DNA from: Desulfatiglandales bacterium
Lineage (GTDB): Bacteria > Desulfobacterota > DSM-4660 > Desulfatiglandales > Desulfatiglandaceae
Length of the DNA stretch: 64,000 nucleotides
Assembly: GCA_963662465.1 (NCBI GenBank)
Contig: OY759599.1
Location: 7,168,001-7,232,000 of the forward strand
Reading direction: 5' to 3'
In this document: piece by piece, positions 1 to 64,000 of the stretch
Position numbering within the stretch: the stretch's first letter is position 1
Layout: each line of letters begins with the position of its first letter
The notes under the pieces: generated by a model
Databases searched by the model: none
The model's input: the letters and a program-made list of their open reading frames with translations, nothing else
Told to the model about the DNA's origin: nothing
Position numbers and translations under genes: made by a program

Positions 1-816
1 GGTGCAGTTTCCACAGCCATGGGCGCTTCCACCAAGGCCGGTGGTGATTATTCCTTTGCGGCCGGCAAACACATGCAGCTAACCGCCGATGCTCACCACA
101 CCTTTGTCTGGGGTTATTCCGAATATGACGAACAAGAGCTTAGCGAGCCCAACGCATTCCTTATTTTTCCAGCAGGCACGGCGGGCCATGTGGGAATCGG
201 CACACCCAGTCCCGTGGAAAGGCTGCATATCCGCGAAAGGTCCGCTACCCTCGGGGCAGCAATACTATTAGACAGTACCGGAGGAACAGGCGGGCGGCAG
301 TATTATGTTGGGAGTACACTGTCATCGAACATCGGCGGAGCAGGACTGTTTCAAATCTATGATGACACGGCTAACCAGGCCAGGTTCAATATTAACTCAG
401 TAGGCAATGTCGGCATCGGCACGGCGAGTCCCGATTATACGTTAGAGGTTGCCGGCAATGCCGCCAAGAGTTCGGGAGGCACTACATGGATCAATAGTTC
501 TGATGAGCGGTTGAAAGATATTACGGGTGAATACAACCGGGGTTTGGATGCCATTATGAACCTGCGACCGGTTACGTTCTTTTATAAGGACAGCAACCCA
601 AGAGGGCTTCCAACCGAGGAAGAGAATATTGGTTTTATCGCCCAGGAAGTGAGAAAAGTATTTCCGGAGGCAGTAAGTGAGGGAGCCGATGGATACCTCG
701 ATTTCAACATGCACCCTGTTAATGTAGCGCTTGTAAACGCCGTAAAAGAACTCAAAGCCGAAAACGATGCGCTACGGCAGGAAATCAAGCAAATCAAAGC
801 GGCACTGGGACTATAG
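1..816 (+). CDS. Tail-fibre-like protein with C-terminal peptidase S74 intramolecular chaperone domain (5' truncated by window)
   Basis: Frame is open from base 1; GNVGIGT repeats, SDERLKDI S74 start, GFIAQEV...FPEAV motif, C-terminal coiled coil. Confidence 0.85.
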   Translation, partial: GAVSTAMGASTKAGGDYSFAAGKHMQLTADAHHTFVWGYSEYDEQELSEPNAFLIFPAGTAGHVGIGTPSPVERLHIRERSATLGAAILLDSTGGTGGRQYYVGSTLSSNIGGAGLFQIYDDTANQARFNINSVGNVGIGTASPDYTLEVAGNAAKSSGGTTWINSSDERLKDITGEYNRGLDAIMNLRPVTFFYKDSNPRGLPTEEENIGFIAQEVRKVFPEAVSEGADGYLDFNMHPVNVALVNAVKELKAENDALRQEIKQIKAALGL

Positions 817-1199
817 TGGCTGTTTGGGTGGCAAAAAACCTTGCTTGTGCTTTCCAGAAAGGTTGATTTCAAACTCCACAACCTCAGGGTTTTATGAAAG
901 CGAATTGTGTAAGATTGATCCGGCAATCTTACACGATTTTGGTACTCCCAGGGTGCGGATTAAAACAAGTTGTTTTTTTGGTATAGTCAATGTATCACAG
1001 GTTGAACGTTGAAAGCCTGAATACAATATATGGTGTCCGCCGCATTTTTTTCGAATCGGGACTTTCGTTTGCAATCTGACGGGACCTTTATATAATATTG
1101 AGGGCTAAATATTATTTCTATTCTTATCTATTCTTAAATCTCACATTTGATGTTCCATCAGCGTTCTATTGATGCATCAGGAGGCTCTATGGAAGGGCA

Positions 1200-1625
1200 T
1201 CAAAACCCATAGGGCGTTGAATGTCCTTTGGGTATTTTTCGTTGTCGTTGACGACCTAAGGAGCCCTCTTCTTGTGCAGGGGTGGCTTCTTTTCCGATGC
1301 TTTGCCACCCGTCTTGGGTAGCGGGTTCGGATTTCGGCGCTGGCTCTGCGGGTGGCTGTGTGGCGATGGTCATGGCCTGTTTCATAGCCCCATCCAATTC
1401 CGTCTGATCCTGACCTGACATGATAACCTCGCCGACCGCACCGGCGTCGCGGGCGGCCTGTGCCATTTCCTGCAGCATTTGTTTTGCTTTGGCATTTTGT
1501 TCAATGTCGTACCCTACTGCCACCACATTGATCAGGTTCCGTTTTACGGGTTGTTCGGCCAGGGCGTTGACGGCACAGATACCGGTTATCGCAATCGAAA
1601 ATAGCCATGCATGTATGGTTTTCAT
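1200..1625 (-). CDS. Small secreted protein resembling the C-terminal part of a VWA domain
   Basis: RBS AAGGAGG before ATG; signal peptide ending ALA; INVVAVGYD...LQEMA...GEV...ELDGAM resembles the last strands and helices of VWA. Confidence 0.7.
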   Translation of the reverse strand: MKTIHAWLFSIAITGICAVNALAEQPVKRNLINVVAVGYDIEQNAKAKQMLQEMAQAARDAGAVGEVIMSGQDQTELDGAMKQAMTIATQPPAEPAPKSEPATQDGWQSIGKEATPAQEEGSLGRQRQRKIPKGHSTPYGF

Positions 1626-1634
1626 GTTTCCTCC

Positions 1635-3452
1635 TTACCAGTTTACGGTCATGTCGTTCAGTCGGCGGACCTCTTCCGGTGGGTTGCCGCCCCCCGTTTC
1701 TTCACCGTCCGAAAGCACAATCAAAGTGAGTTTTTGGCCGCGGGCGTTTCGTCGCATATAAGCACCGGCCTCCCGTATGCCGGCCGCCAGCGGCGTGCCG
1801 CCATCGGCATTGATGCCGTCAACGGCAGCCTGAGCGCGCTCACGGCCAGCGGAATTCATCGGCGCAAAAGCTGATTTTACGGCATTGCCGCTGAACGCAA
1901 TCACCGCCAATTCGGTATCGGATCCCAGACCGGCGATTTGCCGATTGGCAGTCGCCTTGGCATTCGCAATCTTGGTCCCTTTCATACTGCCGGAGGCATC
2001 GATGAGTATCACAACCGAGTTCGCGATGGGCCCGCCGGAAACGTCAGTTGCGGATGCATTGTCGCCATCCGGGGCGGCATAGCGGAACCCCTTCGCTTCG
2101 AAAATATATTTATTGTAATAGAACTTCGTGCTTTGGAATTGAATCTGATCACCAACCTTTCGGATATTAAAGCGCCCCTTTCTGGCTTCCGGGTTTGAGC
2201 CGGGCCACAATATATGGCCAGCGCAGTCGCCCTGGATCTGGCCACCGTCTTCCCAGCCCCCCATGAGTTTTCCCGTCAATTGCATCCGCGCACCCGGTAA
2301 TCGTACATTGGATTGCATAACATACGGGGCATAAAGCTCGCCGGTCACCTGTGCGCCCTTGAATGTGAGCGACAAGGTCGCCTTCAGGTTGAAATCCACC
2401 TCAACGTATCCCTTGTATGAGACTTGAGATACTTGAGCGGCGCCGCCGGACTCGGCGGATACCTTTACCGCACGGGCATCGACTAAAATTATCCGTGTTT
2501 TATCAGCGCCCATCACCCAAGGCGGCGGTGCGCCGGACGAAGGCTGTCCCAGGGGTGTCGACACCGGGTCGCCACTACCCGGCACCGGGGTGCTGGCCCC
2601 AGCGGATGCCGGACTTGGTGAAATATGATAATCCAACCGATCCATCTGCCCGGACGCAGCTTGGTTTTCCACGGATGCCATTTGGATATTCCCGACATTC
2701 AAGTTGAGGCAGTTATCATGATTTAGATCAACCAAATATCTGTGAATCGGCCATAAATCCTCCATCACTGAATCTACCCGGCCAACATTGTCGGAAGGCT
2801 TTCGCACAAAAACCTCATAACGATCCACGGAGAGCATATTGTCAGCTGTGATCACAAACCGGCCGTCGCTCTTGGTGCGCCAGTTGCGGCGTTTCAAGCC
2901 GCTCCTTTCGCCGTGCAACTCGACCATCGCTCCCGCCACGCCTTCCCCGGTTCCGCGCATCACCGCGCGTCCGGTGATCACCGCTCGAGGGAGGTCAGGC
3001 AACGTCGGAGAGGCACCCGCTGAATCTTCATTGACGATGAGCGACCACGTACAGATGACGCAAAACCTTCCTGTTTTTCCATTTTCCATCATGGTCCCGC
3101 AGCGTCGGCCCATAACATATCCGACCCCGGGTCCTGCGGCCCGAATCGTGACCGATGTGGCGCCCTTTGTAGTCAACTCGCCGGGATAGCTGACATAAAA
3201 CTGTGCCTCCGGGTCCCAGCTCAAGATTTTGCCTTGCATCTGTTTTTGCGTACCCTGAAAATAAAATGGGCCTGTTGTCGAAAAGTAAAAGGTCTTGGTT
3301 TCATCGGGTTTGAGCGCAATCCGCCCCACAACCGTCCCCGCTTGACCCGCTGGCACGCGCTCCCCACGCGGCGTTTCTCCCTGAGCTTGGAGCGGCACCC
3401 AAACCAGCCACAGAAGACATATCCATAATAAAGCCCGCAACGTTGTTTTCAT
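1635..3452 (-). CDS. Secreted multidomain protein with C-terminal (incomplete) von Willebrand factor A domain
   Basis: Signal peptide; Pro-rich linker; MIDAS residues DASGS, GGTPL and LSDGEE; RBS AAGGAG. Confidence 0.85.
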   Translation of the reverse strand: MKTTLRALLWICLLWLVWVPLQAQGETPRGERVPAGQAGTVVGRIALKPDETKTFYFSTTGPFYFQGTQKQMQGKILSWDPEAQFYVSYPGELTTKGATSVTIRAAGPGVGYVMGRRCGTMMENGKTGRFCVICTWSLIVNEDSAGASPTLPDLPRAVITGRAVMRGTGEGVAGAMVELHGERSGLKRRNWRTKSDGRFVITADNMLSVDRYEVFVRKPSDNVGRVDSVMEDLWPIHRYLVDLNHDNCLNLNVGNIQMASVENQAASGQMDRLDYHISPSPASAGASTPVPGSGDPVSTPLGQPSSGAPPPWVMGADKTRIILVDARAVKVSAESGGAAQVSQVSYKGYVEVDFNLKATLSLTFKGAQVTGELYAPYVMQSNVRLPGARMQLTGKLMGGWEDGGQIQGDCAGHILWPGSNPEARKGRFNIRKVGDQIQFQSTKFYYNKYIFEAKGFRYAAPDGDNASATDVSGGPIANSVVILIDASGSMKGTKIANAKATANRQIAGLGSDTELAVIAFSGNAVKSAFAPMNSAGRERAQAAVDGINADGGTPLAAGIREAGAYMRRNARGQKLTLIVLSDGEETGGGNPPEEVRRLNDMTVNW

Positions 3453-3505
3453 GGGTTTCTCCTTATGCCAAGAGGTGAGATGATAAGAACTAACTTTTTG
3501 GTGAG

Positions 3506-3534
3506 AGAGTAACGAAAATGGATTTGGGCGTCAA
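3506..3534 (-). promoter_or_regulatory. Putative sigma70 promoter of the VWA operon
   Basis: TTGACG-17 nt-TACTCT on the minus strand, ~55 bp upstream of the ATG. Confidence 0.5.
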
Positions 3535-3761
3535 GGAAAAACGGTCCACAAAATCTATTGTTAAGGCAACCGTAATGCAAATAAATAATTAGAATTGTTT
3601 GGCTTTATTTCAAATAGCTTTTTGCCATGTTGAAATTATCCTTTCATCTTTTCCAAAAAATCTTTGAATCAAGGATTCAACGGATCAGCAATTCCATGCA
3701 ATACTTTGTATTTTTTGGGCTGAAAATCGTTGTTTCATGAACAAAATACCTTTTTTTAAGA

Positions 3762-3787
3762 CCGAGGCAGCGTGTGCACTGCCCCGG
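3762..3787. terminator. Hairpin terminator downstream of the rnfB-gltD fusion
   Basis: CCGAGGCAGCG-TGTG-CACTGCCCCGG stem with T tracts nearby, just after the stop at 3801. Confidence 0.5.
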
Positions 3788-3800
3788 CTTGTTTTTTGAA

Positions 3801-5903
3801 TCAGCCTGCGCTTGCCTGATTGCAGGATGCCGCTTCCGATTCCACATCCATACTGTAACAGGTAATGCCGCAAGAGAGGCATCTTCTGCTTTCTTCTAAC
3901 GCCTGTTCCTCTGTAAGGACTTGATCCACTTCCACAAAGGAGTGGATTCTTTCATCGGGAGGCAACTCCTCCATGGGGGATCTGGGTTTCTTGACAATGC
4001 CAATCACATGGTCCATGTCCGACTCAGGGATAAGGCCTTTGCCCAGTTCCCTGGGTGAAGCCTTCACTTCCTCATTCATGACATACTGGTGGATCGACCT
4101 GGCTGCCCGTCTGCCGCCGCCGATGGCGGTTACCACCAGGGCAGGACCCGTGGCCGAATCGCCGCCCGCAAAGAGGTAGGGGATATTGGTTTGCAGCGTC
4201 TTGGGATCGGCATCTATCGTATTCCGGCGGGTGGTTTTCAACTCGGCCAGGCGTTTCTGATCCCGTTCTACAAACGATACGTCCGGGGCCTGTCCGATGG
4301 CGGTAATGATCATATCCGTCTGCAGCCGTGTTTCCGACCCTTCGATGGGAACGGGGCGCCGTCTGCCGCTGGCATCCGGTTCACCCAATTCCATTTTCAG
4401 GTATTCCAGATGGGTACAGTGCCCTTTATCATCGCTCACCACTTCCTTGGGCGCCGTCAGGAAAATGAATTCCACGCCTTCCTCATCCGCCGCTTCGACC
4501 TCAACCGGGTTGGCGGGCATCTCTTTTCGGGTTCTTCGATACGCCAGGTAGACCTTTTTGACGCCATAGCGAAGGAGGTTTCGGGTACAGTCGATGGCGG
4601 TGTTTCCTCCACCGACGACCACCGCTGTTTCTCCCATGGGAAGCTTTTCGCCGCCTGCCAGACGGGAAAGAAAATCAATGCCCGTGTAGCACCCTTCCAG
4701 GTTCTCGCCTTCTACGCGCAACAGGGAGTCTTTCCAGGCTCCGATCCCCATGAAAATGGCATCATAACCGGCTGCCACAAGAGATGTCAGGTCAAAATCC
4801 ACACCGAATTTCACCCGGGTATGACATTCAATCCCCAGATTGAGGATGCCTTCAATTTCCCAGTCCACGATCTTTTTGGGAAGGCGGTATTCGGGGATGC
4901 CGTAACGGATCATGCCGCCCAGTTTGGGCATGGCTTCGTATATGGTGACCTCGTGGCCCATTCGGCGAAGGAAAAAGGCGCAGCTCAATCCCGCGGGACC
5001 TCCGCCGACGACAGCGATCTTTTTGTTGGTGAGCGGCGCCACGGAAATGGGAAACCGTTTGCCCGAATTCATCTCATAGTCGGCTGCAAAGCGTTTCAAC
5101 TGGTTGATGGAAACCGGCTCGTCTTCTATGCCTCTGCGGCAGTTTGTTTCACAGGGATGGGGACATACCCTGCCGCAGGAGAGGAGCAGGGGGTTGCGTT
5201 CTCGGATTGTATGGACGGCGCCCTCGTAATCCCCTTTTCGAATCTGAGCAATGTAGAGTGGGATGTTGATCTGTGCCGGGCAGGTTTGTCGGCATGGCGC
5301 CAGGCAGTCTCCTTCCTCGTTAAAGTGAAGCAGCCGTTCCGAGGGGGTTTTAACCTTTAAGATGTTTTTCGGGCAGGTCCGTTCGCAGGCGCCGCAGCCC
5401 ACACATTTTTCCTCGTCCACAACGGGGAACCCCTCAGGTCCTATTTTCAGGGCGCCAAACAGACAGGCCCTTACGCAGTCGCCGTAACCGAGACACCCGA
5501 TATCGCATTGGCGTTTGCCGTCGTCCAACATCATCTGTGCCCGGCATGAGGGGATGCCCTCGTAAAGATACCTTAGCGGCGCCCGATTTCCCCCGGTACA
5601 GGGGTTCGAGCAAGTGGCTGCTTCCGCAACACCGCCTGCCATTCCCATGATCGCCGCAACGGCTTTGGTAGATTCTTCCCCCCCGACGATGCAAACATTG
5701 GCGGGCGCATCTCCCTGGACCACGGCAACCGCCGCGGCTGAACATCCCGCAAACCCGCATCCGCCGCAATTGGCGCCGGCCAGACAATCTTCCACCTGCC
5801 CGATTCTCGGGTCTTCATAAACGTAAAAAATTTTGGATGCGAGGCTCAGAACAATACCTAATACCGCTCCCAGACCACACATAACAAGCAAGGCTGGAAC
5901 CAT
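3801..5903 (-). CDS. RnfB N-terminal module (TM helix, FeS, 2x[4Fe-4S]) fused to GltD/NfnB-type FAD/NAD(P) oxidoreductase
   Basis: Start MVPALL at 5903 with RBS GGAGG; GANCGGCGFAGC, CxxCxxCxxxCP, APCRQTCPA, CGRVCPHPCE, GGGPAG, GGGNTAID. Confidence 0.9.
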   Translation of the reverse strand: MVPALLVMCGLGAVLGIVLSLASKIFYVYEDPRIGQVEDCLAGANCGGCGFAGCSAAAVAVVQGDAPANVCIVGGEESTKAVAAIMGMAGGVAEAATCSNPCTGGNRAPLRYLYEGIPSCRAQMMLDDGKRQCDIGCLGYGDCVRACLFGALKIGPEGFPVVDEEKCVGCGACERTCPKNILKVKTPSERLLHFNEEGDCLAPCRQTCPAQINIPLYIAQIRKGDYEGAVHTIRERNPLLLSCGRVCPHPCETNCRRGIEDEPVSINQLKRFAADYEMNSGKRFPISVAPLTNKKIAVVGGGPAGLSCAFFLRRMGHEVTIYEAMPKLGGMIRYGIPEYRLPKKIVDWEIEGILNLGIECHTRVKFGVDFDLTSLVAAGYDAIFMGIGAWKDSLLRVEGENLEGCYTGIDFLSRLAGGEKLPMGETAVVVGGGNTAIDCTRNLLRYGVKKVYLAYRRTRKEMPANPVEVEAADEEGVEFIFLTAPKEVVSDDKGHCTHLEYLKMELGEPDASGRRRPVPIEGSETRLQTDMIITAIGQAPDVSFVERDQKRLAELKTTRRNTIDADPKTLQTNIPYLFAGGDSATGPALVVTAIGGGRRAARSIHQYVMNEEVKASPRELGKGLIPESDMDHVIGIVKKPRSPMEELPPDERIHSFVEVDQVLTEEQALEESRRCLSCGITCYSMDVESEAASCNQASAG

Positions 5904-6063
5904 TATGAACTCCTCCAATAGGCTGGGCGGAAAAATTTGTAATTTATTCATTGCCGGCGGGGGCCGCCCACAAATACCCCTCAAGGCGATTTTGGAATTT
6001 GAAACCTTAAAGCATAAAATTGAAGAAAACGCAGGGGAAAACCTATCTATCCCACTTTCAACA

Positions 6064-6092
6064 CATATAGGAAAACAGGGTTCATATGTCAA
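6064..6092 (-). promoter_or_regulatory. Putative sigma70 promoter of the rnfB fusion gene
   Basis: TTGACA-17 nt-TATATG on the minus strand. Confidence 0.45.
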
Positions 6093-6118
6093 CCACAAAG
6101 CGGTTTTGAAATTTAAAG

Positions 6119-6146
6119 GTAGAGACAAGGCATGCCTTGTCTCCGC
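6119..6146. repeat. REP-like palindrome (GTAG type), copy 1
   Basis: GTAGAGACAAGGCATGCCTTGTCTCCGC, 2 mismatches to the copy at 7271; a degenerate half-copy follows. Confidence 0.75.
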
Positions 6147-6215
6147 AAGAGGCATGCTTTGTATCAACAATAAGGAATTTGAGAACACGGAAAGCAGGGG
6201 GGGGGTAACACGGGC

Positions 6216-7247
6216 CTATTCATATTTTCGATCGGTTTTGAAAACGGAAGGAACATCGAAGCAGTCCTGGATGGTTTTAATGGCGCTTTCCAGGTGCGAT
6301 GATAAAACAACCCCTGTAATGGAAGCAATGGTGCAGCTCAATCCCATAAGATTAACCCCGTTTGTTTCCAGGGCCGTCAAAAGGTCCCTGACGATGCCGT
6401 AACGATCTCCGAAATGGGGGCCATTCATGGAGAATGTGCCGACGGATTTGCGCGTTTCGATTTTTGATTGGGGAACTGAACGAGCAATGGTTTCTTTGTT
6501 GGAGTTCCTTTCGGTCATGGGCAAACAAAACGTTATGGCGCCGAGTTGCCCTTGTGAGCGGCTTGCGGCCAGGAAGGTAAGATCAAGTCCTTGCCGGGAA
6601 AAGGCTTCAAAGGCAATGTTCAGTACTCCCATGTTTGAATGCGCCAGGGCGATCCGCAACAACTCTTGCCGGTCCTGGTATTCAAGTCCGTATACTTTTG
6701 GGCGTTTTTCCTGGTAGGACGCGACGACTTCCTTGTAAAGTTTTTCTTTGCCCTTCTGAGCCAGTTTCCAGTCTTCAGGCGTTCGATAAGCGCTGAAAGC
6801 AAAGGGACCAAAAAGGGAACGGCCGGCGCGGGCCAGTACCTGCTCGTCAAGTATCACCGAAATAGCCGATGGTGAATGGGCCATGACGTCCGGGTGGATG
6901 CCTTCGCGGTCAAAGGCTTCAAAAAGGGCGCCGGCGATGGCTGGCTTTTTTCGGTGGGGAAATATGGAAAGGATGGCTGTGTTTGACCGCTGAATGAGAT
7001 TTTGCTCAAGGGCTTTCTGAATGAGACCGCTTGCCGTGCGGGCGTCTCCGGTTTCCACCACCAAATCGATGATCCACCCATCCGAATTGTTCCGGACGCA
7101 GGTGACGTAGGGTAGGTTGATGTGATGTTCCGCAAGGATGCGAAATAACGCCGCGGGCGACAGCCTGTCCGGCATAAAGGGCGCTGGCGAGATGAGCGAC
7201 ACCTCCTTTAAAATTTTGAATCCTCCCAGCTTTTCCTGAGTGACCAT
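6216..7247 (-). CDS. Tandem ACT-domain protein (aspartokinase regulatory-domain-like, no kinase domain)
   Basis: Repeated ACT-like segments (ALFRILAEHHINL, ALFEAFDREGI...SPSAISVIL, GIVRDLLTALETNGVNL...SITGVV); start MVTQ assumed because the longer ORF begins inside the REP. Confidence 0.7.
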   Translation of the reverse strand: MVTQEKLGGFKILKEVSLISPAPFMPDRLSPAALFRILAEHHINLPYVTCVRNNSDGWIIDLVVETGDARTASGLIQKALEQNLIQRSNTAILSIFPHRKKPAIAGALFEAFDREGIHPDVMAHSPSAISVILDEQVLARAGRSLFGPFAFSAYRTPEDWKLAQKGKEKLYKEVVASYQEKRPKVYGLEYQDRQELLRIALAHSNMGVLNIAFEAFSRQGLDLTFLAASRSQGQLGAITFCLPMTERNSNKETIARSVPQSKIETRKSVGTFSMNGPHFGDRYGIVRDLLTALETNGVNLMGLSCTIASITGVVLSSHLESAIKTIQDCFDVPSVFKTDRKYE

Positions 7248-7270
7248 GAAAATCCCATTTAAGGGGGGGG

Positions 7271-7298
7271 GTAGAGACAAGGCATGCCTTGTCTCTAC
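7271..7298. repeat. REP-like perfect 28-bp palindrome, copy 2
   Basis: GTAGAGACAAGGCATGCCTTGTCTCTAC is its own reverse complement. Confidence 0.8.
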
Positions 7299-7307
7299 GG
7301 CATTTTT

Positions 7308-7688
7308 TTAAAATAGATTGGTGACCACTTCCCACAACCCTTCCGTATCAATGGGTTTGGCAATATAGTCATCCGCTTCGGTGGACATGCCGTCGGCATG
7401 GGTGTAGGTGGTGGTGGGTACGGCTTCCCCCACGGCGGTCAAAAGAACCACCGGGATGGTCGCCGTCTCAGCGTTCGCTTTCAGTTCGGCGCAGAGTACA
7501 TACCCATCCTTTCGGGGCATCATGACATCGAGAACAACCAGGTCGGGACGTCGTTCTTTTATGGACGCTTCTCCTTCCACGCCGTCATAGGCTCTGCCCA
7601 CCTCACATCCTTTGCTTTCCAGCATCATGGCCACGGTTTCCACCAGATCAGGATCATCATCAACCACCAGTACATATTTCTTATCCAT
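7308..7688 (-). CDS. Single-domain response regulator (receiver)
   Basis: VLVVDDD, LDVMMP, LLTA, AKP motifs; RBS GGAGG. Confidence 0.9.
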   Translation of the reverse strand: MDKKYVLVVDDDPDLVETVAMMLESKGCEVGRAYDGVEGEASIKERRPDLVVLDVMMPRKDGYVLCAELKANAETATIPVVLLTAVGEAVPTTTYTHADGMSTEADDYIAKPIDTEGLWEVVTNLF

Positions 7689-7754
7689 AACGAAACCTCC
7701 TTCCACTGATTATTGTTAAATGCGCGCATTTACATCGATGCCGCATATTTTTGG

Positions 7755-7792
7755 CTGTTGCCGATTCTTTTGTTAAAGAGGCGGCATCAGCT
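7755..7792. terminator. Intergenic hairpin after metF
   Basis: GCTGTTGCCG...CGGCATCAGC stem with inner TCTTT/AAAGA pairing. Confidence 0.35.
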
Positions 7793-7801
7793 TGTTTATT
7801 C

Positions 7802-8737
7802 TCATTCTACATCTTCAGGCCTGGGATAAAGTCCGCTTCGCTCCACGATTTCCGGGACTTTTTCTTCCCATTCAATGGCCATGATGTGAAATCCCCTGAC
7901 CCCTTCACATTCCTTTAACCGCTCGATGGTTTCAACGCAGATGTTGATTCCCTCTTCCGCCTGTTTCTCCTTGGGGACGCCGGCCATCCGTTTGACCACC
8001 TCGTCGGGTACATCCATTCCCGGAACGCGGTTTTTCATGTATTTGGCCATGCCCGCGGATTTAAAAGGCGTTACCCCAGCCAGAATATGGACTTTCTCGT
8101 GGAGGCCGCGATCACGGGCCTGTTGCATCCAGAGTTCGAACTTTTCCAGGTTGTAGATGCACTGGGTCTGAATGAACTCAACGCCGGCGGCTATTTTTTT
8201 GGCCAGGCGGGGCGTACGGATTTCAAAGGGATCCGCAAAGGGGTTGGCCGCTGCGCCCACAAACATCCGGGGGGGGCGCTTGATATCATCGCCGCCCAGG
8301 AATTTGCCTTCGTCCCGCATGTGTCTCACCGTTTGGATCAGCTGCATGGAATCGATATCAAAGACATTTTGTCCCTGGGCCGAGTCACCGAATTGCTGAT
8401 GGTCCCCTGATAAGCACAGCATATTGTGGATATCAAAGGATGCGGCGCCCAGAATATCGCTTTGAAGGGCGATTCTGTTTCGATCTCTGGTCACCATCTG
8501 CAGGATCGGTTCCAGCCCCATCAGTTTCAAGTGAATGCAGGCGGCCAGACTGCACAGACGGGTGACGCTGGTCTGGTTGTCGGTGATGTTGATGGCATCC
8601 ACGTGATGCTTGATCATCTCCGCCTTTTGGGTGATGGCCTCCGGGTCGCTGCCTCTTGGGGGCCCGCATTCCGATGTGACGGCCGGAAGTCTTTCGCTCA
8701 GAATCTTTTCCAGTTTACTGGGGGTTTTTGTCTTCAT
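7802..8737 (-). CDS. metF: 5,10-methylenetetrahydrofolate reductase (copy 1)
   Basis: SECGPP, NITDNQ, RDRNRIALQ, CLSGDH, IQTQ, HIMAIEWE. Confidence 0.92.
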   Translation of the reverse strand: MKTKTPSKLEKILSERLPAVTSECGPPRGSDPEAITQKAEMIKHHVDAINITDNQTSVTRLCSLAACIHLKLMGLEPILQMVTRDRNRIALQSDILGAASFDIHNMLCLSGDHQQFGDSAQGQNVFDIDSMQLIQTVRHMRDEGKFLGGDDIKRPPRMFVGAAANPFADPFEIRTPRLAKKIAAGVEFIQTQCIYNLEKFELWMQQARDRGLHEKVHILAGVTPFKSAGMAKYMKNRVPGMDVPDEVVKRMAGVPKEKQAEEGINICVETIERLKECEGVRGFHIMAIEWEEKVPEIVERSGLYPRPEDVE

Positions 8738-9402
8738 TGCATTAAGTCCTCCCTCACCACTTTTCTGGGGCCGCCGGCCCGCTCCGTGGACCAGTCCTTG
8801 ATGGGTATGAGGATTTCATAGTCGTTCAGCCTGCCCAGTTTTGTTAACCGTTCCACGATGAGCTGCCAGCCGCAAACAAGATTTTTATCGATTTCGCAAT
8901 GGCCTTTGGTGGAACCGCCGCAGGGCCCGTTGAAAAGCCGTTTGGCGCAGCGGGAAACCGGGCAGATGCCCCCGGTCTTGGCCAGCATGCAGTGACCGCA
9001 ACCCTGGCAGCGCTCGGACCAAACGCCCCTTTCTTCCGTGACGCCCATGAAACAGGTGTCGACGCCCGGAAGGATCGGGGTACTCATGTATTTTTCCGCC
9101 ATGAACTGAACCCCAACCCCGCAGGCAAGGGATACCACCGCATCGTAACGGTCGATGCTGTTTCGCAATTCTTCCAGGTATTCATGGTCGCACTGTCGTT
9201 CCAGGGTGGTCTCGTCGATTTTTACGTCCTTTCTCTCGTTCATGAAGTGCATCCGCAGGGCTGAGGCCAGAACCGCCACTTCCTTTTTACCGCCCGCTTC
9301 ACATACTGTGACGCATTCGTTGCATCCGACTATGAGTATCTTTCCATACCCCTGCGTTTCCTCAATGATTTCCTCTATGGGCTTTCTTTTGGCCACAATC
9401 AT
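8734..9402 (-). CDS. metV: MTHFR small Cys-rich subunit (copy 1)
   Basis: GCNECVTVC, ERQCD, ACGVG, ERCQGCGHC...CP...C...NGPCGG; overlaps the metF start. Confidence 0.88.
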   Translation of the reverse strand: MIVAKRKPIEEIIEETQGYGKILIVGCNECVTVCEAGGKKEVAVLASALRMHFMNERKDVKIDETTLERQCDHEYLEELRNSIDRYDAVVSLACGVGVQFMAEKYMSTPILPGVDTCFMGVTEERGVWSERCQGCGHCMLAKTGGICPVSRCAKRLFNGPCGGSTKGHCEIDKNLVCGWQLIVERLTKLGRLNDYEILIPIKDWSTERAGGPRKVVREDLMQ

Positions 9403-9440
9403 AATGACATTTCCTCCTGTGGGTTATGAAATCACTTCGC

Positions 9441-9872
9441 TCATGCCGCCATGCGTTTAATGGCTGTTTTTATGGGGTTGGGACCCATTTTCTTAATCTT
9501 TTCCGTCATTTCAGTGATGACCTTGACGAACTGAGGCGCTTCACTGGAACTCAGGTTGAACATTTGCACCCGTCCTCCGTCCATTTGGATGCTGTCAAGA
9601 ATTCGCTGTGCTTCCGTCACCCGTTTTCGAGCGCGGATGTTGCCGTTGGTAAACTGGCAGGCCCCTTCCAGGCAGCCCACCACGCAAACCCCATCCGCCC
9701 CTTTTTCAATGGAACGCAGCAGATGGATCAGATCCACTCTTCCGGTGCAGGGCAGTTTGATGATCCTGACGTTACTGGGATATTGAAGTCGCATGGAACC
9801 TGCCAGGTCCGCGGCGGTATAGCCTCAAAACTGGCAGCAAAAGGCAATGATAGTCGGTTCGAATCTGTCCAT
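9441..9872 (-). CDS. mvhD: MvhD/FlpD [2Fe-2S] subunit, selenoprotein (UGA at 9825-9827)
   Basis: Reading from ATG 9872 (TAATG overlap with the hdrA stop) gives [34 protein letters not shown], in frame with ORF 9441..9794; PCTGR, GCLEGAC. Confidence 0.92.
9795..9810 (-). promoter_or_regulatory. Putative bacterial SECIS of mvhD
   Basis: GGACCT-GGC-AGGTTCC hairpin starting at nt +15 after the UGA. Confidence 0.55.
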
Positions 9873-12800
9873 TACAGTGCTCCTTCCAGTAAAGCTTCCA
9901 CTTTGCTCATGACTTGATCATCTTCATACCAGTTTAATTGAATGACTTTGGCTGGGCACTCGGAGGCGCAGACCCCGCAGCCCCGGCACAGGGCCGGATC
10001 AATTTCGCTGACCCCGTCCTGGTTGATTCTGGGCACCCCATAGGGGCAGGACCGAACGCAAACCAGACAAGCAGCGCATTTTTCTTGATCCACCGTGGCT
10101 GTAACCACGGAAAGGGTGATGTTATCCTGGGCCAGGAAGGTGACGGCCCTTGCCGCCGCCGCCATGGCCTGGCTGATGGATTCGGATATCAGTTTCGGGC
10201 TGTGGGCCGTGCCGCATACAAAAAAGGCGTCGTTTTGCATATCCACCGGACGCAGTTTCACATGGGCTTCCATGAAATAACCGTACTGGTCCTGCGTCAC
10301 CCTGAGGATGGATGACAGTTCTTCGTTTTCTTCAGCGCGCATGCCCGTACTGAGTGCGACGATGTCTGCTTTAGCCTGGATTTCCCGTTGCAGCACATGG
10401 TCTTTAAAGCGCACCATCAGACCGCTTTCGGTGTTTTTCACCTCAGGCGGATGATCCCGGTCAAAGCTGAAAAAGAGGACTCCCAAACGCCTGGCTTCAC
10501 GGTAGTATTTTTCCATAAGTCCGTAGGTTCGGATATCCCGGTAGAGAATATACACGTCCGTTTCCGGGTTTTGCCGTTTGATCTGAAGGGCGTTTTTAAT
10601 GGCGCTCTGGCAGCAGATACGGGAACAATTCGGGTTCTCCTCGTTTCTGGAACCCACGCATTGAATCATGATCACCCGTTCCAGATTTTCGGCGCCTCTC
10701 TCATACAGCCGCCGGTCCAGTTCGATCTGGGTGATGACTCGGTCGTTTTGGCCGTATAGAAACTCGGTGGGTTTGTATTCCCGAGCGCCCGTGGCCAGAA
10801 TGACCGCCCCATGGTCGATTTTCCGTTCATACATTCCCGGGCCTACCATCACTTCCGTGGTGAAATTCCCTTTGAAACCGTTGAAATCAACAATGAGAGT
10901 CTCGGTTAACACCTGAATCTTTTCGTGTCGTTCCACCATGGAAATGACGTCGGACAGGTGGGCCTGAATGTTGCCCCCTTCGATGGTGTCCGTGAGTTCT
11001 TTGGCAAGTCCTCCCAGTTGAGGGCTTTTCTCGATGAGTACCACTTCAAACCCCTGGTTCGCCACTCCCAGGGCTGCGGTCATACCGGCGATGCCGCCGC
11101 CGATCACCAGTGCCCGTTTGTTAACGGTGATGGTTTTGGCCCTGAGGGGTTCCAGCAGGGAAGCCCTGGCTACGGCCATGCGAACCAAATCCTTGGCTTT
11201 GTTGGTGGCGGCCTCGGGGTCGTCCCGGTGAACCCAGGAATCGTGATTGCGGATATTGGCCATCTCAAAGAGATATTTGTTGAGGCCGCTTTCCTGAAGG
11301 CTGTCTTGAAAGAGCGCTTCATGGGTGGTCGGCGAGCAGGCGGCCACCACCACGCGGTTGATGTTGTTTTCCTGGATGACCCGCTTGATCTTTTCCTGGG
11401 TGTCCTGGGAGCAGGTGAACAGGTTCTGGTCCGTCAGGACCACATTGGGTAGCGATGCTGCATATTCGGCTACCGCCGGGACGTCCACAACTCCCCCGAT
11501 GTTGATGCCGCAGTTGCAGACAAATACGCCGATCCTGGGCGTCAGGTCCTCCACGTCCATTTCATCGGGAATGATTTTGGTGCGAACTTCGGTTCCCCGG
11601 GTTTCGCTCAAGATCATGCTTGAGGCGCAAGCCGCGGCACTCGCTTCAACCACCGATTGGGGGATATCCTTGGGCCCTTGAAAAGCGCCGCATACATATA
11701 CCCCTTCAATGGACCCGTTGACCGGATGAAACGGTTCCGTGGCGCAGAAATTATCTTCGTTGATATCCAGTCCGATGTCTTCGGCGAGCTGTACCACCTT
11801 TGGGCTTATTTCCATACCCACGGAGAGCACCACCAGGTCAAAGGTTTCCTCAATTAATTCACCGTTTTCCGTAACGTATTTCAGGGTCAGCGAATCATTA
11901 TCAACTTGCGGGTCGATGGTGTGTATCCGACTCCTGATGAAGCGAACCCCGTGTTTGTCGCGGGCATTGTTGTAATAGACCTCAAAATCCTTTCCATGGG
12001 TGCGCATGTCCATGAAGAAGATGGCGCAGTCCAGGTCGTTTCCCGCATGTTCCTTGGCAATGACCGCTTCCTTGATGGCGTACATGCAGCACACGTTGGA
12101 ACAGTACGAGTGGTCGCATTGATTGATGTCCCGAGACCCCACGCATTGAATCCATGCGATTTTCTTGGGTTCCTTGTGGTCCGAAATTCTTACCAAATGG
12201 CCCATGGTGGGGCCGGAAGCAGAGAGAATGCGCTCAAATTCCATGGCGGTGATCACATTGGGATGATCCGTATAATGATAGGTGTCAAACCGTGATGGAT
12301 CAAAGGGTTGAAACCCCGGCGCCAGAATAATGGACCCGGTGTGGAGTTCCAGGGTTTCGGGTTTTTCCCCATGGGTGATTAGCGTTACGGCCTCTGCTTT
12401 GCAGGCTTCCACGCACTGGTAGCATTCGCAACAGTAGCCGCAGTTTAAACATCGCTTTGCTTCCTGCTGACCTTGCTGTTCCCCATAGCCCAGCTCCACC
12501 TCCCTGAAGTTTCCGGCTCGGTCCGGCACGGGGAGTTCAGGCATGGTTTCCCTCCGTGCTGCAGGCATAAGCGCGGGGATCGGACGATATTCGGGCATTT
12601 CCGGCAGCAGGGGTTCCCGACCTTCGGCCATGTCCGCACCGTTCAGAAAACGTTCGATGGAGCAGGCCGCTTCCCGTCCCGCCGCAATGGCCATAATGGC
12701 CTGGGCCGGTCCGGTCTGAAGGTCCCCTCCCGCAAAGACGCCTTCCCGTTCGGTGGCAAAGGTCAAGGGATCTGTTTCAGCGGTTCCCCGGGATGAAAAG

Positions 12801-14323
12801 CCTAAATCTCTCACATGTTCCAGGGCGGAAAGATCCGGTCTCTGGCCGATCGCGGAGATGAGCTGATCAATTTCCAGGTCATATTCGCTGCCCTGGATGG
12901 GTACGGGTCTTCTTCTCCCGGATTTATCGGGTTCTCCCAATTCCATCCGCAGACACCGCAGTCCCGCCACTTTGCCTTCCTGTACCAGGACTTCTTGAGG
13001 CGCCGCCAGATAGGCGATCTGAACGCCTTCCGCTTCCGCCGCCTCTATCTCCTCTTCCCAGGCGGGCATTTCGGCGCGTGTTCTTCGATATATGATATGG
13101 ACCGCTTCGGCGCCCAGGCGGATGGCAGCGCGAGAAACGTCGATGGCCACGTTGCCGCCGCCGATGATGGCGACCCGTTTACCAACGCTGGTTTTTCCAT
13201 CCAGGTTCAGTTCGCGCAGAAAATCCACGCCCTGCCGAGCGCCTTTGGCATCCTCTCCGGGAATGCCCAATTCAATTCCTTTGTGGGCGCCGATGGCCAG
13301 ATAGACGGCCTTATAGCCCTGGTTGAACAGGTCATCCACGGAATAATCCACGCCCAGGCGCATGTTGGTTTTGATTTTTTGACCCAGGTTGGTAATGATT
13401 TCAATCTCCCTGTCCAGGATATCCTGGGGCAGTCGGTGATCGGGAATGCCCACTCGCAGCATGCCGCCGGGTTTGGAGAGCGCCTCAAAAATGGTACACG
13501 AAATTCCTTTTCGCGCCAGATGATAGGCCGCGGAAAGTCCCGCCGGTCCGGAACCGATGATGGCCACCTTTTCTTCCCTTAAAGGCAGGCAATCGATCTT
13601 GATATTTCTGGGATCAAACTGATCGGCTGCCAGGCGTTTCAGGTTCCGAATGGCCACGGGGTCATCGGCTTCACATCTCCGGCAGGCTTCTTCGCAAGCA
13701 TGGGGACAGATGCGGCCCAACACGCCGGGAAGGGGCAGATCATCCATGATGATGTTCAGGGCCGCCTCATATTTTCCCATGCCTACCATCTGGACGTAGC
13801 CTTGAACGTTTAATCCCGCTGGACAGGCCAGGCGGCATGGGGCTTTGTCCGCTTTATGAACGGCAAAGGCGCTGGGGATGGCCTGTGCGTATTTCTTGAA
13901 AATGGCATGTTTCTGGCTTAATCCCTGATCATATTCATTGGGTAGCGCTACGGGGCACACTTCGGCGCAATCACCGCAGGCTGTGCATTTGGATGCGTCA
14001 ATAAATCGCGGTGTTTTTTGAACTGTGACCCTGAAATTTCCCGCAGCGCCTTCTACTTTTTTCACCTCGGCGGAGGTGATCAAATCGATGTTGAGATGCC
14101 GGCCGACCTCGACCAGTTTTGGTGAGATAATTCACATGGCGCAGTCATTGGTGGGGAATGTTTTGTCCAGCTCGGACATGACCCCGCCAATGGCTGAAGA
14201 CGCTTCAATGAGCTGAACATGATAGCCCGAATTGGCCAGGTCCAGAGCCGACTGCATGCCGGCGATGCCGCCGCCGACGACCATGATCGATCCTGATTTT
14301 TGTTGAGACTCGGTTTTCGACAT
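9872..14323 (-). CDS. hdrA: HdrL-type large heterodisulfide reductase subunit A (two HdrA flavin modules plus inserted GltD-like NAD(P)-binding module), selenoprotein (UGA at 14132-14134)
   Basis: ORF 14132..14323 and ORF 9872..14083 are in frame across one [33 protein letters not shown]...CSxxCC twice; ferredoxin motifs; [26 protein letters not shown] insert. Confidence 0.93.
14099..14116 (-). promoter_or_regulatory. Putative bacterial SECIS of hdrA
   Basis: CTGGTCG-AGGT-CGGCCGG hairpin starting at nt +16 after the UGA. Confidence 0.65.
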
Positions 14324-14345
14324 GATTTAGGGTTCCTTTCCGCTC

Positions 14346-15221
14346 TTAAAGCTGTGCCTCGTCCAAGATTAGGGGGAGCTTGCTTTCCCAACCCACGGTG
14401 GAAATCAAAACGCCGGCCATTCCCATTGCTTTGACCCGTTTCAGGGTGTCGCCGGCGATGCGGATGCACTCTTTGATTTTATCCGGGGCTTTCTGTATCC
14501 CTCGGGTGATGTCGGGAGGGATGGAAATCCCCCTGACATTGCGGTCAATGTAGCGCGCCATGCCGGCCGATTTGAGCAGCAGGATGGTGGGCAGTACGGC
14601 AATTTTTGAGGTGTCCACCCGCTTGATAAACTGCTCAAAACGCCGCAGGTCAAAAACAGGATTGGTAATGACGTAATTCACGCCCATTGCGATCATTTTT
14701 TCAAGATTTTCCATTTCCACGTCCAGCAGATTCCCCGCGGCGCCGGCATTAACGGTGGAACCGATGCAGAAAGAAGGGGCGCCCTTAAGTTCAACCCCTG
14801 CCAGATCTTTTCCCTTTTGGAGGGTTTGTACCATCTGAATCAATTCCATCAGATCCAGATCATTGACGATTCTTGCCTGGGGGTGGTCGCCGAACCGGGT
14901 TTCCACGCCGCTTACCGCCATGATGTTTCCGACCCCCAAGGCTGCCGCGGATAGGATATCCGCCTGAAGCGCAAGACGATTACGGTCCCGGCAGCAGACT
15001 TGAAGCACCGACTCAATTCCCTCCCTTTCCAGACAGGCGCAACCCCCAAGGGAACTGGCTTTTAATACTGCATTGGCCATTTCCGGCGCCACAATGGCAT
15101 CCACCCTGCCCCTTACAAGGTTGGCGTCCTTGATGAAGGGATCGAAATCAGCGCCTTTGGGGGGTTCGAATTCTCCCAGAACAATAAATTTTCCAGTTTC
15201 AAATTTTTCCTTTAACGGCAT
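14346..15221 (-). CDS. Divergent MetF-like (MTHFR family) protein
   Basis: GEFEPPKG, CCRDRNRLALQADILSA, GDHP, LKSAGMARY; RBS GGAGG before MPLK. Confidence 0.85.
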   Translation of the reverse strand: MPLKEKFETGKFIVLGEFEPPKGADFDPFIKDANLVRGRVDAIVAPEMANAVLKASSLGGCACLEREGIESVLQVCCRDRNRLALQADILSAAALGVGNIMAVSGVETRFGDHPQARIVNDLDLMELIQMVQTLQKGKDLAGVELKGAPSFCIGSTVNAGAAGNLLDVEMENLEKMIAMGVNYVITNPVFDLRRFEQFIKRVDTSKIAVLPTILLLKSAGMARYIDRNVRGISIPPDITRGIQKAPDKIKECIRIAGDTLKRVKAMGMAGVLISTVGWESKLPLILDEAQL

Positions 15222-15237
15222 GGTTCGGACCTCCAAG

Positions 15238-15612
15238 TTAATGTGATAACCCGTTGACGGCGTTGGAAATGGCCATTACGAGATCTTCGATTCCAAAGGA
15301 TTTGATATGGTAATAGAAAATCTGATGTTTACGGATTTTACTTTCCAGTTGAGGGGTGTTTTTTTCCGCGCAAACGATGATGGGAAGCTCTTTCTCCATC
15401 CCCTTAATTACAGAGATGAAACCGCAGTCTTCCGCCAGCAGGGAAGCATCCAGCACCAGCGCATCAATTCTGTTTTCCTGCAGGGTTAAAAGCACATCCT
15501 TGAGATTGCCGGCTTTCAACAGTTCATAACCCCGATCCGTTGCAAAAATTTCCAGTGCTTTGGGGGTGCTTCCCGTCTGTTCCGCTATGAGGATGGTTTT
15601 GTTTGCGCCCAT
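15238..15612 (-). CDS. Atypical single-domain receiver protein
   Basis: TILIAE...DALVLDA...PIIVC...YHIK receiver fold lacking the acidic DD pair; start at MGANK assumed. Confidence 0.7.
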   Translation of the reverse strand: MGANKTILIAEQTGSTPKALEIFATDRGYELLKAGNLKDVLLTLQENRIDALVLDASLLAEDCGFISVIKGMEKELPIIVCAEKNTPQLESKIRKHQIFYYHIKSFGIEDLVMAISNAVNGLSH

Positions 15613-15705
15613 TGTGTGTTGGTTGTGCTCCTGTTGGAAGCGGCTGATTGAACCCGATATTCGTATTCCTGGAAGCGGTTGCGTTTTTCCATTTGCCATT
15701 GATAA

Positions 15706-15721
15706 AGCAAATACCATGCCT
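15706..15721 (-). promoter_or_regulatory. Sigma54 (-24/-12) promoter of the metF-like/hdrL/mvhD/metV/metF operon
   Basis: AGGCATGGTATTTGCT = GG-N10-GC consensus. Confidence 0.75.
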
Positions 15722-15939
15722 GTGTTGAATGTGTGGGTATTGTCCAATATAAATCAATGAGTTGAAGATAATGAGCGGGTTCAAAGCAATGCAGATCGAT
15801 TTGGGATGTTTTGTAGCGAAAACTGTGGATATGCTAATGTAAGCATTTGATATATATTATAAATAAGCGATTTGGGTAAAAATACCCCAAATGTTGCAAA
15901 ATTACCCATTTGTCTCTGACCGACAGTAAATGATGTCGC

Positions 15940-17517
15940 TCAAGGGGCGATTTTTGCTGACACAGGCTTAAACCGTCTGTAATTCCGGCCAAAAGGGATG
16001 TTGAGCTTCTTCATACGATACTGCAGGGTTCTCGGATGAACCCCCAAAAGCCGTGCGGCCCCGCGTTTTCCCTCCACTCGACCGCCGGTCATATCCAGCA
16101 CCTTTCTGATATGCAATGTAATGGCCCGGTCCAGGTCCAGGGAGCGCTCAGCCATTCGCTCAACGGGTATGTCGATGTTTTCCGGCATGGTTGAAAACAG
16201 AGATGAAAAGGTCAGCGGTTTGCCGCGGTTTATGATGAGTTCCCGTTCCACCGCGTTTTTCAATTCTCGGATATTTCCAGGCCACTGATAACCCATAAGG
16301 CTGTCAATAACACCCGGCGCCAGGGTGGCGATGGATGACAATTTCATCTTTCGGCTCATGACATTGATAAAGTGATCCACGAACCGGGGAATATCTTCCT
16401 TGCGATCCCGCAAGGGCGGAATGGAAATGGGAAACACATTCAGCCGAAAAAAGAGATCTTTTCGAAATTTCCCGTTTGGCAACATGGACTCCAGGGACCT
16501 GTGGGTGGCGGCAATGACCCGAATGTCTATGTTGATCACTTCAGATCCCCCGATCCGTTCAATCACACTGTCCTGAAGGACCCTGAGAAGCTTTTTCTGA
16601 GCTTCCGGAGAGAGTTCTCCAATTTCATCCAAAAACAGGGTGCCGCCGTTGGCTCGCTCAAAACGACCGTACACCTGGGAGAACGCCCCGGTAAACGATC
16701 CTTTTTCATGGCCGAAAAGTTCGCTTTCCACCAGATTGTCCGGAATGGCCGCACAATCCACCTTGATGAGTGGATTGTTTTTTCGTAAAGAGAGCCGGTG
16801 TATGGTATTGGCAATGACCTCTTTGCCCACGCCCGTCTCTCCCAGAAGGAGCACCGGGGTATCGGTGGGCGCCACGTGATGGATCAACTCCAGAACCCCC
16901 TTGAGGCCGAAACCGGCGCCGATCACCTCATTGCCTGTGAGATTGATAAAATCCTCCTGCAGCAGTCGGTAATTTTCGGCCAAACGCTCGCTGAGTTCTT
17001 TCAGCTCCCTTTGCCTCAAAAAGTTGGCACAGGCCATGGCCAGGGGATTGTGGAGCAAAAGCAGCAATCGGGCGTGTTCGTCGCTGAATTTTTCGCCCCG
17101 ACTGCTGGTGGCGGCTACAACCCCCAGGTATTCACCCTCCAGAATGATATCCAGTAAAAGGCCTGACTCTTCCATCGCATTCAAATCCCGGGCCACGAGG
17201 CGCGCCATATCATCATCTTTCAGTCGATCAATGATTTGACAGGCGGGCTTTCCCTCAAGATCTTCTATGAATATGCGGAACTGCTCTCGAATTGGGGCGG
17301 GTAACCGGGTTTTAACGGCAGTGGGTTTACCTCCTCTAAAGGTGGCTATGGCCACGGTTTCAATAAATCCGAGTCCGGGATCAAATAAAAGCAACGTCAT
17401 GGCGTCGGCGGGAATATCCGATTGAATGTACCGCAGGCACCTCCAGATGGCTGTTTCAATGTTGGGACTGCTGCAGATTTTAAACCGGTCCTCATAACAG
17501 GGACTGTCTGTTTCCAA
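15940..17517 (-). CDS. Sigma54-dependent activator (GAF-like + AAA+ + HTH, FhlA-like)
   Basis: GETGVGKE, ESELFGHEKGSFTGA, FLDEIGE, WPGNIRELKN, GAARLLG HTH; TTG start with RBS AGGAGG. Confidence 0.92.
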   Translation of the reverse strand: METDSPCYEDRFKICSSPNIETAIWRCLRYIQSDIPADAMTLLLFDPGLGFIETVAIATFRGGKPTAVKTRLPAPIREQFRIFIEDLEGKPACQIIDRLKDDDMARLVARDLNAMEESGLLLDIILEGEYLGVVAATSSRGEKFSDEHARLLLLLHNPLAMACANFLRQRELKELSERLAENYRLLQEDFINLTGNEVIGAGFGLKGVLELIHHVAPTDTPVLLLGETGVGKEVIANTIHRLSLRKNNPLIKVDCAAIPDNLVESELFGHEKGSFTGAFSQVYGRFERANGGTLFLDEIGELSPEAQKKLLRVLQDSVIERIGGSEVINIDIRVIAATHRSLESMLPNGKFRKDLFFRLNVFPISIPPLRDRKEDIPRFVDHFINVMSRKMKLSSIATLAPGVIDSLMGYQWPGNIRELKNAVERELIINRGKPLTFSSLFSTMPENIDIPVERMAERSLDLDRAITLHIRKVLDMTGGRVEGKRGAARLLGVHPRTLQYRMKKLNIPFGRNYRRFKPVSAKIAP

Positions 17518-17518
17518 G

Positions 17519-17710
17519 AGGCCTCCTTGTTTTGTCGGAAAAAGTATCTCTCATATCTCGGTGTATATCTGTAAACCGATAAATGCGAGAGTGAATTCCG
17601 CTAAATATGAGAGAAATACCGCTTTATTTCAAGTAAAAAATTGGATTTTTTTATAAACAATTGAAAATACAGCATAAAAAATCTAATCAAAATCCGGCAC
17701 GGTGTTTGCC
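17519..17710 (+). promoter_or_regulatory. Sigma54 promoter/enhancer module, copy 1
   Basis: CTCTCATAT, two TAAATRYGAGAG boxes 22 bp apart, AT tract, then CGGCACGGTGTTTGCC (17695-17710). Confidence 0.75.
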
Positions 17711-17798
17711 GAGAAGCAAACCAAAGTCCGTTTCAAAACAGATGACGGGTCAAATTTATAGCCCCTAAATCAGGAGAGGGAAATGAGATTCGACATGT

Positions 17799-17989
17799 AG
17801 GCCGCTTTGTTTTACGGGAAAAAAACCTCTCATATTTTAGAGTATATTCGCAAACCACTAAATATGAGAGCGAATTCCGATAAATACGAGAGAAATATCG
17901 ATTTATTTCAATTAAGTAATGGAATGATTGTTGTAACTATCTGAAAAAATACACAAAAAATTTGATCAGAATGTGGCATATTTTTTGCT
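17799..17989 (+). promoter_or_regulatory. Sigma54 promoter/enhancer module, copy 2 (upstream of rhodanese selenoprotein)
   Basis: Same architecture; TGGCATATTTTTTGCT at 17974-17989. Confidence 0.75.
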
Positions 17990-18150
17990 TGGAATAATGA
18001 GTATTTCAGCAGTCTTTAGAGTGATGGGGGGTGATAAAATACTGATTTTGTAGCTGAGGGAAAAGATAAAAACGCCTTGTTAACCAGGCAAAACGGTACC
18101 AACTGTGATTTTTTTTCACAAAAAAATCTAAAACGGAAAGGAGTTCATTG

Positions 18151-18927
18151 ATGTATAGAAAAATCTCAATCCTGATTTTATCCCTGTTGTTTACTATCGC
18201 ATTTTCAACATTTACGCTTGCGGCCAAGGTTCCTGCCCCTTTAAAGGGGGGGGATGGTTTTAAAGCAGTGAGTCTGAAAGAAGCAAAGCAACTTCACCAA
18301 GATGGCGCAACTATGATTGCATGTCACAGTCACACGACTGATTTCATGAAAGGTCATCCTTCCGGCACCATACACATAACCTGTTTGGTTCCAAAAGACC
18401 ACAAACGCATGGATTTGCCCTTATGTGATGTTGACTTTGACGTATTACAGCTTCCGAAAGATAAAAACACACCCATTGTTACCTATTGCGCGTCGAGTAC
18501 ATGATGGAAATCCTATCACGCCGCCAGGTTGGCGGTTGAAAATGGCTACAAAAATGTCTACTGGATGAGAGACGGCATTCAAGGTTGGAAAAAAGCGGAT
18601 TACAAAACGGTAGGGGATCAAGAACTTCTGAATGCACTCATTGCGGTAAACAAGAATAATTTTGCTGAAATTATTATTACTGAAACGGATGCACGGAAGT
18701 TAAAAAATTGCACGTTCGTTGATTTTCGGGATGAAGAAAAATATAAAAAAGGTCATGTTGCATCAGCGAATCGTGTTGATTACGCCAACATGTTCTCAAA
18801 ACCAATGATGGAGGAGTTAAATAAGAGCAACAACCTCATCATTGTTCACGATGTTCCGGCGGTGGCGGGTGTCATTGCGGCCACGTTGAAGCTTATGGAC
18901 TATCCGAATGTTTATATCCTGAAATAG
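18151..18927 (+). CDS. Exported tandem-rhodanese (sulfurtransferase) protein, probable selenoprotein (UGA at 18502-18504)
   Basis: Two ORFs in frame across TGA: IVTYCASST-U-WKSYHAARLAVENGYKNVYWMRDGIQGW, matching rhodanese YC-x4-CWKSY; signal peptide; RBS AAGGAG. Confidence 0.85.
18520..18536 (+). promoter_or_regulatory. Putative bacterial SECIS of the rhodanese gene
   Basis: GCCGCCA-GGT-TGGCGGT hairpin starting at nt +16 after the UGA. Confidence 0.65.
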
Positions 18928-18938
18928 ATATGTTTCGA

Positions 18939-18981
18939 TGAAATGGGGTCAGTTCTACCATTGCCTTTTGACCCCATTTCA
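18939..18981. repeat. 13-bp inverted repeat (terminator or REP-like)
   Basis: TGAAATGGGGTCA-17 nt-TGACCCCATTTCA, 12 bp after the stop. Confidence 0.6.
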
Positions 18982-19224
18982 CAATACTCAACAGGTTTTT
19001 TTAACTGAGCGCTCCGATGAACCTTGTCATAATCAAGTAATCCTATCATCCTTTTTAATCATGGTTCAAGACGATGCCGGCAACGCCGAATTGCAAGGGA
19101 ACGAGCGCTTCCTAATAGGTTACCGGTACTGCAAAGACAATGGCTTCTATCCTCCAACTCGCCAGGGAACATTCTTACGAATACGGAACTTAAGCATTGA
19201 AGTAAACAGCTGCGGCTTCCATGA

Positions 19225-19446
19225 TCAACCGGAAAGCCTTTCCACCAACCGAACAACCATTTTGATATCGGTTGATTTGAGTTGATACCTTCGCAAAACA
19301 TTGACCAAGTTGTCCTTCTTGGGTGGGATAAACCATTCAGCATCGTGCCAATAACCCTCGGTCGTTTCTGGAACATCAGAAAAATCGATATCTTCATCCG
19401 AGAGCCGATGGACTCTTTCCCAATCTGTCTGAGAGATATTTTTCAT
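19225..19446 (-). pseudogene. BrnA-type antitoxin, C-terminal RHH part lost
   Basis: SQTDWERV...DEDIDFSDVPE...W..AE...PPKK N-terminus, but no LRLDxDV...GYQTRIN region. Confidence 0.7.
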
Positions 19447-19699
19447 AGGTTTTCCTCTCCCGCCTTGTCGCCTTTCGAATCGATATGATGCGGATTGTTT
19501 CTTCATCATGTTCGGTAAACACAACTAAAACAACGCATCGATGTGTCATGCCCAGTGCAATCCAGCGCTCTTCATTATAATACCGTTTGTCGATTTTGGA
19601 TAGTAGGGGATTTCCGAAAATCTCATGGGCCTCTCTGAAATCAATCCCATGTTTTCGCAAATTGATTTGGCGTTTTTTCTCATCCCATTCTAATTTCAC
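19394..19699 (-). CDS. BrnT family toxin (DUF497)
   Basis: EWDEKK...NLRKHGIDF...EERW...IRIISIRKAT..ER..Y. Confidence 0.9.
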   Translation of the reverse strand: MKLEWDEKKRQINLRKHGIDFREAHEIFGNPLLSKIDKRYYNEERWIALGMTHRCVVLVVFTEHDEETIRIISIRKATRRERKTYEKYLSDRLGKSPSALG

Positions 19700-19809
19700 G
19701 TTTATCTTTTTTCGACTTCCTTTTGTTCACAAACTTCCCTCCACCGGGTATCCTACTTCCACGCCATTCCACGTTCGCTTGTCCCTCGCTCACGTTCCAT
19801 GGTGTTTCA

Positions 19810-20372
19810 GTACGGATGCCCTCCCTGCTCATCAACTCGCCGCGTTTTACGGCAACGGTGGAATGGAGGACACCCTCAGGAGCCTGCAAAAACTCAAAGA
19901 CGCCGGTTTATCCTATCAGCCCCTCCTGGTCGTGCCTTTCAAGGACGTGGTGGCGTGCAAGGACGATGAAAGCCTGCGGGTACTCCAGAGCATATACGCC
20001 ATCGACATGTATTATGCGGCGGTGTTCGGCAAAAAGCGGCAATACCTGGATACCCGAAGGTTCATCGACACGGAAATCGAACTGCGGCTCCCGGTCAATG
20101 ACGATGCGCTGGAACCCGTGGACCCGGCCGTGGTGCGTGCCTTTGTTCAAGACCTTGAAAACCTGAACAAACGTGATGCCCTGTTGGCGGCCATGGGCAA
20201 ACGCGCTGAACAACTGTTCAAAATGGCTGAGACCGATCCGGCCTCTCTAGACCACATTGTTGATGCCTTTTACGGGTTTCTGCTGGAGGGTACATATCTG
20301 GCCTTTTCCCTGGCCAGGGACGAGAAGATATCCCCGGAACTGACCGCTCTGTTCAAATCCGGAATCAACCGG
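19810..20372 (+). pseudogene. Internal fragment of an unidentified helical protein
   Basis: Long open, GC-richer coding-like frame (DALPAHQ...ELTALFKSG) with no clear start; the 3' end runs into the duplicated activator remnant. Confidence 0.45.
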
Positions 20373-20373
20373 A

Positions 20374-20452
20374 TTTCTAGAAGGCCGTTTCATAGTTTTG
20401 AATGCTGAAGATTATAAACCAGTCCTCATAATAGTGGCTGTCTATTTGCAAG
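20374..20452 (-). pseudogene. Degenerate copy of the 5' end of the sigma54 activator gene
   Basis: Aligns by eye with ~17441-17518 (AGATTWTAAACCRGTCCTCATAAYAG...CTGTCT..TT.CAAGAGGCC). Confidence 0.65.
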
Positions 20453-20642
20453 AGGCCGCCTTGTTCTGCCGGAAATCAACTCTCATATGTAAGAGCATAT
20501 CCGCAAGCCGATAAATATGAGAGCGAATTCGAATAAATATGAGAGAAATAGCGCTTTATTTAAACCCAAAAATTAAAGATCTTTGTAAACACTTGAAAAT
20601 GCATAATAAAATGTTCAAGTAAAATGTGGCGCAGTGTTTGCC
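20453..20642 (+). promoter_or_regulatory. Sigma54 promoter/enhancer module, copy 3
   Basis: Same architecture; TGGCGCAGTGTTTGCC at 20627-20642. Confidence 0.75.
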
Positions 20643-20687
20643 GAGAAAGAAGCGAAAGTCTTTAAAGCAAACAGCGAGGAGAATATT

Positions 20688-21455
20688 ATGAAAAGAAGAA
20701 TACTGAATTGTTCTGCCGTTTTCGTATTGTTTACCGCTTTAATACTCTTGCTGCTGCCGCCCAGCGCTATGGCCGATGGCGCCGGCGCCTGGACCACGAC
20801 GGCTTCCCCGGGATACATATTCCTGACGGAAGAAGGCATGGTTGATGGTGTGAGCCACCTTGCGCTTACGGTGATCGAGCCAGGGTATAAAAATGTCGAA
20901 ATCTACTGAGGATCGGAACTGGAGAAAGGGACGTACAAGTACGAGCTGAAGCCTCTGAATGATAAAACAAGCGACATGACGGTAACATTGGAATTTACGA
21001 GTGTTACCCGGGCGACAGTGACGGTGAATCCATGGATGAGCAACAGTGCTATCCAGGCGAAAGAGACCGTGAATCCATGGACGAGTACCAGTTCATGGAC
21101 CGGGGAACCGATAATTTTAAACAAGTTTTTTGGGAATACCGGCGCTGCAAGCCTGCCCAGGACCGGGCAGACTGAAAGCTATGCCGACTATGATGATGGA
21201 TACTATCAAAAGGGCGTTGCCGCGGCGGGTCCACGGTTTACGGACAATGACAATGGGACGGTAACCGATAACCAGACTGGATTGATCTGGCTGAAGGAAG
21301 GCAACTGTTTCGGAGCAAGGAATTGGAATGATGCCTTGTCGGCCTGTCACAATCTGGCCAGTGGTTCCTACGGGCTTACCGACGGTTCGAAAGCCGGCGA
21401 CTGGAACGGTGAGTCCTACGGCAGTTACGTTCGGGCGGTTCGCGGTGGACAGTGA
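20688..21455 (+). pseudogene. Secreted DUF1566 (Lcl C-terminal) domain protein with in-frame TGA (20907) and internal deletion
   Basis: Signal peptide; RBS GAGGAG; LPRTGQ...DDG..QKG...RFTDNDNGTVTDNQTGLIW; AGDW jumps straight to YVRAVRGGQ, skipping RLP..EL...YWSS. Confidence 0.75.
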
Positions 21456-21619
21456 TCGATTATTGGGCCATTTGATCCTTTGGTTATTCGGGATAATAAA
21501 ACATTTTGAGCCAAGGTAAAAATTCTTTGACCTTTTGATGAAAAGCCTTAATGGCATTCGATGCATGAATGAGGAGCATGCGGATTTAATATGATTTTTA
21601 AAGGAGTTTGACCGGCTCT

Positions 21620-21910
21620 TGGAAGCAGGCCGCTCAAAAGGGATTGGCGCTTCAAAACTACCTGAATGCTGCGACCCCGGCTGAGATGCGTGATGTTCCA
21701 TTTGAGACGATCATTGAAGCAAGCGCAAAACTCGGTGGTTTTTTCGGGCCGGTCATGGATGGCGTGATACTGAGCCAAGACCCGCGACAAACGCCGTTTA
21801 CGATTCAACATGCGCCCATGATTCTTGGAACGGTCAAGGATGAGGGTTCTTTGTTTGTTTATGAATATAATATCAAAACGATATCCGACTACGAACAGGC
21901 ACTGCGCCAT
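21620..21910 (+). pseudogene. Carboxylesterase type B fragment
   Basis: EMRDVPFETII...FGPVMDGVIL...PMILGTVKDEG motif; no N- or C-terminus. Confidence 0.65.
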
Positions 21911-22110
21911 TTACAGGAATACGGCGGAGACCGAAGCCGGCCGTGCGCTGGGCAATGTATTCCAGTATATGTTCGAAGGGGGGCCGGACCCGATGATGCA
22001 GGCAATCATTACAAACCTGATCGCCATTCGGAAGGGGATTATCAAAATCGATCAGGATCTGAACAATTTCTGAGCGCACATGGAAAGAGAATTGAAAGAC
22101 CTCAAGCGCA

Positions 22111-22803
22111 TCACCCTAAACAAGAAGGATCCAAAACGTCTTCAAAATCCCGCTTTCTTGAATTCATGAGGCTGCACACAAGGCGATAGTTCTTCCACTC
22201 GTAAGCATAGTCGGGGTGTTTCATTTTTGGCGCAAAATGCTCCACGGACCGCCCTCCCGTAACAGGAGGAATCAGCACGCAGGCATAGGCGCAGATGCCG
22301 TTATAAAGGCTGTAGAGTTCGTTCAGACAACGCCAGCCGTTCATGAAGCGTTCTGAGTGTCTGTGAATCCATGTCAAACCGGTTGATTGCCGCCAGTGTC
22401 TCCTGAATGGCTTTTTCCGCTTCCAGGGAACGGGCAGCCCCCAACCCGAAAATTTCGGAAGTAAGCCATGAAGAAACATCCTCGTCAAAAAGAACAACCA
22501 TCTGGTTCGAAGGCGCTTTACGGGTAACGGCCATGTCTGCTTTTCAAAAGAGAACCGGGACTCCAGGGGACTCGTATGCGCGGCATCATATTGCAGAAAG
22601 GAGATGGTGGGTTGCGCCGAATTGTCGGGGTCGGGCAGCGCCTGCAGGTCGGCCCACTTACGGGCCAGCGCCCACCAGGCAATGTCCGGGATGAATGTTT
22701 TCCCCAAACCGTTGTCCCCGGTCAGCAGGTTGAGCCGGGGCATAAAATCCACCTTCATATGCTGCGAAGGTCCCAGGTTGTGTAATTCAATCGATTTCAG
22801 CAT
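22111..22803 (-). pseudogene. Collapsed ABC-ATPase + HNH nuclease pair (Septu/PtuAB-like remnant)
   Basis: MLKSIELHNLGP...LLTGDNGLGKT (Walker A); other frame SWLTSEIFGLGAARSLEAE; then CAY...SVEHFAPK...YEWKNYRLVC..MNSRK HNH. Confidence 0.7.
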
Positions 22804-22918
22804 GACAACGCTCCGTTCTTGGAAAATTTCCGGGTTTGTGTTGTTGATACGGTTTTTTCTTCCCTGCAATGAATTGCCGGATTATTTTCTTCGAATCAGA
22901 CTCCGGCCCAAGGTCTGG

Positions 22919-25138
22919 TCAAAAGGCCTCAGGCAAAGAGGGGGTGTTCCTGAAAGCAGTTTCATCTTCCTTGTTTTTCTTCCCCAAAAACCGATGCGAT
23001 CCCGGCTTTGTTCGGGTTCCAATTATAATTGTTAATGCCTCCACAAACTTTTTCATCTGTGTCCCCTGAGCGCTCATTTCCTCAGAGGTTGCAGCGCTCT
23101 CTTCCGCATTGGCTGCATTTTGTTGCGTCACGCCGTCTATTTCGGTAATGGCGATGTTGACTTGCTCAATACCTTTCTTTTGTTCATTGGAAGCGGAGGC
23201 GATTTCAGCTACAAGAACACCAATCTTTTCACTACTGTCGGTTACTTCATGGAAATCGTGGGATGTTAGATCTATTAACGTCGTACTTTCTTGGATTTTC
23301 TTTACCACGGAATCAATGAGTCTGGAAGTGTCCTTTGCGGCTTCAGCTGCCCGCATTGCGAGGTTTCGAACTTCATTTGCTACCACCGCAAAACCGGCGC
23401 CGGCTTCACCGGCCCTGGCGGCTTCAACGGCTGCATTCAAGGCCAGCAGATTGGTTTGAAAGGCGATTTCATCAACCGTTTTAATGATTTTGGAGGTCTC
23501 ATGGCTGGCTTCTGATACCTCGGCGATGGCGCTTGCCAAGCGGCTCATTGACTCATTTGCCTTAATAACCACCTGCTTGCTTTCCCGCATGTGCAGGTCT
23601 GCCTGGCCGGCATTCTCCGCGGTTTGTTTGGTCATGGAAGACACCTCTTCCAGAGATGAGGAGATTTCTTCGATCCCGGCAGCTTGCTGGGATGCCCCGG
23701 CGGCAAGTGCCTGGCTGGTGGATGCAACTTCATGGGATCCGGTGTCCACTTGATCAGCTGCCTCGGTAAGTCCTTCGATGACGGGGGCAATCCCTCTCTG
23801 AATGCTTCGTGTAATGAAAAAACAAAGCAAAAGGCCAAAGAACATGCTGACCGCTGCTCCACCAATCATAAACCTGTTGGCGCTTATAATCTGGGAAAGC
23901 ATTCTTTGTTGCTGATTACTTTGGATTTCTTTGCAGGCTTTCTCTGCTGCCCGTGCGGCTGCCAGCATGTTTTTGTTGGCAGCCATTTGCTGATCCATCA
24001 GACCGGCGAACAGGTCAAAGGCTTCTTTGTAAGCCATAACCGATGCGAGAGCTTCATCGATTTGAAGAATGCCGACGTCCGATTTAAATTGAGTTTTCAA
24101 GTCTTGTCCAAGTTTGACAATTCGGGAAATCTGCTCATTCACCATTGTCTGATATGTATCGTCTTTGCTAATAATCATTTCCTTTTCGTTTTTCCGGGTA
24201 TCCAAAAACCATTTTAACATCCGGTTTGCGTCATCCGCTGTTTTCAATCGAATGGCATTTTGCTTGGAAGACTCAACTCGGACCGCGGCCAGTTTTTCTC
24301 TTTGGTTTTTGCGGATGGTCAGTGCTGCTACTTGCATATCTTTGGCGTATTGCAGCATACTTTTTAAATTGAAATCATTTTTTTCGTGCAGATAATTTGA
24401 AAAAGCCACCACGTAACCCGTTGTCTGGTCCCCCATTTTTTGGACTATTTTTTTATCCCCACCTTCGGTTAGTCGAGGGAGCATTCGGTCATTAATGTCA
24501 AAAACAACATTAATGGTTCCAATGGATCGTTCAAAAGCCTCATTGTTCCCGGTCAACAGGTAGTCCTTCTCTGCGATGCGTGCTTCCAGGACATGTTTGA
24601 CAATCAGGTTGGCGTCATCGACAATGGCCAGGCTTTCGTTCAGAAACCGCTCCAGATTTTTGCGGCTCTCGGCCAACTGTTTTCCCTGGTCTGATTCGAT
24701 ATCTTCAAGCTTTTCCATTGCCGTACGCGTTTTATCCTGCATCTTGGCCATTGTTTTGTCCTTGAGCGTCTCCAGATGATCATAAGCGTCAAATGCGACC
24801 CCATATGCCGACAATTGATTGGAAACCATCGCTATCTTTTCTTTATCCTTTTTTTGGTCAAATTTGTTTTTAATCGCGATGGTTTCTTTTTTTAGTTGCT
24901 CAAGACTCTTATGCACTTTATCCCCATGCAAACGATCACCCAGGATAATAAAATCCTTCTCCTGCTGACGAATGGCTGACAGGTCCTGGACCAAGTCATT
25001 GACGTCGTTCACTTTTGAAACGCTGTTCACCACGCTGGAAAGGCTTCGGCGCCCTATAGCTGCCACGAATCCTGTTAGTAAAATCAGGATAACGGCGAGA
25101 CTGACAATTTTTGAACTCAATTTCATTTTTTTGAACAT
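22919..25138 (-). CDS. Methyl-accepting chemotaxis protein
   Basis: Two TM segments, large helical periplasmic domain, [30 protein letters not shown] signature. Confidence 0.95.
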
Positions 25139-25165
25139 AGAATCGTTCTCCCTGAAAAAAAACGT

Positions 25166-25633
25166 TTAGGCGAGATCGATCGGATGCTTACGACGGATTG
25201 ATTGAATTATTTCGTCGAGCTGTTGAAGAAAACGTGATCTGTCGCGTTTTTTTAGCGGCGGCGGCCCACCTGTTATCTCACCCGCGTCTCGAAGTTCCGA
25301 CAACAGGTCCCGCGTTGCGATGGAGTGACCGATGTTGTCTTCCGTGAATGGTTTTCCGGTTGGGCCGATTACTCGGGCGCCTCTATTAAGACAGCGGCTC
25401 GCAAGGGGAATGTCGGCGGTAATCACGATGTCATGCGGTTGCACGTGTTCGACAATCCAATCGTCGGCCGCGTCCAATCCGTTCTCCACAACTTCGAGAG
25501 CAATCCATGGCTCATTCGGAGTTCGCATCCGGGAGTTGGCCACCAATGTGACATCAAGGCCGCATCGGCTTGCGACGCGGTACACTTCCTGTTTGACCGG
25601 GCACGCATCAGCATCGATAAATATATGGAGCAA
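25166..25633 (-). CDS. YaiI/YqxD (UPF0178) family protein
   Basis: IFIDADACPVK, DAADDWI, VITADIPLA, GGPPP. Confidence 0.92.
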   Translation of the reverse strand: MLHIFIDADACPVKQEVYRVASRCGLDVTLVANSRMRTPNEPWIALEVVENGLDAADDWIVEHVQPHDIVITADIPLASRCLNRGARVIGPTGKPFTEDNIGHSIATRDLLSELRDAGEITGGPPPLKKRDRSRFLQQLDEIIQSIRRKHPIDLA

Positions 25634-25728
25634 GTGAAGATCCTTTCCATTTTTCTTTACGGGTTTCCCTCTGTTTCAAGTGGTTAATTGATTGAAATGT
25701 GACAGGTGTTTACCTCCCAAAGACCCGT

Positions 25729-26817
25729 TCAGCCAAGATCCCTCGTGGTGACCAAATTACGGCCCGCATTTTTGGATGCATATAAAGCATCATCCGCTGC
25801 TTTGACAAGATCTTCAGCATTACCGCCTTCCATGGGAGGAACCATCGTGGCAACCCCGAAGCTTAATGTGATAAAATCGTTCACATCCGAACGGATATGC
25901 TCCCGTTTCATGGAAACAATTGCCGTCCGAATTGTTTCAGCGAGATGATGCGCTCCTTTGGAAGTGGTATTCGGCAATATTAAAATAAACTCCTCTCCGC
26001 CATATCGGGCTGCAAGGTCAGCAGGTCTAAGCATACAACTTTTCATGCATTTAGCCACAGCTTTAAGGCATTCATCGCCTTCCTGGTGTCCATAGTAATC
26101 GTTGTAGCGTTTAAAAAAATCAACATCACAAAGAATCAGCGAAAATGGTTGCTGTTCCCGTTTCATCCTCAGCCATTCCGTTCGTAATGTTTCATCAAAA
26201 AGACGTCGGTTTGCAAGCTGTGTCAGACCGTCAACGGTTGCCAGTCGCTTTAATTCCAAATTGGCTTTCTCCAAAGCTTCTTCGTGGCGTTTACGATCGG
26301 TAATGTCCTTGTATTGTTCGACAATTCCAATGATTTCAGCTGTTAAACCAAACAGTGGCGTGGTGGTAAGCCAAAAAGGAACCCTTTTGCCCTTCGTAAT
26401 TTCCAGCTCAATGTCAAGTTCAATCCGCGGATTCCGCTTCCGGATATGTTTTAACGGACATCTTTCCGTATGGCATAAATCAGAAGTTATTATTTCATAA
26501 CACTTTTTACCAATGGCATCTGTTTTACTCTTTAATTTGAGGAGTTCTACAAAGGCATTATTAATACGCAAAACTGTTTTATGGTTATCAATGACCCAAA
26601 TAGCGTCATCTATTGCGTTAAATACCTGATTGAATTCCAGATGAGAAACTTCTACCGCTACTTGAAGTGAGTTGGAACGTGCAATAATCTCCTCAAACTG
26701 ATCCAATAGTTCCTGATTTTCTTCTTTAAGAGCGATCAGCTCCTCTTCAACCGTATCTCTAATTTCTGATTCATGTTGTACGTGAACCTGGCCATCATTG
26801 CATGTTTGTTCACTCAT
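25729..26817 (-). CDS. PAS-GGDEF diguanylate cyclase
   Basis: DGLTQLANRR, DVDFFKRYND.YGH..GD, RPADLAARYGGEEF (RxxD I-site), ADDALY.SK..GRN. Confidence 0.95.
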   Translation of the reverse strand: MSEQTCNDGQVHVQHESEIRDTVEEELIALKEENQELLDQFEEIIARSNSLQVAVEVSHLEFNQVFNAIDDAIWVIDNHKTVLRINNAFVELLKLKSKTDAIGKKCYEIITSDLCHTERCPLKHIRKRNPRIELDIELEITKGKRVPFWLTTTPLFGLTAEIIGIVEQYKDITDRKRHEEALEKANLELKRLATVDGLTQLANRRLFDETLRTEWLRMKREQQPFSLILCDVDFFKRYNDYYGHQEGDECLKAVAKCMKSCMLRPADLAARYGGEEFILILPNTTSKGAHHLAETIRTAIVSMKREHIRSDVNDFITLSFGVATMVPPMEGGNAEDLVKAADDALYASKNAGRNLVTTRDLG

Positions 26818-26881
26818 GATTTATCGAACCCCAGGATTATGGAAAATTATTTTTTTCGATTGGTTTTCCCCTGTATCAGAA

Positions 26882-28243
26882 TTATTGTAACCCGTATTTA
26901 TTGATCTTGGCTGAAAGAGTTTTTCGGTTAATGCCCAAAATCCTGGCGGCTTCGATCTTTTTGCCTTTGGCTTTTTTCATTACAAAGGTGATGTATTTTT
27001 TTTCCAGCTCTTCAAGGGTAGTGGGGTTGTCGGGGAAAAGCTGTAGCTCTCCCTGTTGCTGGATGATATAAGCAGGAAGGTTTCTTTCCTGGATAATATC
27101 CGTATCTTCAAGAATCAGAATCCTTTCGATGGCGTGTTCAAGTTCCCTGACATTGCCGGGCCACGGGTATTCTTTTAGAACTTCAATGGCCTCGGGTGAT
27201 ATCGCCGTCGGCGGTTTTTTCATTTTGCGGCTTAGTTTTTCCAGGAAATACTCAATCAAAAGGGGAATGTCCTCTTTTCTTTCCCTGAGTGAAGGGAGAT
27301 CGAGGGGGACCACGCTCAGGCGATAGAAGAGGTCTTCTCGAAATGTTCCCTTCTGAATGGCTTCGGGAAGGGGTGTGTTGGAAGCGGCGATGATGCGAAC
27401 GTCGAGCTTTATGCGGTGCTGATCGCCCACCTTCATGAATTCCCGTTCCTGAAGGACCCTTAGAAGTTTGGCTTGAATTTTCAGGCTCAGGTTCGTAATT
27501 TCATCAAAGAAAAAGGTTCCATGGTTGGCCAGCTCAAAGAGACCATGTTTGGTTTGATGAGCGCCGGTAAAGGACCCCTTTATATGGCCGAAAAGCTCAC
27601 TTTCAAGGAGCGTTTCAACCAGCGCGGAACAGTCAACCGCCACAAATTCCTTGTCTTTCCGATTGCTGTTGGCATGAATGGCGCGGGCCACCAGTTCTTT
27701 CCCCGTGCCGCTTTCTCCGGATATCAACACAGAGCTTTCGGTGGGGGCAACCCGCTTTATTTTTTCAAAAATTTTTTTCATGGGCGCGCTTTGACCGACA
27801 ATGAGGTGTTTGGGGGAATCCTGTTTTAACCCACTGCATCCGGTGGATAGCTCTCGGTTTAAGGTTTTGCCACTGTAGACCTTGCTGATGGCCGCATCCA
27901 GGTCATCGAGGCTGAAAGGTTTGGTCAGGTAGTCCAGGGCGCCCAATTTTGTACAATGGACCGCCGTGGCAATGGTGGGATATCCTGTAATCATGACGAC
28001 GTTTGTTTCAGGGTATTTTCGACGTATCTGTTTGAGGATTTCAATGCCGTCCATATCCTCCATTTTGATATCCAGGAGGACCATATCAAAGACCTGTGCA
28101 TCGAGGCACGCCAAGGCCTCTTTTCCATTGGCCGCTTCCGTGGCGTGCATCTTGCGGTTGACAAGGGCCCGGCTAATCCCTTTCCTGACCACCGACTCGT
28201 CATCGACGATCAGCACATGTTTTATTTTTTTTCCGTGGGCCAT
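26882..28243 (-). CDS. NtrC/AtoC-family sigma54 response regulator
   Basis: Receiver domain, GESGTGKE, GSFTGA, WPGNVREL, Fis HTH. Confidence 0.95.
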   Translation of the reverse strand: MAHGKKIKHVLIVDDESVVRKGISRALVNRKMHATEAANGKEALACLDAQVFDMVLLDIKMEDMDGIEILKQIRRKYPETNVVMITGYPTIATAVHCTKLGALDYLTKPFSLDDLDAAISKVYSGKTLNRELSTGCSGLKQDSPKHLIVGQSAPMKKIFEKIKRVAPTESSVLISGESGTGKELVARAIHANSNRKDKEFVAVDCSALVETLLESELFGHIKGSFTGAHQTKHGLFELANHGTFFFDEITNLSLKIQAKLLRVLQEREFMKVGDQHRIKLDVRIIAASNTPLPEAIQKGTFREDLFYRLSVVPLDLPSLRERKEDIPLLIEYFLEKLSRKMKKPPTAISPEAIEVLKEYPWPGNVRELEHAIERILILEDTDIIQERNLPAYIIQQQGELQLFPDNPTTLEELEKKYITFVMKKAKGKKIEAARILGINRKTLSAKINKYGLQ

Positions 28244-28254
28244 TCAGCGCAATT

Positions 28255-29733
28255 TCATCCCTTGACGACGATAACCGGAAGCAATACCTTGAAAGTGGTT
28301 CCCGCATCCGGAATGCTCTCCACCTGAATCGAACCTTGATGGGCGTCCACCACCCCTTTGACGATGGCCAGTCCCAGTCCCGTCCCGATGACCTGGCGGG
28401 TTTTGGGATGTTTGACCCGGTAGAATTTGTCAAATATCTTGGGTAATTCCTCGGTAGGTATGCCCACCCCCGTATCTTCAACCCGGATTTCCATATATTC
28501 ACCCAACCCTTTGGCGGAGACGGTGACGCGGCCCCCCTCGGGAGAATAATTGATGGCATTGCTGATGAGGTTGTTGAAAATTTCTTCGATTCTCTTGGGG
28601 TCCGCCTGGACCGGTTTCATATCTTCGCATAAATGGGTTAGAACAATTCCCTGTTCTTGAGCCCTCGGTTCCATGAGGACAATGATATCTTCAATAATCT
28701 TACCGATATCCGTGGGCGCCTGGTGTTGGACAAATTTTCCCGCTTCAATTTTAGCAATGTCTAAAAGGTCGTTGATAAGGCTTAGGAGGGAATCGATTTT
28801 GTTCATGCCCCGTTTGACAAAATCCTGCTGCTTCTCTTGAAGGGGGCCAGCCAGTCCTTCCAGCAAGACACTGTTGATCTGCCGAATGGCCACGAGCGGG
28901 CTGCGCAGCTCATGGGCGACCATATTGACAAAATCCGACTTCATTTGATCGAGCTGTTTAAATGCGGTAATGTCTTCCAGGACGGTTACCGTGCCCACAA
29001 CGGCCCTGTCCGGATCAATGGCCGGCGCCGACAGGGCGCGGAGGGTGCTTTTTTCCAATTGGATTTCCTGGGAAACCGATTCGTCTTTCATGGTTTCGCC
29101 GCCGAGAAGTTGTTTAAGGGTGTCGATCAGGAACTCATCCTTAATGATTTCAGAAAGGGGCGTGGGACTTTCCCGCCTGTCGGCAATTTCCATCAGGCGC
29201 ATGAGGGCCGGGTTGTGAAGCACCACTTCCAGGTTGCGGTTGGTGACCATGATGCCGTTGGCCATGTGATTGATGATGGTTTTCAGCCGGCTTTTTTCCA
29301 GATTAAGATCGTAGAGGTTTCGAATGTTTTCCGCCTCAAACTGCTTGGCTTTTAATTCCAGGCGCCTTTTTTCCGCAGCCCTCGCGATGGTGATCAGAAA
29401 TTGGTCGATTTGGAACGGCTTGGTGATGAAGTCATAAGCCCCTTTTTTCATGCATTCCACAGCTGTATCCACTGTGCCATGGCCGGTAATCACGATGACG
29501 GGAATATCGGGATAGGCATCGCGGGTTTTTTCCAGGACCTCTTCGCCGCCCATAACCGGCATTTTGAGATCCAGCAGCATGATATCGATGCTTGCTTCGG
29601 CCAGCACGTCTAAAGCCCGGTTTCCGTCTTCAGCGGTGAAAATCTCATACCCTTTGCCGTTAAGTACGCGGCGGCATCCTTCCCTGACCACTTTTTCATC
29701 ATCTACAACCAGAACACATGTTTTTTCAGCCAT
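28255..29733 (-). CDS. Hybrid receiver-PAS-histidine kinase
   Basis: VVDDE...LDLKMP; AHELRSPL H-box; NLISNAINY, DTGVGI, GTGLGL. Confidence 0.95.
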   Translation of the reverse strand: MAEKTCVLVVDDEKVVREGCRRVLNGKGYEIFTAEDGNRALDVLAEASIDIMLLDLKMPVMGGEEVLEKTRDAYPDIPVIVITGHGTVDTAVECMKKGAYDFITKPFQIDQFLITIARAAEKRRLELKAKQFEAENIRNLYDLNLEKSRLKTIINHMANGIMVTNRNLEVVLHNPALMRLMEIADRRESPTPLSEIIKDEFLIDTLKQLLGGETMKDESVSQEIQLEKSTLRALSAPAIDPDRAVVGTVTVLEDITAFKQLDQMKSDFVNMVAHELRSPLVAIRQINSVLLEGLAGPLQEKQQDFVKRGMNKIDSLLSLINDLLDIAKIEAGKFVQHQAPTDIGKIIEDIIVLMEPRAQEQGIVLTHLCEDMKPVQADPKRIEEIFNNLISNAINYSPEGGRVTVSAKGLGEYMEIRVEDTGVGIPTEELPKIFDKFYRVKHPKTRQVIGTGLGLAIVKGVVDAHQGSIQVESIPDAGTTFKVLLPVIVVKG

Positions 29734-31670
29734 TATTCATCCAATCCAATAAAGAGGGGTTCTTGAACGGAAATTTCGGTGGATTCGAGCGGCAATTCAA
29801 TGGTGAAAGTGGTCCCGCCTTCCGGAGGGCATTCAAATCGAATGTTGCCGCCATGCAGGTTAATAATGTTCCGTGAAATACTAAGACCCAAACCGGTGCC
29901 TTTACCCACGGGTTTGGACGTGTAAAAAATATCAAATATTTTGTCCCGCATTTCCACGGGTATGCCGGGACCTTCGTCGGAAACCTGGACAACGAATTTT
30001 GATTCGTCAGCTTGGTATCCGGCCTTGATATGCAGCTTTCCAACCCCTTCCATGGCATCTGAAGCATTGGTGAAAAGGTTGGTAAAGACCTGCTGCAACT
30101 GTCCCATATCTCCCAGCATGGTGGGCATGTTCCGTTCGATCTCCTTGTGAACGCGAATATCCTGAAAAGCGGCCTGTTTGATGAGCAGGTTTAAACAGGT
30201 GTCGATAAGCTTTTCCAGTTCGAAGGCGGATTGTTTGCCGGTGGATTGCCGGCTGAACTCCAGTAATTCGGAAACGATTTTTTTGCATCTGAGGGTTTGC
30301 TTGATTATTTCGTTAATGTCTTCAAGGTGTTGCGGATTGTCCGCGAAGCTTTCTTTGAGGAGTTCCGCATAGATCAGCACGCCGGCCAGGGGATTATTGA
30401 TTTCGTGCGCAACGCCGGCCGCCATCCGTCCCACTGAAGCGATCTTGTCCGACTGCACCAGTTGAAGATGGGCATCTTCCAATTCCCGGCGCATCTGGAG
30501 AATCTCTCGCATATCGGTGAATGCGCCGACGCTTCCTATTTCCTTGCCTTCGCTTCTGATGATGGATGCGGACAGGGTGACCGGAATTTCTTCCCCTGAT
30601 TTATGGATGATGTTCATACTGGTAGGATTCAGTTTGCCTACGGGACCGTGTTCGTTGCTGCGCATCTTCTGCATGTTTTCCTTGGCGATGTCAATGTCGT
30701 AAAAACGGCTGAGATGACCGTACTTCATGATTTCCTCGGCGGAATATCCGGTTAGCCGCTCCATTCCGCCATTGAAAATCAAGACATGGCCTTTGGTGTC
30801 CACCACAACGATGCCGTCCACCGAACTTTGAATGACGTTTTGGAAGAAGGCATTGGATTTCTGGGCCTCCCGCTGCAGCTTGATCCTTTCCGTGATATCC
30901 CTGGCCGCTTCGATAACCTGCACGATTCGTCCCTGGTCGTCGAAGATGGGGGAGACCGTGACCACGTCGAAATGCGATTCCCCGTCGTCGCATTTCTTTT
31001 CAAGGATGGTGCTTATGGTTTTACCATGCTTTTTGACTTCGTTGAGATAACAGCGTTTTCCCATCTCATAGCAGGGCCAATGGTGGTGGTAGCGTACTTT
31101 GTAGCAGTGTCTTTGGAGCGCTTCCTCGTAGGTGATGTTGTTTTTTTTGAGAAATGTCTTGTTGACCATGCTGATGGTCATGTCCTCATTGACCACCATG
31201 AGCCGGTAAGGAAGAGAATCGAGAATCGTCTGGGTATGCTGTCTTGCTTTTTCTTCATCCCGCAAATGGGCTTCGGCAATCCATAGCATTCGGGTGGTTT
31301 TGTGATCCAGGAGGGCAGCGCCTCTGGGTTTGGTCCGCAGCAATTCTTTTACTATGTTCTCGGACCCGGTCAGTTCAATGATGAGGTTCAGACCATTGAT
31401 GGTATAGAGGTCATGGTAGTCGGAGGTGGTAAAAATGCCCATTTCCGCGGCATAGATAAATCCTTTGGCATGGGGGTCCGGGCTCGAAACACCCATGACT
31501 TTCATGTTCATCTGATCCAGTTGTCCTTCCCGATATTGTTTCAGGATTTCATAGCAGGAGATTCCGCCACCGACAATGGCTGTGATGAGAGCAGGGGCAT
31601 CGTGCTGGTCAGTTTCGAAATCCGGCACGACTGCCGTCGGTTTGGGAAGATCAGGGGATTTGGATTTCAT
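29733..31670 (-). CDS. Cytoplasmic histidine kinase with N-terminal Rossmann-like domain and two PAS domains
   Basis: AIVGGG N-terminus; two PAS domains; AHEINNPL; NLFTNA, DEGPGI, GTGLGL. Confidence 0.93.
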   Translation of the reverse strand: MKSKSPDLPKPTAVVPDFETDQHDAPALITAIVGGGISCYEILKQYREGQLDQMNMKVMGVSSPDPHAKGFIYAAEMGIFTTSDYHDLYTINGLNLIIELTGSENIVKELLRTKPRGAALLDHKTTRMLWIAEAHLRDEEKARQHTQTILDSLPYRLMVVNEDMTISMVNKTFLKKNNITYEEALQRHCYKVRYHHHWPCYEMGKRCYLNEVKKHGKTISTILEKKCDDGESHFDVVTVSPIFDDQGRIVQVIEAARDITERIKLQREAQKSNAFFQNVIQSSVDGIVVVDTKGHVLIFNGGMERLTGYSAEEIMKYGHLSRFYDIDIAKENMQKMRSNEHGPVGKLNPTSMNIIHKSGEEIPVTLSASIIRSEGKEIGSVGAFTDMREILQMRRELEDAHLQLVQSDKIASVGRMAAGVAHEINNPLAGVLIYAELLKESFADNPQHLEDINEIIKQTLRCKKIVSELLEFSRQSTGKQSAFELEKLIDTCLNLLIKQAAFQDIRVHKEIERNMPTMLGDMGQLQQVFTNLFTNASDAMEGVGKLHIKAGYQADESKFVVQVSDEGPGIPVEMRDKIFDIFYTSKPVGKGTGLGLSISRNIINLHGGNIRFECPPEGGTTFTIELPLESTEISVQEPLFIGLDE

Positions 31671-31737
31671 GGGGCCTCGATGAGCAAGGTCTGCTGTTTT
31701 ACGGGTGGTGAGTACGAATAATGATTCGCCCCTACCG

Positions 31738-31989
31738 CTATGTTTTTTGCAATCGGGTGGCTACTTTTTTTTCCATATCCTTGCAAATGGCTTTCAGGGC
31801 CGGCCCCGGAGCGACGGGGCCTGAACCGTTCCAGCCATCGTTCAGGGCTTTTTTTTTCTTTTCTCGAAACTGCAAAACGGATTCAGACATGGTTTCCCAC
31901 GCAAAAAGCTTCTGCAGAATATGCCTTTCGGGTCCTGTCAGATCCCGGTCGGTATCAAAATGCTTGCCGTTTTTTGTTTTGATGATCAC
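31738..31989 (-). CDS. Hypothetical protein (83 aa)
   Basis: Clean ORF, GTG start, co-oriented with the kinase genes. Confidence 0.6.
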   Translation of the reverse strand: MIIKTKNGKHFDTDRDLTGPERHILQKLFAWETMSESVLQFREKKKKALNDGWNGSGPVAPGPALKAICKDMEKKVATRLQKT

Positions 31990-32120
31990 GGATGCCCTTT
32001 TTTCGTGGAGAGTTTAGTCTTTCGGCATTATAGGCGATAATGAATGGAATTCAAGAAAAAAACCAAGTAACGGTTTGCGGTTGAAAACCGGTCACCGGAT
32101 TTGGATCTTGGCCAATTTTT

Positions 32121-32186
32121 TCCTAATATCGTTTACATTTTGGTTGACCATTTACAGTCGCTCAGTTCAATTTGTAGGGGTTAGGC
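32121..32186 (-). other. Degenerate attC-like site
   Basis: Minus strand GCCTAAC...ATTAGGA, 66 bp, just after the stop of 32200..32604. Confidence 0.35.
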
Positions 32187-32199
32187 TGTTTGTGAAAAC

Positions 32200-32604
32200 T
32201 TATAACGACTTCTGCATGATTTCAAATTCGAGTTTTGAACGATAAAAGCAGACATCGAATTCCATGAAAAAATTCGTTTGACCGAGGATTAATGGCGCGT
32301 CGGTCTTTACCCATGCAAAAACTAGACGCACGGGTCTGAAATCTCCTATTTTTGCTGTTGTCGCCAGCGGGATTGCCGGAGAATTGCCCAGATTGCCTGC
32401 CAGCCGAATATGCGGTCTGTTGTTATCCCATATTTCCCCAAGACGAATGCCAAATTCGTATGGCAGGACATTCACCGTCGCACCGCTGTCAACCAGGCCG
32501 GTAACTTCGACTTCCCGGTTGCTGAGGCTGAGAAGAAATGTGAGACGGGGCAGACTGTCAAATTCGTTTTGTGACGGATCGCTTACAGAGTAACTGAATT
32601 TCAT
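32200..32604 (-). CDS. Retropepsin-like aspartyl protease domain protein
   Basis: LVDSGATVNVLP and ILGQTNFF motifs. Confidence 0.75.
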   Translation of the reverse strand: MKFSYSVSDPSQNEFDSLPRLTFLLSLSNREVEVTGLVDSGATVNVLPYEFGIRLGEIWDNNRPHIRLAGNLGNSPAIPLATTAKIGDFRPVRLVFAWVKTDAPLILGQTNFFMEFDVCFYRSKLEFEIMQKSL

Positions 32605-32609
32605 GATGT

Positions 32610-32861
32610 TTATTTGTCCGTGTCCGATGTTTTCAGGGCTTTCATAAGTATCTCCCCTGCTCCGAATGTGTTGTACGGAGTCGACAGACAGTATGTTCTG
32701 CCCTGTTCAAACGGGAAAATATGTTCATTGCTCTCAAGTTCCTCAGCCAGAATCCGAATCAGTCTGAGTTTGTCAGATGAAGGCAATTGTCTGATGACAG
32801 GAAGAATCCCGTTGAGCGTTATGATTTCCTGCTTATTATCTGATAACAATGCTGTTTCCAT
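32610..32861 (-). CDS. Hypothetical protein, upstream partner of the aspartyl-protease-like gene
   Basis: LPVIRQLPSSDKLRLIRILAEEL antitoxin-like helical pattern; RBS GAAGG. Confidence 0.65.
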   Translation of the reverse strand: METALLSDNKQEIITLNGILPVIRQLPSSDKLRLIRILAEELESNEHIFPFEQGRTYCLSTPYNTFGAGEILMKALKTSDTDK

Positions 32862-32883
32862 TACAATACCTTCTATTTTTAGT

Positions 32884-32942
32884 AGTAAACGATAATCATC
32901 AGCGGCTCGCTTTTGGCACGTCGTTGAATGAGTTTGCTAGGC
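32884..32942 (-). other. Degenerate attC-like site
   Basis: Minus strand GCCTAGC-AAACTCATTCAAC...GCTGATGATTATC-GTTTACT, 59 bp. Confidence 0.35.
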
Positions 32943-33124
32943 ATTTTCAGTAATACGGGCGATTATTTCTTCTTGAGCCGCCGGATGAAATTCTTCGTAA
33001 ACTGTATTGGACCAAACATTATATTGTATGAAATAGGAATTTAGGAAACATAATGTTATCGGATTTTACAGAAGGATGCCAAGGAAATTCTTGGCATCTT
33101 TCAAAAACATGAATGGAATCCAAG

Positions 33125-33164
33125 AAAAAACCCGAAAGAAGTCGTTTGTGACTTCTTCCGGGTT
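33125..33164 (-). terminator. Rho-independent terminator after metF copy 2
   Basis: CCCGGAAGAAGTC-loop-GACTTCTTTCGGG followed by TTTTTT on the minus strand. Confidence 0.8.
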
Positions 33165-33194
33165 CATGATCTAAGCTTAAAATAGAAATTTGAT

Positions 33195-34127
33195 TTATAC
33201 GACGGGTCTGGGCATCATGCCTGCTCGTTCCGAAATCTCGGGTACTTTGTGTTCCCACTCAATGGCCATGAGGTGTACGCCTGCCACCCCTTCCATCTCT
33301 TTAAATTCTTCGATCTGTTCCAGTGCGAATTTGATGCCTTCTTCGGCCACCTTTCCCTTGCCCGCTCCCCGCAATCGTTTGACCAGGGATTGGGGTACAT
33401 CCATGCCGGGCACCTGTTTTGACATATAGAGCGCCATACCGACGCTCTTCATGGGGGTGACGCCTGCCAGGATGTAGCATTTCTCATGCAGGCCCATGTC
33501 CACGGCCCGTTTCATGAACTCCCTGAATTTATCCATGTTGTAGATGCACTGAGTCTGAACAAAATCCGCTCCCGCGGAGATTTTTTTGGCCAGGCGGTAC
33601 ACGCGAAAATCAAAGGGTTCCGCAAAAGGGTTGCTGGCGGCGCCGATGAACAGCTTGGGTGGTACGTCCACATCGGAACCGTTTAAGAATTTTCCCTCAT
33701 CCCGCATGGTTTTGACCGTATGAATCAGTTGCATGGAGTCAATGTCAAAAACATTTTTACTTTCCGGATGATTGCCGAATGACTGGTGGTCCCCTGAAAG
33801 GCAGAGCATGTTGCGAATGCCCATGGCATAAACGCCCAGGATGTCGCTCTGTATGGCCAGACGGTTTCGGTCCCGGCACACCATCTGAAAATTGGGCTCC
33901 AGGCCCTGTTGCATCAGAATAAGAGACGCTGCCCAGCTGGACATGCGCACCACGGCGGTCTGGTTGTCCGTAACATTAACGGCGTCCACACATCCTTTCA
34001 AATGATTCGCCTTTTCAATCAGGTGCGCCACGTTTGCACCCTGCGGAGGCCCGCACTCACCGGTAAAAGCGAAATGACCCGCGCTCAAAACTTTCTCCAA
34101 ATTACTTCCTGCTTTGTGCTCGCTCAT
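33195..34127 (-). CDS. metF: 5,10-methylenetetrahydrofolate reductase (copy 2)
   Basis: GECGPP, NVTDNQ, RDRNRLAIQ, CLSGDH, VQTQ, HLMAIEWE. Confidence 0.92.
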   Translation of the reverse strand: MSEHKAGSNLEKVLSAGHFAFTGECGPPQGANVAHLIEKANHLKGCVDAVNVTDNQTAVVRMSSWAASLILMQQGLEPNFQMVCRDRNRLAIQSDILGVYAMGIRNMLCLSGDHQSFGNHPESKNVFDIDSMQLIHTVKTMRDEGKFLNGSDVDVPPKLFIGAASNPFAEPFDFRVYRLAKKISAGADFVQTQCIYNMDKFREFMKRAVDMGLHEKCYILAGVTPMKSVGMALYMSKQVPGMDVPQSLVKRLRGAGKGKVAEEGIKFALEQIEEFKEMEGVAGVHLMAIEWEHKVPEISERAGMMPRPVV

Positions 34128-34792
34128 TTTACCAGTTCCTCCCTGATCATTTTCCGCGGTCCGCCATCGCGCGCGGTAGTCCAGTTTTTGGGCGGCCTGA
34201 ATAGCATGAGTTCATCCAGACGACCCTGTTCCATCATTTTGGTCACAATTAAATCCCAAACACAGTCCACATCTTTGCTGATTTCACATTTTCCCTTGGA
34301 AGATCCCCCACAAGGCCCGTTCAGCAGGCTTTTTGAACATCGGGCAATGGGGCAGAGTCCGCCGAAAAGGTGTACGATGCAAGTACCGCAGCCGGCACAT
34401 CGCTCAGACCACACACCATGTTCCACGGCACCCCCCATGAATTTTGTATTGACGCCTGGGAAAACCTTTTTATCAGGGTATTTCTCAGAAAGAAACTGTG
34501 GCCCGACACCACATGCGATGCTGATTACCGCATCGTAATCACGGATGACGTCTTTCAGTTCATCAATATATTCCGGGTCGCACTGTCTCTCCAGTGTATG
34601 TTCGCCCACGACCACATCCAGGCCGTCTTTTTTTCTGGAGATTCGGATGGCGGAAGCCAGAATTGCCACTTCCTTGGCGCCCCCCACATTACACACCGTT
34701 ACGCAACCTTTACATCCAACCACAAGGATTTTATTAAAATCCTTGACCATTTCAAGTATTTCCTTGATCGGTTTTGATTCTGCAACAATCAT
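34124..34792 (-). CDS. metV: MTHFR small Cys-rich subunit (copy 2)
   Basis: GCKGCVTVC, ERQCD, ACGVG, ERCAGCGTC...NGPCGG. Confidence 0.88.
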   Translation of the reverse strand: MIVAESKPIKEILEMVKDFNKILVVGCKGCVTVCNVGGAKEVAILASAIRISRKKDGLDVVVGEHTLERQCDPEYIDELKDVIRDYDAVISIACGVGPQFLSEKYPDKKVFPGVNTKFMGGAVEHGVWSERCAGCGTCIVHLFGGLCPIARCSKSLLNGPCGGSSKGKCEISKDVDCVWDLIVTKMMEQGRLDELMLFRPPKNWTTARDGGPRKMIREELVK

Positions 34793-34820
34793 TGTTATCC
34801 CTCGCAGCGTCTTATAAGTT

Positions 34821-35225
34821 CTATGCCGGCAGGACTGGGCCTAATGCCTTGACGGTGTTGACCATTTGGTCTGCCACTTCCACGATGTCGCCTTTTCCGG
34901 CACTCAGATGAAACACGGCAATCCTTTCCGGTTCTATGCTGATCCCTTCCAGAATCTTCTTGACTTGTTCAACCCGTTTAGCGGCCTTGGCAATCCCGCT
35001 GATATATTGGCAGCTGTCCTCCTGGCATCCCGCCACGTAAACGCCGTCCGCCCCTTCTTCAAAAGGTTTCAGAAGGTGCAGGGTTTCAATTCTTCCCGTA
35101 CAGGGAACCTGAATAATTTTAATATTGTCCGGCAACGCCTTTTTCATGCCATGGGCCACCTTGGCAGCGGATGATGCGCAATTTGAACAGCAAAAGGCGA
35201 CAATTTGAGGTTTGAAGTCATCCAT
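34821..35225 (-). CDS. mvhD: MvhD/FlpD [2Fe-2S] subunit, Cys-type
   Basis: IVAFCCSNC, PCTGR, GADGV, GCQEDSC; RBS AAGGAG. Confidence 0.9.
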   Translation of the reverse strand: MDDFKPQIVAFCCSNCASSAAKVAHGMKKALPDNIKIIQVPCTGRIETLHLLKPFEEGADGVYVAGCQEDSCQYISGIAKAAKRVEQVKKILEGISIEPERIAVFHLSAGKGDIVEVADQMVNTVKALGPVLPA

Positions 35226-35309
35226 ATAACCATCTCCTTGAATGATTGACAGTTGTACTGTTTTTTACTGACGGCTGCATGATGCGCCTGGCAGCCGTCA
35301 ACAAATGAT

Positions 35310-38048
35310 CTATCGTGCGGCCAGAAGCACCGTGGGTGTTTCGGTCAGCATCTGATCGCTGCAGCTGGACATGAAAATAGCTTTCCCCGGACACTCGGCG
35401 ACGCACATGCCGCAACCCCGACAGAGGGCAGGATCAATGTAGGCCGCGCCGATTTCGCGGTTAATGACCGGAACATGAAAGGGGCATGTCCTGACGCAGG
35501 TACAGCAGACGGCGCATTTTTCAACGTTGACCGCCGCCACCATGCCGCCCACTTGAACCGTATCTTGACAAAGCAACTCCAGGGCACGGGCCGAAGCGGC
35601 CTTGCCTTGAGCAATGCTTTCCGTCACGTCTTTGGGATAGGCCGCCATTCCGGCAATGAAAATCCCCGTCTTTGTGGCGTCCATGGGCCGCAGCTTTTCG
35701 GGTGATTCAGCAAAAAAGCCGTTTTCATCCAGGTCAACGCCGAAAATATCGGCCAGTTCCGCGTTGCTTGTTCCCACGATAGCTGTTTGCAGTGAAACAA
35801 AATCGGCCTCCAGCAGAATTGAATTTTGAAGGACCTGATCATATACCACTACCTTCAGCTTATCGCCCGCCGCCTGAACGTCAGGTTTGTTATCGAGTTC
35901 GTAACGGATAAAAAGTACATCCTTTTCACGGGCTTCCCGGTAGATGAGTTCACGTTCGCCAAAGGTTCGCATATCTCGGTACAGGATATAAACGTTCATG
36001 TCCGGATTCTTGGTTTTTAAGTCGATGGCTGCCCGAACCGAAAAAGAACAGCAGATATTGCTGCAATGGGCGCAGTCCCCATCTCCCCGGGAGCCGACAC
36101 ACTGAATGAACACCGCTGTATTGGCGTTTTCAACGGAAGCGGGATCGGTTATCAATTTCTGATCCAGTTCCGACCAGAGAAGAACCTGCTTGTGTTCTCC
36201 ATAAAGATATTGCGCGGGTTTGGCGGCGGTTCCGCCGGGGGTCAGAATAGCGGCGCCGTATGAAACTTCCTGCTCGGCGCCCTTCTGATCCACCGTTGCG
36301 ACAAAATTTCCGCCGAATCCCCGGTTGCTTTTGACGGTGGCTTCGGTTAGCACCGTGATGTTTTTGTCCCCATTGACTGTGCTGACAAGGCCTTTCAGAT
36401 ATCCCTGAACGTCATGGTTTTGCCAGGTTTTTTTGACGTGCCTGCCGTTGCCGCCCAATTCCCGTTCTTTTTCCACAACCGTGACGGGGTATCCTTCACG
36501 GGACAGCGCCAGAGCGCTTTCAAGACCGGAAATGCCGCCGCCCACCACCAGGGCGCTTTTGACGACCGGTACATCCTGTAAGGCGGGCGCCGAGAGAAAA
36601 CCGGCACGTGCAACGCCCATGCGAACCCTGTCCTGAATCTGAGAGGTCGGGGCGTTTTCATCCATGGCGCGAAGATCCACCATTTCATAAAGATAGGGGT
36701 TTAATCCCGCCAGCTTCAACGCTTCCCGGAGCAGGTTTTCGTGAATGATCGGCGTACAGGAGGCGAAGACCAGTCGATTGGCGCCGGTTTCCTTGATTTT
36801 GGCGCTGAGGGTCATCAGGATATCGCCGTCCACGTGAAATGTGGTTGCGACGCCCGGCGTTTTTGACGCATACGCTTCGATTTCCTCGCCAATGCCCGAC
36901 GCCATGCCGGGGCACAGTTGATAGGCAAACAGAATGTTAGGCGCCTGTCCGTCATCGGCAATGGGTTCCGGGTATTTTCTGGTCTCTGCGAAAGGTGCGG
37001 GGCTCACAACACAAGCCACTTCCGATACGGAAGCCGAGGCTTGAATAACGGACTGGCCGATATCGTTGGGTCCGGTTGCCCCACCGCAAACGAAGATGCC
37101 GGGGACGTTGGTTGAAATGGGCTTGAAGGGCTCTGTCCCGACGAACTGATCCGGGGTCAGATTGAGTTTCATCATTTTGGCCAGGCTTTCGGTTTGACTG
37201 CTGGGTTTGAGACCCACCGAGAGGACCACCATATTAAAGGTTTCGCTATGGCCTTCGCCCTTTTCGTCCGCGAAGTTGATGATGAGATTGTCGCCCTCCG
37301 GATCCATGTCCACGGTATGGACCCGACTTCGAATGAGACGAACATCTCTTTGGACGGCATTGTTCAAGTAGTCTTCAAACCCTTTGCCGTGGGTTCGCAT
37401 ATCCATATAAAAGATGGTTGTTTCAATGTCTTCGTCAAATTCCTTGGTGTTTACCGCTTCCTTAAGTGCGTACATACAGCAGACGGAAGAGCAGTAGGGG
37501 GCGTCGCATTGGTTGATGTCCCTTGAACCCACACACTGAAGCCAGGCGATTTTCTCCGGTTTTTTGCCGTCGGAGGGCCTTTTTAAAATGCCGCCGTTGG
37601 GACCAAGGGGTTTTTGAAGCTGTTCGTATTCGACGCTGGTTACCACGTTCGGATTTAAACCGTAGGGATAGGTTACTTGCCCCGTGGGGTCAAATGCTTC
37701 GATGCCGGTCGCCAGGATAATGGCGCCCACGTCCAACTGCTTTTTTTTGCCCCCCGTTTCCAGGGTCGTTTTGAAATTCCCAAGCTTTCCGGATAACTCA
37801 ACAAGTTGGGTATCCATCATGATATCAATGTTGGGATCTTGACTACAGGCGGCAATCCGGGGATCCAGTTTGCAGCACGTACAAAGGGGATAGATTCGAT
37901 GAAGATTGGGCAGCATACCGCCCAATGATGCCGCACGCTCCACCAGGTGAACACCATAGCCTGCGCCGGAAAGGGAAAGGGCCGCCTGGATTCCGGCAAT
38001 GCCCCCACCAATGATCATCACAGGGCCTCTCGGTTTTTTTTCACTCAT
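35310..38048 (-). CDS. hdrA: HdrA-like protein (two flavin modules, C-terminal ferredoxin, no GltD insert, no Sec)
   Basis: GGGIAG, QCVGSR...CSSVCC, GGGISG, QCVGSR...CSNICC, CAVCCTCVRTCP, CRGCGMCVAECP. Confidence 0.88.
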   Translation of the reverse strand: MSEKKPRGPVMIIGGGIAGIQAALSLSGAGYGVHLVERAASLGGMLPNLHRIYPLCTCCKLDPRIAACSQDPNIDIMMDTQLVELSGKLGNFKTTLETGGKKKQLDVGAIILATGIEAFDPTGQVTYPYGLNPNVVTSVEYEQLQKPLGPNGGILKRPSDGKKPEKIAWLQCVGSRDINQCDAPYCSSVCCMYALKEAVNTKEFDEDIETTIFYMDMRTHGKGFEDYLNNAVQRDVRLIRSRVHTVDMDPEGDNLIINFADEKGEGHSETFNMVVLSVGLKPSSQTESLAKMMKLNLTPDQFVGTEPFKPISTNVPGIFVCGGATGPNDIGQSVIQASASVSEVACVVSPAPFAETRKYPEPIADDGQAPNILFAYQLCPGMASGIGEEIEAYASKTPGVATTFHVDGDILMTLSAKIKETGANRLVFASCTPIIHENLLREALKLAGLNPYLYEMVDLRAMDENAPTSQIQDRVRMGVARAGFLSAPALQDVPVVKSALVVGGGISGLESALALSREGYPVTVVEKERELGGNGRHVKKTWQNHDVQGYLKGLVSTVNGDKNITVLTEATVKSNRGFGGNFVATVDQKGAEQEVSYGAAILTPGGTAAKPAQYLYGEHKQVLLWSELDQKLITDPASVENANTAVFIQCVGSRGDGDCAHCSNICCSFSVRAAIDLKTKNPDMNVYILYRDMRTFGERELIYREAREKDVLFIRYELDNKPDVQAAGDKLKVVVYDQVLQNSILLEADFVSLQTAIVGTSNAELADIFGVDLDENGFFAESPEKLRPMDATKTGIFIAGMAAYPKDVTESIAQGKAASARALELLCQDTVQVGGMVAAVNVEKCAVCCTCVRTCPFHVPVINREIGAAYIDPALCRGCGMCVAECPGKAIFMSSCSDQMLTETPTVLLAAR

Positions 38049-38217
38049 AACAATTGTCTCCTGCCTTTTGAGCTTATGGTTTCCAGAAAAATAATCGACG
38101 GAGCACCAGGAAAAAAATCATGCACCGACCGTTTATCCGTTATTCCTTTCGATTCTATGAAGTATTTTGTGAAATTTATTACTTGCCATATCAGGCGCTC
38201 GGCTGTCAAGAAAAATG

Positions 38218-39234
38218 TCAGAAATCCAAAGTCTGGTGGGGGGATGCGTATTCGTCCTGGAAATCCAGGGAACAGCAGGTGCGCTGAACTCGGATGGTTA
38301 GTCCGAGCCGGCGGGCCTCGTGAACGGCCTGCTCCGACCATACGGCCATTCGGTTCACGCCGGCTTGGATGGCAAGCCGTTCCATCTCCCACCCGATTCT
38401 GTTTCTGGGCCTTTCGCATCCCAGGGATATGGGGATACGCGGCATCAACAGCCTGGCTTGCGCAATCAGGCGAGCAATTTCCACGGGGGATGGGATGGGG
38501 GCATCGGCCATGGGCGTTCCTTTGAGGGGTGTCAACACCACAATGACCAATACATGGGGTGTGTAGGAACGGATGATTTCAAGCGCTTTTTGTTCGGCTT
38601 TTATCCTCCCATGGAAAAGTCCCGCGACAATATGGGGGGCCAGTTGGAGCCCGCTTTCCTTGATGCCCGAAAGGGCCTTCAAAACCGGTTCCAGTCCCTT
38701 CAGGTGATAGATGGAGCGGGCGGTTTCATCATCTCCCATCACGTCAATGAGCCCTTGTTTGATCCCCGCCGCTTTGAGTTGCCGGCACATCCGATCGTCT
38801 GGAAAGCCCGTGTGGGCGGACAGAAACAGATTCGTTTCCGTACTGATCTGCTCAATCACCGGCAAATAGCGTTTCCAGGGGAGTTGTCCGTGAGGATCGG
38901 AGCCCCCGGTCAGAAGCACGCCGTGGGCGCCGTTTTTTGCAAATGCTCTGCATCGCCTGAGCAGGTCCTCCGGACTTTCCGCCTTTAACATAGGCCCAAG
39001 GAGAAGCCCCTTGCAGTGATCACACAGCAGTTGACATTGATTTCCGGTGATGGATACGGCCGGGTAACGGCCTCGCACCTTTCCATAACGGATCATGCCG
39101 GGAAGGTACAGGTCCAGGGTATTCCCATGATATTTGCGGGAAAGGGCGCCGGCTTCGTCGAAAAGCGCCCTGTCGTTGGCGGTTAGGATCGTCCGGGCTT
39201 CCAGGGGGTCGAGATGACGGCTTTTACTTGACAT
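38218..39234 (-). CDS. Radical SAM protein (biotin-synthase-related, uncharacterised)
   Basis: CQLLCDHC motif; LLTGG; SLGCERP; C-terminal TCCS. Confidence 0.85.
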   Translation of the reverse strand: MSSKSRHLDPLEARTILTANDRALFDEAGALSRKYHGNTLDLYLPGMIRYGKVRGRYPAVSITGNQCQLLCDHCKGLLLGPMLKAESPEDLLRRCRAFAKNGAHGVLLTGGSDPHGQLPWKRYLPVIEQISTETNLFLSAHTGFPDDRMCRQLKAAGIKQGLIDVMGDDETARSIYHLKGLEPVLKALSGIKESGLQLAPHIVAGLFHGRIKAEQKALEIIRSYTPHVLVIVVLTPLKGTPMADAPIPSPVEIARLIAQARLLMPRIPISLGCERPRNRIGWEMERLAIQAGVNRMAVWSEQAVHEARRLGLTIRVQRTCCSLDFQDEYASPHQTLDF

Positions 39235-39239
39235 AAATT

Positions 39240-39674
39240 TTAATTTGAGGGAGTTTCAGTTGCAACCTGCCTGATCTGTTTTACAAATAGACGAAAATCG
39301 GGGAGTCCGGCGCGCAGGTTTTCCACGAACAATCCGTTTTCAACGCGCCAGTACTGATGTACAAGCATATTTCGAAATCTTGCGAACGGTAAGAGACGGT
39401 TTAACAAATCTTCTGAGATTATTTCATATTCTCCGGCTTTGACAAAGGCCTCTGTAAAGCCCCGAACAGCCACGTGTTCTTTTTTTGCCAGTAAATGCTG
39501 CAATATATTACCGATAGATTCTGCTATTACGATGGTTGAAAACTTCAGACTTTTGATGATGTGATGATCTTGCACAATTTTATCATCCTGTCTTGCGAGA
39601 ACAGATTGAATGTCTTCCACCTCGGCAAGCATATCCGACAGATATCCGTTGATCCGGCGACTATTGATCAGCAC
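39240..39674 (-). CDS. HepT-like (DUF86) HEPN toxin
   Basis: RNMLVHQY = R-x4-H-x-Y; GTG start with RBS GGAGG, overlapping the upstream gene. Confidence 0.85.
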   Translation of the reverse strand: MLINSRRINGYLSDMLAEVEDIQSVLARQDDKIVQDHHIIKSLKFSTIVIAESIGNILQHLLAKKEHVAVRGFTEAFVKAGEYEIISEDLLNRLLPFARFRNMLVHQYWRVENGLFVENLRAGLPDFRLFVKQIRQVATETPSN

Positions 39675-40086
39675 AAAAAGCCTCCAGCCGTTCCTGTTCA
39701 AGTAACTCCGCCTGGCTTATCATGAACTCATTGGCTATAAAATACCTGGTAAGGTCTTCGATCTTTTCGACCAAAAGGGCGGGAGATTCATTCTTTATCA
39801 GTATCCCTTTATTCACGGCGTCATAAAGAACTTCAGGGTCTGCCTCCTCAAGATCGAAAAACAGAATATCTATTTGATTTTCACTCGCATTCTGTGATTT
39901 AGCAATCCGGTTATGCAACTCAAAATACGCCGTATTTAGATCTATATGGGGGTAGAGCAGCACAAGTATATCAAGGTCATTGACAACCGGCGCCTCTGCA
40001 ACGGCGGAACCAAATACATAGGCTGCGGCCACCTCCGGCGAGTTCAGCAAAACTCGCCCTAATCTATCAAAATCATATTTTTTCAC
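39661..40086 (-). CDS. MntA-like minimal nucleotidyltransferase antitoxin
   Basis: AYVFGS...DLDILV motif; start uncertain (GTG 40086 or ATG 40137). Confidence 0.82.
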   Translation of the reverse strand: MKKYDFDRLGRVLLNSPEVAAAYVFGSAVAEAPVVNDLDILVLLYPHIDLNTAYFELHNRIAKSQNASENQIDILFFDLEEADPEVLYDAVNKGILIKNESPALLVEKIEDLTRYFIANEFMISQAELLEQERLEAFCADQ

Positions 40087-40298
40087 GGTTGAATTCCTAT
40101 AGGCCACGTCCACTTTTGAGTCAAGGCTTTTCCCCATTACGGCTTTTGCTTGACATAAATCCATAGTGGGATAGATTGACAACAAATACCATCCGGGGGC
40201 GAAGCATTATTCGCTCCCGGACGCAAAATGCGATGAAAAAGATCCATTCATATCCTGAAACGGAGCCGGCGTCAACCGATACGCCCTGAAATGATGAC

Positions 40299-41636
40299 AT
40301 GACCCATACCAAGTCCCTTTTTATGATCAGCCTCGGCTGCGCCAAAAACCTGGTGGATACGGAACATATGCTGGGCATCCTCGACCGCGATGGTTATGAG
40401 GTGGTTTCCGACATCGAAAAGGCCGGGGTGGTGGTGATCAACACCTGCGGTTTTCTTCAGGAAGCCGTACAGGAAGCCATTGATACGATTCTGGATGCGG
40501 CCCGCTTTAAGGAGTCGGGAACGCTCAAAAAACTGGTGGTGGCCGGTTGCTTTGTGCAACGCTACGGGTACAAACTGAGAAACGAAATGCCCGAGGTGGA
40601 TGCCTGGCTCGGCACTGGTGAAATCCATCGGATTGCGGAAGTTATCGAGGGATTTAATGAATCTGTCGCCCCCATGTTGATCAGTCGTCCGGTTTTTCCG
40701 GCGGATCATCATCTCCCCAGAATTCAATCCACGCCCTTTTACACGGCGTACTTGAGAATTGCCGAAGGCTGTGCCAACAGGTGTAGTTATTGTTTGATTC
40801 CCAAGCTTAGAGGTCCCTTTCGAAGTCGCACTATAGATGCCCTGCTCGCGGAGGCATCGGAGATGGCCGCTTCCGGCGTAAAGGAAATCAACCTGATTGC
40901 TCAGGATACCAGCCGGTACGGGGAAGACATCTATGGCAAAAGTCGTATTATGGATTTGCTGGCGGGTCTTTCTCGCATTGAGGGGATTTTCTGGATTCGT
41001 CTGCTTTATTTTCATCCCGGTCGTTTGACGGAGGTGTTTCTGGATTTCATGGATGCAACCGAACGGATCGTTCCCTATCTGGACCTCCCTTTTCAGCATT
41101 CCGATCCAATACTTCTCAAGGCCATGAGACGGGATCCGGGAAAAAGGCCCTGGGATCTGGTAACCATGATCCGGAACCGCAAGCGAAAGATCCATGTTCG
41201 TACATCGCTCATGGTGGGATTTCCCGGAGAGACTGATGAGATGTTTGAAGAACTCTGTGATTTCGTTAAAATGGCGCAATTCGAACACCTGGGGGTGTTT
41301 GTTTTCAGCCCGGAAAAGGGGACGCCCGCTGCCCGCTTTCCTGACCAGGTGGATGGCGAAGTTGCTTTTAAACGACGGGAGCAACTCATGCAGCTTCAGG
41401 CCGATATTTCAAAAAAACATCACCGGCAACTGGTGGGCCGGGTATTGCCCGTCCTGGTGGAAGGCGAAAGTCCTGAAACCGATCTGTTGCTGGCGGGAAG
41501 AACGGCATCAATGGCTCCTGATGTGGACGGCCAAGTTTTGATCAATGACGGTGAAGGGGTCGTTGGCGACATATTGCCGGTGCTGATTACCGAAGCGCAT
41601 GCGTATGATCTGGTGGGTAAGATTTTGACGGAATGA
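40299..41636 (+). CDS. rimO: Ribosomal protein S12 methylthiotransferase
   Basis: SLGCAKNLVDTE, NTCGFL, YLRIAEGCANRCSYCLIP, APDVDG TRAM domain. Confidence 0.95.
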   Translation: MTHTKSLFMISLGCAKNLVDTEHMLGILDRDGYEVVSDIEKAGVVVINTCGFLQEAVQEAIDTILDAARFKESGTLKKLVVAGCFVQRYGYKLRNEMPEVDAWLGTGEIHRIAEVIEGFNESVAPMLISRPVFPADHHLPRIQSTPFYTAYLRIAEGCANRCSYCLIPKLRGPFRSRTIDALLAEASEMAASGVKEINLIAQDTSRYGEDIYGKSRIMDLLAGLSRIEGIFWIRLLYFHPGRLTEVFLDFMDATERIVPYLDLPFQHSDPILLKAMRRDPGKRPWDLVTMIRNRKRKIHVRTSLMVGFPGETDEMFEELCDFVKMAQFEHLGVFVFSPEKGTPAARFPDQVDGEVAFKRREQLMQLQADISKKHHRQLVGRVLPVLVEGESPETDLLLAGRTASMAPDVDGQVLINDGEGVVGDILPVLITEAHAYDLVGKILTE

Positions 41637-41787
41637 AGAAATTCCATTTGTGGATGCTGGAAAATGGGTTGTAAATTTTCAGAAGGTGAATTATCATAAA
41701 AAGTTAACCGGCTGAGACGGCGCCAAATAGAGGGTCCGTTCCAGAGGGAATGGAAGATCAACAGAGGAAAGGAAATCTGAAACATTA

Positions 41788-42768
41788 ATGATGAATGCGG
41801 AAATTCCAAATCTTGCATTGTTTGAAGAGCATTTTGAGAAGATTAACCGGGAGTTGGACAAGGTATTTAAGTCCCGTGTCCCCCTGGTTGAAGAAATCGG
41901 GAAATATGCCCTCCTGGGCCAGGGAAAACGGCTCAGGCCGCTCATTTTTATCCTTTCCAGCCAATTATGCGGTTATCAGGGTAAGAATTTGTATCCTCTT
42001 TCGACGGTCTTTGAGTATATTCACACCTCTTCTCTTCTTCATGACGATGTCCTGGACAATGCTGAAATCCGGAGGAGGAAGCCCTCCTCTAATCAAATAT
42101 GGGGGAATCAGGCGGCAGTGCTGGAGGGGGATTTTCTGTTTTCCAAAGCCTTGTCCATTGCGGTTTCAGCCAATAGTATCCCCTTCATAGCAGCGCTTAC
42201 CAATGCCACCATGCACATGTCGGAAGGGCAAATACTGGAATTGATTCACACCGACGATCTGGAAACCGGGCGGGACAGTTATCTGAAGATCATCGCTGCC
42301 AAAACCGCCATTCTGATTTCAGCGGCGTGCGGTTGCGGGGCCATTGTTTCGGGAAGTGATGCCGATACGGAAGCGGCTTTGACCCGGTTTGGTCGGTCCG
42401 TGGGCATTGCCTTTCAGTTGGTGGATGACCTTCTGGACTATACCTCTTCAGAAGAAATATTCGGAAAGCCGGTGGGAAAAGATTTGCTGGAAGGAAAAAT
42501 TACGCTTCCCCTTATTTACACCCTAGCTGAACTTGAACCCGATGAAAAAACGAAATTTGCGGCGTTGTTCAAAAACCGCAAAGCAGATCAGGATGCCTAT
42601 CAAACGTTGCTGGATTGGGTGAGGCGTGGCGAGGTTCTGGGAAAAGTCAGGGAAGAAGCACAGGGGTATGTAGATGATGCAGCCATGTGCCTGAAAAGGT
42701 TCCCCGATTCTTCGGTCAAGGCAAGCCTGTTGACGCTTATCCAATACATTATTGATCGGACCTACTGA
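41788..42768 (+). CDS. ispB: Polyprenyl (octaprenyl-type) diphosphate synthase
   Basis: GKRLRP, LLHDDVLD, FQLVDDLLD, GKDLLEGKITLP. Confidence 0.85.
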   Translation: MMNAEIPNLALFEEHFEKINRELDKVFKSRVPLVEEIGKYALLGQGKRLRPLIFILSSQLCGYQGKNLYPLSTVFEYIHTSSLLHDDVLDNAEIRRRKPSSNQIWGNQAAVLEGDFLFSKALSIAVSANSIPFIAALTNATMHMSEGQILELIHTDDLETGRDSYLKIIAAKTAILISAACGCGAIVSGSDADTEAALTRFGRSVGIAFQLVDDLLDYTSSEEIFGKPVGKDLLEGKITLPLIYTLAELEPDEKTKFAALFKNRKADQDAYQTLLDWVRRGEVLGKVREEAQGYVDDAAMCLKRFPDSSVKASLLTLIQYIIDRTY

Positions 42769-42789
42769 GAAACCGGTTTGACCTCACCA

Positions 42790-43554
42790 TCAGATTTGGA
42801 GTTGCAGTAGATCTTCTCCCAGGGTGAGTTCTCCATTCCAGGTCCTTCGGCATTGGGTTGCAATGTCCGTTTTTAAACATTCTGGATAAAAGTGCGTCAA
42901 AACCAGACGTTTGACTCCGGCAAGGCGGGCCATGCAACCGGCCAGGGAAGGGGTGAGATGCCCCTCCATGGGATGATCGTCGGGAAAGGCCGCTTCAAGA
43001 ATTAGAAGGTCCACGTCCTTTGCCAGGTCAATGATACTTTCGCAGAAACCCGTATCACCGGAGAAAACCACCCGTTTTCCCACCCTGTTCTCGATTCGGT
43101 AGGCAAGGCTGTTGGGCGTATGGTTGCTGGGAGCGGTCTTCAAAGTGAAATTGCCATAATCCCGTTCATTGCTGCCGTCAGTCTCCAGTTCTTCAATCTG
43201 CATGATTTCCGAGGGGATATCCAGCCATTGAGGATAAGCGCATTGAAGGGTGTGGATGAATGTCCGAAGCCCGGTAGGGCCGTATAGGGTAAAGGGAGAC
43301 CTTGTTTTCAAGACGTTCGGATTTTTGGTCGCAAATAAAAAATGGATCAGATCCGCTGTATGGTCCGGATGAAAATGGGTGATAAATACGCTCCCTATTT
43401 TTTCGTGCGAAATGCCCAACCGCACCAACTGACGCAGGGTTCCCGGACCCATATCCAACAGGATGGGGCGATCGTCAACAAACACGGCGACGGAAGGGGA
43501 AGCCCGATCTTTTATGGGGATGGCGGTGCCCGAACCTAAAATGACGACTTGCAT
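42790..43554 (-). CDS. MBL-fold metallo-hydrolase (RNase Z/AtsA-like)
   Basis: ILGSG, THFHPDH, FSGDT, GHLTP, LTHFY. Confidence 0.88.
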   Translation of the reverse strand: MQVVILGSGTAIPIKDRASPSVAVFVDDRPILLDMGPGTLRQLVRLGISHEKIGSVFITHFHPDHTADLIHFLFATKNPNVLKTRSPFTLYGPTGLRTFIHTLQCAYPQWLDIPSEIMQIEELETDGSNERDYGNFTLKTAPSNHTPNSLAYRIENRVGKRVVFSGDTGFCESIIDLAKDVDLLILEAAFPDDHPMEGHLTPSLAGCMARLAGVKRLVLTHFYPECLKTDIATQCRRTWNGELTLGEDLLQLQI

Positions 43555-43615
43555 GTTTTAACTCCCTGGCAGCTTTGAATTTTTATTGTGAATTTTGAGG
43601 AGAAAAGTAAAGCCC

Positions 43616-44278
43616 ATGTTTTCCATGTCATCTTTCCATCAGAAATATAAAACCGATATCTCGCCCCTTGTCATTGGGGATCGCCGGTTTCAATTTTTTG
43701 TTCCCAAATCCCTCGATCCTTTTTTGGATCCCGATGATGTCTTCAAGGAGTTTCCCCTGTGGAGTAAAATATGGGAAGCATCCATTGTTCTGGCCAATCA
43801 CATGGCGGCCATGCCCGTTGACCCCCCAAAGCATCTGTTGGAAATCGGCTGCGGCATCGGTCTGGTGGGGGTTGTCGCCGCCGGTTGCGGGCATCGGATC
43901 ACCATGACCGAGTATAATCAGGATGCCCTCAATTTCGCACGGGCCAACGCTCGTGTCAACCATACTTCCGAATCCTCGGAACTTAATATTACCGAGCTGG
44001 ACTGGACAAAACCGGGCCTTGTGGGGAAATTTGACATGATATTGGGCTCGGAAGTGATCTATAAAGAAGAATATTTTGAGCCCCTTCTTGGGTTGTTCAA
44101 ACGCTATTTAAAACCCGGGGGGGAAATCATCCTGGCTGAGGGTCTCCGGAAAACGAGCTTGGAATTCTTTAAAAGGATGTCGGATATTTGCGATATTACG
44201 GCCCGGAAAAGGATACTGCGCTCAGAAGGTAAGGAAAAGCGGATTATTCTGGCCGGCATGCGGTTTAAAAATGCTTAA
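43616..44278 (+). CDS. Class I SAM-dependent methyltransferase (Methyltransf_16/METTL21-like)
   Basis: KIWEASIVLA, LEIGCGIG, LDW, ILGSEVIY. Confidence 0.85.
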   Translation: MFSMSSFHQKYKTDISPLVIGDRRFQFFVPKSLDPFLDPDDVFKEFPLWSKIWEASIVLANHMAAMPVDPPKHLLEIGCGIGLVGVVAAGCGHRITMTEYNQDALNFARANARVNHTSESSELNITELDWTKPGLVGKFDMILGSEVIYKEEYFEPLLGLFKRYLKPGGEIILAEGLRKTSLEFFKRMSDICDITARKRILRSEGKEKRIILAGMRFKNA

Positions 44279-44323
44279 AAAGGACAAAACCCGAACCAGT
44301 TGTTTTGTTATGGCACGCGGTTC

Positions 44324-44481
44324 AGGACCTTTTCAAAGAGTATGTTCAGATAGTCTTTGTCGTCATCCACAAAAAGAACATGATTTTGGGTGAAGTCTTC
44401 CTTTTCAGCGCGCGCGTCGCTCCACGATTTTTTGATGTCGTCAAATTTTGAAACAGACAAAATGAATGCATTCAGATTCAC
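44324..44481 (-). pseudogene. Remnant containing the start of a receiver domain
   Basis: Minus frame ...NHVLFVDDDKDYLNILFERS-stop, abutting the outer TIR. Confidence 0.4.
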
Positions 44482-45174
44482 CTTGTAACTTATCGTTCGC
44501 GTTTTAAATTTGCACTTCGATTAATTTCGAAATCTGGTAGAGGGTACCTCTCTTGGCAGGGGGAAAAGTTATTTCCGGAAAGCCTACCAGGAGTCTTTTT
44601 GAGCAACATGCATCCATGGGTTAGTAAAGCCTGAAAAACAACACACGTCGAATATTGGAACAACACAATAGGGCAGAAAATGGAATGGATCGTGCGTAAA
44701 ACACCATCGTTCCATATCTCCAACAATCATATAAATTGTCGTAAAATCTGTATTTCAATTGTGACAACCTGTAAGGACTATGACGATAATATTTTACTAT
44801 TGCATAACTTCTAAATTATCGTATATAGAAGTGCTAAGTCCAAAGTGTTTTAGAATTTCACGTTGCAATTGAGAAAGTGGGGTTAGATGTCTTATCACAC
44901 TATCTCCTGTTTCAATTATCGTTAATGTAATTTTGCTGAAAGCATTTAATAGCTTCTCACACGTTGGATTGTTCGTAGCTTTCTTGGGATTTCCCAGGTG
45001 CAATCCAACAAGCTTTTCGTCGCTTCTTGCTAATGAGCGGCGAACAACAAATTCAACCAGAGTAATTACCCTGACTCCTATCATCAGAAGATGCGTTATT
45101 CCTTTAACTTGAAAGCATAGGAATTTCCATTTTTGATTTGGCATATCAAATAGTTGTTGCAGTGATGGCATCAA

Positions 45175-46509
45175 ATGTGTCAAAAAAAGCACATTATGCA
45201 TATGCCATCAAACCAAAAAATTGATAAGGAGACTTTCCGGACGATTTTTATTGATCATTGGGAATCATTCAAAGAGCATCATCCAGGGTATGATAATTCG
45301 CAATATGAAGATCCGGTTCAGAAAATGCTTGGTTGCGGCAAGGAAAGCGCCGGATATAGCGAGCACCGGTGTGTTTATTGCGGTGGTGATGTTCGCCGGA
45401 TAGGTTTTAGTTGCAAGAGCTGTTTTTGTTTATCCTGCGCCAAGAAATATGTTGACGATTTTGTCAGTCAAGTGAGTAGGGTGCTTCATGGGGGCATGAA
45501 TTACCGTCACATTGTTTTGACAATTCCCGAGCAACTGAGAATCGTTTTTTATAAGGCTCGAAATGATGGACGTTTGTTATCGGCTTTTATGAGATGCGGG
45601 TACGAATGTTTGGAGGATGTTGTCGGAACGGTTCTTCGGCGGAAACTGAAAATAGGAACGATCGTCGTTGTTCAAACGCATGGTCGATCCGGTCATTATA
45701 ATCCGCATTTGCATATCATCATGACAAGCGGTGGGATAAATGAAGATCTGTGCGGTTGGTTTGATTTAAGGTTCTTCAAGTATGAGATTATACATAAGAA
45801 ATGGCAGTATCATCTATTCAGAATGCTCAAGTCCCATTTTAACAGCAGTGCGGTCGATAAACTTATTGATGAGCTGTGGAAAAAATACCCTAAAGGTTTG
45901 GTAGCCAATGTGAGCAAGGGTAATGTTCCTGAGACATGTGGGGGTCTGGCGCGATATTTGGCGAAATATGTTGCATCTCCTCCGATAGCTCTGAGACGGA
46001 TAATCAGTTATGATGGCCAATATGTTACCTATTGGTACAATGATCACATGACAAAATCCAGGAAGGTTGAAACCGTGGAAGTGGATGTTTTTATCGGTCG
46101 AATGGTTCAACACATAATGCCCAAAGGGTTCCAGCGGGTTCGTTATTATGGGCTACAGGCTACGAAAACTTTTAAGAAATGGTCGGAAGTAATACGGAAA
46201 GGGATGAAGGCTTTGGGGCGTGGGATTAAAGGAACGTATCAAGTCGTAAAAGCGAAAAGATATCGAGAACGTTATAAGGAGATCAGCTCTCAAGATCCTT
46301 TTTTGTGTCGTTATTGTGGCCATGAAATGGTGCTATGGAAGATATGGCATCCAAAATATGGAGTTTTATATGACGAATATGAAAACATCAAAAACGACAG
46401 GTACGGCACGGTTACAGGACAAAATGACAGCGGGGGTGGAAGGCGAGGACTTCCCGTTCGGCCCTCCTCCGGAGGAATATCCTTACCGTTGTTCCCATTG
46501 CCGGCATGA
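45175..46509 (+). CDS. IS91-family Y2/HUH transposase
   Basis: Zn domain C..C...SCKSCFCLSC, HIVLTIP, NPHLH (HUH), RYLAKY (Y2), FQRVRYYG; start may be 45196 or 45202. Confidence 0.92.
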   Translation: MCQKKHIMHMPSNQKIDKETFRTIFIDHWESFKEHHPGYDNSQYEDPVQKMLGCGKESAGYSEHRCVYCGGDVRRIGFSCKSCFCLSCAKKYVDDFVSQVSRVLHGGMNYRHIVLTIPEQLRIVFYKARNDGRLLSAFMRCGYECLEDVVGTVLRRKLKIGTIVVVQTHGRSGHYNPHLHIIMTSGGINEDLCGWFDLRFFKYEIIHKKWQYHLFRMLKSHFNSSAVDKLIDELWKKYPKGLVANVSKGNVPETCGGLARYLAKYVASPPIALRRIISYDGQYVTYWYNDHMTKSRKVETVEVDVFIGRMVQHIMPKGFQRVRYYGLQATKTFKKWSEVIRKGMKALGRGIKGTYQVVKAKRYRERYKEISSQDPFLCRYCGHEMVLWKIWHPKYGVLYDEYENIKNDRYGTVTGQNDSGGGRRGLPVRPSSGGISLPLFPLPA

Positions 46510-46660
46510 AATGAAGGTAAATGAAGCGATAATAGACGTCGAGATTGCAAAAGCAGAATATGAAGGAAGGAATGTGGAAGGCTTTATGCCCATTCTCGGT
46601 TGCCCTCAGTGCAATCGAGAAACAATGAAATATGCGCAAGGTAGAAAGCCCGCGCGTTAG
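46424..46660 (+). CDS. Small Zn-ribbon protein within the IS91-like element
   Basis: RBS AGGA, ATG 46424; CSHC...CPQC; overlaps the transposase 3' end. Confidence 0.6.
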   Translation: MTAGVEGEDFPFGPPPEEYPYRCSHCRHEMKVNEAIIDVEIAKAEYEGRNVEGFMPILGCPQCNRETMKYAQGRKPAR

Positions 46661-48765
46661 CGCGCTAAGTTCATCTTCCCTTTTTACGTAAAATGGAGCG
46701 ATGTTTAGCCTACTTTTCAGTCGGTTAAATATTCGTTCAACCCGGTATTGTTTTCGATAAGACCTAACTACATCAATAAAATCAAGTCGCTCCTTTGATA
46801 CATCTGTAACATAGGCCTTCCACCCATACTTCTTCTTCTCCGCATCTATTGCTTCCTTAATCCGTGTCACTTTTGTTATTTGATAACGTATTCTTTCTTC
46901 AACCTTTTTCTCTCTTTTGACACTCCCTCTACCTTTACCAATATATTTCGTTTTACTTTCTACTTCCCGCACATATTCATATTTAAGGAAATCTTTCACC
47001 CTATGTTTTTTCAAAATCGATTTTGCTGATTCTATTAATTTTTCTCTTTCTTTGATCTGCCTTTTCCCCGGGCCTCTTGGTGGTGTCAGAGCATATAATT
47101 TTTCCTCGGCGCTTTTAAGCCGTCGTTCCAATCCCAGTTCTTTTTGCTTTTCATACGCTGGTGATTTTACAATCAATACGCGTTCCTTCCATTTCAGCAC
47201 TTTTCCATTTATTTCACCAGATTGGTTACGCTCTATCTCATACCCTTTTGCTTTCAGTTCCTCTTGACCTTTATCGTCTTGGACGATGTACTTTATCAAC
47301 TCGTTCTTTTTGTCTTTCAAATTTCCTTCATCTATCCATTTCTCCATATATTCTGGGGTTTTCCCAGTATTAGGCAATGGACATAAGTAATGTCCTTCCG
47401 CTTTTTCCTTAATGTGTAAACGATTTTCAAGAGAACTCAGTTTGCAATCGCCCACATAAAGGACACCTTGTTTCTGGAGCATAGAGTGAATGCGACTTAT
47501 GATAGGTGCATACAATTTGTCATCGGCCATTTGCCCTGGAACAACATCCGTGGCTAACGGCATCCCAAGAGGATCCAGCGAACCCGTCATGATTTTTATT
47601 TGCGGTCTATTGGGGTCGTCTTTACTAACACCAAATTGGAATATCCCACCTTCAACTGTTTTGTGGTAGCCGGATACAGTCGTAGCATCAACCCTGACAG
47701 TTTCTTCCGGCAACTCATATGCTTCAATCGTATTGCCACTTATTCTCTCTTCAACTTTGCTCCAAATATCGTTATCGCTTAAATACCTGGCAAGATTCGC
47801 TAAACGATCGTCTGTGAAATCATTTTCGGAGATTATCAATCCTGTTAATTCGATTAAGGTATGCCGCATTCCAGATACATATTCCCGGACGACTACTTTG
47901 CGATGGTCTCCCTCCGATAACATATATGCCAACCATATAACAGCCGTCCATCCCCAGCTCAAATCTCTTTGGTTCTTTTGAACTGGGATGTGTTGGTCTA
48001 TAGCTTCTTGTATACCCATTTTCACCATGGCCTTTATCAATAGGGGTATATCGTCAACTCTTTCTGCTGTAACGTTAATCTTTTTGACCTTTTTCCTTTT
48101 GTTTGCAATGTGAGAGGCATCATCATCCGATGATAGAGTTCCCTCACGCTTTTTCTTGGCAGTTTTCGTTTTATTTGATTTTTTCTTTTTTTTTCGTTTC
48201 CTTACAGGTGCTGATTTTTTACCTTCTTCCAGCCTGTTTCGTTCAAGCTTTGGGATTTTCTGCCGATCATTCTTCTGACCGAAAGGTCTGGGTTGATTTT
48301 CAGATTGACCAGTTTGTTGATTTGATGATGCACCGGCATTTATATTATTTCCAGTACCTGCTGAAACAGGTGATGCCTGCACCTTTGAAAAACTGCAAAA
48401 CCAAACCAAAAAACACACTGATGCGAAAATGAACACATGCGTCACATGTCGGTTCATATAGTTCCCCTGTTATTTCAAGTGGTTGTAATGTTGGGAAACT
48501 AATATAATACAAACAGCTGTGAATGTCCATCGTTATTCCAGCATGTTATCGTATTGTTTTTGAATCCATTAAAAAATAATAATAGCTATGAATTACGACA
48601 ATTTCGAATCAATCTATCAAGGCGCTCGTTCCTGTTCCCCTTATGGGCCTGTATCCTTACCGGGGATGTACTACCAATGCCTCTGATATCGTATTTTATC
48701 GTGGAGATGTTGTTCCGCCAAGTAAGTGCTGCCTGCCTCCTCGGCAAAATTTGCAGAACTTATTT

Positions 48766-51700
48766 TTAAAACGCGAACGATAAGTTGTAATCTGACTTTT
48801 CTCTGCTGAGTTGTTTATTGACGGCTTCATTAATTTCCTGAATGGTTTGAGCGCAGAAATGAATTTTGTTATCCTGAAAGTTGCCGAGCATCCGTATCCC
48901 TTTGGGATCGAGAAAATAAATGTTCTGTTCTTTTTCTTCGATCACCCAGAGGATAAAATCGGGATAAAAAGAAGCGCTTTCGACGAAAAAGCCGATGCCT
49001 CGCTGTGAAAGGTTTCGTAAAATAAATATTTCTTTGCCTTTCAACCGGTCAGCTATGGATATCAGATAGGCTTTCAGGTGTTTCAAAAATCTTGTTTCTC
49101 CTTCGTTCAGCTTTACGGGAATGGTTTTAATGGATTGATATTTCTTTCCTTTTCTCCAAACATTTCTTTCCAAACAGGATGATAGGCTTTCAGGTGTTTC
49201 AAAAATCTTGTTTCTCCTTCGTTCAGCTTTACGGGAATGGTTTTAATGGATTGATATTTCTTTCCTTTTCTCCAAACAGCGATGGGGGAATACAGGTGAT
49301 GGTCAAAATGAAGGGTCGGAATGGCATCCACATCCTGTTGGTAGAATTTTTCAATATCTTTCAGCATTAATGCCATTTCGGCGGCATATTCCACAGGCGC
49401 TTTTACAACCATCCTTTGATTTTCAGGGAAAAGTTCTGGATAATTGGCGGCCGTGAGCAGGTGAGGGGAAATATGTCGTGTCAGGAAGTCTTTTTCTTGA
49501 TCCGCATAATATTTGTTCACGTAATCTTTAAGCACATTCCCGGCAATGTCACTCACTTTTCCAGCGACTGCCTCCAGCATACCGAATTGACCTTCATGGC
49601 TTAATATCCTGTAGCCGGGACTTCTTAAAATTTCTTTCAGCCTTTCTTTGCGTATCATCAGGTTTGAATATCCGCGCAACAACTTATACCGGTTGGTTTC
49701 GAGAAACAGGGCATTGAAATCGATGAATTCAAAGAATTTGTAGAGTAGATTATCAGTATAGGGTTCCCCTTCTTCCGCTGCCTGGTTATTGAAACCATAG
49801 GCTGCAACGTTTATTTTTGTGCGGAGGTCCACTGTGATTCGTTTCAGGATATTGACGTTCACTTTTAAATCCAAAGTAGTGTCTTTGAATCTGTGCTTTT
49901 CGGCTGTTTTAAAAGTCAGCACTTTGCCATTCCAGTCGTCTTCTTTATTAAAGTGTATCTTGATATCAAAATCCCGATAGTCCGGCGTCTCCTTTTCGAT
50001 GCTTTTCAGAAAATGATTCATATAGGAGGCATTCAGCCCGAAAATTGAAATGCTTTGGAGGGTCCGCAGGTAATAAGGGGCGGAAGCGTTTTCCCGCTTT
50101 AGAGACAGGTCTTTTCCTTTTAATCGAACCCCTCTGCCGAAGAGTTGAATGATTTGAGGACCTTCCTTTAAACCCATGTTCAACAACCCCATGCTGGACA
50201 CTCGCCATGAGTTCCAGCCTTCAATGAATTTCTTGGAGCCGATGAGAATATTGACCGTCGAAGCGGAGCTCGATATATCGTGGAAAAGGGGTTCGCTGAA
50301 ATTATCGTCCTTTACCTGTAAGCCGTTGCCTCCGCCTTCCTGCAATTTTTTTATGAATTTGGAAACATCGCCGATATTGATAACGGCAAAATACGTCTCT
50401 CCCATATGGGTTTTCAAGCCGATTTCACCATCCGCACGTTTGATTTGAAAGGCTTCCAAACCGCCGGCGCCATGAAAAACCCTGGTTAAAATTTCCGAAA
50501 CTTCGGGTTTAATTTGCTTCAGAGACAGAAAGCGGTTTTTGAAGATATCTTCCCCATCCGCATTGACAAGGTTTGCCCTACCTTCAAGGATACTGTCAAT
50601 ATCGGTTTGTAGATCTCCGGGCGATGATAGGGCATATTGAAAATAGCGAATAATGCGTGTGACATCTGAGATGTTCTGTTGGTCCGTTTGGGTAAGACTT
50701 GAGGATCGGTTGCCGATGACCTTGCTGCCTACGAAAACCCACAAGGGTCTTTCAATGTTGTATGCCAGAAGTTCGTTTCGGTGTTTTTCAAACAACGACA
50801 ATTGTTCGTAGAATCCCAGTAAACCGGCTGTCAACAGGAGCCTGGTTTGCGCTTCGCTGTAGTCGTTTTTAGCTTCGATGTTGTAAACCGCAAAATCTTT
50901 GCCATAGCCGTCCGAATAGAAATAGCGGTATGAATAGTCGAAAATAATGGTTTTGCCGTATTCGTTCAACAAATCTGCTGTGCGGTTGGTAATGATTTGA
51001 CCAAAGGTCGCTGAATATTCAAACGTAAAGGATCCGTTCCCTCTGGTAAGATGTTCTCTGAGTGATTTCCATGTTTTTTCTTCCGACCGTTGCCCTTTGT
51101 GTCCCTCATCGATGAAAACAAGATTCTTTGATTCGGAAAAATAATCCACGTCGATACTGACGCCTTCTCCCTCCTTGTCCTTGACCAGCTTGGTGATTTC
51201 AAGAATCAGCACCTGACCGTTTTCGGTTTTGAGACTTTCTTCGCTGCCGGAATAAAGTTTTGCATTGATTCCGCTCTTTTTGAAACTGTCATAATGCTGT
51301 CGGCTCAAACCCTCGTTGGGCGTTATGAGAAGGATATTTTCCGCTTCCTTGAAGTATTTCCGGGTCTGCCGGTAATTACAGTGCATGATCAGGGTTTTGC
51401 CGCTGCCTGTCGCCATCCAGTAGGCCAGTTTTTTCAGGTCATCTTCAGCAAAATCCGTGATTCGGCTGAAATCCTCATCTGAATTCTTGAATGCATTCAA
51501 CGAAAGGATAAAAGAATCTTTATTTGACGTTATTTGCTCAAAGTAGAATTCAGTAAAAAGTAGGGCAAAATATTGGAAATATTTAAACGTAAAGAAAGGT
51601 TCGCTTCTGTTTTGACGCAATCGATCTTCATAGCTTTTGATGGCTTCATCATAGTGGAGCAGCGTCCGATCGTCGACGACCTTTGGTTTTCCGAGAATTG

Positions 51701-51839
51701 ATCCGATATAATAGCTGCGTCCGGTGGCATCATAGCCGGATTTCATAGTATTGAAACCGTCGTGCAGGTCTTCCAAATCATCAAAACCGAATTGATTCAG
51801 GATGTATCGAAAGAGTACGAGTTGTTTGCTGAGCCGCAT
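48766..51839 (-). pseudogene. Type III restriction enzyme Res subunit, frameshifted by a duplication and truncated by the outer TIR
   Basis: WMATGSGKT, IDEGH, EYSATF, QLFGRGVR; the nuclease motif FYPDFILW...LDPKG lies in the shifted frame 48766..49173. Confidence 0.85.
49065..49278. repeat. 98-bp direct duplication with 18-bp spacer (period 116)
   Basis: 49065-49162 identical to 49181-49278. Confidence 0.9.
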
Positions 51840-52703
51840 TGTCAGGAGACCATCCTGTTTTTAAAGACTTCTTCCGTGGGGAGGTAACCTTCAAAATGGG
51901 CCTGCCCGTTTATGTATAGGAGATCATAACTGAAGGATGCCAGTTCCTTCTTGAGGACCTGAGCGTCGCTTTTATAATCTTCAAGATGCCAGTCTTTGAT
52001 GTTTCGCCAGACTGCCAGAATATGTTTGTTGCCGTTGTCGTTGCCGTAAACAAACTGATACCGTTTGTCGTTGATTTCTTTGGTAATGCATTTTTGCATA
52101 TGAAGGCCGATCAGATAGTTGAAAGTTTCCAGGATATCAATTGCCTGTTCAGTATCGTAGGTGAAACCGTCCCAGACTCTCAACTTATAGTTCCAGGGGT
52201 CGAACATGGCTTCAATGTTAACAAAGGTCTGACTGTCGCGGGTTTCAAACTCCAGGAAATATTTGGGTATGTAGTCTTCAAGTGCGAGGGTTTTTTGAAG
52301 GGTTGCGTCATCCTTATCAAAAGCAATGTTTTCCAGGGCTTCTTCATATTGTTCCAAGCGTTGGTATTTGAAAAAGATGCCGAGCCCATTCATGCTTTGG
52401 TTTTTAGGTTTGCCTTCTTTCCAGTCGAAAGTGTAGGCGATTTTTTTGATGCGGGGGATGATTACTGTGTACACATAGTTGTCTTGTTCAATAAGGATGC
52501 ATATTCTTTTCTGTTGATCGTCCTGGTTAAGTTTAAGTACCGCATCAAATGTAGTTCCGGAACCAGGAAAAAAATCAAGGATTATTGCTGGTGTTTCAAT
52601 TGCGCCGGAGGCCCTTATACAGTCAAGAACCAGTTTCCTCGCTTTTGGAAAGTCGAATGCTTTGTTCCCAAAAAGCTCTTTCAATTCGGCAGCGCCATAA
52701 TTG

Positions 52704-54646
52704 GAGGGGTTTGCGCTGTGCTTAAGTCTCTGGTATCCTGGAGGGATTTGGCAGTGTCAAAAAAACATTACCCCAAAAAAAAGATGGGTGGGCATCCTGA
52801 AATCAAGCACTTAGCTAGATCGAGTCGGAATTTTCCATTTTTTCACCCCAAGCGAAAGAACTTGTCGGAATACCTTGATTTTAATACAAAATATTGTACA
52901 ATGCCTTCATCAGATAACAGGATAGAGTGTTTCTTTAAATATTTGATGGAGGCCGAAACTTGGCAGCAGTGAGTCCGTTTCTTTTTTCGTGGAATGATGT
53001 CGAAGCACGCTCGGATTTGGACCGTTTCTATCTGGTGCGCGATAATCTGCCTGATGAGAATATTGTAGCGGCACTTGAAAAGCGTCGCGGCAATGGGAGA
53101 GATGATTTTCCGATACGCGCAATGTGGAACGCGCTTATTGCGGGAGTCGTGTTCCAGCATGCATCCATTGAATCTTTGATTCGCGAATTGTCCAGGAATC
53201 CGGCGTTATTAGAGGCATGCGGATTTGATATTCTGCCGAGGCAAAAAAAACCGGTAGCTGAACTGAGACGCAATGAGGAAACGGGCCGAATGGAAATCAT
53301 ACGGTCTGAGAGCGGAAATGCATATTTTTTGGTTCCAGGTAGTTGGAATTTCTCAAGATTTTTAAGGAGCGTCATAGAACTGGAAGAATATGGTAATATG
53401 GTCAGCGGCATGGTGCGTGGGCTTCGAGAATCCTTAATGACAGAACTCCCTGATTTTGGTTGTCATTTAGGGTATGACGGCAAGGCTATCAACAGTTATA
53501 GTACGGGACAAGAAAGCCGGAAAACCGGTGAAACCTCCGATACGGATGCAGATTGGGGCAAGCATGAAACGAAAGGGACAGACAGTAAAACCGGAAAGCA
53601 GTGGACAAAAGTAAAAAGCTGGTTTGGATATGGCCTTCATTTGATCGCTGATACCCTATATGAAATTCCGGTGGCAGTTCATGTAACACCTGCCTCGCAT
53701 TCGGAACACAAGGAACTGCGAAGCATGATCAAAGAAATTTTTGAGGAAACACCGCAGCTTGGCGAGCGCTGTGATGATTTTGTGGCGGACCGTGGTTTGG
53801 ATTCCGGCAAAACTAAGGCTCAGCTGTTGGATGAATATGGGATTCGGCCCGGCATTGATACCCGTGAACTGTGGAGAGATGAAAAGAATGAGCCGGGATA
53901 CGATCCTGCAAAACCGATCACACGACCTCTTTATCCTGACCGGGCAGATACCATTGTGTATACTGAGAAAGGGACAGTCCATTGTATTTGTCCGGCTACT
54001 GGAGAACAGCGGGACATGGCTTTTTGTGGCTTTGAAAAAAATCGCAATACCCTGAAATATCGTTGTCCCGCAGCTGCAAACGGCTTTTCCTGTGAAGGAT
54101 GTGGAGAGTGTTCATCTGCGGGGCAAGTTAATCCCGGAGATTATGGGCGAATTGTCAGAATAAATATCACTGAGGAAGATCGGCGAATCTTCACACCCAT
54201 TCCCTATGGTACGCAGGGTTGGGACCGAGCGTATAATCGGCGTTCTTCTTTGGAGAGAATCAACAGTCGGATCGATAATGATTTTGGTTTTGAGAAACAT
54301 TACATACGCGGCCAAGCCAAAATGCAAACAAGAGTTTGCTTGGCCACCGCCGTAATGATGGCAATGGCCCTTGGTCATGTAAGGGCTGGCCGTATTGAGC
54401 AAATGCGCTCCCTTGTACGGCCAATAGCCAGAGCCGCCTAATCCAATTTATTTAAAATAGTTATAAATAAATGATTTAATTTAAAGTTAAAGGGATTAGC
54501 ATGTCCAATTATCGGGTTTTTGGGGTATGTCTTTGGAAACCATAATATTCTGCTGCCATGTCGCCCTCTCAGACCTCGCGCCCGCGTTTTTTTGGGGCCC
54601 AGAACACCCCCGGTACGGCACAAAAACGGTACAGCGCAAACCTCTC
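52704..54646 (+). mobile_element. Insertion sequence (IS1182/IS5-like) with 18-bp TIRs and 6-bp TSD
   Basis: GAGGGGTTTGCGCTGTGC / GTACAGCGCAAACCTCTC; TAATTG duplicated at 52698-52703 and 54647-54652. Confidence 0.9.
52960..54441 (+). CDS. DDE transposase (DUF772-type N-terminus)
   Basis: GRDDFP..AM, YDGK, WFGYGLHLI, ADRGLDS, Y.RRSSLERINS; TTG start with RBS GGAGG. Confidence 0.9.
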   Translation: MAAVSPFLFSWNDVEARSDLDRFYLVRDNLPDENIVAALEKRRGNGRDDFPIRAMWNALIAGVVFQHASIESLIRELSRNPALLEACGFDILPRQKKPVAELRRNEETGRMEIIRSESGNAYFLVPGSWNFSRFLRSVIELEEYGNMVSGMVRGLRESLMTELPDFGCHLGYDGKAINSYSTGQESRKTGETSDTDADWGKHETKGTDSKTGKQWTKVKSWFGYGLHLIADTLYEIPVAVHVTPASHSEHKELRSMIKEIFEETPQLGERCDDFVADRGLDSGKTKAQLLDEYGIRPGIDTRELWRDEKNEPGYDPAKPITRPLYPDRADTIVYTEKGTVHCICPATGEQRDMAFCGFEKNRNTLKYRCPAAANGFSCEGCGECSSAGQVNPGDYGRIVRINITEEDRRIFTPIPYGTQGWDRAYNRRSSLERINSRIDNDFGFEKHYIRGQAKMQTRVCLATAVMMAMALGHVRAGRIEQMRSLVRPIARAA

Positions 54647-56967
54647 TAATTGGCTGACGCGTATCCTTTTTTATCCCACCATGTTATAGGGAGCGAATTT
54701 TCATCCATGCGTGTTTTGAAGTCTATATTTATTTCGCCGTTCACTGAACGTCTTACGCGAAAATCGTCTAATTCATGTGGTACCCGTTTATGTCCTCTTT
54801 GCCAATTTTTCTCAATTGCGGTACTTCCATTTTTGACCATTGGAAGCACAATTAGCTCATTATGTGAGGGAGATTCCAGTAGTTTGTATTCGCCATCTTT
54901 ATCGTCCCACTCCATGCGTGGAATTCTAATGGAATTCTTCTCATCAACGAATATTGGGTAAAACAGTTTCGGGCGATCCTCCCTTTTGTCGTTACTTCCA
55001 GATCGAATAAAATTAGCCCATGCATAATGTCCTTTGTCATCCTTTTTTGGATAACGCCCTAATCTCTTTTCTGTTATTTCCAGTGACGAAGGGACTGAGT
55101 GGTTTGATTTTCCGAAAAATAAGGCATATTCATGTGCTGGTGCAAATTTTCCTTTTGTTTTCCTGCCCGCGGGATTTGAGCGAACAACTGCAATCCCCAC
55201 TTGTTTATTGAATAATCCAGATAGAATTGACCTGAGGCCTGAAACTTCTTCATCATCAATTGCGACACAAATAATCCCGCTTTCTTTCATTAGTGAATGT
55301 GCGATTTTGGTACGCTCGGCCATAAGGCAAAAAAAACAGGAATCTTTATAATCATTTTTATACAGTATCGAGGATGCATCAGTATTATAAGGTGGGTCGA
55401 CATAAACAGTTTGAGCTGAAGCATTAAATTTTTCTTGAAGTATCATCAGACCATGAAAATTATCCGAGTGAATGACCAGGCCATCTGTGTTTTCTTCCAG
55501 ATCGATTTCTTCGGATAGCGCGTTTAGGAGTCGCCATTTAAAATCCTCATCGAAATGAACCGTATCAATAGGCAATTTCTTCCAGGCATAGAGATCCTGT
55601 TTTAAGCTTGAAACCTTTTCATCGGAGGGGATGTTTTCTTCTCCGAAAAGGTCTGCCCATTCTTGTTGCTGCTTTTCGTTTTTCAGCGTTTCTTCCAGAA
55701 AAGGTTGGGCTGAGGTTTCTCCCAGCCATCCCACCAGTTTGTCGATGGTAATGACCCATTCCGTATTCAGCACAAATTTTTTCTTCTCCCACAGTTTTTT
55801 CTGAAATTCTTCAATCTGGGATAGGAAATCGATGATGGTATCGGCAATGTTTTTGAATACCTTGATGGTTTTGAAATTGCGGCGAACATTTTCAAAATGC
55901 TCTTCCGTTTCCAGAACATAGAGATCATTTACATTGACCAGTTCGCTTTTGATGTAATAGTCAAGTTCACGTTGTAGAAAGCCCTTGAGATTTTTATGGA
56001 TAAAAAAATCGTAGTTGTTTTTTCGAGTGTAGTGATGGAGTTTTTTTAAGAGTAGCGTTTGTTCATTTTCCGCGACCCAAAGGGCGGCTGTTGCAGGCTC
56101 TTTTCTTAGTTTTGATTCAAGAACTCCCGCAGCCTTCTCATTGAGTTTGTCCTGTTTCTTTTGTGGGCCGATTTCTTTTTTTTCTTTTTCATTGAGTGGG
56201 CGGTATTCAAAAAATACATTCAGTTCGCTGTCGTTCAGTTCAGGCGCCTTTTCCGACAAAACAAAATATCTGTTGTTAGCGCCTTTGACGTTTCCTTGTT
56301 CCGTGGATGCATCTGTAAGCTTGAATGAAACGACAAAATTGTTTATGAGCCCTGGTGCTTTAAAGGCATATTTTCGAAATGTTTCGGATGATTTGATGTA
56401 ATACTGGTCATGATTAGCCCAATAAAAATGAACTTCTTCCCCATTGTAGGGCACCATGTATTTTTCATTTTTACCGAACCGGCGTTTGCTGATAAAATCG
56501 CCTTTGTCGTAATAGCGGGAAAAGAAAAGCGTTAAGTGGTTGTAGATGATTTCTTCCGTGTTTCTCTCGGCCCGGGCCGAATCAATTTGAAATTTCAGCT
56601 TTTTGTATTTCAGGATGTCCTCTTTGAAATCCTCTTCATACATCTCTAATCGGTTTGTTTGATGACTTGCCTTAGCTTCAAGCCATTTTTTGATATGCTG
56701 AATTTCTTCCAACTCGGCCAGCTCATTTTCAAGATCAAGAACCGTCGAATTTTCCAGGGAGATAAGCTGTCCGGCCACCCTGTCAACCAGTAATTCGTCG
56801 ATAAAACGTTTGATTTCCCTGCGTTTGTAGTGAAGAATTTTATAAATACCAAAATCAAGGTCCTGGCTTTCAAACTGAAACAGACGGTTTAGAAAGGCTT
56901 TAAGTTGTTCCAGTGCATTGCTGTTTTCCGGCATGTTCTTTTTCTCTCAAAGAGTTGATAAGGTTTT

Positions 56968-58314
56968 TCAGTATAGCTTTCGTACTTTCTCCATAAACAG
57001 CCGTTCTATCTTTTTCAAGCGTTTTTCACTTTCGGCTTCAAAACGGAGAACCAGTGCCGGCTGGGTATTGGAAGCCCTGATGAGTCCCCAGCCGCCGTCC
57101 AGGAGGACCCTGGCGCCGTCCAGGTCGATGACCTTATGGTCTCTTCTGAATTGGTCGGCAACGGCGGTTACGATGCCGAATTTTTTGTGGTCAGGGCATT
57201 CCATGCGGATTTCAGGGGTGTTTACCAAACTCGGAAGACCCTTCAGAAGCGCCCCCAATCCCTCATTCGTCTTTGAAAGGATTTCCAGCAGTCTTGCTCC
57301 GGCGTAGATGGCGTCATCATAGCCGAAATATCGTTCTCCAAAGAAAATATGCCCGCTCAATTCGCCCGCCAGGAGGGCTTTTTCTTCCTGCATCTTGCTC
57401 TTGGTGAGGGAGTGCCCGGATTTCCACATGATGGGATTTCCCCCGTGGGTCTTGATGTCGTCAAATAACGCCTGGGAGCATTTCACGTCTCCGATGATCT
57501 TGGCGCCGGCATGCCGCGTCAACAGGTCCCGGGAGAAGATCATCATCAAATGGTCCGCGGCAATAATGTGTCCCTCCCGGTCCACCACTCCGATTCTGTC
57601 TCCGTCTCCATCAAAGGCGATGCCGAGATCTGCTGTTTTTTTGCGAACCCTTTTGATGAGCCATTGCAGATTTTCCGGTAGGGTGGGATCGGGATGGTGG
57701 TTTGGAAATCGGCCGTCCGGTTCACAGAAAAGGGGATGGACCTCAAAGCCCAGACGGCGGTAGATTTCAACTGCCGAGGGTCCGGCAACGCCGTTTCCGC
57801 CGTCCACCACGACACTTCGTATTACGGGTCCCGGTTGAATGTTTCCGGCCATATATTGGATATAGGATGCGTCCACCGAGGTTTTAAGAAGCTTGCCCTT
57901 TGCGGTTATAAAGTCGTCTAATTCAGCGATTTTTCTGATTTTCTGGATTTCTTCCCCATAAACGGATTGATGTCCCAGACAGATTTTAAAGCCATTGAAT
58001 TCCGGCGGGTTGTGGCTGCCGGTGATCTGTATGCCGCCATCCACATGGAGATGATGCAGGGAAAAATAGAGCATTGGGGTGGGGACCATGCCCACGTCTA
58101 CAATGGCCATGCCCGATTCCAGAAGACCTCGTGAAAGCCATGTGATCAGATCCGGAGAGCTGAGCCTGCAATCCCGACCCAGCGATATCCGCCGGGCGTT
58201 CTTTTCCTGAAAATAAGTTCCGAGGGCCAGTCCCAGACGATAAATATCCTTTTCGTTCAATTCTTCGGGAAAAACGCCCCGGATATCGTATTCCCTGAAA
58301 ATGTGCGGAATCAC
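56968..58314 (-). CDS. Phosphomannomutase/phosphoglucomutase (AlgC-type)
   Basis: IFREYDIRG, TGSHNP, FDGDGDR, GELSGH, RASNT; GTG start overlaps the manC stop. Confidence 0.93.
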   Translation of the reverse strand: MIPHIFREYDIRGVFPEELNEKDIYRLGLALGTYFQEKNARRISLGRDCRLSSPDLITWLSRGLLESGMAIVDVGMVPTPMLYFSLHHLHVDGGIQITGSHNPPEFNGFKICLGHQSVYGEEIQKIRKIAELDDFITAKGKLLKTSVDASYIQYMAGNIQPGPVIRSVVVDGGNGVAGPSAVEIYRRLGFEVHPLFCEPDGRFPNHHPDPTLPENLQWLIKRVRKKTADLGIAFDGDGDRIGVVDREGHIIAADHLMMIFSRDLLTRHAGAKIIGDVKCSQALFDDIKTHGGNPIMWKSGHSLTKSKMQEEKALLAGELSGHIFFGERYFGYDDAIYAGARLLEILSKTNEGLGALLKGLPSLVNTPEIRMECPDHKKFGIVTAVADQFRRDHKVIDLDGARVLLDGGWGLIRASNTQPALVLRFEAESEKRLKKIERLFMEKVRKLY

Positions 58315-59387
58315 AACAGTGTATCCTTTCCCATTTCTTTCAGCTTGTCCACGATTTTCCGAATATCCTGGGATTGATTGAGGTTGGCTACCAGCACTGT
58401 GTCCCCGGTATCTACCACCAGGCAGTCCGTGAGTCCCAGGCATGTCACCAACCGGTTTCCGGCGCTTCTGACGAAACTTTTTTCGCAGTCAATGAGGAGG
58501 GTTTCTCCTTCGGCCAGATTCCGGTTGCCGTCGCACTCGTCCGCTCTCAATTCATAAAGGGATTCCCATGACCCCACATCGCTCCAGCCGCATTCCGAGG
58601 GAATGACGAACACCGGTTGTCGGGTGTTTTCCATGATTCCGTAATCAAAGGAGATGCTTTTCAGGTTTTCATAGGCTGCCTTGAATTCCCCCTCAAAGCG
58701 ATCCGTACCCAGGGCTGCCCCAATCCGCTCAAGGCCTTTGTGCAGGTCCGGCAATTGTTTTTCAATTTCTTTCAGGATGGTCTCGGGTGTGGCCACGAAA
58801 ATGCCGGCGTTCCAGTAATAGTCGCCGCTTTTAAGATAAGCGTGGGCTTTTTCAAGGTCGGGCTTTTCAACGAAAGCTGAAACTCGGTAGGTATTTATGA
58901 TTCCTGAACCGGTTGTGTCCGGGGTCTTCCGGATGTATCCGTAACCGGTTTCAGGCCGCGTGGGTACGATTCCCAGCGTCACGATACCCCCTGCCGTTGC
59001 AAGTTCTCCAGCTGTCTTGAGATCCGCCAGAAAGGCTTTGGGGTTGCTGATGAAGTGATCCGCCGGCAGGAATGCCACCGGTTCCTCGTTTCTCAGATGT
59101 CGGGCGTAGAGAGCGCCCAGACCCATGCAGGGGGCCGTGTTTCGGCCCACGGGTTCCGCCAGCATATGAACGCCTCGGCCCTCAAAAAGCGCTGCGGCTT
59201 CTTCCTTGTGTTCTTTTCCCATGACCAGAATGACCTTGTCGTCATCAATTAAAGAGGAGAGCCGGTTGCAGGTATCCACCACCATGGGGCCCTTGCCCGT
59301 AATGTTTAAAAATTGCTTTGGCTGTTGCCTTCGACTTGCCGGCCAGAAACGTGTTCCGGAACCCCCGCACATGATCACTGCATGCAT
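58311..59387 (-). CDS. manC: Mannose-1-phosphate guanylyltransferase
   Basis: GGSGTRFWPASR..PKQF, EPVGRNTA, PETGYGYI, FVEKP, WSDVGSW. Confidence 0.92.
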   Translation of the reverse strand: MHAVIMCGGSGTRFWPASRRQQPKQFLNITGKGPMVVDTCNRLSSLIDDDKVILVMGKEHKEEAAALFEGRGVHMLAEPVGRNTAPCMGLGALYARHLRNEEPVAFLPADHFISNPKAFLADLKTAGELATAGGIVTLGIVPTRPETGYGYIRKTPDTTGSGIINTYRVSAFVEKPDLEKAHAYLKSGDYYWNAGIFVATPETILKEIEKQLPDLHKGLERIGAALGTDRFEGEFKAAYENLKSISFDYGIMENTRQPVFVIPSECGWSDVGSWESLYELRADECDGNRNLAEGETLLIDCEKSFVRSAGNRLVTCLGLTDCLVVDTGDTVLVANLNQSQDIRKIVDKLKEMGKDTLL

Positions 59388-59408
59388 GACATCCTCCTTA
59401 TCTTTAAA

Positions 59409-60614
59409 TCACGTTCGATAATTCGCATTGATGCTGATGTATTCGTGGGTGAGGTCGCTGGTGACCACATGTTCAAAGTGGGCGCCCTGATGAAGGTCAA
59501 TGCTGAGGGTGAATTCCTTTCGGGTCATTATCTCAGCTGCCTGTTTTTCAACCTCTACGCCGTTTCCGAGCCCGCTTGAGACAATCAGGATATCGTTGAT
59601 CCGGATATCAACGCACGTTTCATCCATTTCGATATCCGCCCGTCCAAGGGCTGCCATAATCCTTCCCCAATTGGGGTCCTGGCCGTAAAAGGCGGTTTTA
59701 ACAAGGCTGGAGTTGGCCACGGTCCGGGCCGCTTTCAGGGCGTCCTTGGCGGAAAAGGCGTTCCTTATTTCAATGTCCACCAGTTTAGTGGCGCCCTCTC
59801 CGTCTTTCACGATCATTCGCGCCAATTTTTCCATGACGCCGGTCAAGCCCTCCTTGAATTGCGCGTGATCCTTTTCGGACAGGGTTGTGTTACCGGCCAT
59901 TCCGTTGGCCAATATCAAAACCATATCGTTGGTGCTGGTATCTCCGTCCACCGTAATCCGATTAAAGGTCTTTTCCACGGAAGCTTGAAGGGCTTTTTGC
60001 AGATCGTCGGGCGCTGTTTGAATATCGGTTAGAATAAAACACAACATGGTGGCCATGTTCGGCATGATCATGCCGGCGCCTTTGGCAAATCCCACAATGC
60101 GGTAGGGGTGGTTGCCGGCCCGACCGTCAAAGCGGCTGGTTTTGGGGAAGGAGTCCGTGGTCATGATGGCCCGGGCCGCCATGGGAATGCCTTCAGGCGT
60201 CAAGGCTTCCTTCAATTTGGGAATCGCGTTTGAAATTTTGTCCATGTTTAGCTTTTGACCGATCACCCCCGTGGAAGCCACCAGGACGTTGTCCGGTGGA
60301 ATACCCAAGTATTGTCCCACAAGATCCGCTGTTCGCTCGGCATCCGCAAGTCCATGCGCGCCTGTGCAGGCATTGGCGTTTCCCGCATTGGCGATAATGG
60401 CCATCGCCGTTCCATTTTCAATGTTTTTCCGGCTGAGCATAATGGGAGCTGCTTTGACCTTGTTGGCGGTAAAGACCCCGGCTGCCGTTGCGGCCCTCTC
60501 CGACACAATCAATGCCAGATCGAGTCCATGGCCTTTTTTCAGCCCCGATGCTACCGCTGCCGCGGTGAACCCCTGTACCATCGGTATCTCTTTTTGTTCC
60601 ATCAGTTCGCTCAT
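59409..60614 (-). CDS. argJ: Bifunctional ornithine acetyltransferase/N-acetylglutamate synthase
   Basis: GNANA, STGVIG, IMTTD, KGAGMIMPNMATML, DTSTND, DGEGATK, DPNWGR. Confidence 0.96.
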   Translation of the reverse strand: MSELMEQKEIPMVQGFTAAAVASGLKKGHGLDLALIVSERAATAAGVFTANKVKAAPIMLSRKNIENGTAMAIIANAGNANACTGAHGLADAERTADLVGQYLGIPPDNVLVASTGVIGQKLNMDKISNAIPKLKEALTPEGIPMAARAIMTTDSFPKTSRFDGRAGNHPYRIVGFAKGAGMIMPNMATMLCFILTDIQTAPDDLQKALQASVEKTFNRITVDGDTSTNDMVLILANGMAGNTTLSEKDHAQFKEGLTGVMEKLARMIVKDGEGATKLVDIEIRNAFSAKDALKAARTVANSSLVKTAFYGQDPNWGRIMAALGRADIEMDETCVDIRINDILIVSSGLGNGVEVEKQAAEIMTRKEFTLSIDLHQGAHFEHVVTSDLTHEYISINANYRT

Positions 60615-60628
60615 TTTATTCCTCGGGC

Positions 60629-63487
60629 CTATTTGCCGGCCCCACAGCACTTTTTGTATTTTTTCCCGCTGCCGCAAGGGCATGGTGCATTCCTGCCAAC
60701 TTTTTCTTCCTTTCGCCGGACCGTAACGCCGCCCTCATCGCCATCCCCACGGTTTAGGTTCAAAGTCCTTTTCTTCTTGGGCATGATCTCCGGTTCCCGG
60801 CGCACGATCTGTATGCGGAAAAGGGTTCGAAGGATTTCTTCCCGGATTTGGTCCATGAGTTCGCCAAACATGGCAAACCCTTCTTTCTGATACTCTTTCA
60901 GTGGGTCAAGCTGTCCATACCCGCGCAGTCCGACCCCTTCCTTCATGTGGTCCATGGCTTGCAGATGGCTTACCCATTTATCGTCAATGATCTGAAGAAT
61001 GAAATAACGCGCCAAACGTTCCAGGTCTTCTTTTCCAAACAGCTTTTCCCGTTCCCCGTATTCCGCGAGTGCGCGTTCTTTGATCAGGTCCGGAAGGGTT
61101 TCCCTTTTCAGGGTATCAAAGGCCTCTTCTCCCATTGTTTCAGGCCCGATATTGGCGGGAAAACCGAACAGCCAGGAAATGCCGGCGTTTAATTCTTTCA
61201 GGTTCCAGTCTTCGGGGTGCGCCTTCGGGTCGATCCACTGTTCAACCAGGGTTTCTGTTTTCTGATCGATCATTTCCTCGATCATTTCCCGGAGGTTTTG
61301 CCCTTGAAGGATATCTTTTCTCAGGGAATAGATGATTTCCCGGTGTTTGTTCATTACGTCATCATAGTCCAGGAGATGCTTTCGCATGTCGAAGTTGCGG
61401 GCTTCAACCTTTTTCTGCGCATTTTCAATGCCTCGGGAAATCAGGCTGTGTTCAATGGGTTCCCCTTCTTCCATCCCCAATCGTTCCATGATGGAGGAGA
61501 TGCGGTCTGAACCGAAGATCCGCAACAGGTCATCTTCCAGGGAGAGGTAGAAGCGGGAGGTGCCGGGGTCGCCCTGCCGACCGGAGCGGCCGCGCAACTG
61601 GTTGTCCACCCGCCGGCTTTCGTGTCGTTCGGTGCCTAGGATGTGCAGCCCGTCCAATTCCCTGACCCCTTCTCCCAACACAATATCCGTGCCCCTGCCA
61701 GCCATATTGGTCGAAATGGTTACGGTTTTTGCCTGCCCGGCATTGGCAATGATCTCCGCCTCTTTCTGGTGATGTTTGGCATTGAGAACGGAGTGGGGAA
61801 CGCCGGCTCGCTTGAGCATTTTGCTCAACATCTCGGATTTTTCGATGGAGATGGTGCCCACGAGAACCGGCTGGCCCTTTTCGTAAAGTGCCTTGATTTC
61901 ATCCACGGCGGCTATGAATTTTTCCCGTTCGGTCTTGTAGATGACATCCGGGTAATTGATACGCGCCATTTTCTTGTTGGTGGGAATGACGACAACGTCC
62001 AGCTTATAGATATTATTGAATTCGGCCGCTTCCGTGTCGGCTGTACCGGTCATGCCGGCGAGCTTGTCGTACATGCGGAAGTAATTTTGAAAGGTCACCG
62101 TGGCCAGGGTCTGGTTTTCTCCCGCAACCTTTACCCCTTCCTTGGCTTCCACCGCCTGATGCAGACCATCGCTCCACCGACGTCCCGGCATCATTCGGCC
62201 CGTGAATTCATCCACGATCATGATTTCGTTGTCTTTGATGACGTAGTGGACATCTTTTTCAAAGAGCCAGAAGGCTTTCACCAGTTGCTGGATGGCATGG
62301 ATGAGTTCGGACGTCCGCATGTATCGCTCTTCAATTTCCCTGAGTCGGACGTCTTTTTCCGCATCGGTGAGGTTTTCGTTCTGGCGAATGGTGTGGCTTT
62401 CGTCGTCCAGGTCGGGAAGGGTGAAATCATCCGAGCCGTTTTTCGAAAGGAGATCGATCCCCTTTTCAGTGAGTTCCACGGCGTTGCTCATTTCGTCAAT
62501 GGTGCAGTAAAGATCCTGGTCCAGATCGGGTAAAATTTTCTGACTGCGCAACATGCTTTCCGTTTTGTCGATCTGCTTTTTTAACGCCTGGTTTTGAGCT
62601 ACCATATCCAGGTAAACCGGGTTCTTGGGGTCTGCTCTCTTGATTTTGAGCAGGGTTTCAATGGTGTTGTCATCCACCTGATGGCTATCCAGGAGCCCGC
62701 GCACGTCTTTTAGCAGAGATTGGACAATGGCCCCCTGTTTCTGTCTAAGACGCATGACAAGGGGTTTGACCTCTTCAAATATCTTGTTTTCACTATGTTC
62801 TATGGGACCGCTGATGATCAGCGGCGTTCTCGCTTCATCGATGAGGATGCTGTCCACTTCATCCACGATGGCATAACGGAATTCTCTCTGAACAAAGTCC
62901 TTCACCTCAAATTTCATGTTGTCGCGAAGGTAATCAAAACCGAACTCATTATTGGTGCCATAGGTGATGTCGCAGGCATAAGCCGCCTTCCGTTCGGCGT
63001 CGTCAATGCCGTGTACGATCACCCCCACACTCAGTCCCAGGGCATGATATATGGCGCTCATCCACTCGGAGTCCCTTTTGGCCAGGTAGTCATTGACCGT
63101 TATCAGGTGGACTCCCCGACCTTCCAGCGCATTGAGGTAGAGTGGTAGCGTGGCGGCTAAAGTTTTTCCCTCGCCGGTTTTCATCTCGGCGATCTTTCCC
63201 TGGTGGAGTACGATCCCGCCGATGAGCTGTACGTCAAAATGTCGCATGCCCAGGGTTCGCACCGAGGTCTCCCTCACGGCGGCAAAGGCTTCCGGGAGGA
63301 TGTCGTCCAGGGTTTCTCCCTTTAAAAGTCGCTCTCTGAATTCAGCTGTTTTAGAAAGCAGGGCATCATCCGAGAGGCCTTTGAAATCGGGTTCTAGCTG
63401 ATTAATGCGCTCCACCAAGGGGGCCATCTGTTTGAGGGTGCGTTCGTTCTTGCTGCCGAAAATTCCTTTTAATACTTTTCCAAACAT
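60629..63487 (-). CDS. secA: Preprotein translocase ATPase SecA
   Basis: [49 protein letters not shown]-terminal [13 protein letters not shown]. Confidence 0.97.
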
Positions 63488-63632
63488 GATTTTATTTACC
63501 AATACGAGAGTTGTCAGGCAATACTGTTGTCAGGGCGCATTAAAAAACTTTGCGGTCTAAAAATCAAGGGCTTATGTACCGATCTTCGATTTCTGACATG
63601 GGAAGGCGGAAAAAGAGGTGAAATTTTTGAAA

Positions 63633-64000
63633 TCAATTAAAAATATAGCGAAGCGGATTTACGGGGACGTTGTTCAGGTGAACTTCATAGTGAAGGTGGG
63701 AACCGGTGGTTCTGCCGGAATTGCCGACCAGACCGATGGTTTCGCCTTTTTTGACATATTGACTCTTTTTGACCAGGAACTTACTAAGATGCGCATATTT
63801 TGTTTTGAGACCGTTACCATGTTTCATGACGATGACCCTGCCGTATCCGTTTTTCCAGCCGGCGAAAATGACCAGTCCGTTTGCCGGTGAAAGAATTGGG
63901 GCGCCCTTCCTCGTGGAGATATCAATTCCCTTGTGAAACTCTTTCTTTTGGGTGAAAGGGGAGGAGCGGTAACCAAAACGCGAACTCAACCATCCCTTGG
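63633..64000 (-). CDS. M23 family metallopeptidase (5' truncated by window)
   Basis: HKGID, YAHL, GNSGRTTGSHLHYEV. Confidence 0.92.
   Translation of the reverse strand, partial: KGWLSSRFGYRSSPFTQKKEFHKGIDISTRKGAPILSPANGLVIFAGWKNGYGRVIVMKHGNGLKTKYAHLSKFLVKKSQYVKKGETIGLVGNSGRTTGSHLHYEVHLNNVPVNPLRYIFN

What the first reader, a model, noticed from the sequence alone, without database searches (positions are those of the whole stretch)
1200..3452. VWA domain apparently split between two separately secreted proteins
Seen: the 605-aa protein has all MIDAS residues (DASGS, GGT, SDGEE) but stops at ...GGNPPEEVRRLNDMTVNW. In this VWA type the fold normally continues with 'vhvVGFd...a..qL..iA...gG.y..a....eL..al'. 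Nine bases after the stop, a new gene with a perfect RBS and its own signal peptide begins its mature sequence with LINVVAVGYDIEQNAKAKQMLQEMAQAARDAGAVGEVIMSGQDQTELDGAM, which matches that missing part. A simple nonsense mutation would not create an RBS and a signal peptide at the break. Inference: a natural split fold that assembles by strand complementation outside the cytoplasm, acting as a docking or modular-assembly device.
Basis: partly seen in the sequence, partly recalled or inferred. Interest (0 to 1): 0.72.

Follow-up and report, generated by a model that had tools for sequence, protein, structure and literature searches.

The report
VWA fold split between two secreted proteins
Two adjacent genes each encode a protein with an export-signal-like start, the first carrying two thirds of a metal-binding VWA domain and the second a piece that is predicted to supply the missing third, so the two likely snap together outside the cytoplasm and join swappable tail modules to the large protein.

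Summary
On the minus strand, a 605-aa protein (1635-3452) has a VWA domain with all MIDAS residues. Its chain ends just after helix alpha5 (Pfam VWA positions 2-132 of 174). Nine bases later (GGAGGAAAC) a 141-aa protein with its own signal peptide starts (1200-1625).

This is not recent breakage. All 11 loci that could be judged have a VWA gene directly upstream of a small-family gene. These are the window, 4 Kiritimatiellia/Verrucomicrobiota MAG loci, 5 metagenome contigs and 1 further genome. An exhaustive profile search found 21 small stand-alone relatives and no fused form.

The small core folds as beta-alpha-beta-alpha with pLDDT 93-97. Its profile aligns to beta5-alpha6 of complete VWA domains (hhalign P 2.3e-4; 0 of 150 shuffles reach that score). 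In a co-fold its first strand pairs in register with beta4 of the large chain (ipSAE 0.85, best control 0.00).

Single-sequence Pfam, a PDB profile search and Foldseek on the fragment alone do not identify it as VWA. Physical assembly is predicted, not shown.

The part after the core varies across the family: a beta-rich module, a membrane helix plus FHA domain, LCCL, or, here, a lineage-specific tail ending IPKGHSTPYGF. This fits a modular docking device. I rate it a new variant of a known kind.

The parts
1635..3452 (-). Large-chain gene (605 aa plus stop): signal peptide, beta-rich N-terminal modules, disordered linker, beta-rich module, then a VWA domain that ends after alpha5.
3378..3452 (-). 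Predicted Sec signal peptide of the large chain (about residues 1-25, MKTTLRALLWICLLWLVWVPLQAQG).
   Evidence: Read by eye. Helix 2-23 in the model. No predictor was run.
1638..2021 (-). N-terminal two thirds of the VWA fold (residues 478-605: beta1 to alpha5 plus the tail MTVNW). It holds all MIDAS residues: D485, S487, S489, T553, D582.
   Evidence: PF00092 positions 2-132 of 174. (2x31_A residues 8-112 of 189). (pLDDT 71-92). (HMM positions 3-143 of 181). (Foldseek hits to VWA domains).
1626..1634 (-). Nine-base intergenic spacer GGAGGAAAC (ribosome-binding site) between the stop of the large gene and the start of the small gene. It suggests translational coupling.
   Evidence: Equally short or overlapping junctions in related loci.
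1200..1625 (-). Small-chain gene (141 aa plus stop).
1557..1625 (-). Predicted signal peptide of the small chain (residues 1-23, cleavage after ALA).
   Evidence: Read by eye. Helix 4-21 in the model.
1356..1535 (-). Conserved core (residues 31-90): strand 34-39, helix 45-60, strand 65-70, helix 74-89. It is predicted to be VWA beta5-alpha6-beta6-alpha7.
   Evidence: pLDDT 93-97. (profile-profile alignment with shuffle control). (co-fold contacts). (family conservation).
1203..1355 (-). Predicted disordered tail (residues 91-141) that ends in the tag ..DGWQSIG..IPKGHSTPYGF. Five other proteins of this genome share the tag; 4 of those 5 have a signal-peptide-like start.
   Evidence: pLDDT 50-61.
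3585..3613 (-). Candidate sigma-70-like promoter upstream of the large gene (TTGAAA-17-AATTAT, 9 of 12). This is a consensus match only.
907..934 (-). Terminator-like hairpin about 270 nt downstream of the small gene. This is a consensus match only.

Best explanation
This is a two-gene operon in which one VWA (von Willebrand factor A) fold is divided between two proteins that each carry a signal-peptide-like start, and the two chains are predicted to reassemble by fold complementation outside the cytoplasm.

Shown directly:
- The large chain carries beta1 to alpha5 and every MIDAS metal-binding residue, then stops.
- The small gene starts 9 nt later behind its own ribosome-binding site and begins with a signal-peptide-like start (read by eye; no predictor was run).
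- The pair and the break point are conserved in distant genomes.

Predicted:
- The small chain's 60-residue core is the missing beta5-alpha6-beta6-alpha7.
- Its first strand would insert next to beta4.
- Its last helix would pack against alpha1, completing the six-stranded sheet.

Inferred:
- Everything after the core varies between lineages. It can be a ~90-residue beta-rich module, a membrane helix plus cytoplasmic FHA domain, an LCCL domain, or, here, a lineage-specific tail tag. The split therefore likely works as a non-covalent coupler.
- That coupler would join the large chain's ligand-binding MIDAS face and N-terminal modules to an exchangeable anchoring or output module on the small chain.
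- In this genome the small chain would lend the large protein the IPKGHSTPYGF tail tag, which five other proteins of this genome also carry.
For: Anatomy: searches show the ORFs, the spacer and the Pfam VWA match to positions 2-132 of 174. The model ends after H591-597 and E602-604.

Conservation of the break: 15 of 15 large-family proteins match a complete-VWA HMM (built from 120 complete domains) only up to position 137-146 of 181. Fourteen of 15 end 0-14 residues after alpha5. The other, P0019, continues with unrelated sequence.

Conservation of the pair: a VWA gene lies directly upstream of a small-family gene in 11 of 11 evaluable loci. These are the window, L007-L010, L017 and L019-L022 and L033. 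L021 pairs with the FHA type of small chain. L033 has a large chain with a wholly different N-terminus.

No fused form: exhaustive HMMER of the core profile against 1.84 billion representatives gave 23 hits at E<=1e-3. Twenty-one are 139-279-aa proteins with the core at about residues 22-120. None is the C-terminus of a complete VWA.

Homology to the missing piece: 22 of 24 small proteins map, weakly, to HMM positions ~130-170. hhalign places small residues 31-57 on template positions 146-170 of 189 with P 2.3e-4 and score 27.6. The reversed profile scores 12.4. Column shuffles give mean 11.7, sd 2.4 and max 24.0, and 0 of 150 reach the real score.

Fold: the small chain alone is E34-39, H45-60, E65-70, H74-89 at pLDDT 93-97.

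Co-fold: ipSAE is 0.85 (three runs 0.82-0.86) and the best of 3 controls is 0.00. Partner pLDDT is at least 81 and the runs share at least 96 % of contacts. This mark was reached by 116 of 157 solved complexes and 2 of 215 mismatched pairs.
- Contacts 575-580 with 32-37 run in register (the beta4/beta5 position).
- Residues 592/595 (alpha5) touch 54/57 (alpha6).
- Residues 84-88 (alpha7) touch 576/578 and alpha1.
- Strand 65-70 touches nothing, as expected of the edge strand beta6.

Modularity: the C-terminal modules differ across the 24 family members. Pfam finds FHA in 3 of 24 and LCCL in 1 of 24.
Against: - No single-sequence method calls the small protein VWA. Pfam gives 0 of 24 at E<=0.01 and only 2 of 24 weak hits at E<=10, best 0.12.
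- The PDB profile search with A1 gave only chance-level hits at E>=0.38, none of them VWA.
- The first hhalign with shallow alignments gave Prob 0.24 % in another register.
- Even the deep hhalign reports only 44 % probability.
- Foldseek with the small model alone found nothing at E<=0.001. The top rows were small GTPases at E 0.19 and above.
- The ESM Atlas gave no usable hit.
- The co-fold can pass from memory of the VWA fold. It shows likeness to a complete VWA, not that the chains bind in a cell. My own alignments were used, so the calibration counts hold only roughly.
- The conserved tail MTVNW of the large chain overlaps the start of beta5 in the HMM alignment. Its place in the complex is unresolved.
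- Signal peptides were judged by eye only.
- The function of the tail tag is unknown.
Confidence: 0.72

Rival explanations
1. The small protein is a dedicated but non-homologous partner (a cap or chaperone) that covers the exposed face of a VWA domain that is truncated by nature. It would not be the missing part of the fold.
For: No single-sequence or fragment-only method identifies it as VWA. The hhalign probability is only 44 %.
Against: The element order beta-alpha-beta-alpha equals beta5-alpha6-beta6-alpha7. The profile alignment lands exactly on the missing segment, and 0 of 150 shuffles reach its score. The predicted contacts reproduce the canonical sheet order and the alpha7/alpha1 packing.
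Confidence: 0.12
2. The two proteins are co-transcribed but act separately. The truncated VWA would be functional alone, and the small protein would be an unrelated secreted factor.
For: Binding was not measured. The AF2 model of the large chain alone is confident in its VWA part (pLDDT 71-92).
Against: The genes are adjacent in 11 of 11 evaluable loci, although the other domains of both proteins vary. The co-fold scores 0.85 against 0.00 for the controls. A VWA sheet that ends at beta4 would expose its hydrophobic core (inference from the known fold).
Confidence: 0.1
3. The split is a recent gene breakage (nonsense or frameshift mutation) or an assembly error in a once-complete VWA gene.
For: None beyond the truncated Pfam match. 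One relative, L020, does show a frameshift-like end in its large gene.
Against: The same break point occurs in 14 of 15 family members from independent assemblies. The small gene has its own ribosome-binding site and signal peptide. The pair is conserved down to about 25-30 % identity of the core. No complete fused relative was found.
Confidence: 0.02

Closest known systems
Single-chain bacterial secreted VWA-domain proteins (Pfam PF00092/PF13519), e.g. the complete VWA proteins of the P0028 group that share the LSDGEETCGGNP motif
   Same: They have the same beta1-alpha5 architecture, the same MIDAS motif (DxSxS...T...D) and the same motif after beta4. The large chain passes the Pfam gathering scores.
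   Different: There the fold continues in the same chain (..KAKGIVIDVIGLNV..GGGSYFSV..). Here it stops after alpha5, and the rest sits on a separate protein with a signal-peptide-like start of its own. My searches found no split bacterial VWA in print: one search gave 0 papers, and one search gave 2 unrelated papers (seen as search listings and abstract starts only).
Donor-strand complementation in chaperone-usher pili (recalled knowledge, not tested here)
   Same: It works alike. An incomplete fold exported through Sec is completed in the periplasm by a segment from another polypeptide.
   Different: There the fold is Ig-like and a single strand is donated. Here it is a Rossmann-like alpha/beta fold, and a 60-residue beta-alpha-beta-alpha unit, including an interior strand, would be donated. 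There is no chaperone or usher in the operon. It is not a member of that system.
Integrin alpha-I (VWA) domains with alpha7-helix allostery (recalled knowledge)
   Same: They share the MIDAS-bearing VWA fold. In integrins, ligand binding at MIDAS shifts the C-terminal alpha7 helix and passes the signal to the next domain.
   Different: Here alpha7 would lie on the small chain, directly before the variable module (a membrane helix plus FHA domain in 3 of 24 relatives). Whether any alpha7 movement occurs was not tested.
Prokaryotic vWA-FHA signalling pairs such as ArnA-ArnB (PMC6509490, search listing and abstract start only)
   Same: VWA and FHA domains are functionally linked. Three of 24 small-chain relatives carry an FHA domain.
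   Different: Those use complete VWA domains. I recall the known pairs as cytoplasmic, which I did not check. Here the FHA domain would be cytoplasmic and joined through a membrane helix to an extracytoplasmic third of a VWA fold. The window's own small chain has no FHA.

Membership tests
VWA domain (Pfam PF00092 / PF13519), large chain | Profile match above the curated gathering score | tested here: met
   PF13519 scores 48.7 bits (cut-off 27) and PF00092 scores 46.5 bits (cut-off 23.8).
VWA domain, large chain | Complete MIDAS motif DxSxS ... T ... D | tested here: met
   D485, S487, S489, T553 and D582 are invariant in the 15 sequences of A2.
VWA domain, large chain | Whole fold (beta1 to alpha7, six-stranded sheet) in one polypeptide | tested here: not met
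   The match covers Pfam positions 2-132 of 174, HMM positions 3-143 of 181 and residues 8-112 of 189 in 2x31_A. The model ends after alpha5.
VWA C-terminal segment (beta5-alpha6-beta6-alpha7), small chain | Significant single-sequence match to a VWA profile | tested here: not met
   0 of 24 at E<=0.01. 2 of 24 at E<=10, best 0.12. The PDB profile search found no VWA.
VWA C-terminal segment, small chain | Profile-profile alignment to the segment that the large chain lacks | tested here: met
   hhalign P 2.3e-4, Prob 44 %, template positions 146-170 of 189. 0 of 150 shuffles reach the score. The first, shallow attempt failed.
VWA C-terminal segment, small chain | Secondary-structure order beta-alpha-beta-alpha | tested here: met
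   E34-39, H45-60, E65-70, H74-89 at pLDDT 93-97.
VWA C-terminal segment, small chain | First strand sits parallel beside beta4, and the last helix packs against alpha1 | tested here: met
   Prediction only. Contacts 575-580 with 32-37 run in register, and 84-88 touch 576/578 and alpha1. ipSAE is 0.85 against controls of 0.00.
Split-fold complex (two chains form one domain) | Physical association of the two mature chains | not testable with these tools
   Needs co-purification or a solved structure.
Sec-exported proteins | Cleavable N-terminal signal peptide on both chains | tested here: inconclusive
   Typical n/h/c regions were read by eye, and both models have N-terminal helices. No signal-peptide predictor was available.
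Known C-terminal sorting tags (NCBIfam -CTERM models) | Match of the tail to a curated sorting-signal model | tested here: not met
   The NCBIfam scan of the small protein gave no sorting-signal model. The tail has no hydrophobic segment (sequence).

The most novel reading that the evidence does not exclude
A natural split-domain coupler. The VWA fold is cut so that the ligand-sensing MIDAS face lies on one secreted chain and the allosteric alpha7 helix lies on another chain that carries swappable output modules. Ligand binding would then be passed, integrin-like, through alpha7 to a tail tag, a beta-rich module or, across the membrane, to a cytoplasmic FHA domain. That would be a new way to build modular extracytoplasmic sensors and adhesins, and a ready-made heterodimerisation pair that works outside the cytoplasm.
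Probability: 0.2. Interest if true: 0.85.

Novelty: new variant of a known kind. Interest (0 to 1): 0.68.

Why it matters
Single domains split inside their hydrophobic core between two separately exported proteins are very rare. I found none described for the VWA fold.

If the chains do assemble, four things follow:
- The pair shows that an alpha/beta fold can be completed after Sec export from two unfolded chains.
- It gives a natural, genetically encoded heterodimerisation pair that works in the periplasm or on the cell surface.
- It offers a test of whether alpha7 allostery, known from integrins, is used in bacteria. The relatives with a membrane helix and an FHA domain make that directly testable.
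- It corrects annotation. The small proteins carry no family name today, and the large ones are labelled as ordinary VWA proteins.

Tried and rejected
- Pfam and NCBIfam on the small protein gave only chance-level hits.
- The PDB profile search with A1 gave only chance hits, such as cytochrome b562 fusions at E 0.38 and above.
- The first hhalign used a 7-sequence core against 7 complete VWA domains. It gave Prob 0.24 % in a different register. I set it aside because of low diversity (Neff 1.4).
- The ESM Atlas gave no usable hit.
- Foldseek with the small model alone found nothing at E<=0.001. A 57-residue beta-alpha-beta-alpha unit is too generic for this test.
- Circular permutation (the missing elements sitting upstream of beta1) is rejected. 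Residues 342-458 are all-beta in the model.
- Recent breakage is rejected because the pair is conserved.
- A second pair or a complete paralog in this genome was not found. The only other match is a weak VWA hit at E 5.6e-4.
- The weak core hit in G317 (E 2.4e-5) lies inside a 287-aa frame with no VWA neighbour. I treat it as chance.
- Composition gives no sign of foreign origin. The operon has GC 0.50-0.57 and its flanks 0.42-0.56.
- Earlier scan notes held nothing on this locus or sequence.
- Contexts of the more distant small-family members (P0039-P0056, except the L033 type) could not be fetched.
Full report
**Observation.** Searches confirm two tandem minus-strand genes.
- The first (1635..3452, 605 aa) ends ...GGNPPEEVRRLNDMTVNW, then TAA.
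- Nine bases follow (GGAGGAAAC on the coding strand).
- An ATG at 1625 then opens a 141-aa ORF (1200..1625) with a typical signal-peptide start (MKTIHAWLFSIAITGICAVNALA|EQ).

Pfam places a VWA domain at residues 480-603 of the large protein but covers only profile positions 2-132 of 174. The best solved relative by sequence, the BchD VWA domain 2x31_A, is matched over residues 8-112 of 189. The MIDAS residues D485, S487, S489, T553 and D582 are all present and invariant in the family alignment.

An AF2 model (mean pLDDT 63.7, but 71-92 across residues 478-605) shows beta1, alpha1, beta2, two helices, beta4 (574-580), alpha5 (591-597) and a 3-residue strand. Then the chain ends. Foldseek with this model finds VWA domains such as ITIH4, CMG2/ANTXR2, CLCA1 and integrin I domains. 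The alignments cover about 130-145 columns of domains 170-190 residues long.

**Not a broken gene.** The large-protein family (15 sequences) includes members with wholly different N-terminal parts (P0021-P0025).
- Fourteen of the 15 stop 0-14 residues after alpha5.
- The fifteenth (P0019) continues, but not with VWA sequence.
- Against an HMM built from 120 complete VWA domains of the closest complete type (the P0028 group), 15 of 15 match no further than position 146 of 181.

The gene pair is conserved.
- Four of 4 loci from genome collections have a 641-644-aa VWA protein ending ..LNDVTVN, followed within a few bases by a small signal-peptide protein with the same core. These are Kiritimatiellia and 'uncultured Verrucomicrobiota' MAGs. 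In L009 the large gene is cut at the contig start.
- Five of 5 metagenome loci that include upstream DNA show the same arrangement. The sixth locus, L018, is cut at the contig end. In L020 the large gene departs from the family frame near its end.
- A more distant pair in genome G797 joins a 370-aa large chain with a different N-terminus (ending ..ELTDGMETCNGDPVKAAGNINN) to a 203-aa small chain.
- In total, 11 of 11 evaluable loci are paired.

The family is rare. In samples of about 400 genomes, the core was found in 4 of 401 genomes of the phylum of G401. In the window's own phylum it was found only in G000 itself, plus one match that I treat as chance.

**The small-protein family.** An exhaustive HMMER search with the core profile over 1.84 billion representatives gave 23 hits at E<=1e-3.
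- Twenty-one are proteins of 139-279 aa with the core at about residues 22-120, that is, after a signal-peptide-like start (with a linker of some 30-40 residues in a few).
- Two (4803 aa and 578 aa) match only short repeated stretches. I left these out and did not study them.
- No hit is the C-terminus of a complete VWA domain.

I aligned 24 members. I left out P0005-P0008, which are close to P0004, and also P0053 and P0055. The core motif is IN.v.VGYDIE.N..A..ML..MA.AA...GA.G.Vi.AG.D..EL..AM..A.

What follows the core varies. The counts below are by eye, with Pfam results.
- A ~90-residue module (AWIGFY...FRLF) in 12 members.
- A hydrophobic helix plus an FHA domain in 3 members (Pfam FHA, best E 4.4e-20).
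- An LCCL domain in 1 member.
- A repeat region in 1 member.
- Short tails in 4 members.
- The window type, with a tail tag, in 3 members.

**Is the core the missing third of the fold?**

Evidence against or uninformative:
- Pfam and NCBIfam on the single protein find nothing relevant.
- A PDB profile search found no VWA.
- 0 of 24 family members hit a VWA model at E<=0.01, and 2 of 24 at E<=10, best 0.12.
- A shallow profile-profile comparison failed.
- The ESM Atlas gave nothing.
- Foldseek with the fragment alone gave nothing.

Evidence for:
- With the complete-VWA HMM, 22 of 24 small proteins map weakly (8 to -2 bits) to positions ~130-170. That is the part the large chains lack. They are relatives, so this is not 22 independent results.
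- With the 24-sequence profile against the 120-sequence complete-VWA alignment, hhalign aligns small residues 31-57 (LINVVAVGYDIEQNAKAKQMLQEMAQA) to template positions 146-170 of 189 (GIVIDVIGLNVTG--ATKTQLNSISVS). P is 2.3e-4 and probability 44 %. The global mode covers positions 139-189.
- The reversed profile scores 12.4. Of 150 column shuffles (mean 11.7, sd 2.4, max 24.0), none reaches the real score of 27.6.
- AF2 folds the small chain alone as strand 34-39, helix 45-60, strand 65-70, helix 74-89 at pLDDT 93-97. The tail 91-141 has low confidence.

**Co-fold.** I co-folded large residues 465-605 with small residues 24-95, each with its own alignment.
- ipSAE was 0.85 (three runs, 0.82-0.86). 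The best of three controls was 0.00.
- Partner pLDDT was at least 81, and the runs shared at least 96 % of contacts.
- The pass mark was reached by 116 of 157 solved complexes and 2 of 215 mismatched pairs. These counts hold only roughly here because my own alignments were used.

The lowest-error contacts reproduce the canonical VWA topology. That topology, sheet order beta3-2-1-4-5-6 with alpha7 beside alpha1, is recalled knowledge.
- Large residues 575-580 (beta4) pair in register with small residues 32-37.
- Alpha5 (592, 595) touches the small helix (54, 57).
- Small residues 84-88 touch 576/578 and alpha1 (493-505).
- The small strand 65-70 touches nothing in the large chain, as expected for the edge strand beta6.

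The tool warns that halves of a known fold can pass from memory. The result therefore shows that the two chains together look like one VWA domain. It does not show that they bind in a cell.

**How it likely works.**
- Shown: the anatomy, the conservation of the break and of the pair, the absence of fused relatives, and the variable C-terminal modules.
- Predicted: the core is beta5-alpha6-beta6-alpha7 and docks beside beta4.
- Inferred: both chains are exported unfolded through Sec, assemble outside the cytoplasm into one MIDAS-competent VWA domain, and the split serves to couple the large chain to whatever module the small chain carries.

In three relatives that module is a membrane helix followed by an FHA domain. 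That puts a VWA third outside the cell and a phosphothreonine-binding domain inside it.

The last helix of the fold, alpha7, is the allosteric element in integrin I domains (recalled). Here it would sit on the small chain just before the variable module. Signal transmission through alpha7 is therefore an attractive but untested extension.

**The window's own module.** The tail of the small chain (..DGWQSIG..IPKGHSTPYGF) is shared with the C-termini of five other proteins in this genome; 4 of those 5 have a signal-peptide-like start. One of the five has a CarboxypepD_reg-like domain, one has TPR repeats, one has a FecR domain and two have no Pfam match.

In a sample of the order, the tail occurs in 2 of 60 other genomes, one of the same genus and one of the same family, on other proteins. 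It matches no curated sorting-signal model. Its role is unknown. It shows that a lineage-specific module has been placed behind the conserved core.

**Context.** In the window the pair stands alone.
- Upstream lies an Fe-S/flavin oxidoreductase gene.
- Downstream lies a convergent ORF with a Peptidase_S74 domain.
- A promoter-like site and a terminator-like hairpin flank the pair.
- GC content is like that of the surroundings.

In the PVC loci the pair sits among small lipoprotein genes. Some resemble LpoB below the cut-off, and one is an LA_2272-repeat protein.

**Comparison and novelty.** The large chain is a VWA protein by profile score and MIDAS motif, but it fails the test of having the whole fold in one chain. 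The small chain is not recognised by any curated model.

The system works like donor-strand complementation in pili. However, it uses a different fold and a much larger donated unit, so it is not a member of that system.

My literature searches found no description of a split bacterial VWA domain.
- One search returned 0 papers.
- One search returned 2 unrelated papers, seen as search listings and abstract starts only.
- One search listed known vWA-FHA pairings with complete domains, seen as search listings and abstract starts only.

I rate the finding a new variant of a known kind.

Noticed in passing
window 1203-1355 (-); G000:C1 1598163-1600073 (-), 2864569-2867505 (-), 3845418-3846407 (+), 6228854-6230062 (-), 6237018-6239033 (-): Six proteins of this genome share a C-terminal tail (..GW.[SP]IG.. 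about 20-30 residues ..IPKGHST.YGF-stop). Five of the six have a signal-peptide-like start (the FecR-domain one shows none). The tail has no hydrophobic segment and matches no curated sorting-signal model, so it is a candidate lineage-specific sorting or docking tag. It was also found in 2 of 60 other genomes of the order.
   Followed up: partly
L014 (G000:C1:6225000-6243000): Two tag-bearing proteins lie 8 kb apart. Between them are a PEGA/FlgO/CsgG-like protein and a BNR/sortilin-like protein. LpoB-like lipoprotein genes also flank the split-VWA pairs in the PVC loci. This may be a shared envelope context, but it was not tested.
   Followed up: partly
L027 (G403:C275:1310-1609, -): The ~90-residue C-terminal module of the PVC-type small chains (AWIGFY...FRLF) also occurs inside an 1165-aa open frame elsewhere in one MAG. 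It therefore behaves as a mobile domain.
   Followed up: no
L020 411-2333 (+): In this metagenome contig the large-chain gene leaves the family reading frame near beta4 (..GGKRLTLMTARRPAAAIRLRKCGA). This looks like a frameshift or a sequencing error. The small gene after it is intact.
   Followed up: no
P0019 (656 aa): This large-family relative has a VWA part that also stops after alpha5, but the chain then runs on for about 370 residues of other, beta-rich sequence. The break point is therefore not always a chain end. Its genomic context could not be fetched.
   Followed up: no
window 1-816 (+): An ORF open at its 5' end carries a Peptidase_S74 (endosialidase chaperone) domain (E 8e-15) and a coiled-coil end. 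This is typical of tail-fibre-like or surface fibre proteins. It runs convergent to the split-VWA operon.
   Followed up: no
window 1638-1652 (-), large-chain residues 601-605: The conserved C-terminal tail D[MLV][TS]V.W of the large chain aligns with the first residues of beta5 in the complete-VWA HMM. It thus overlaps what the small chain's LINV.. would supply. Its place in the complex is unresolved, and it may be a remnant of the fission event.
   Followed up: partly
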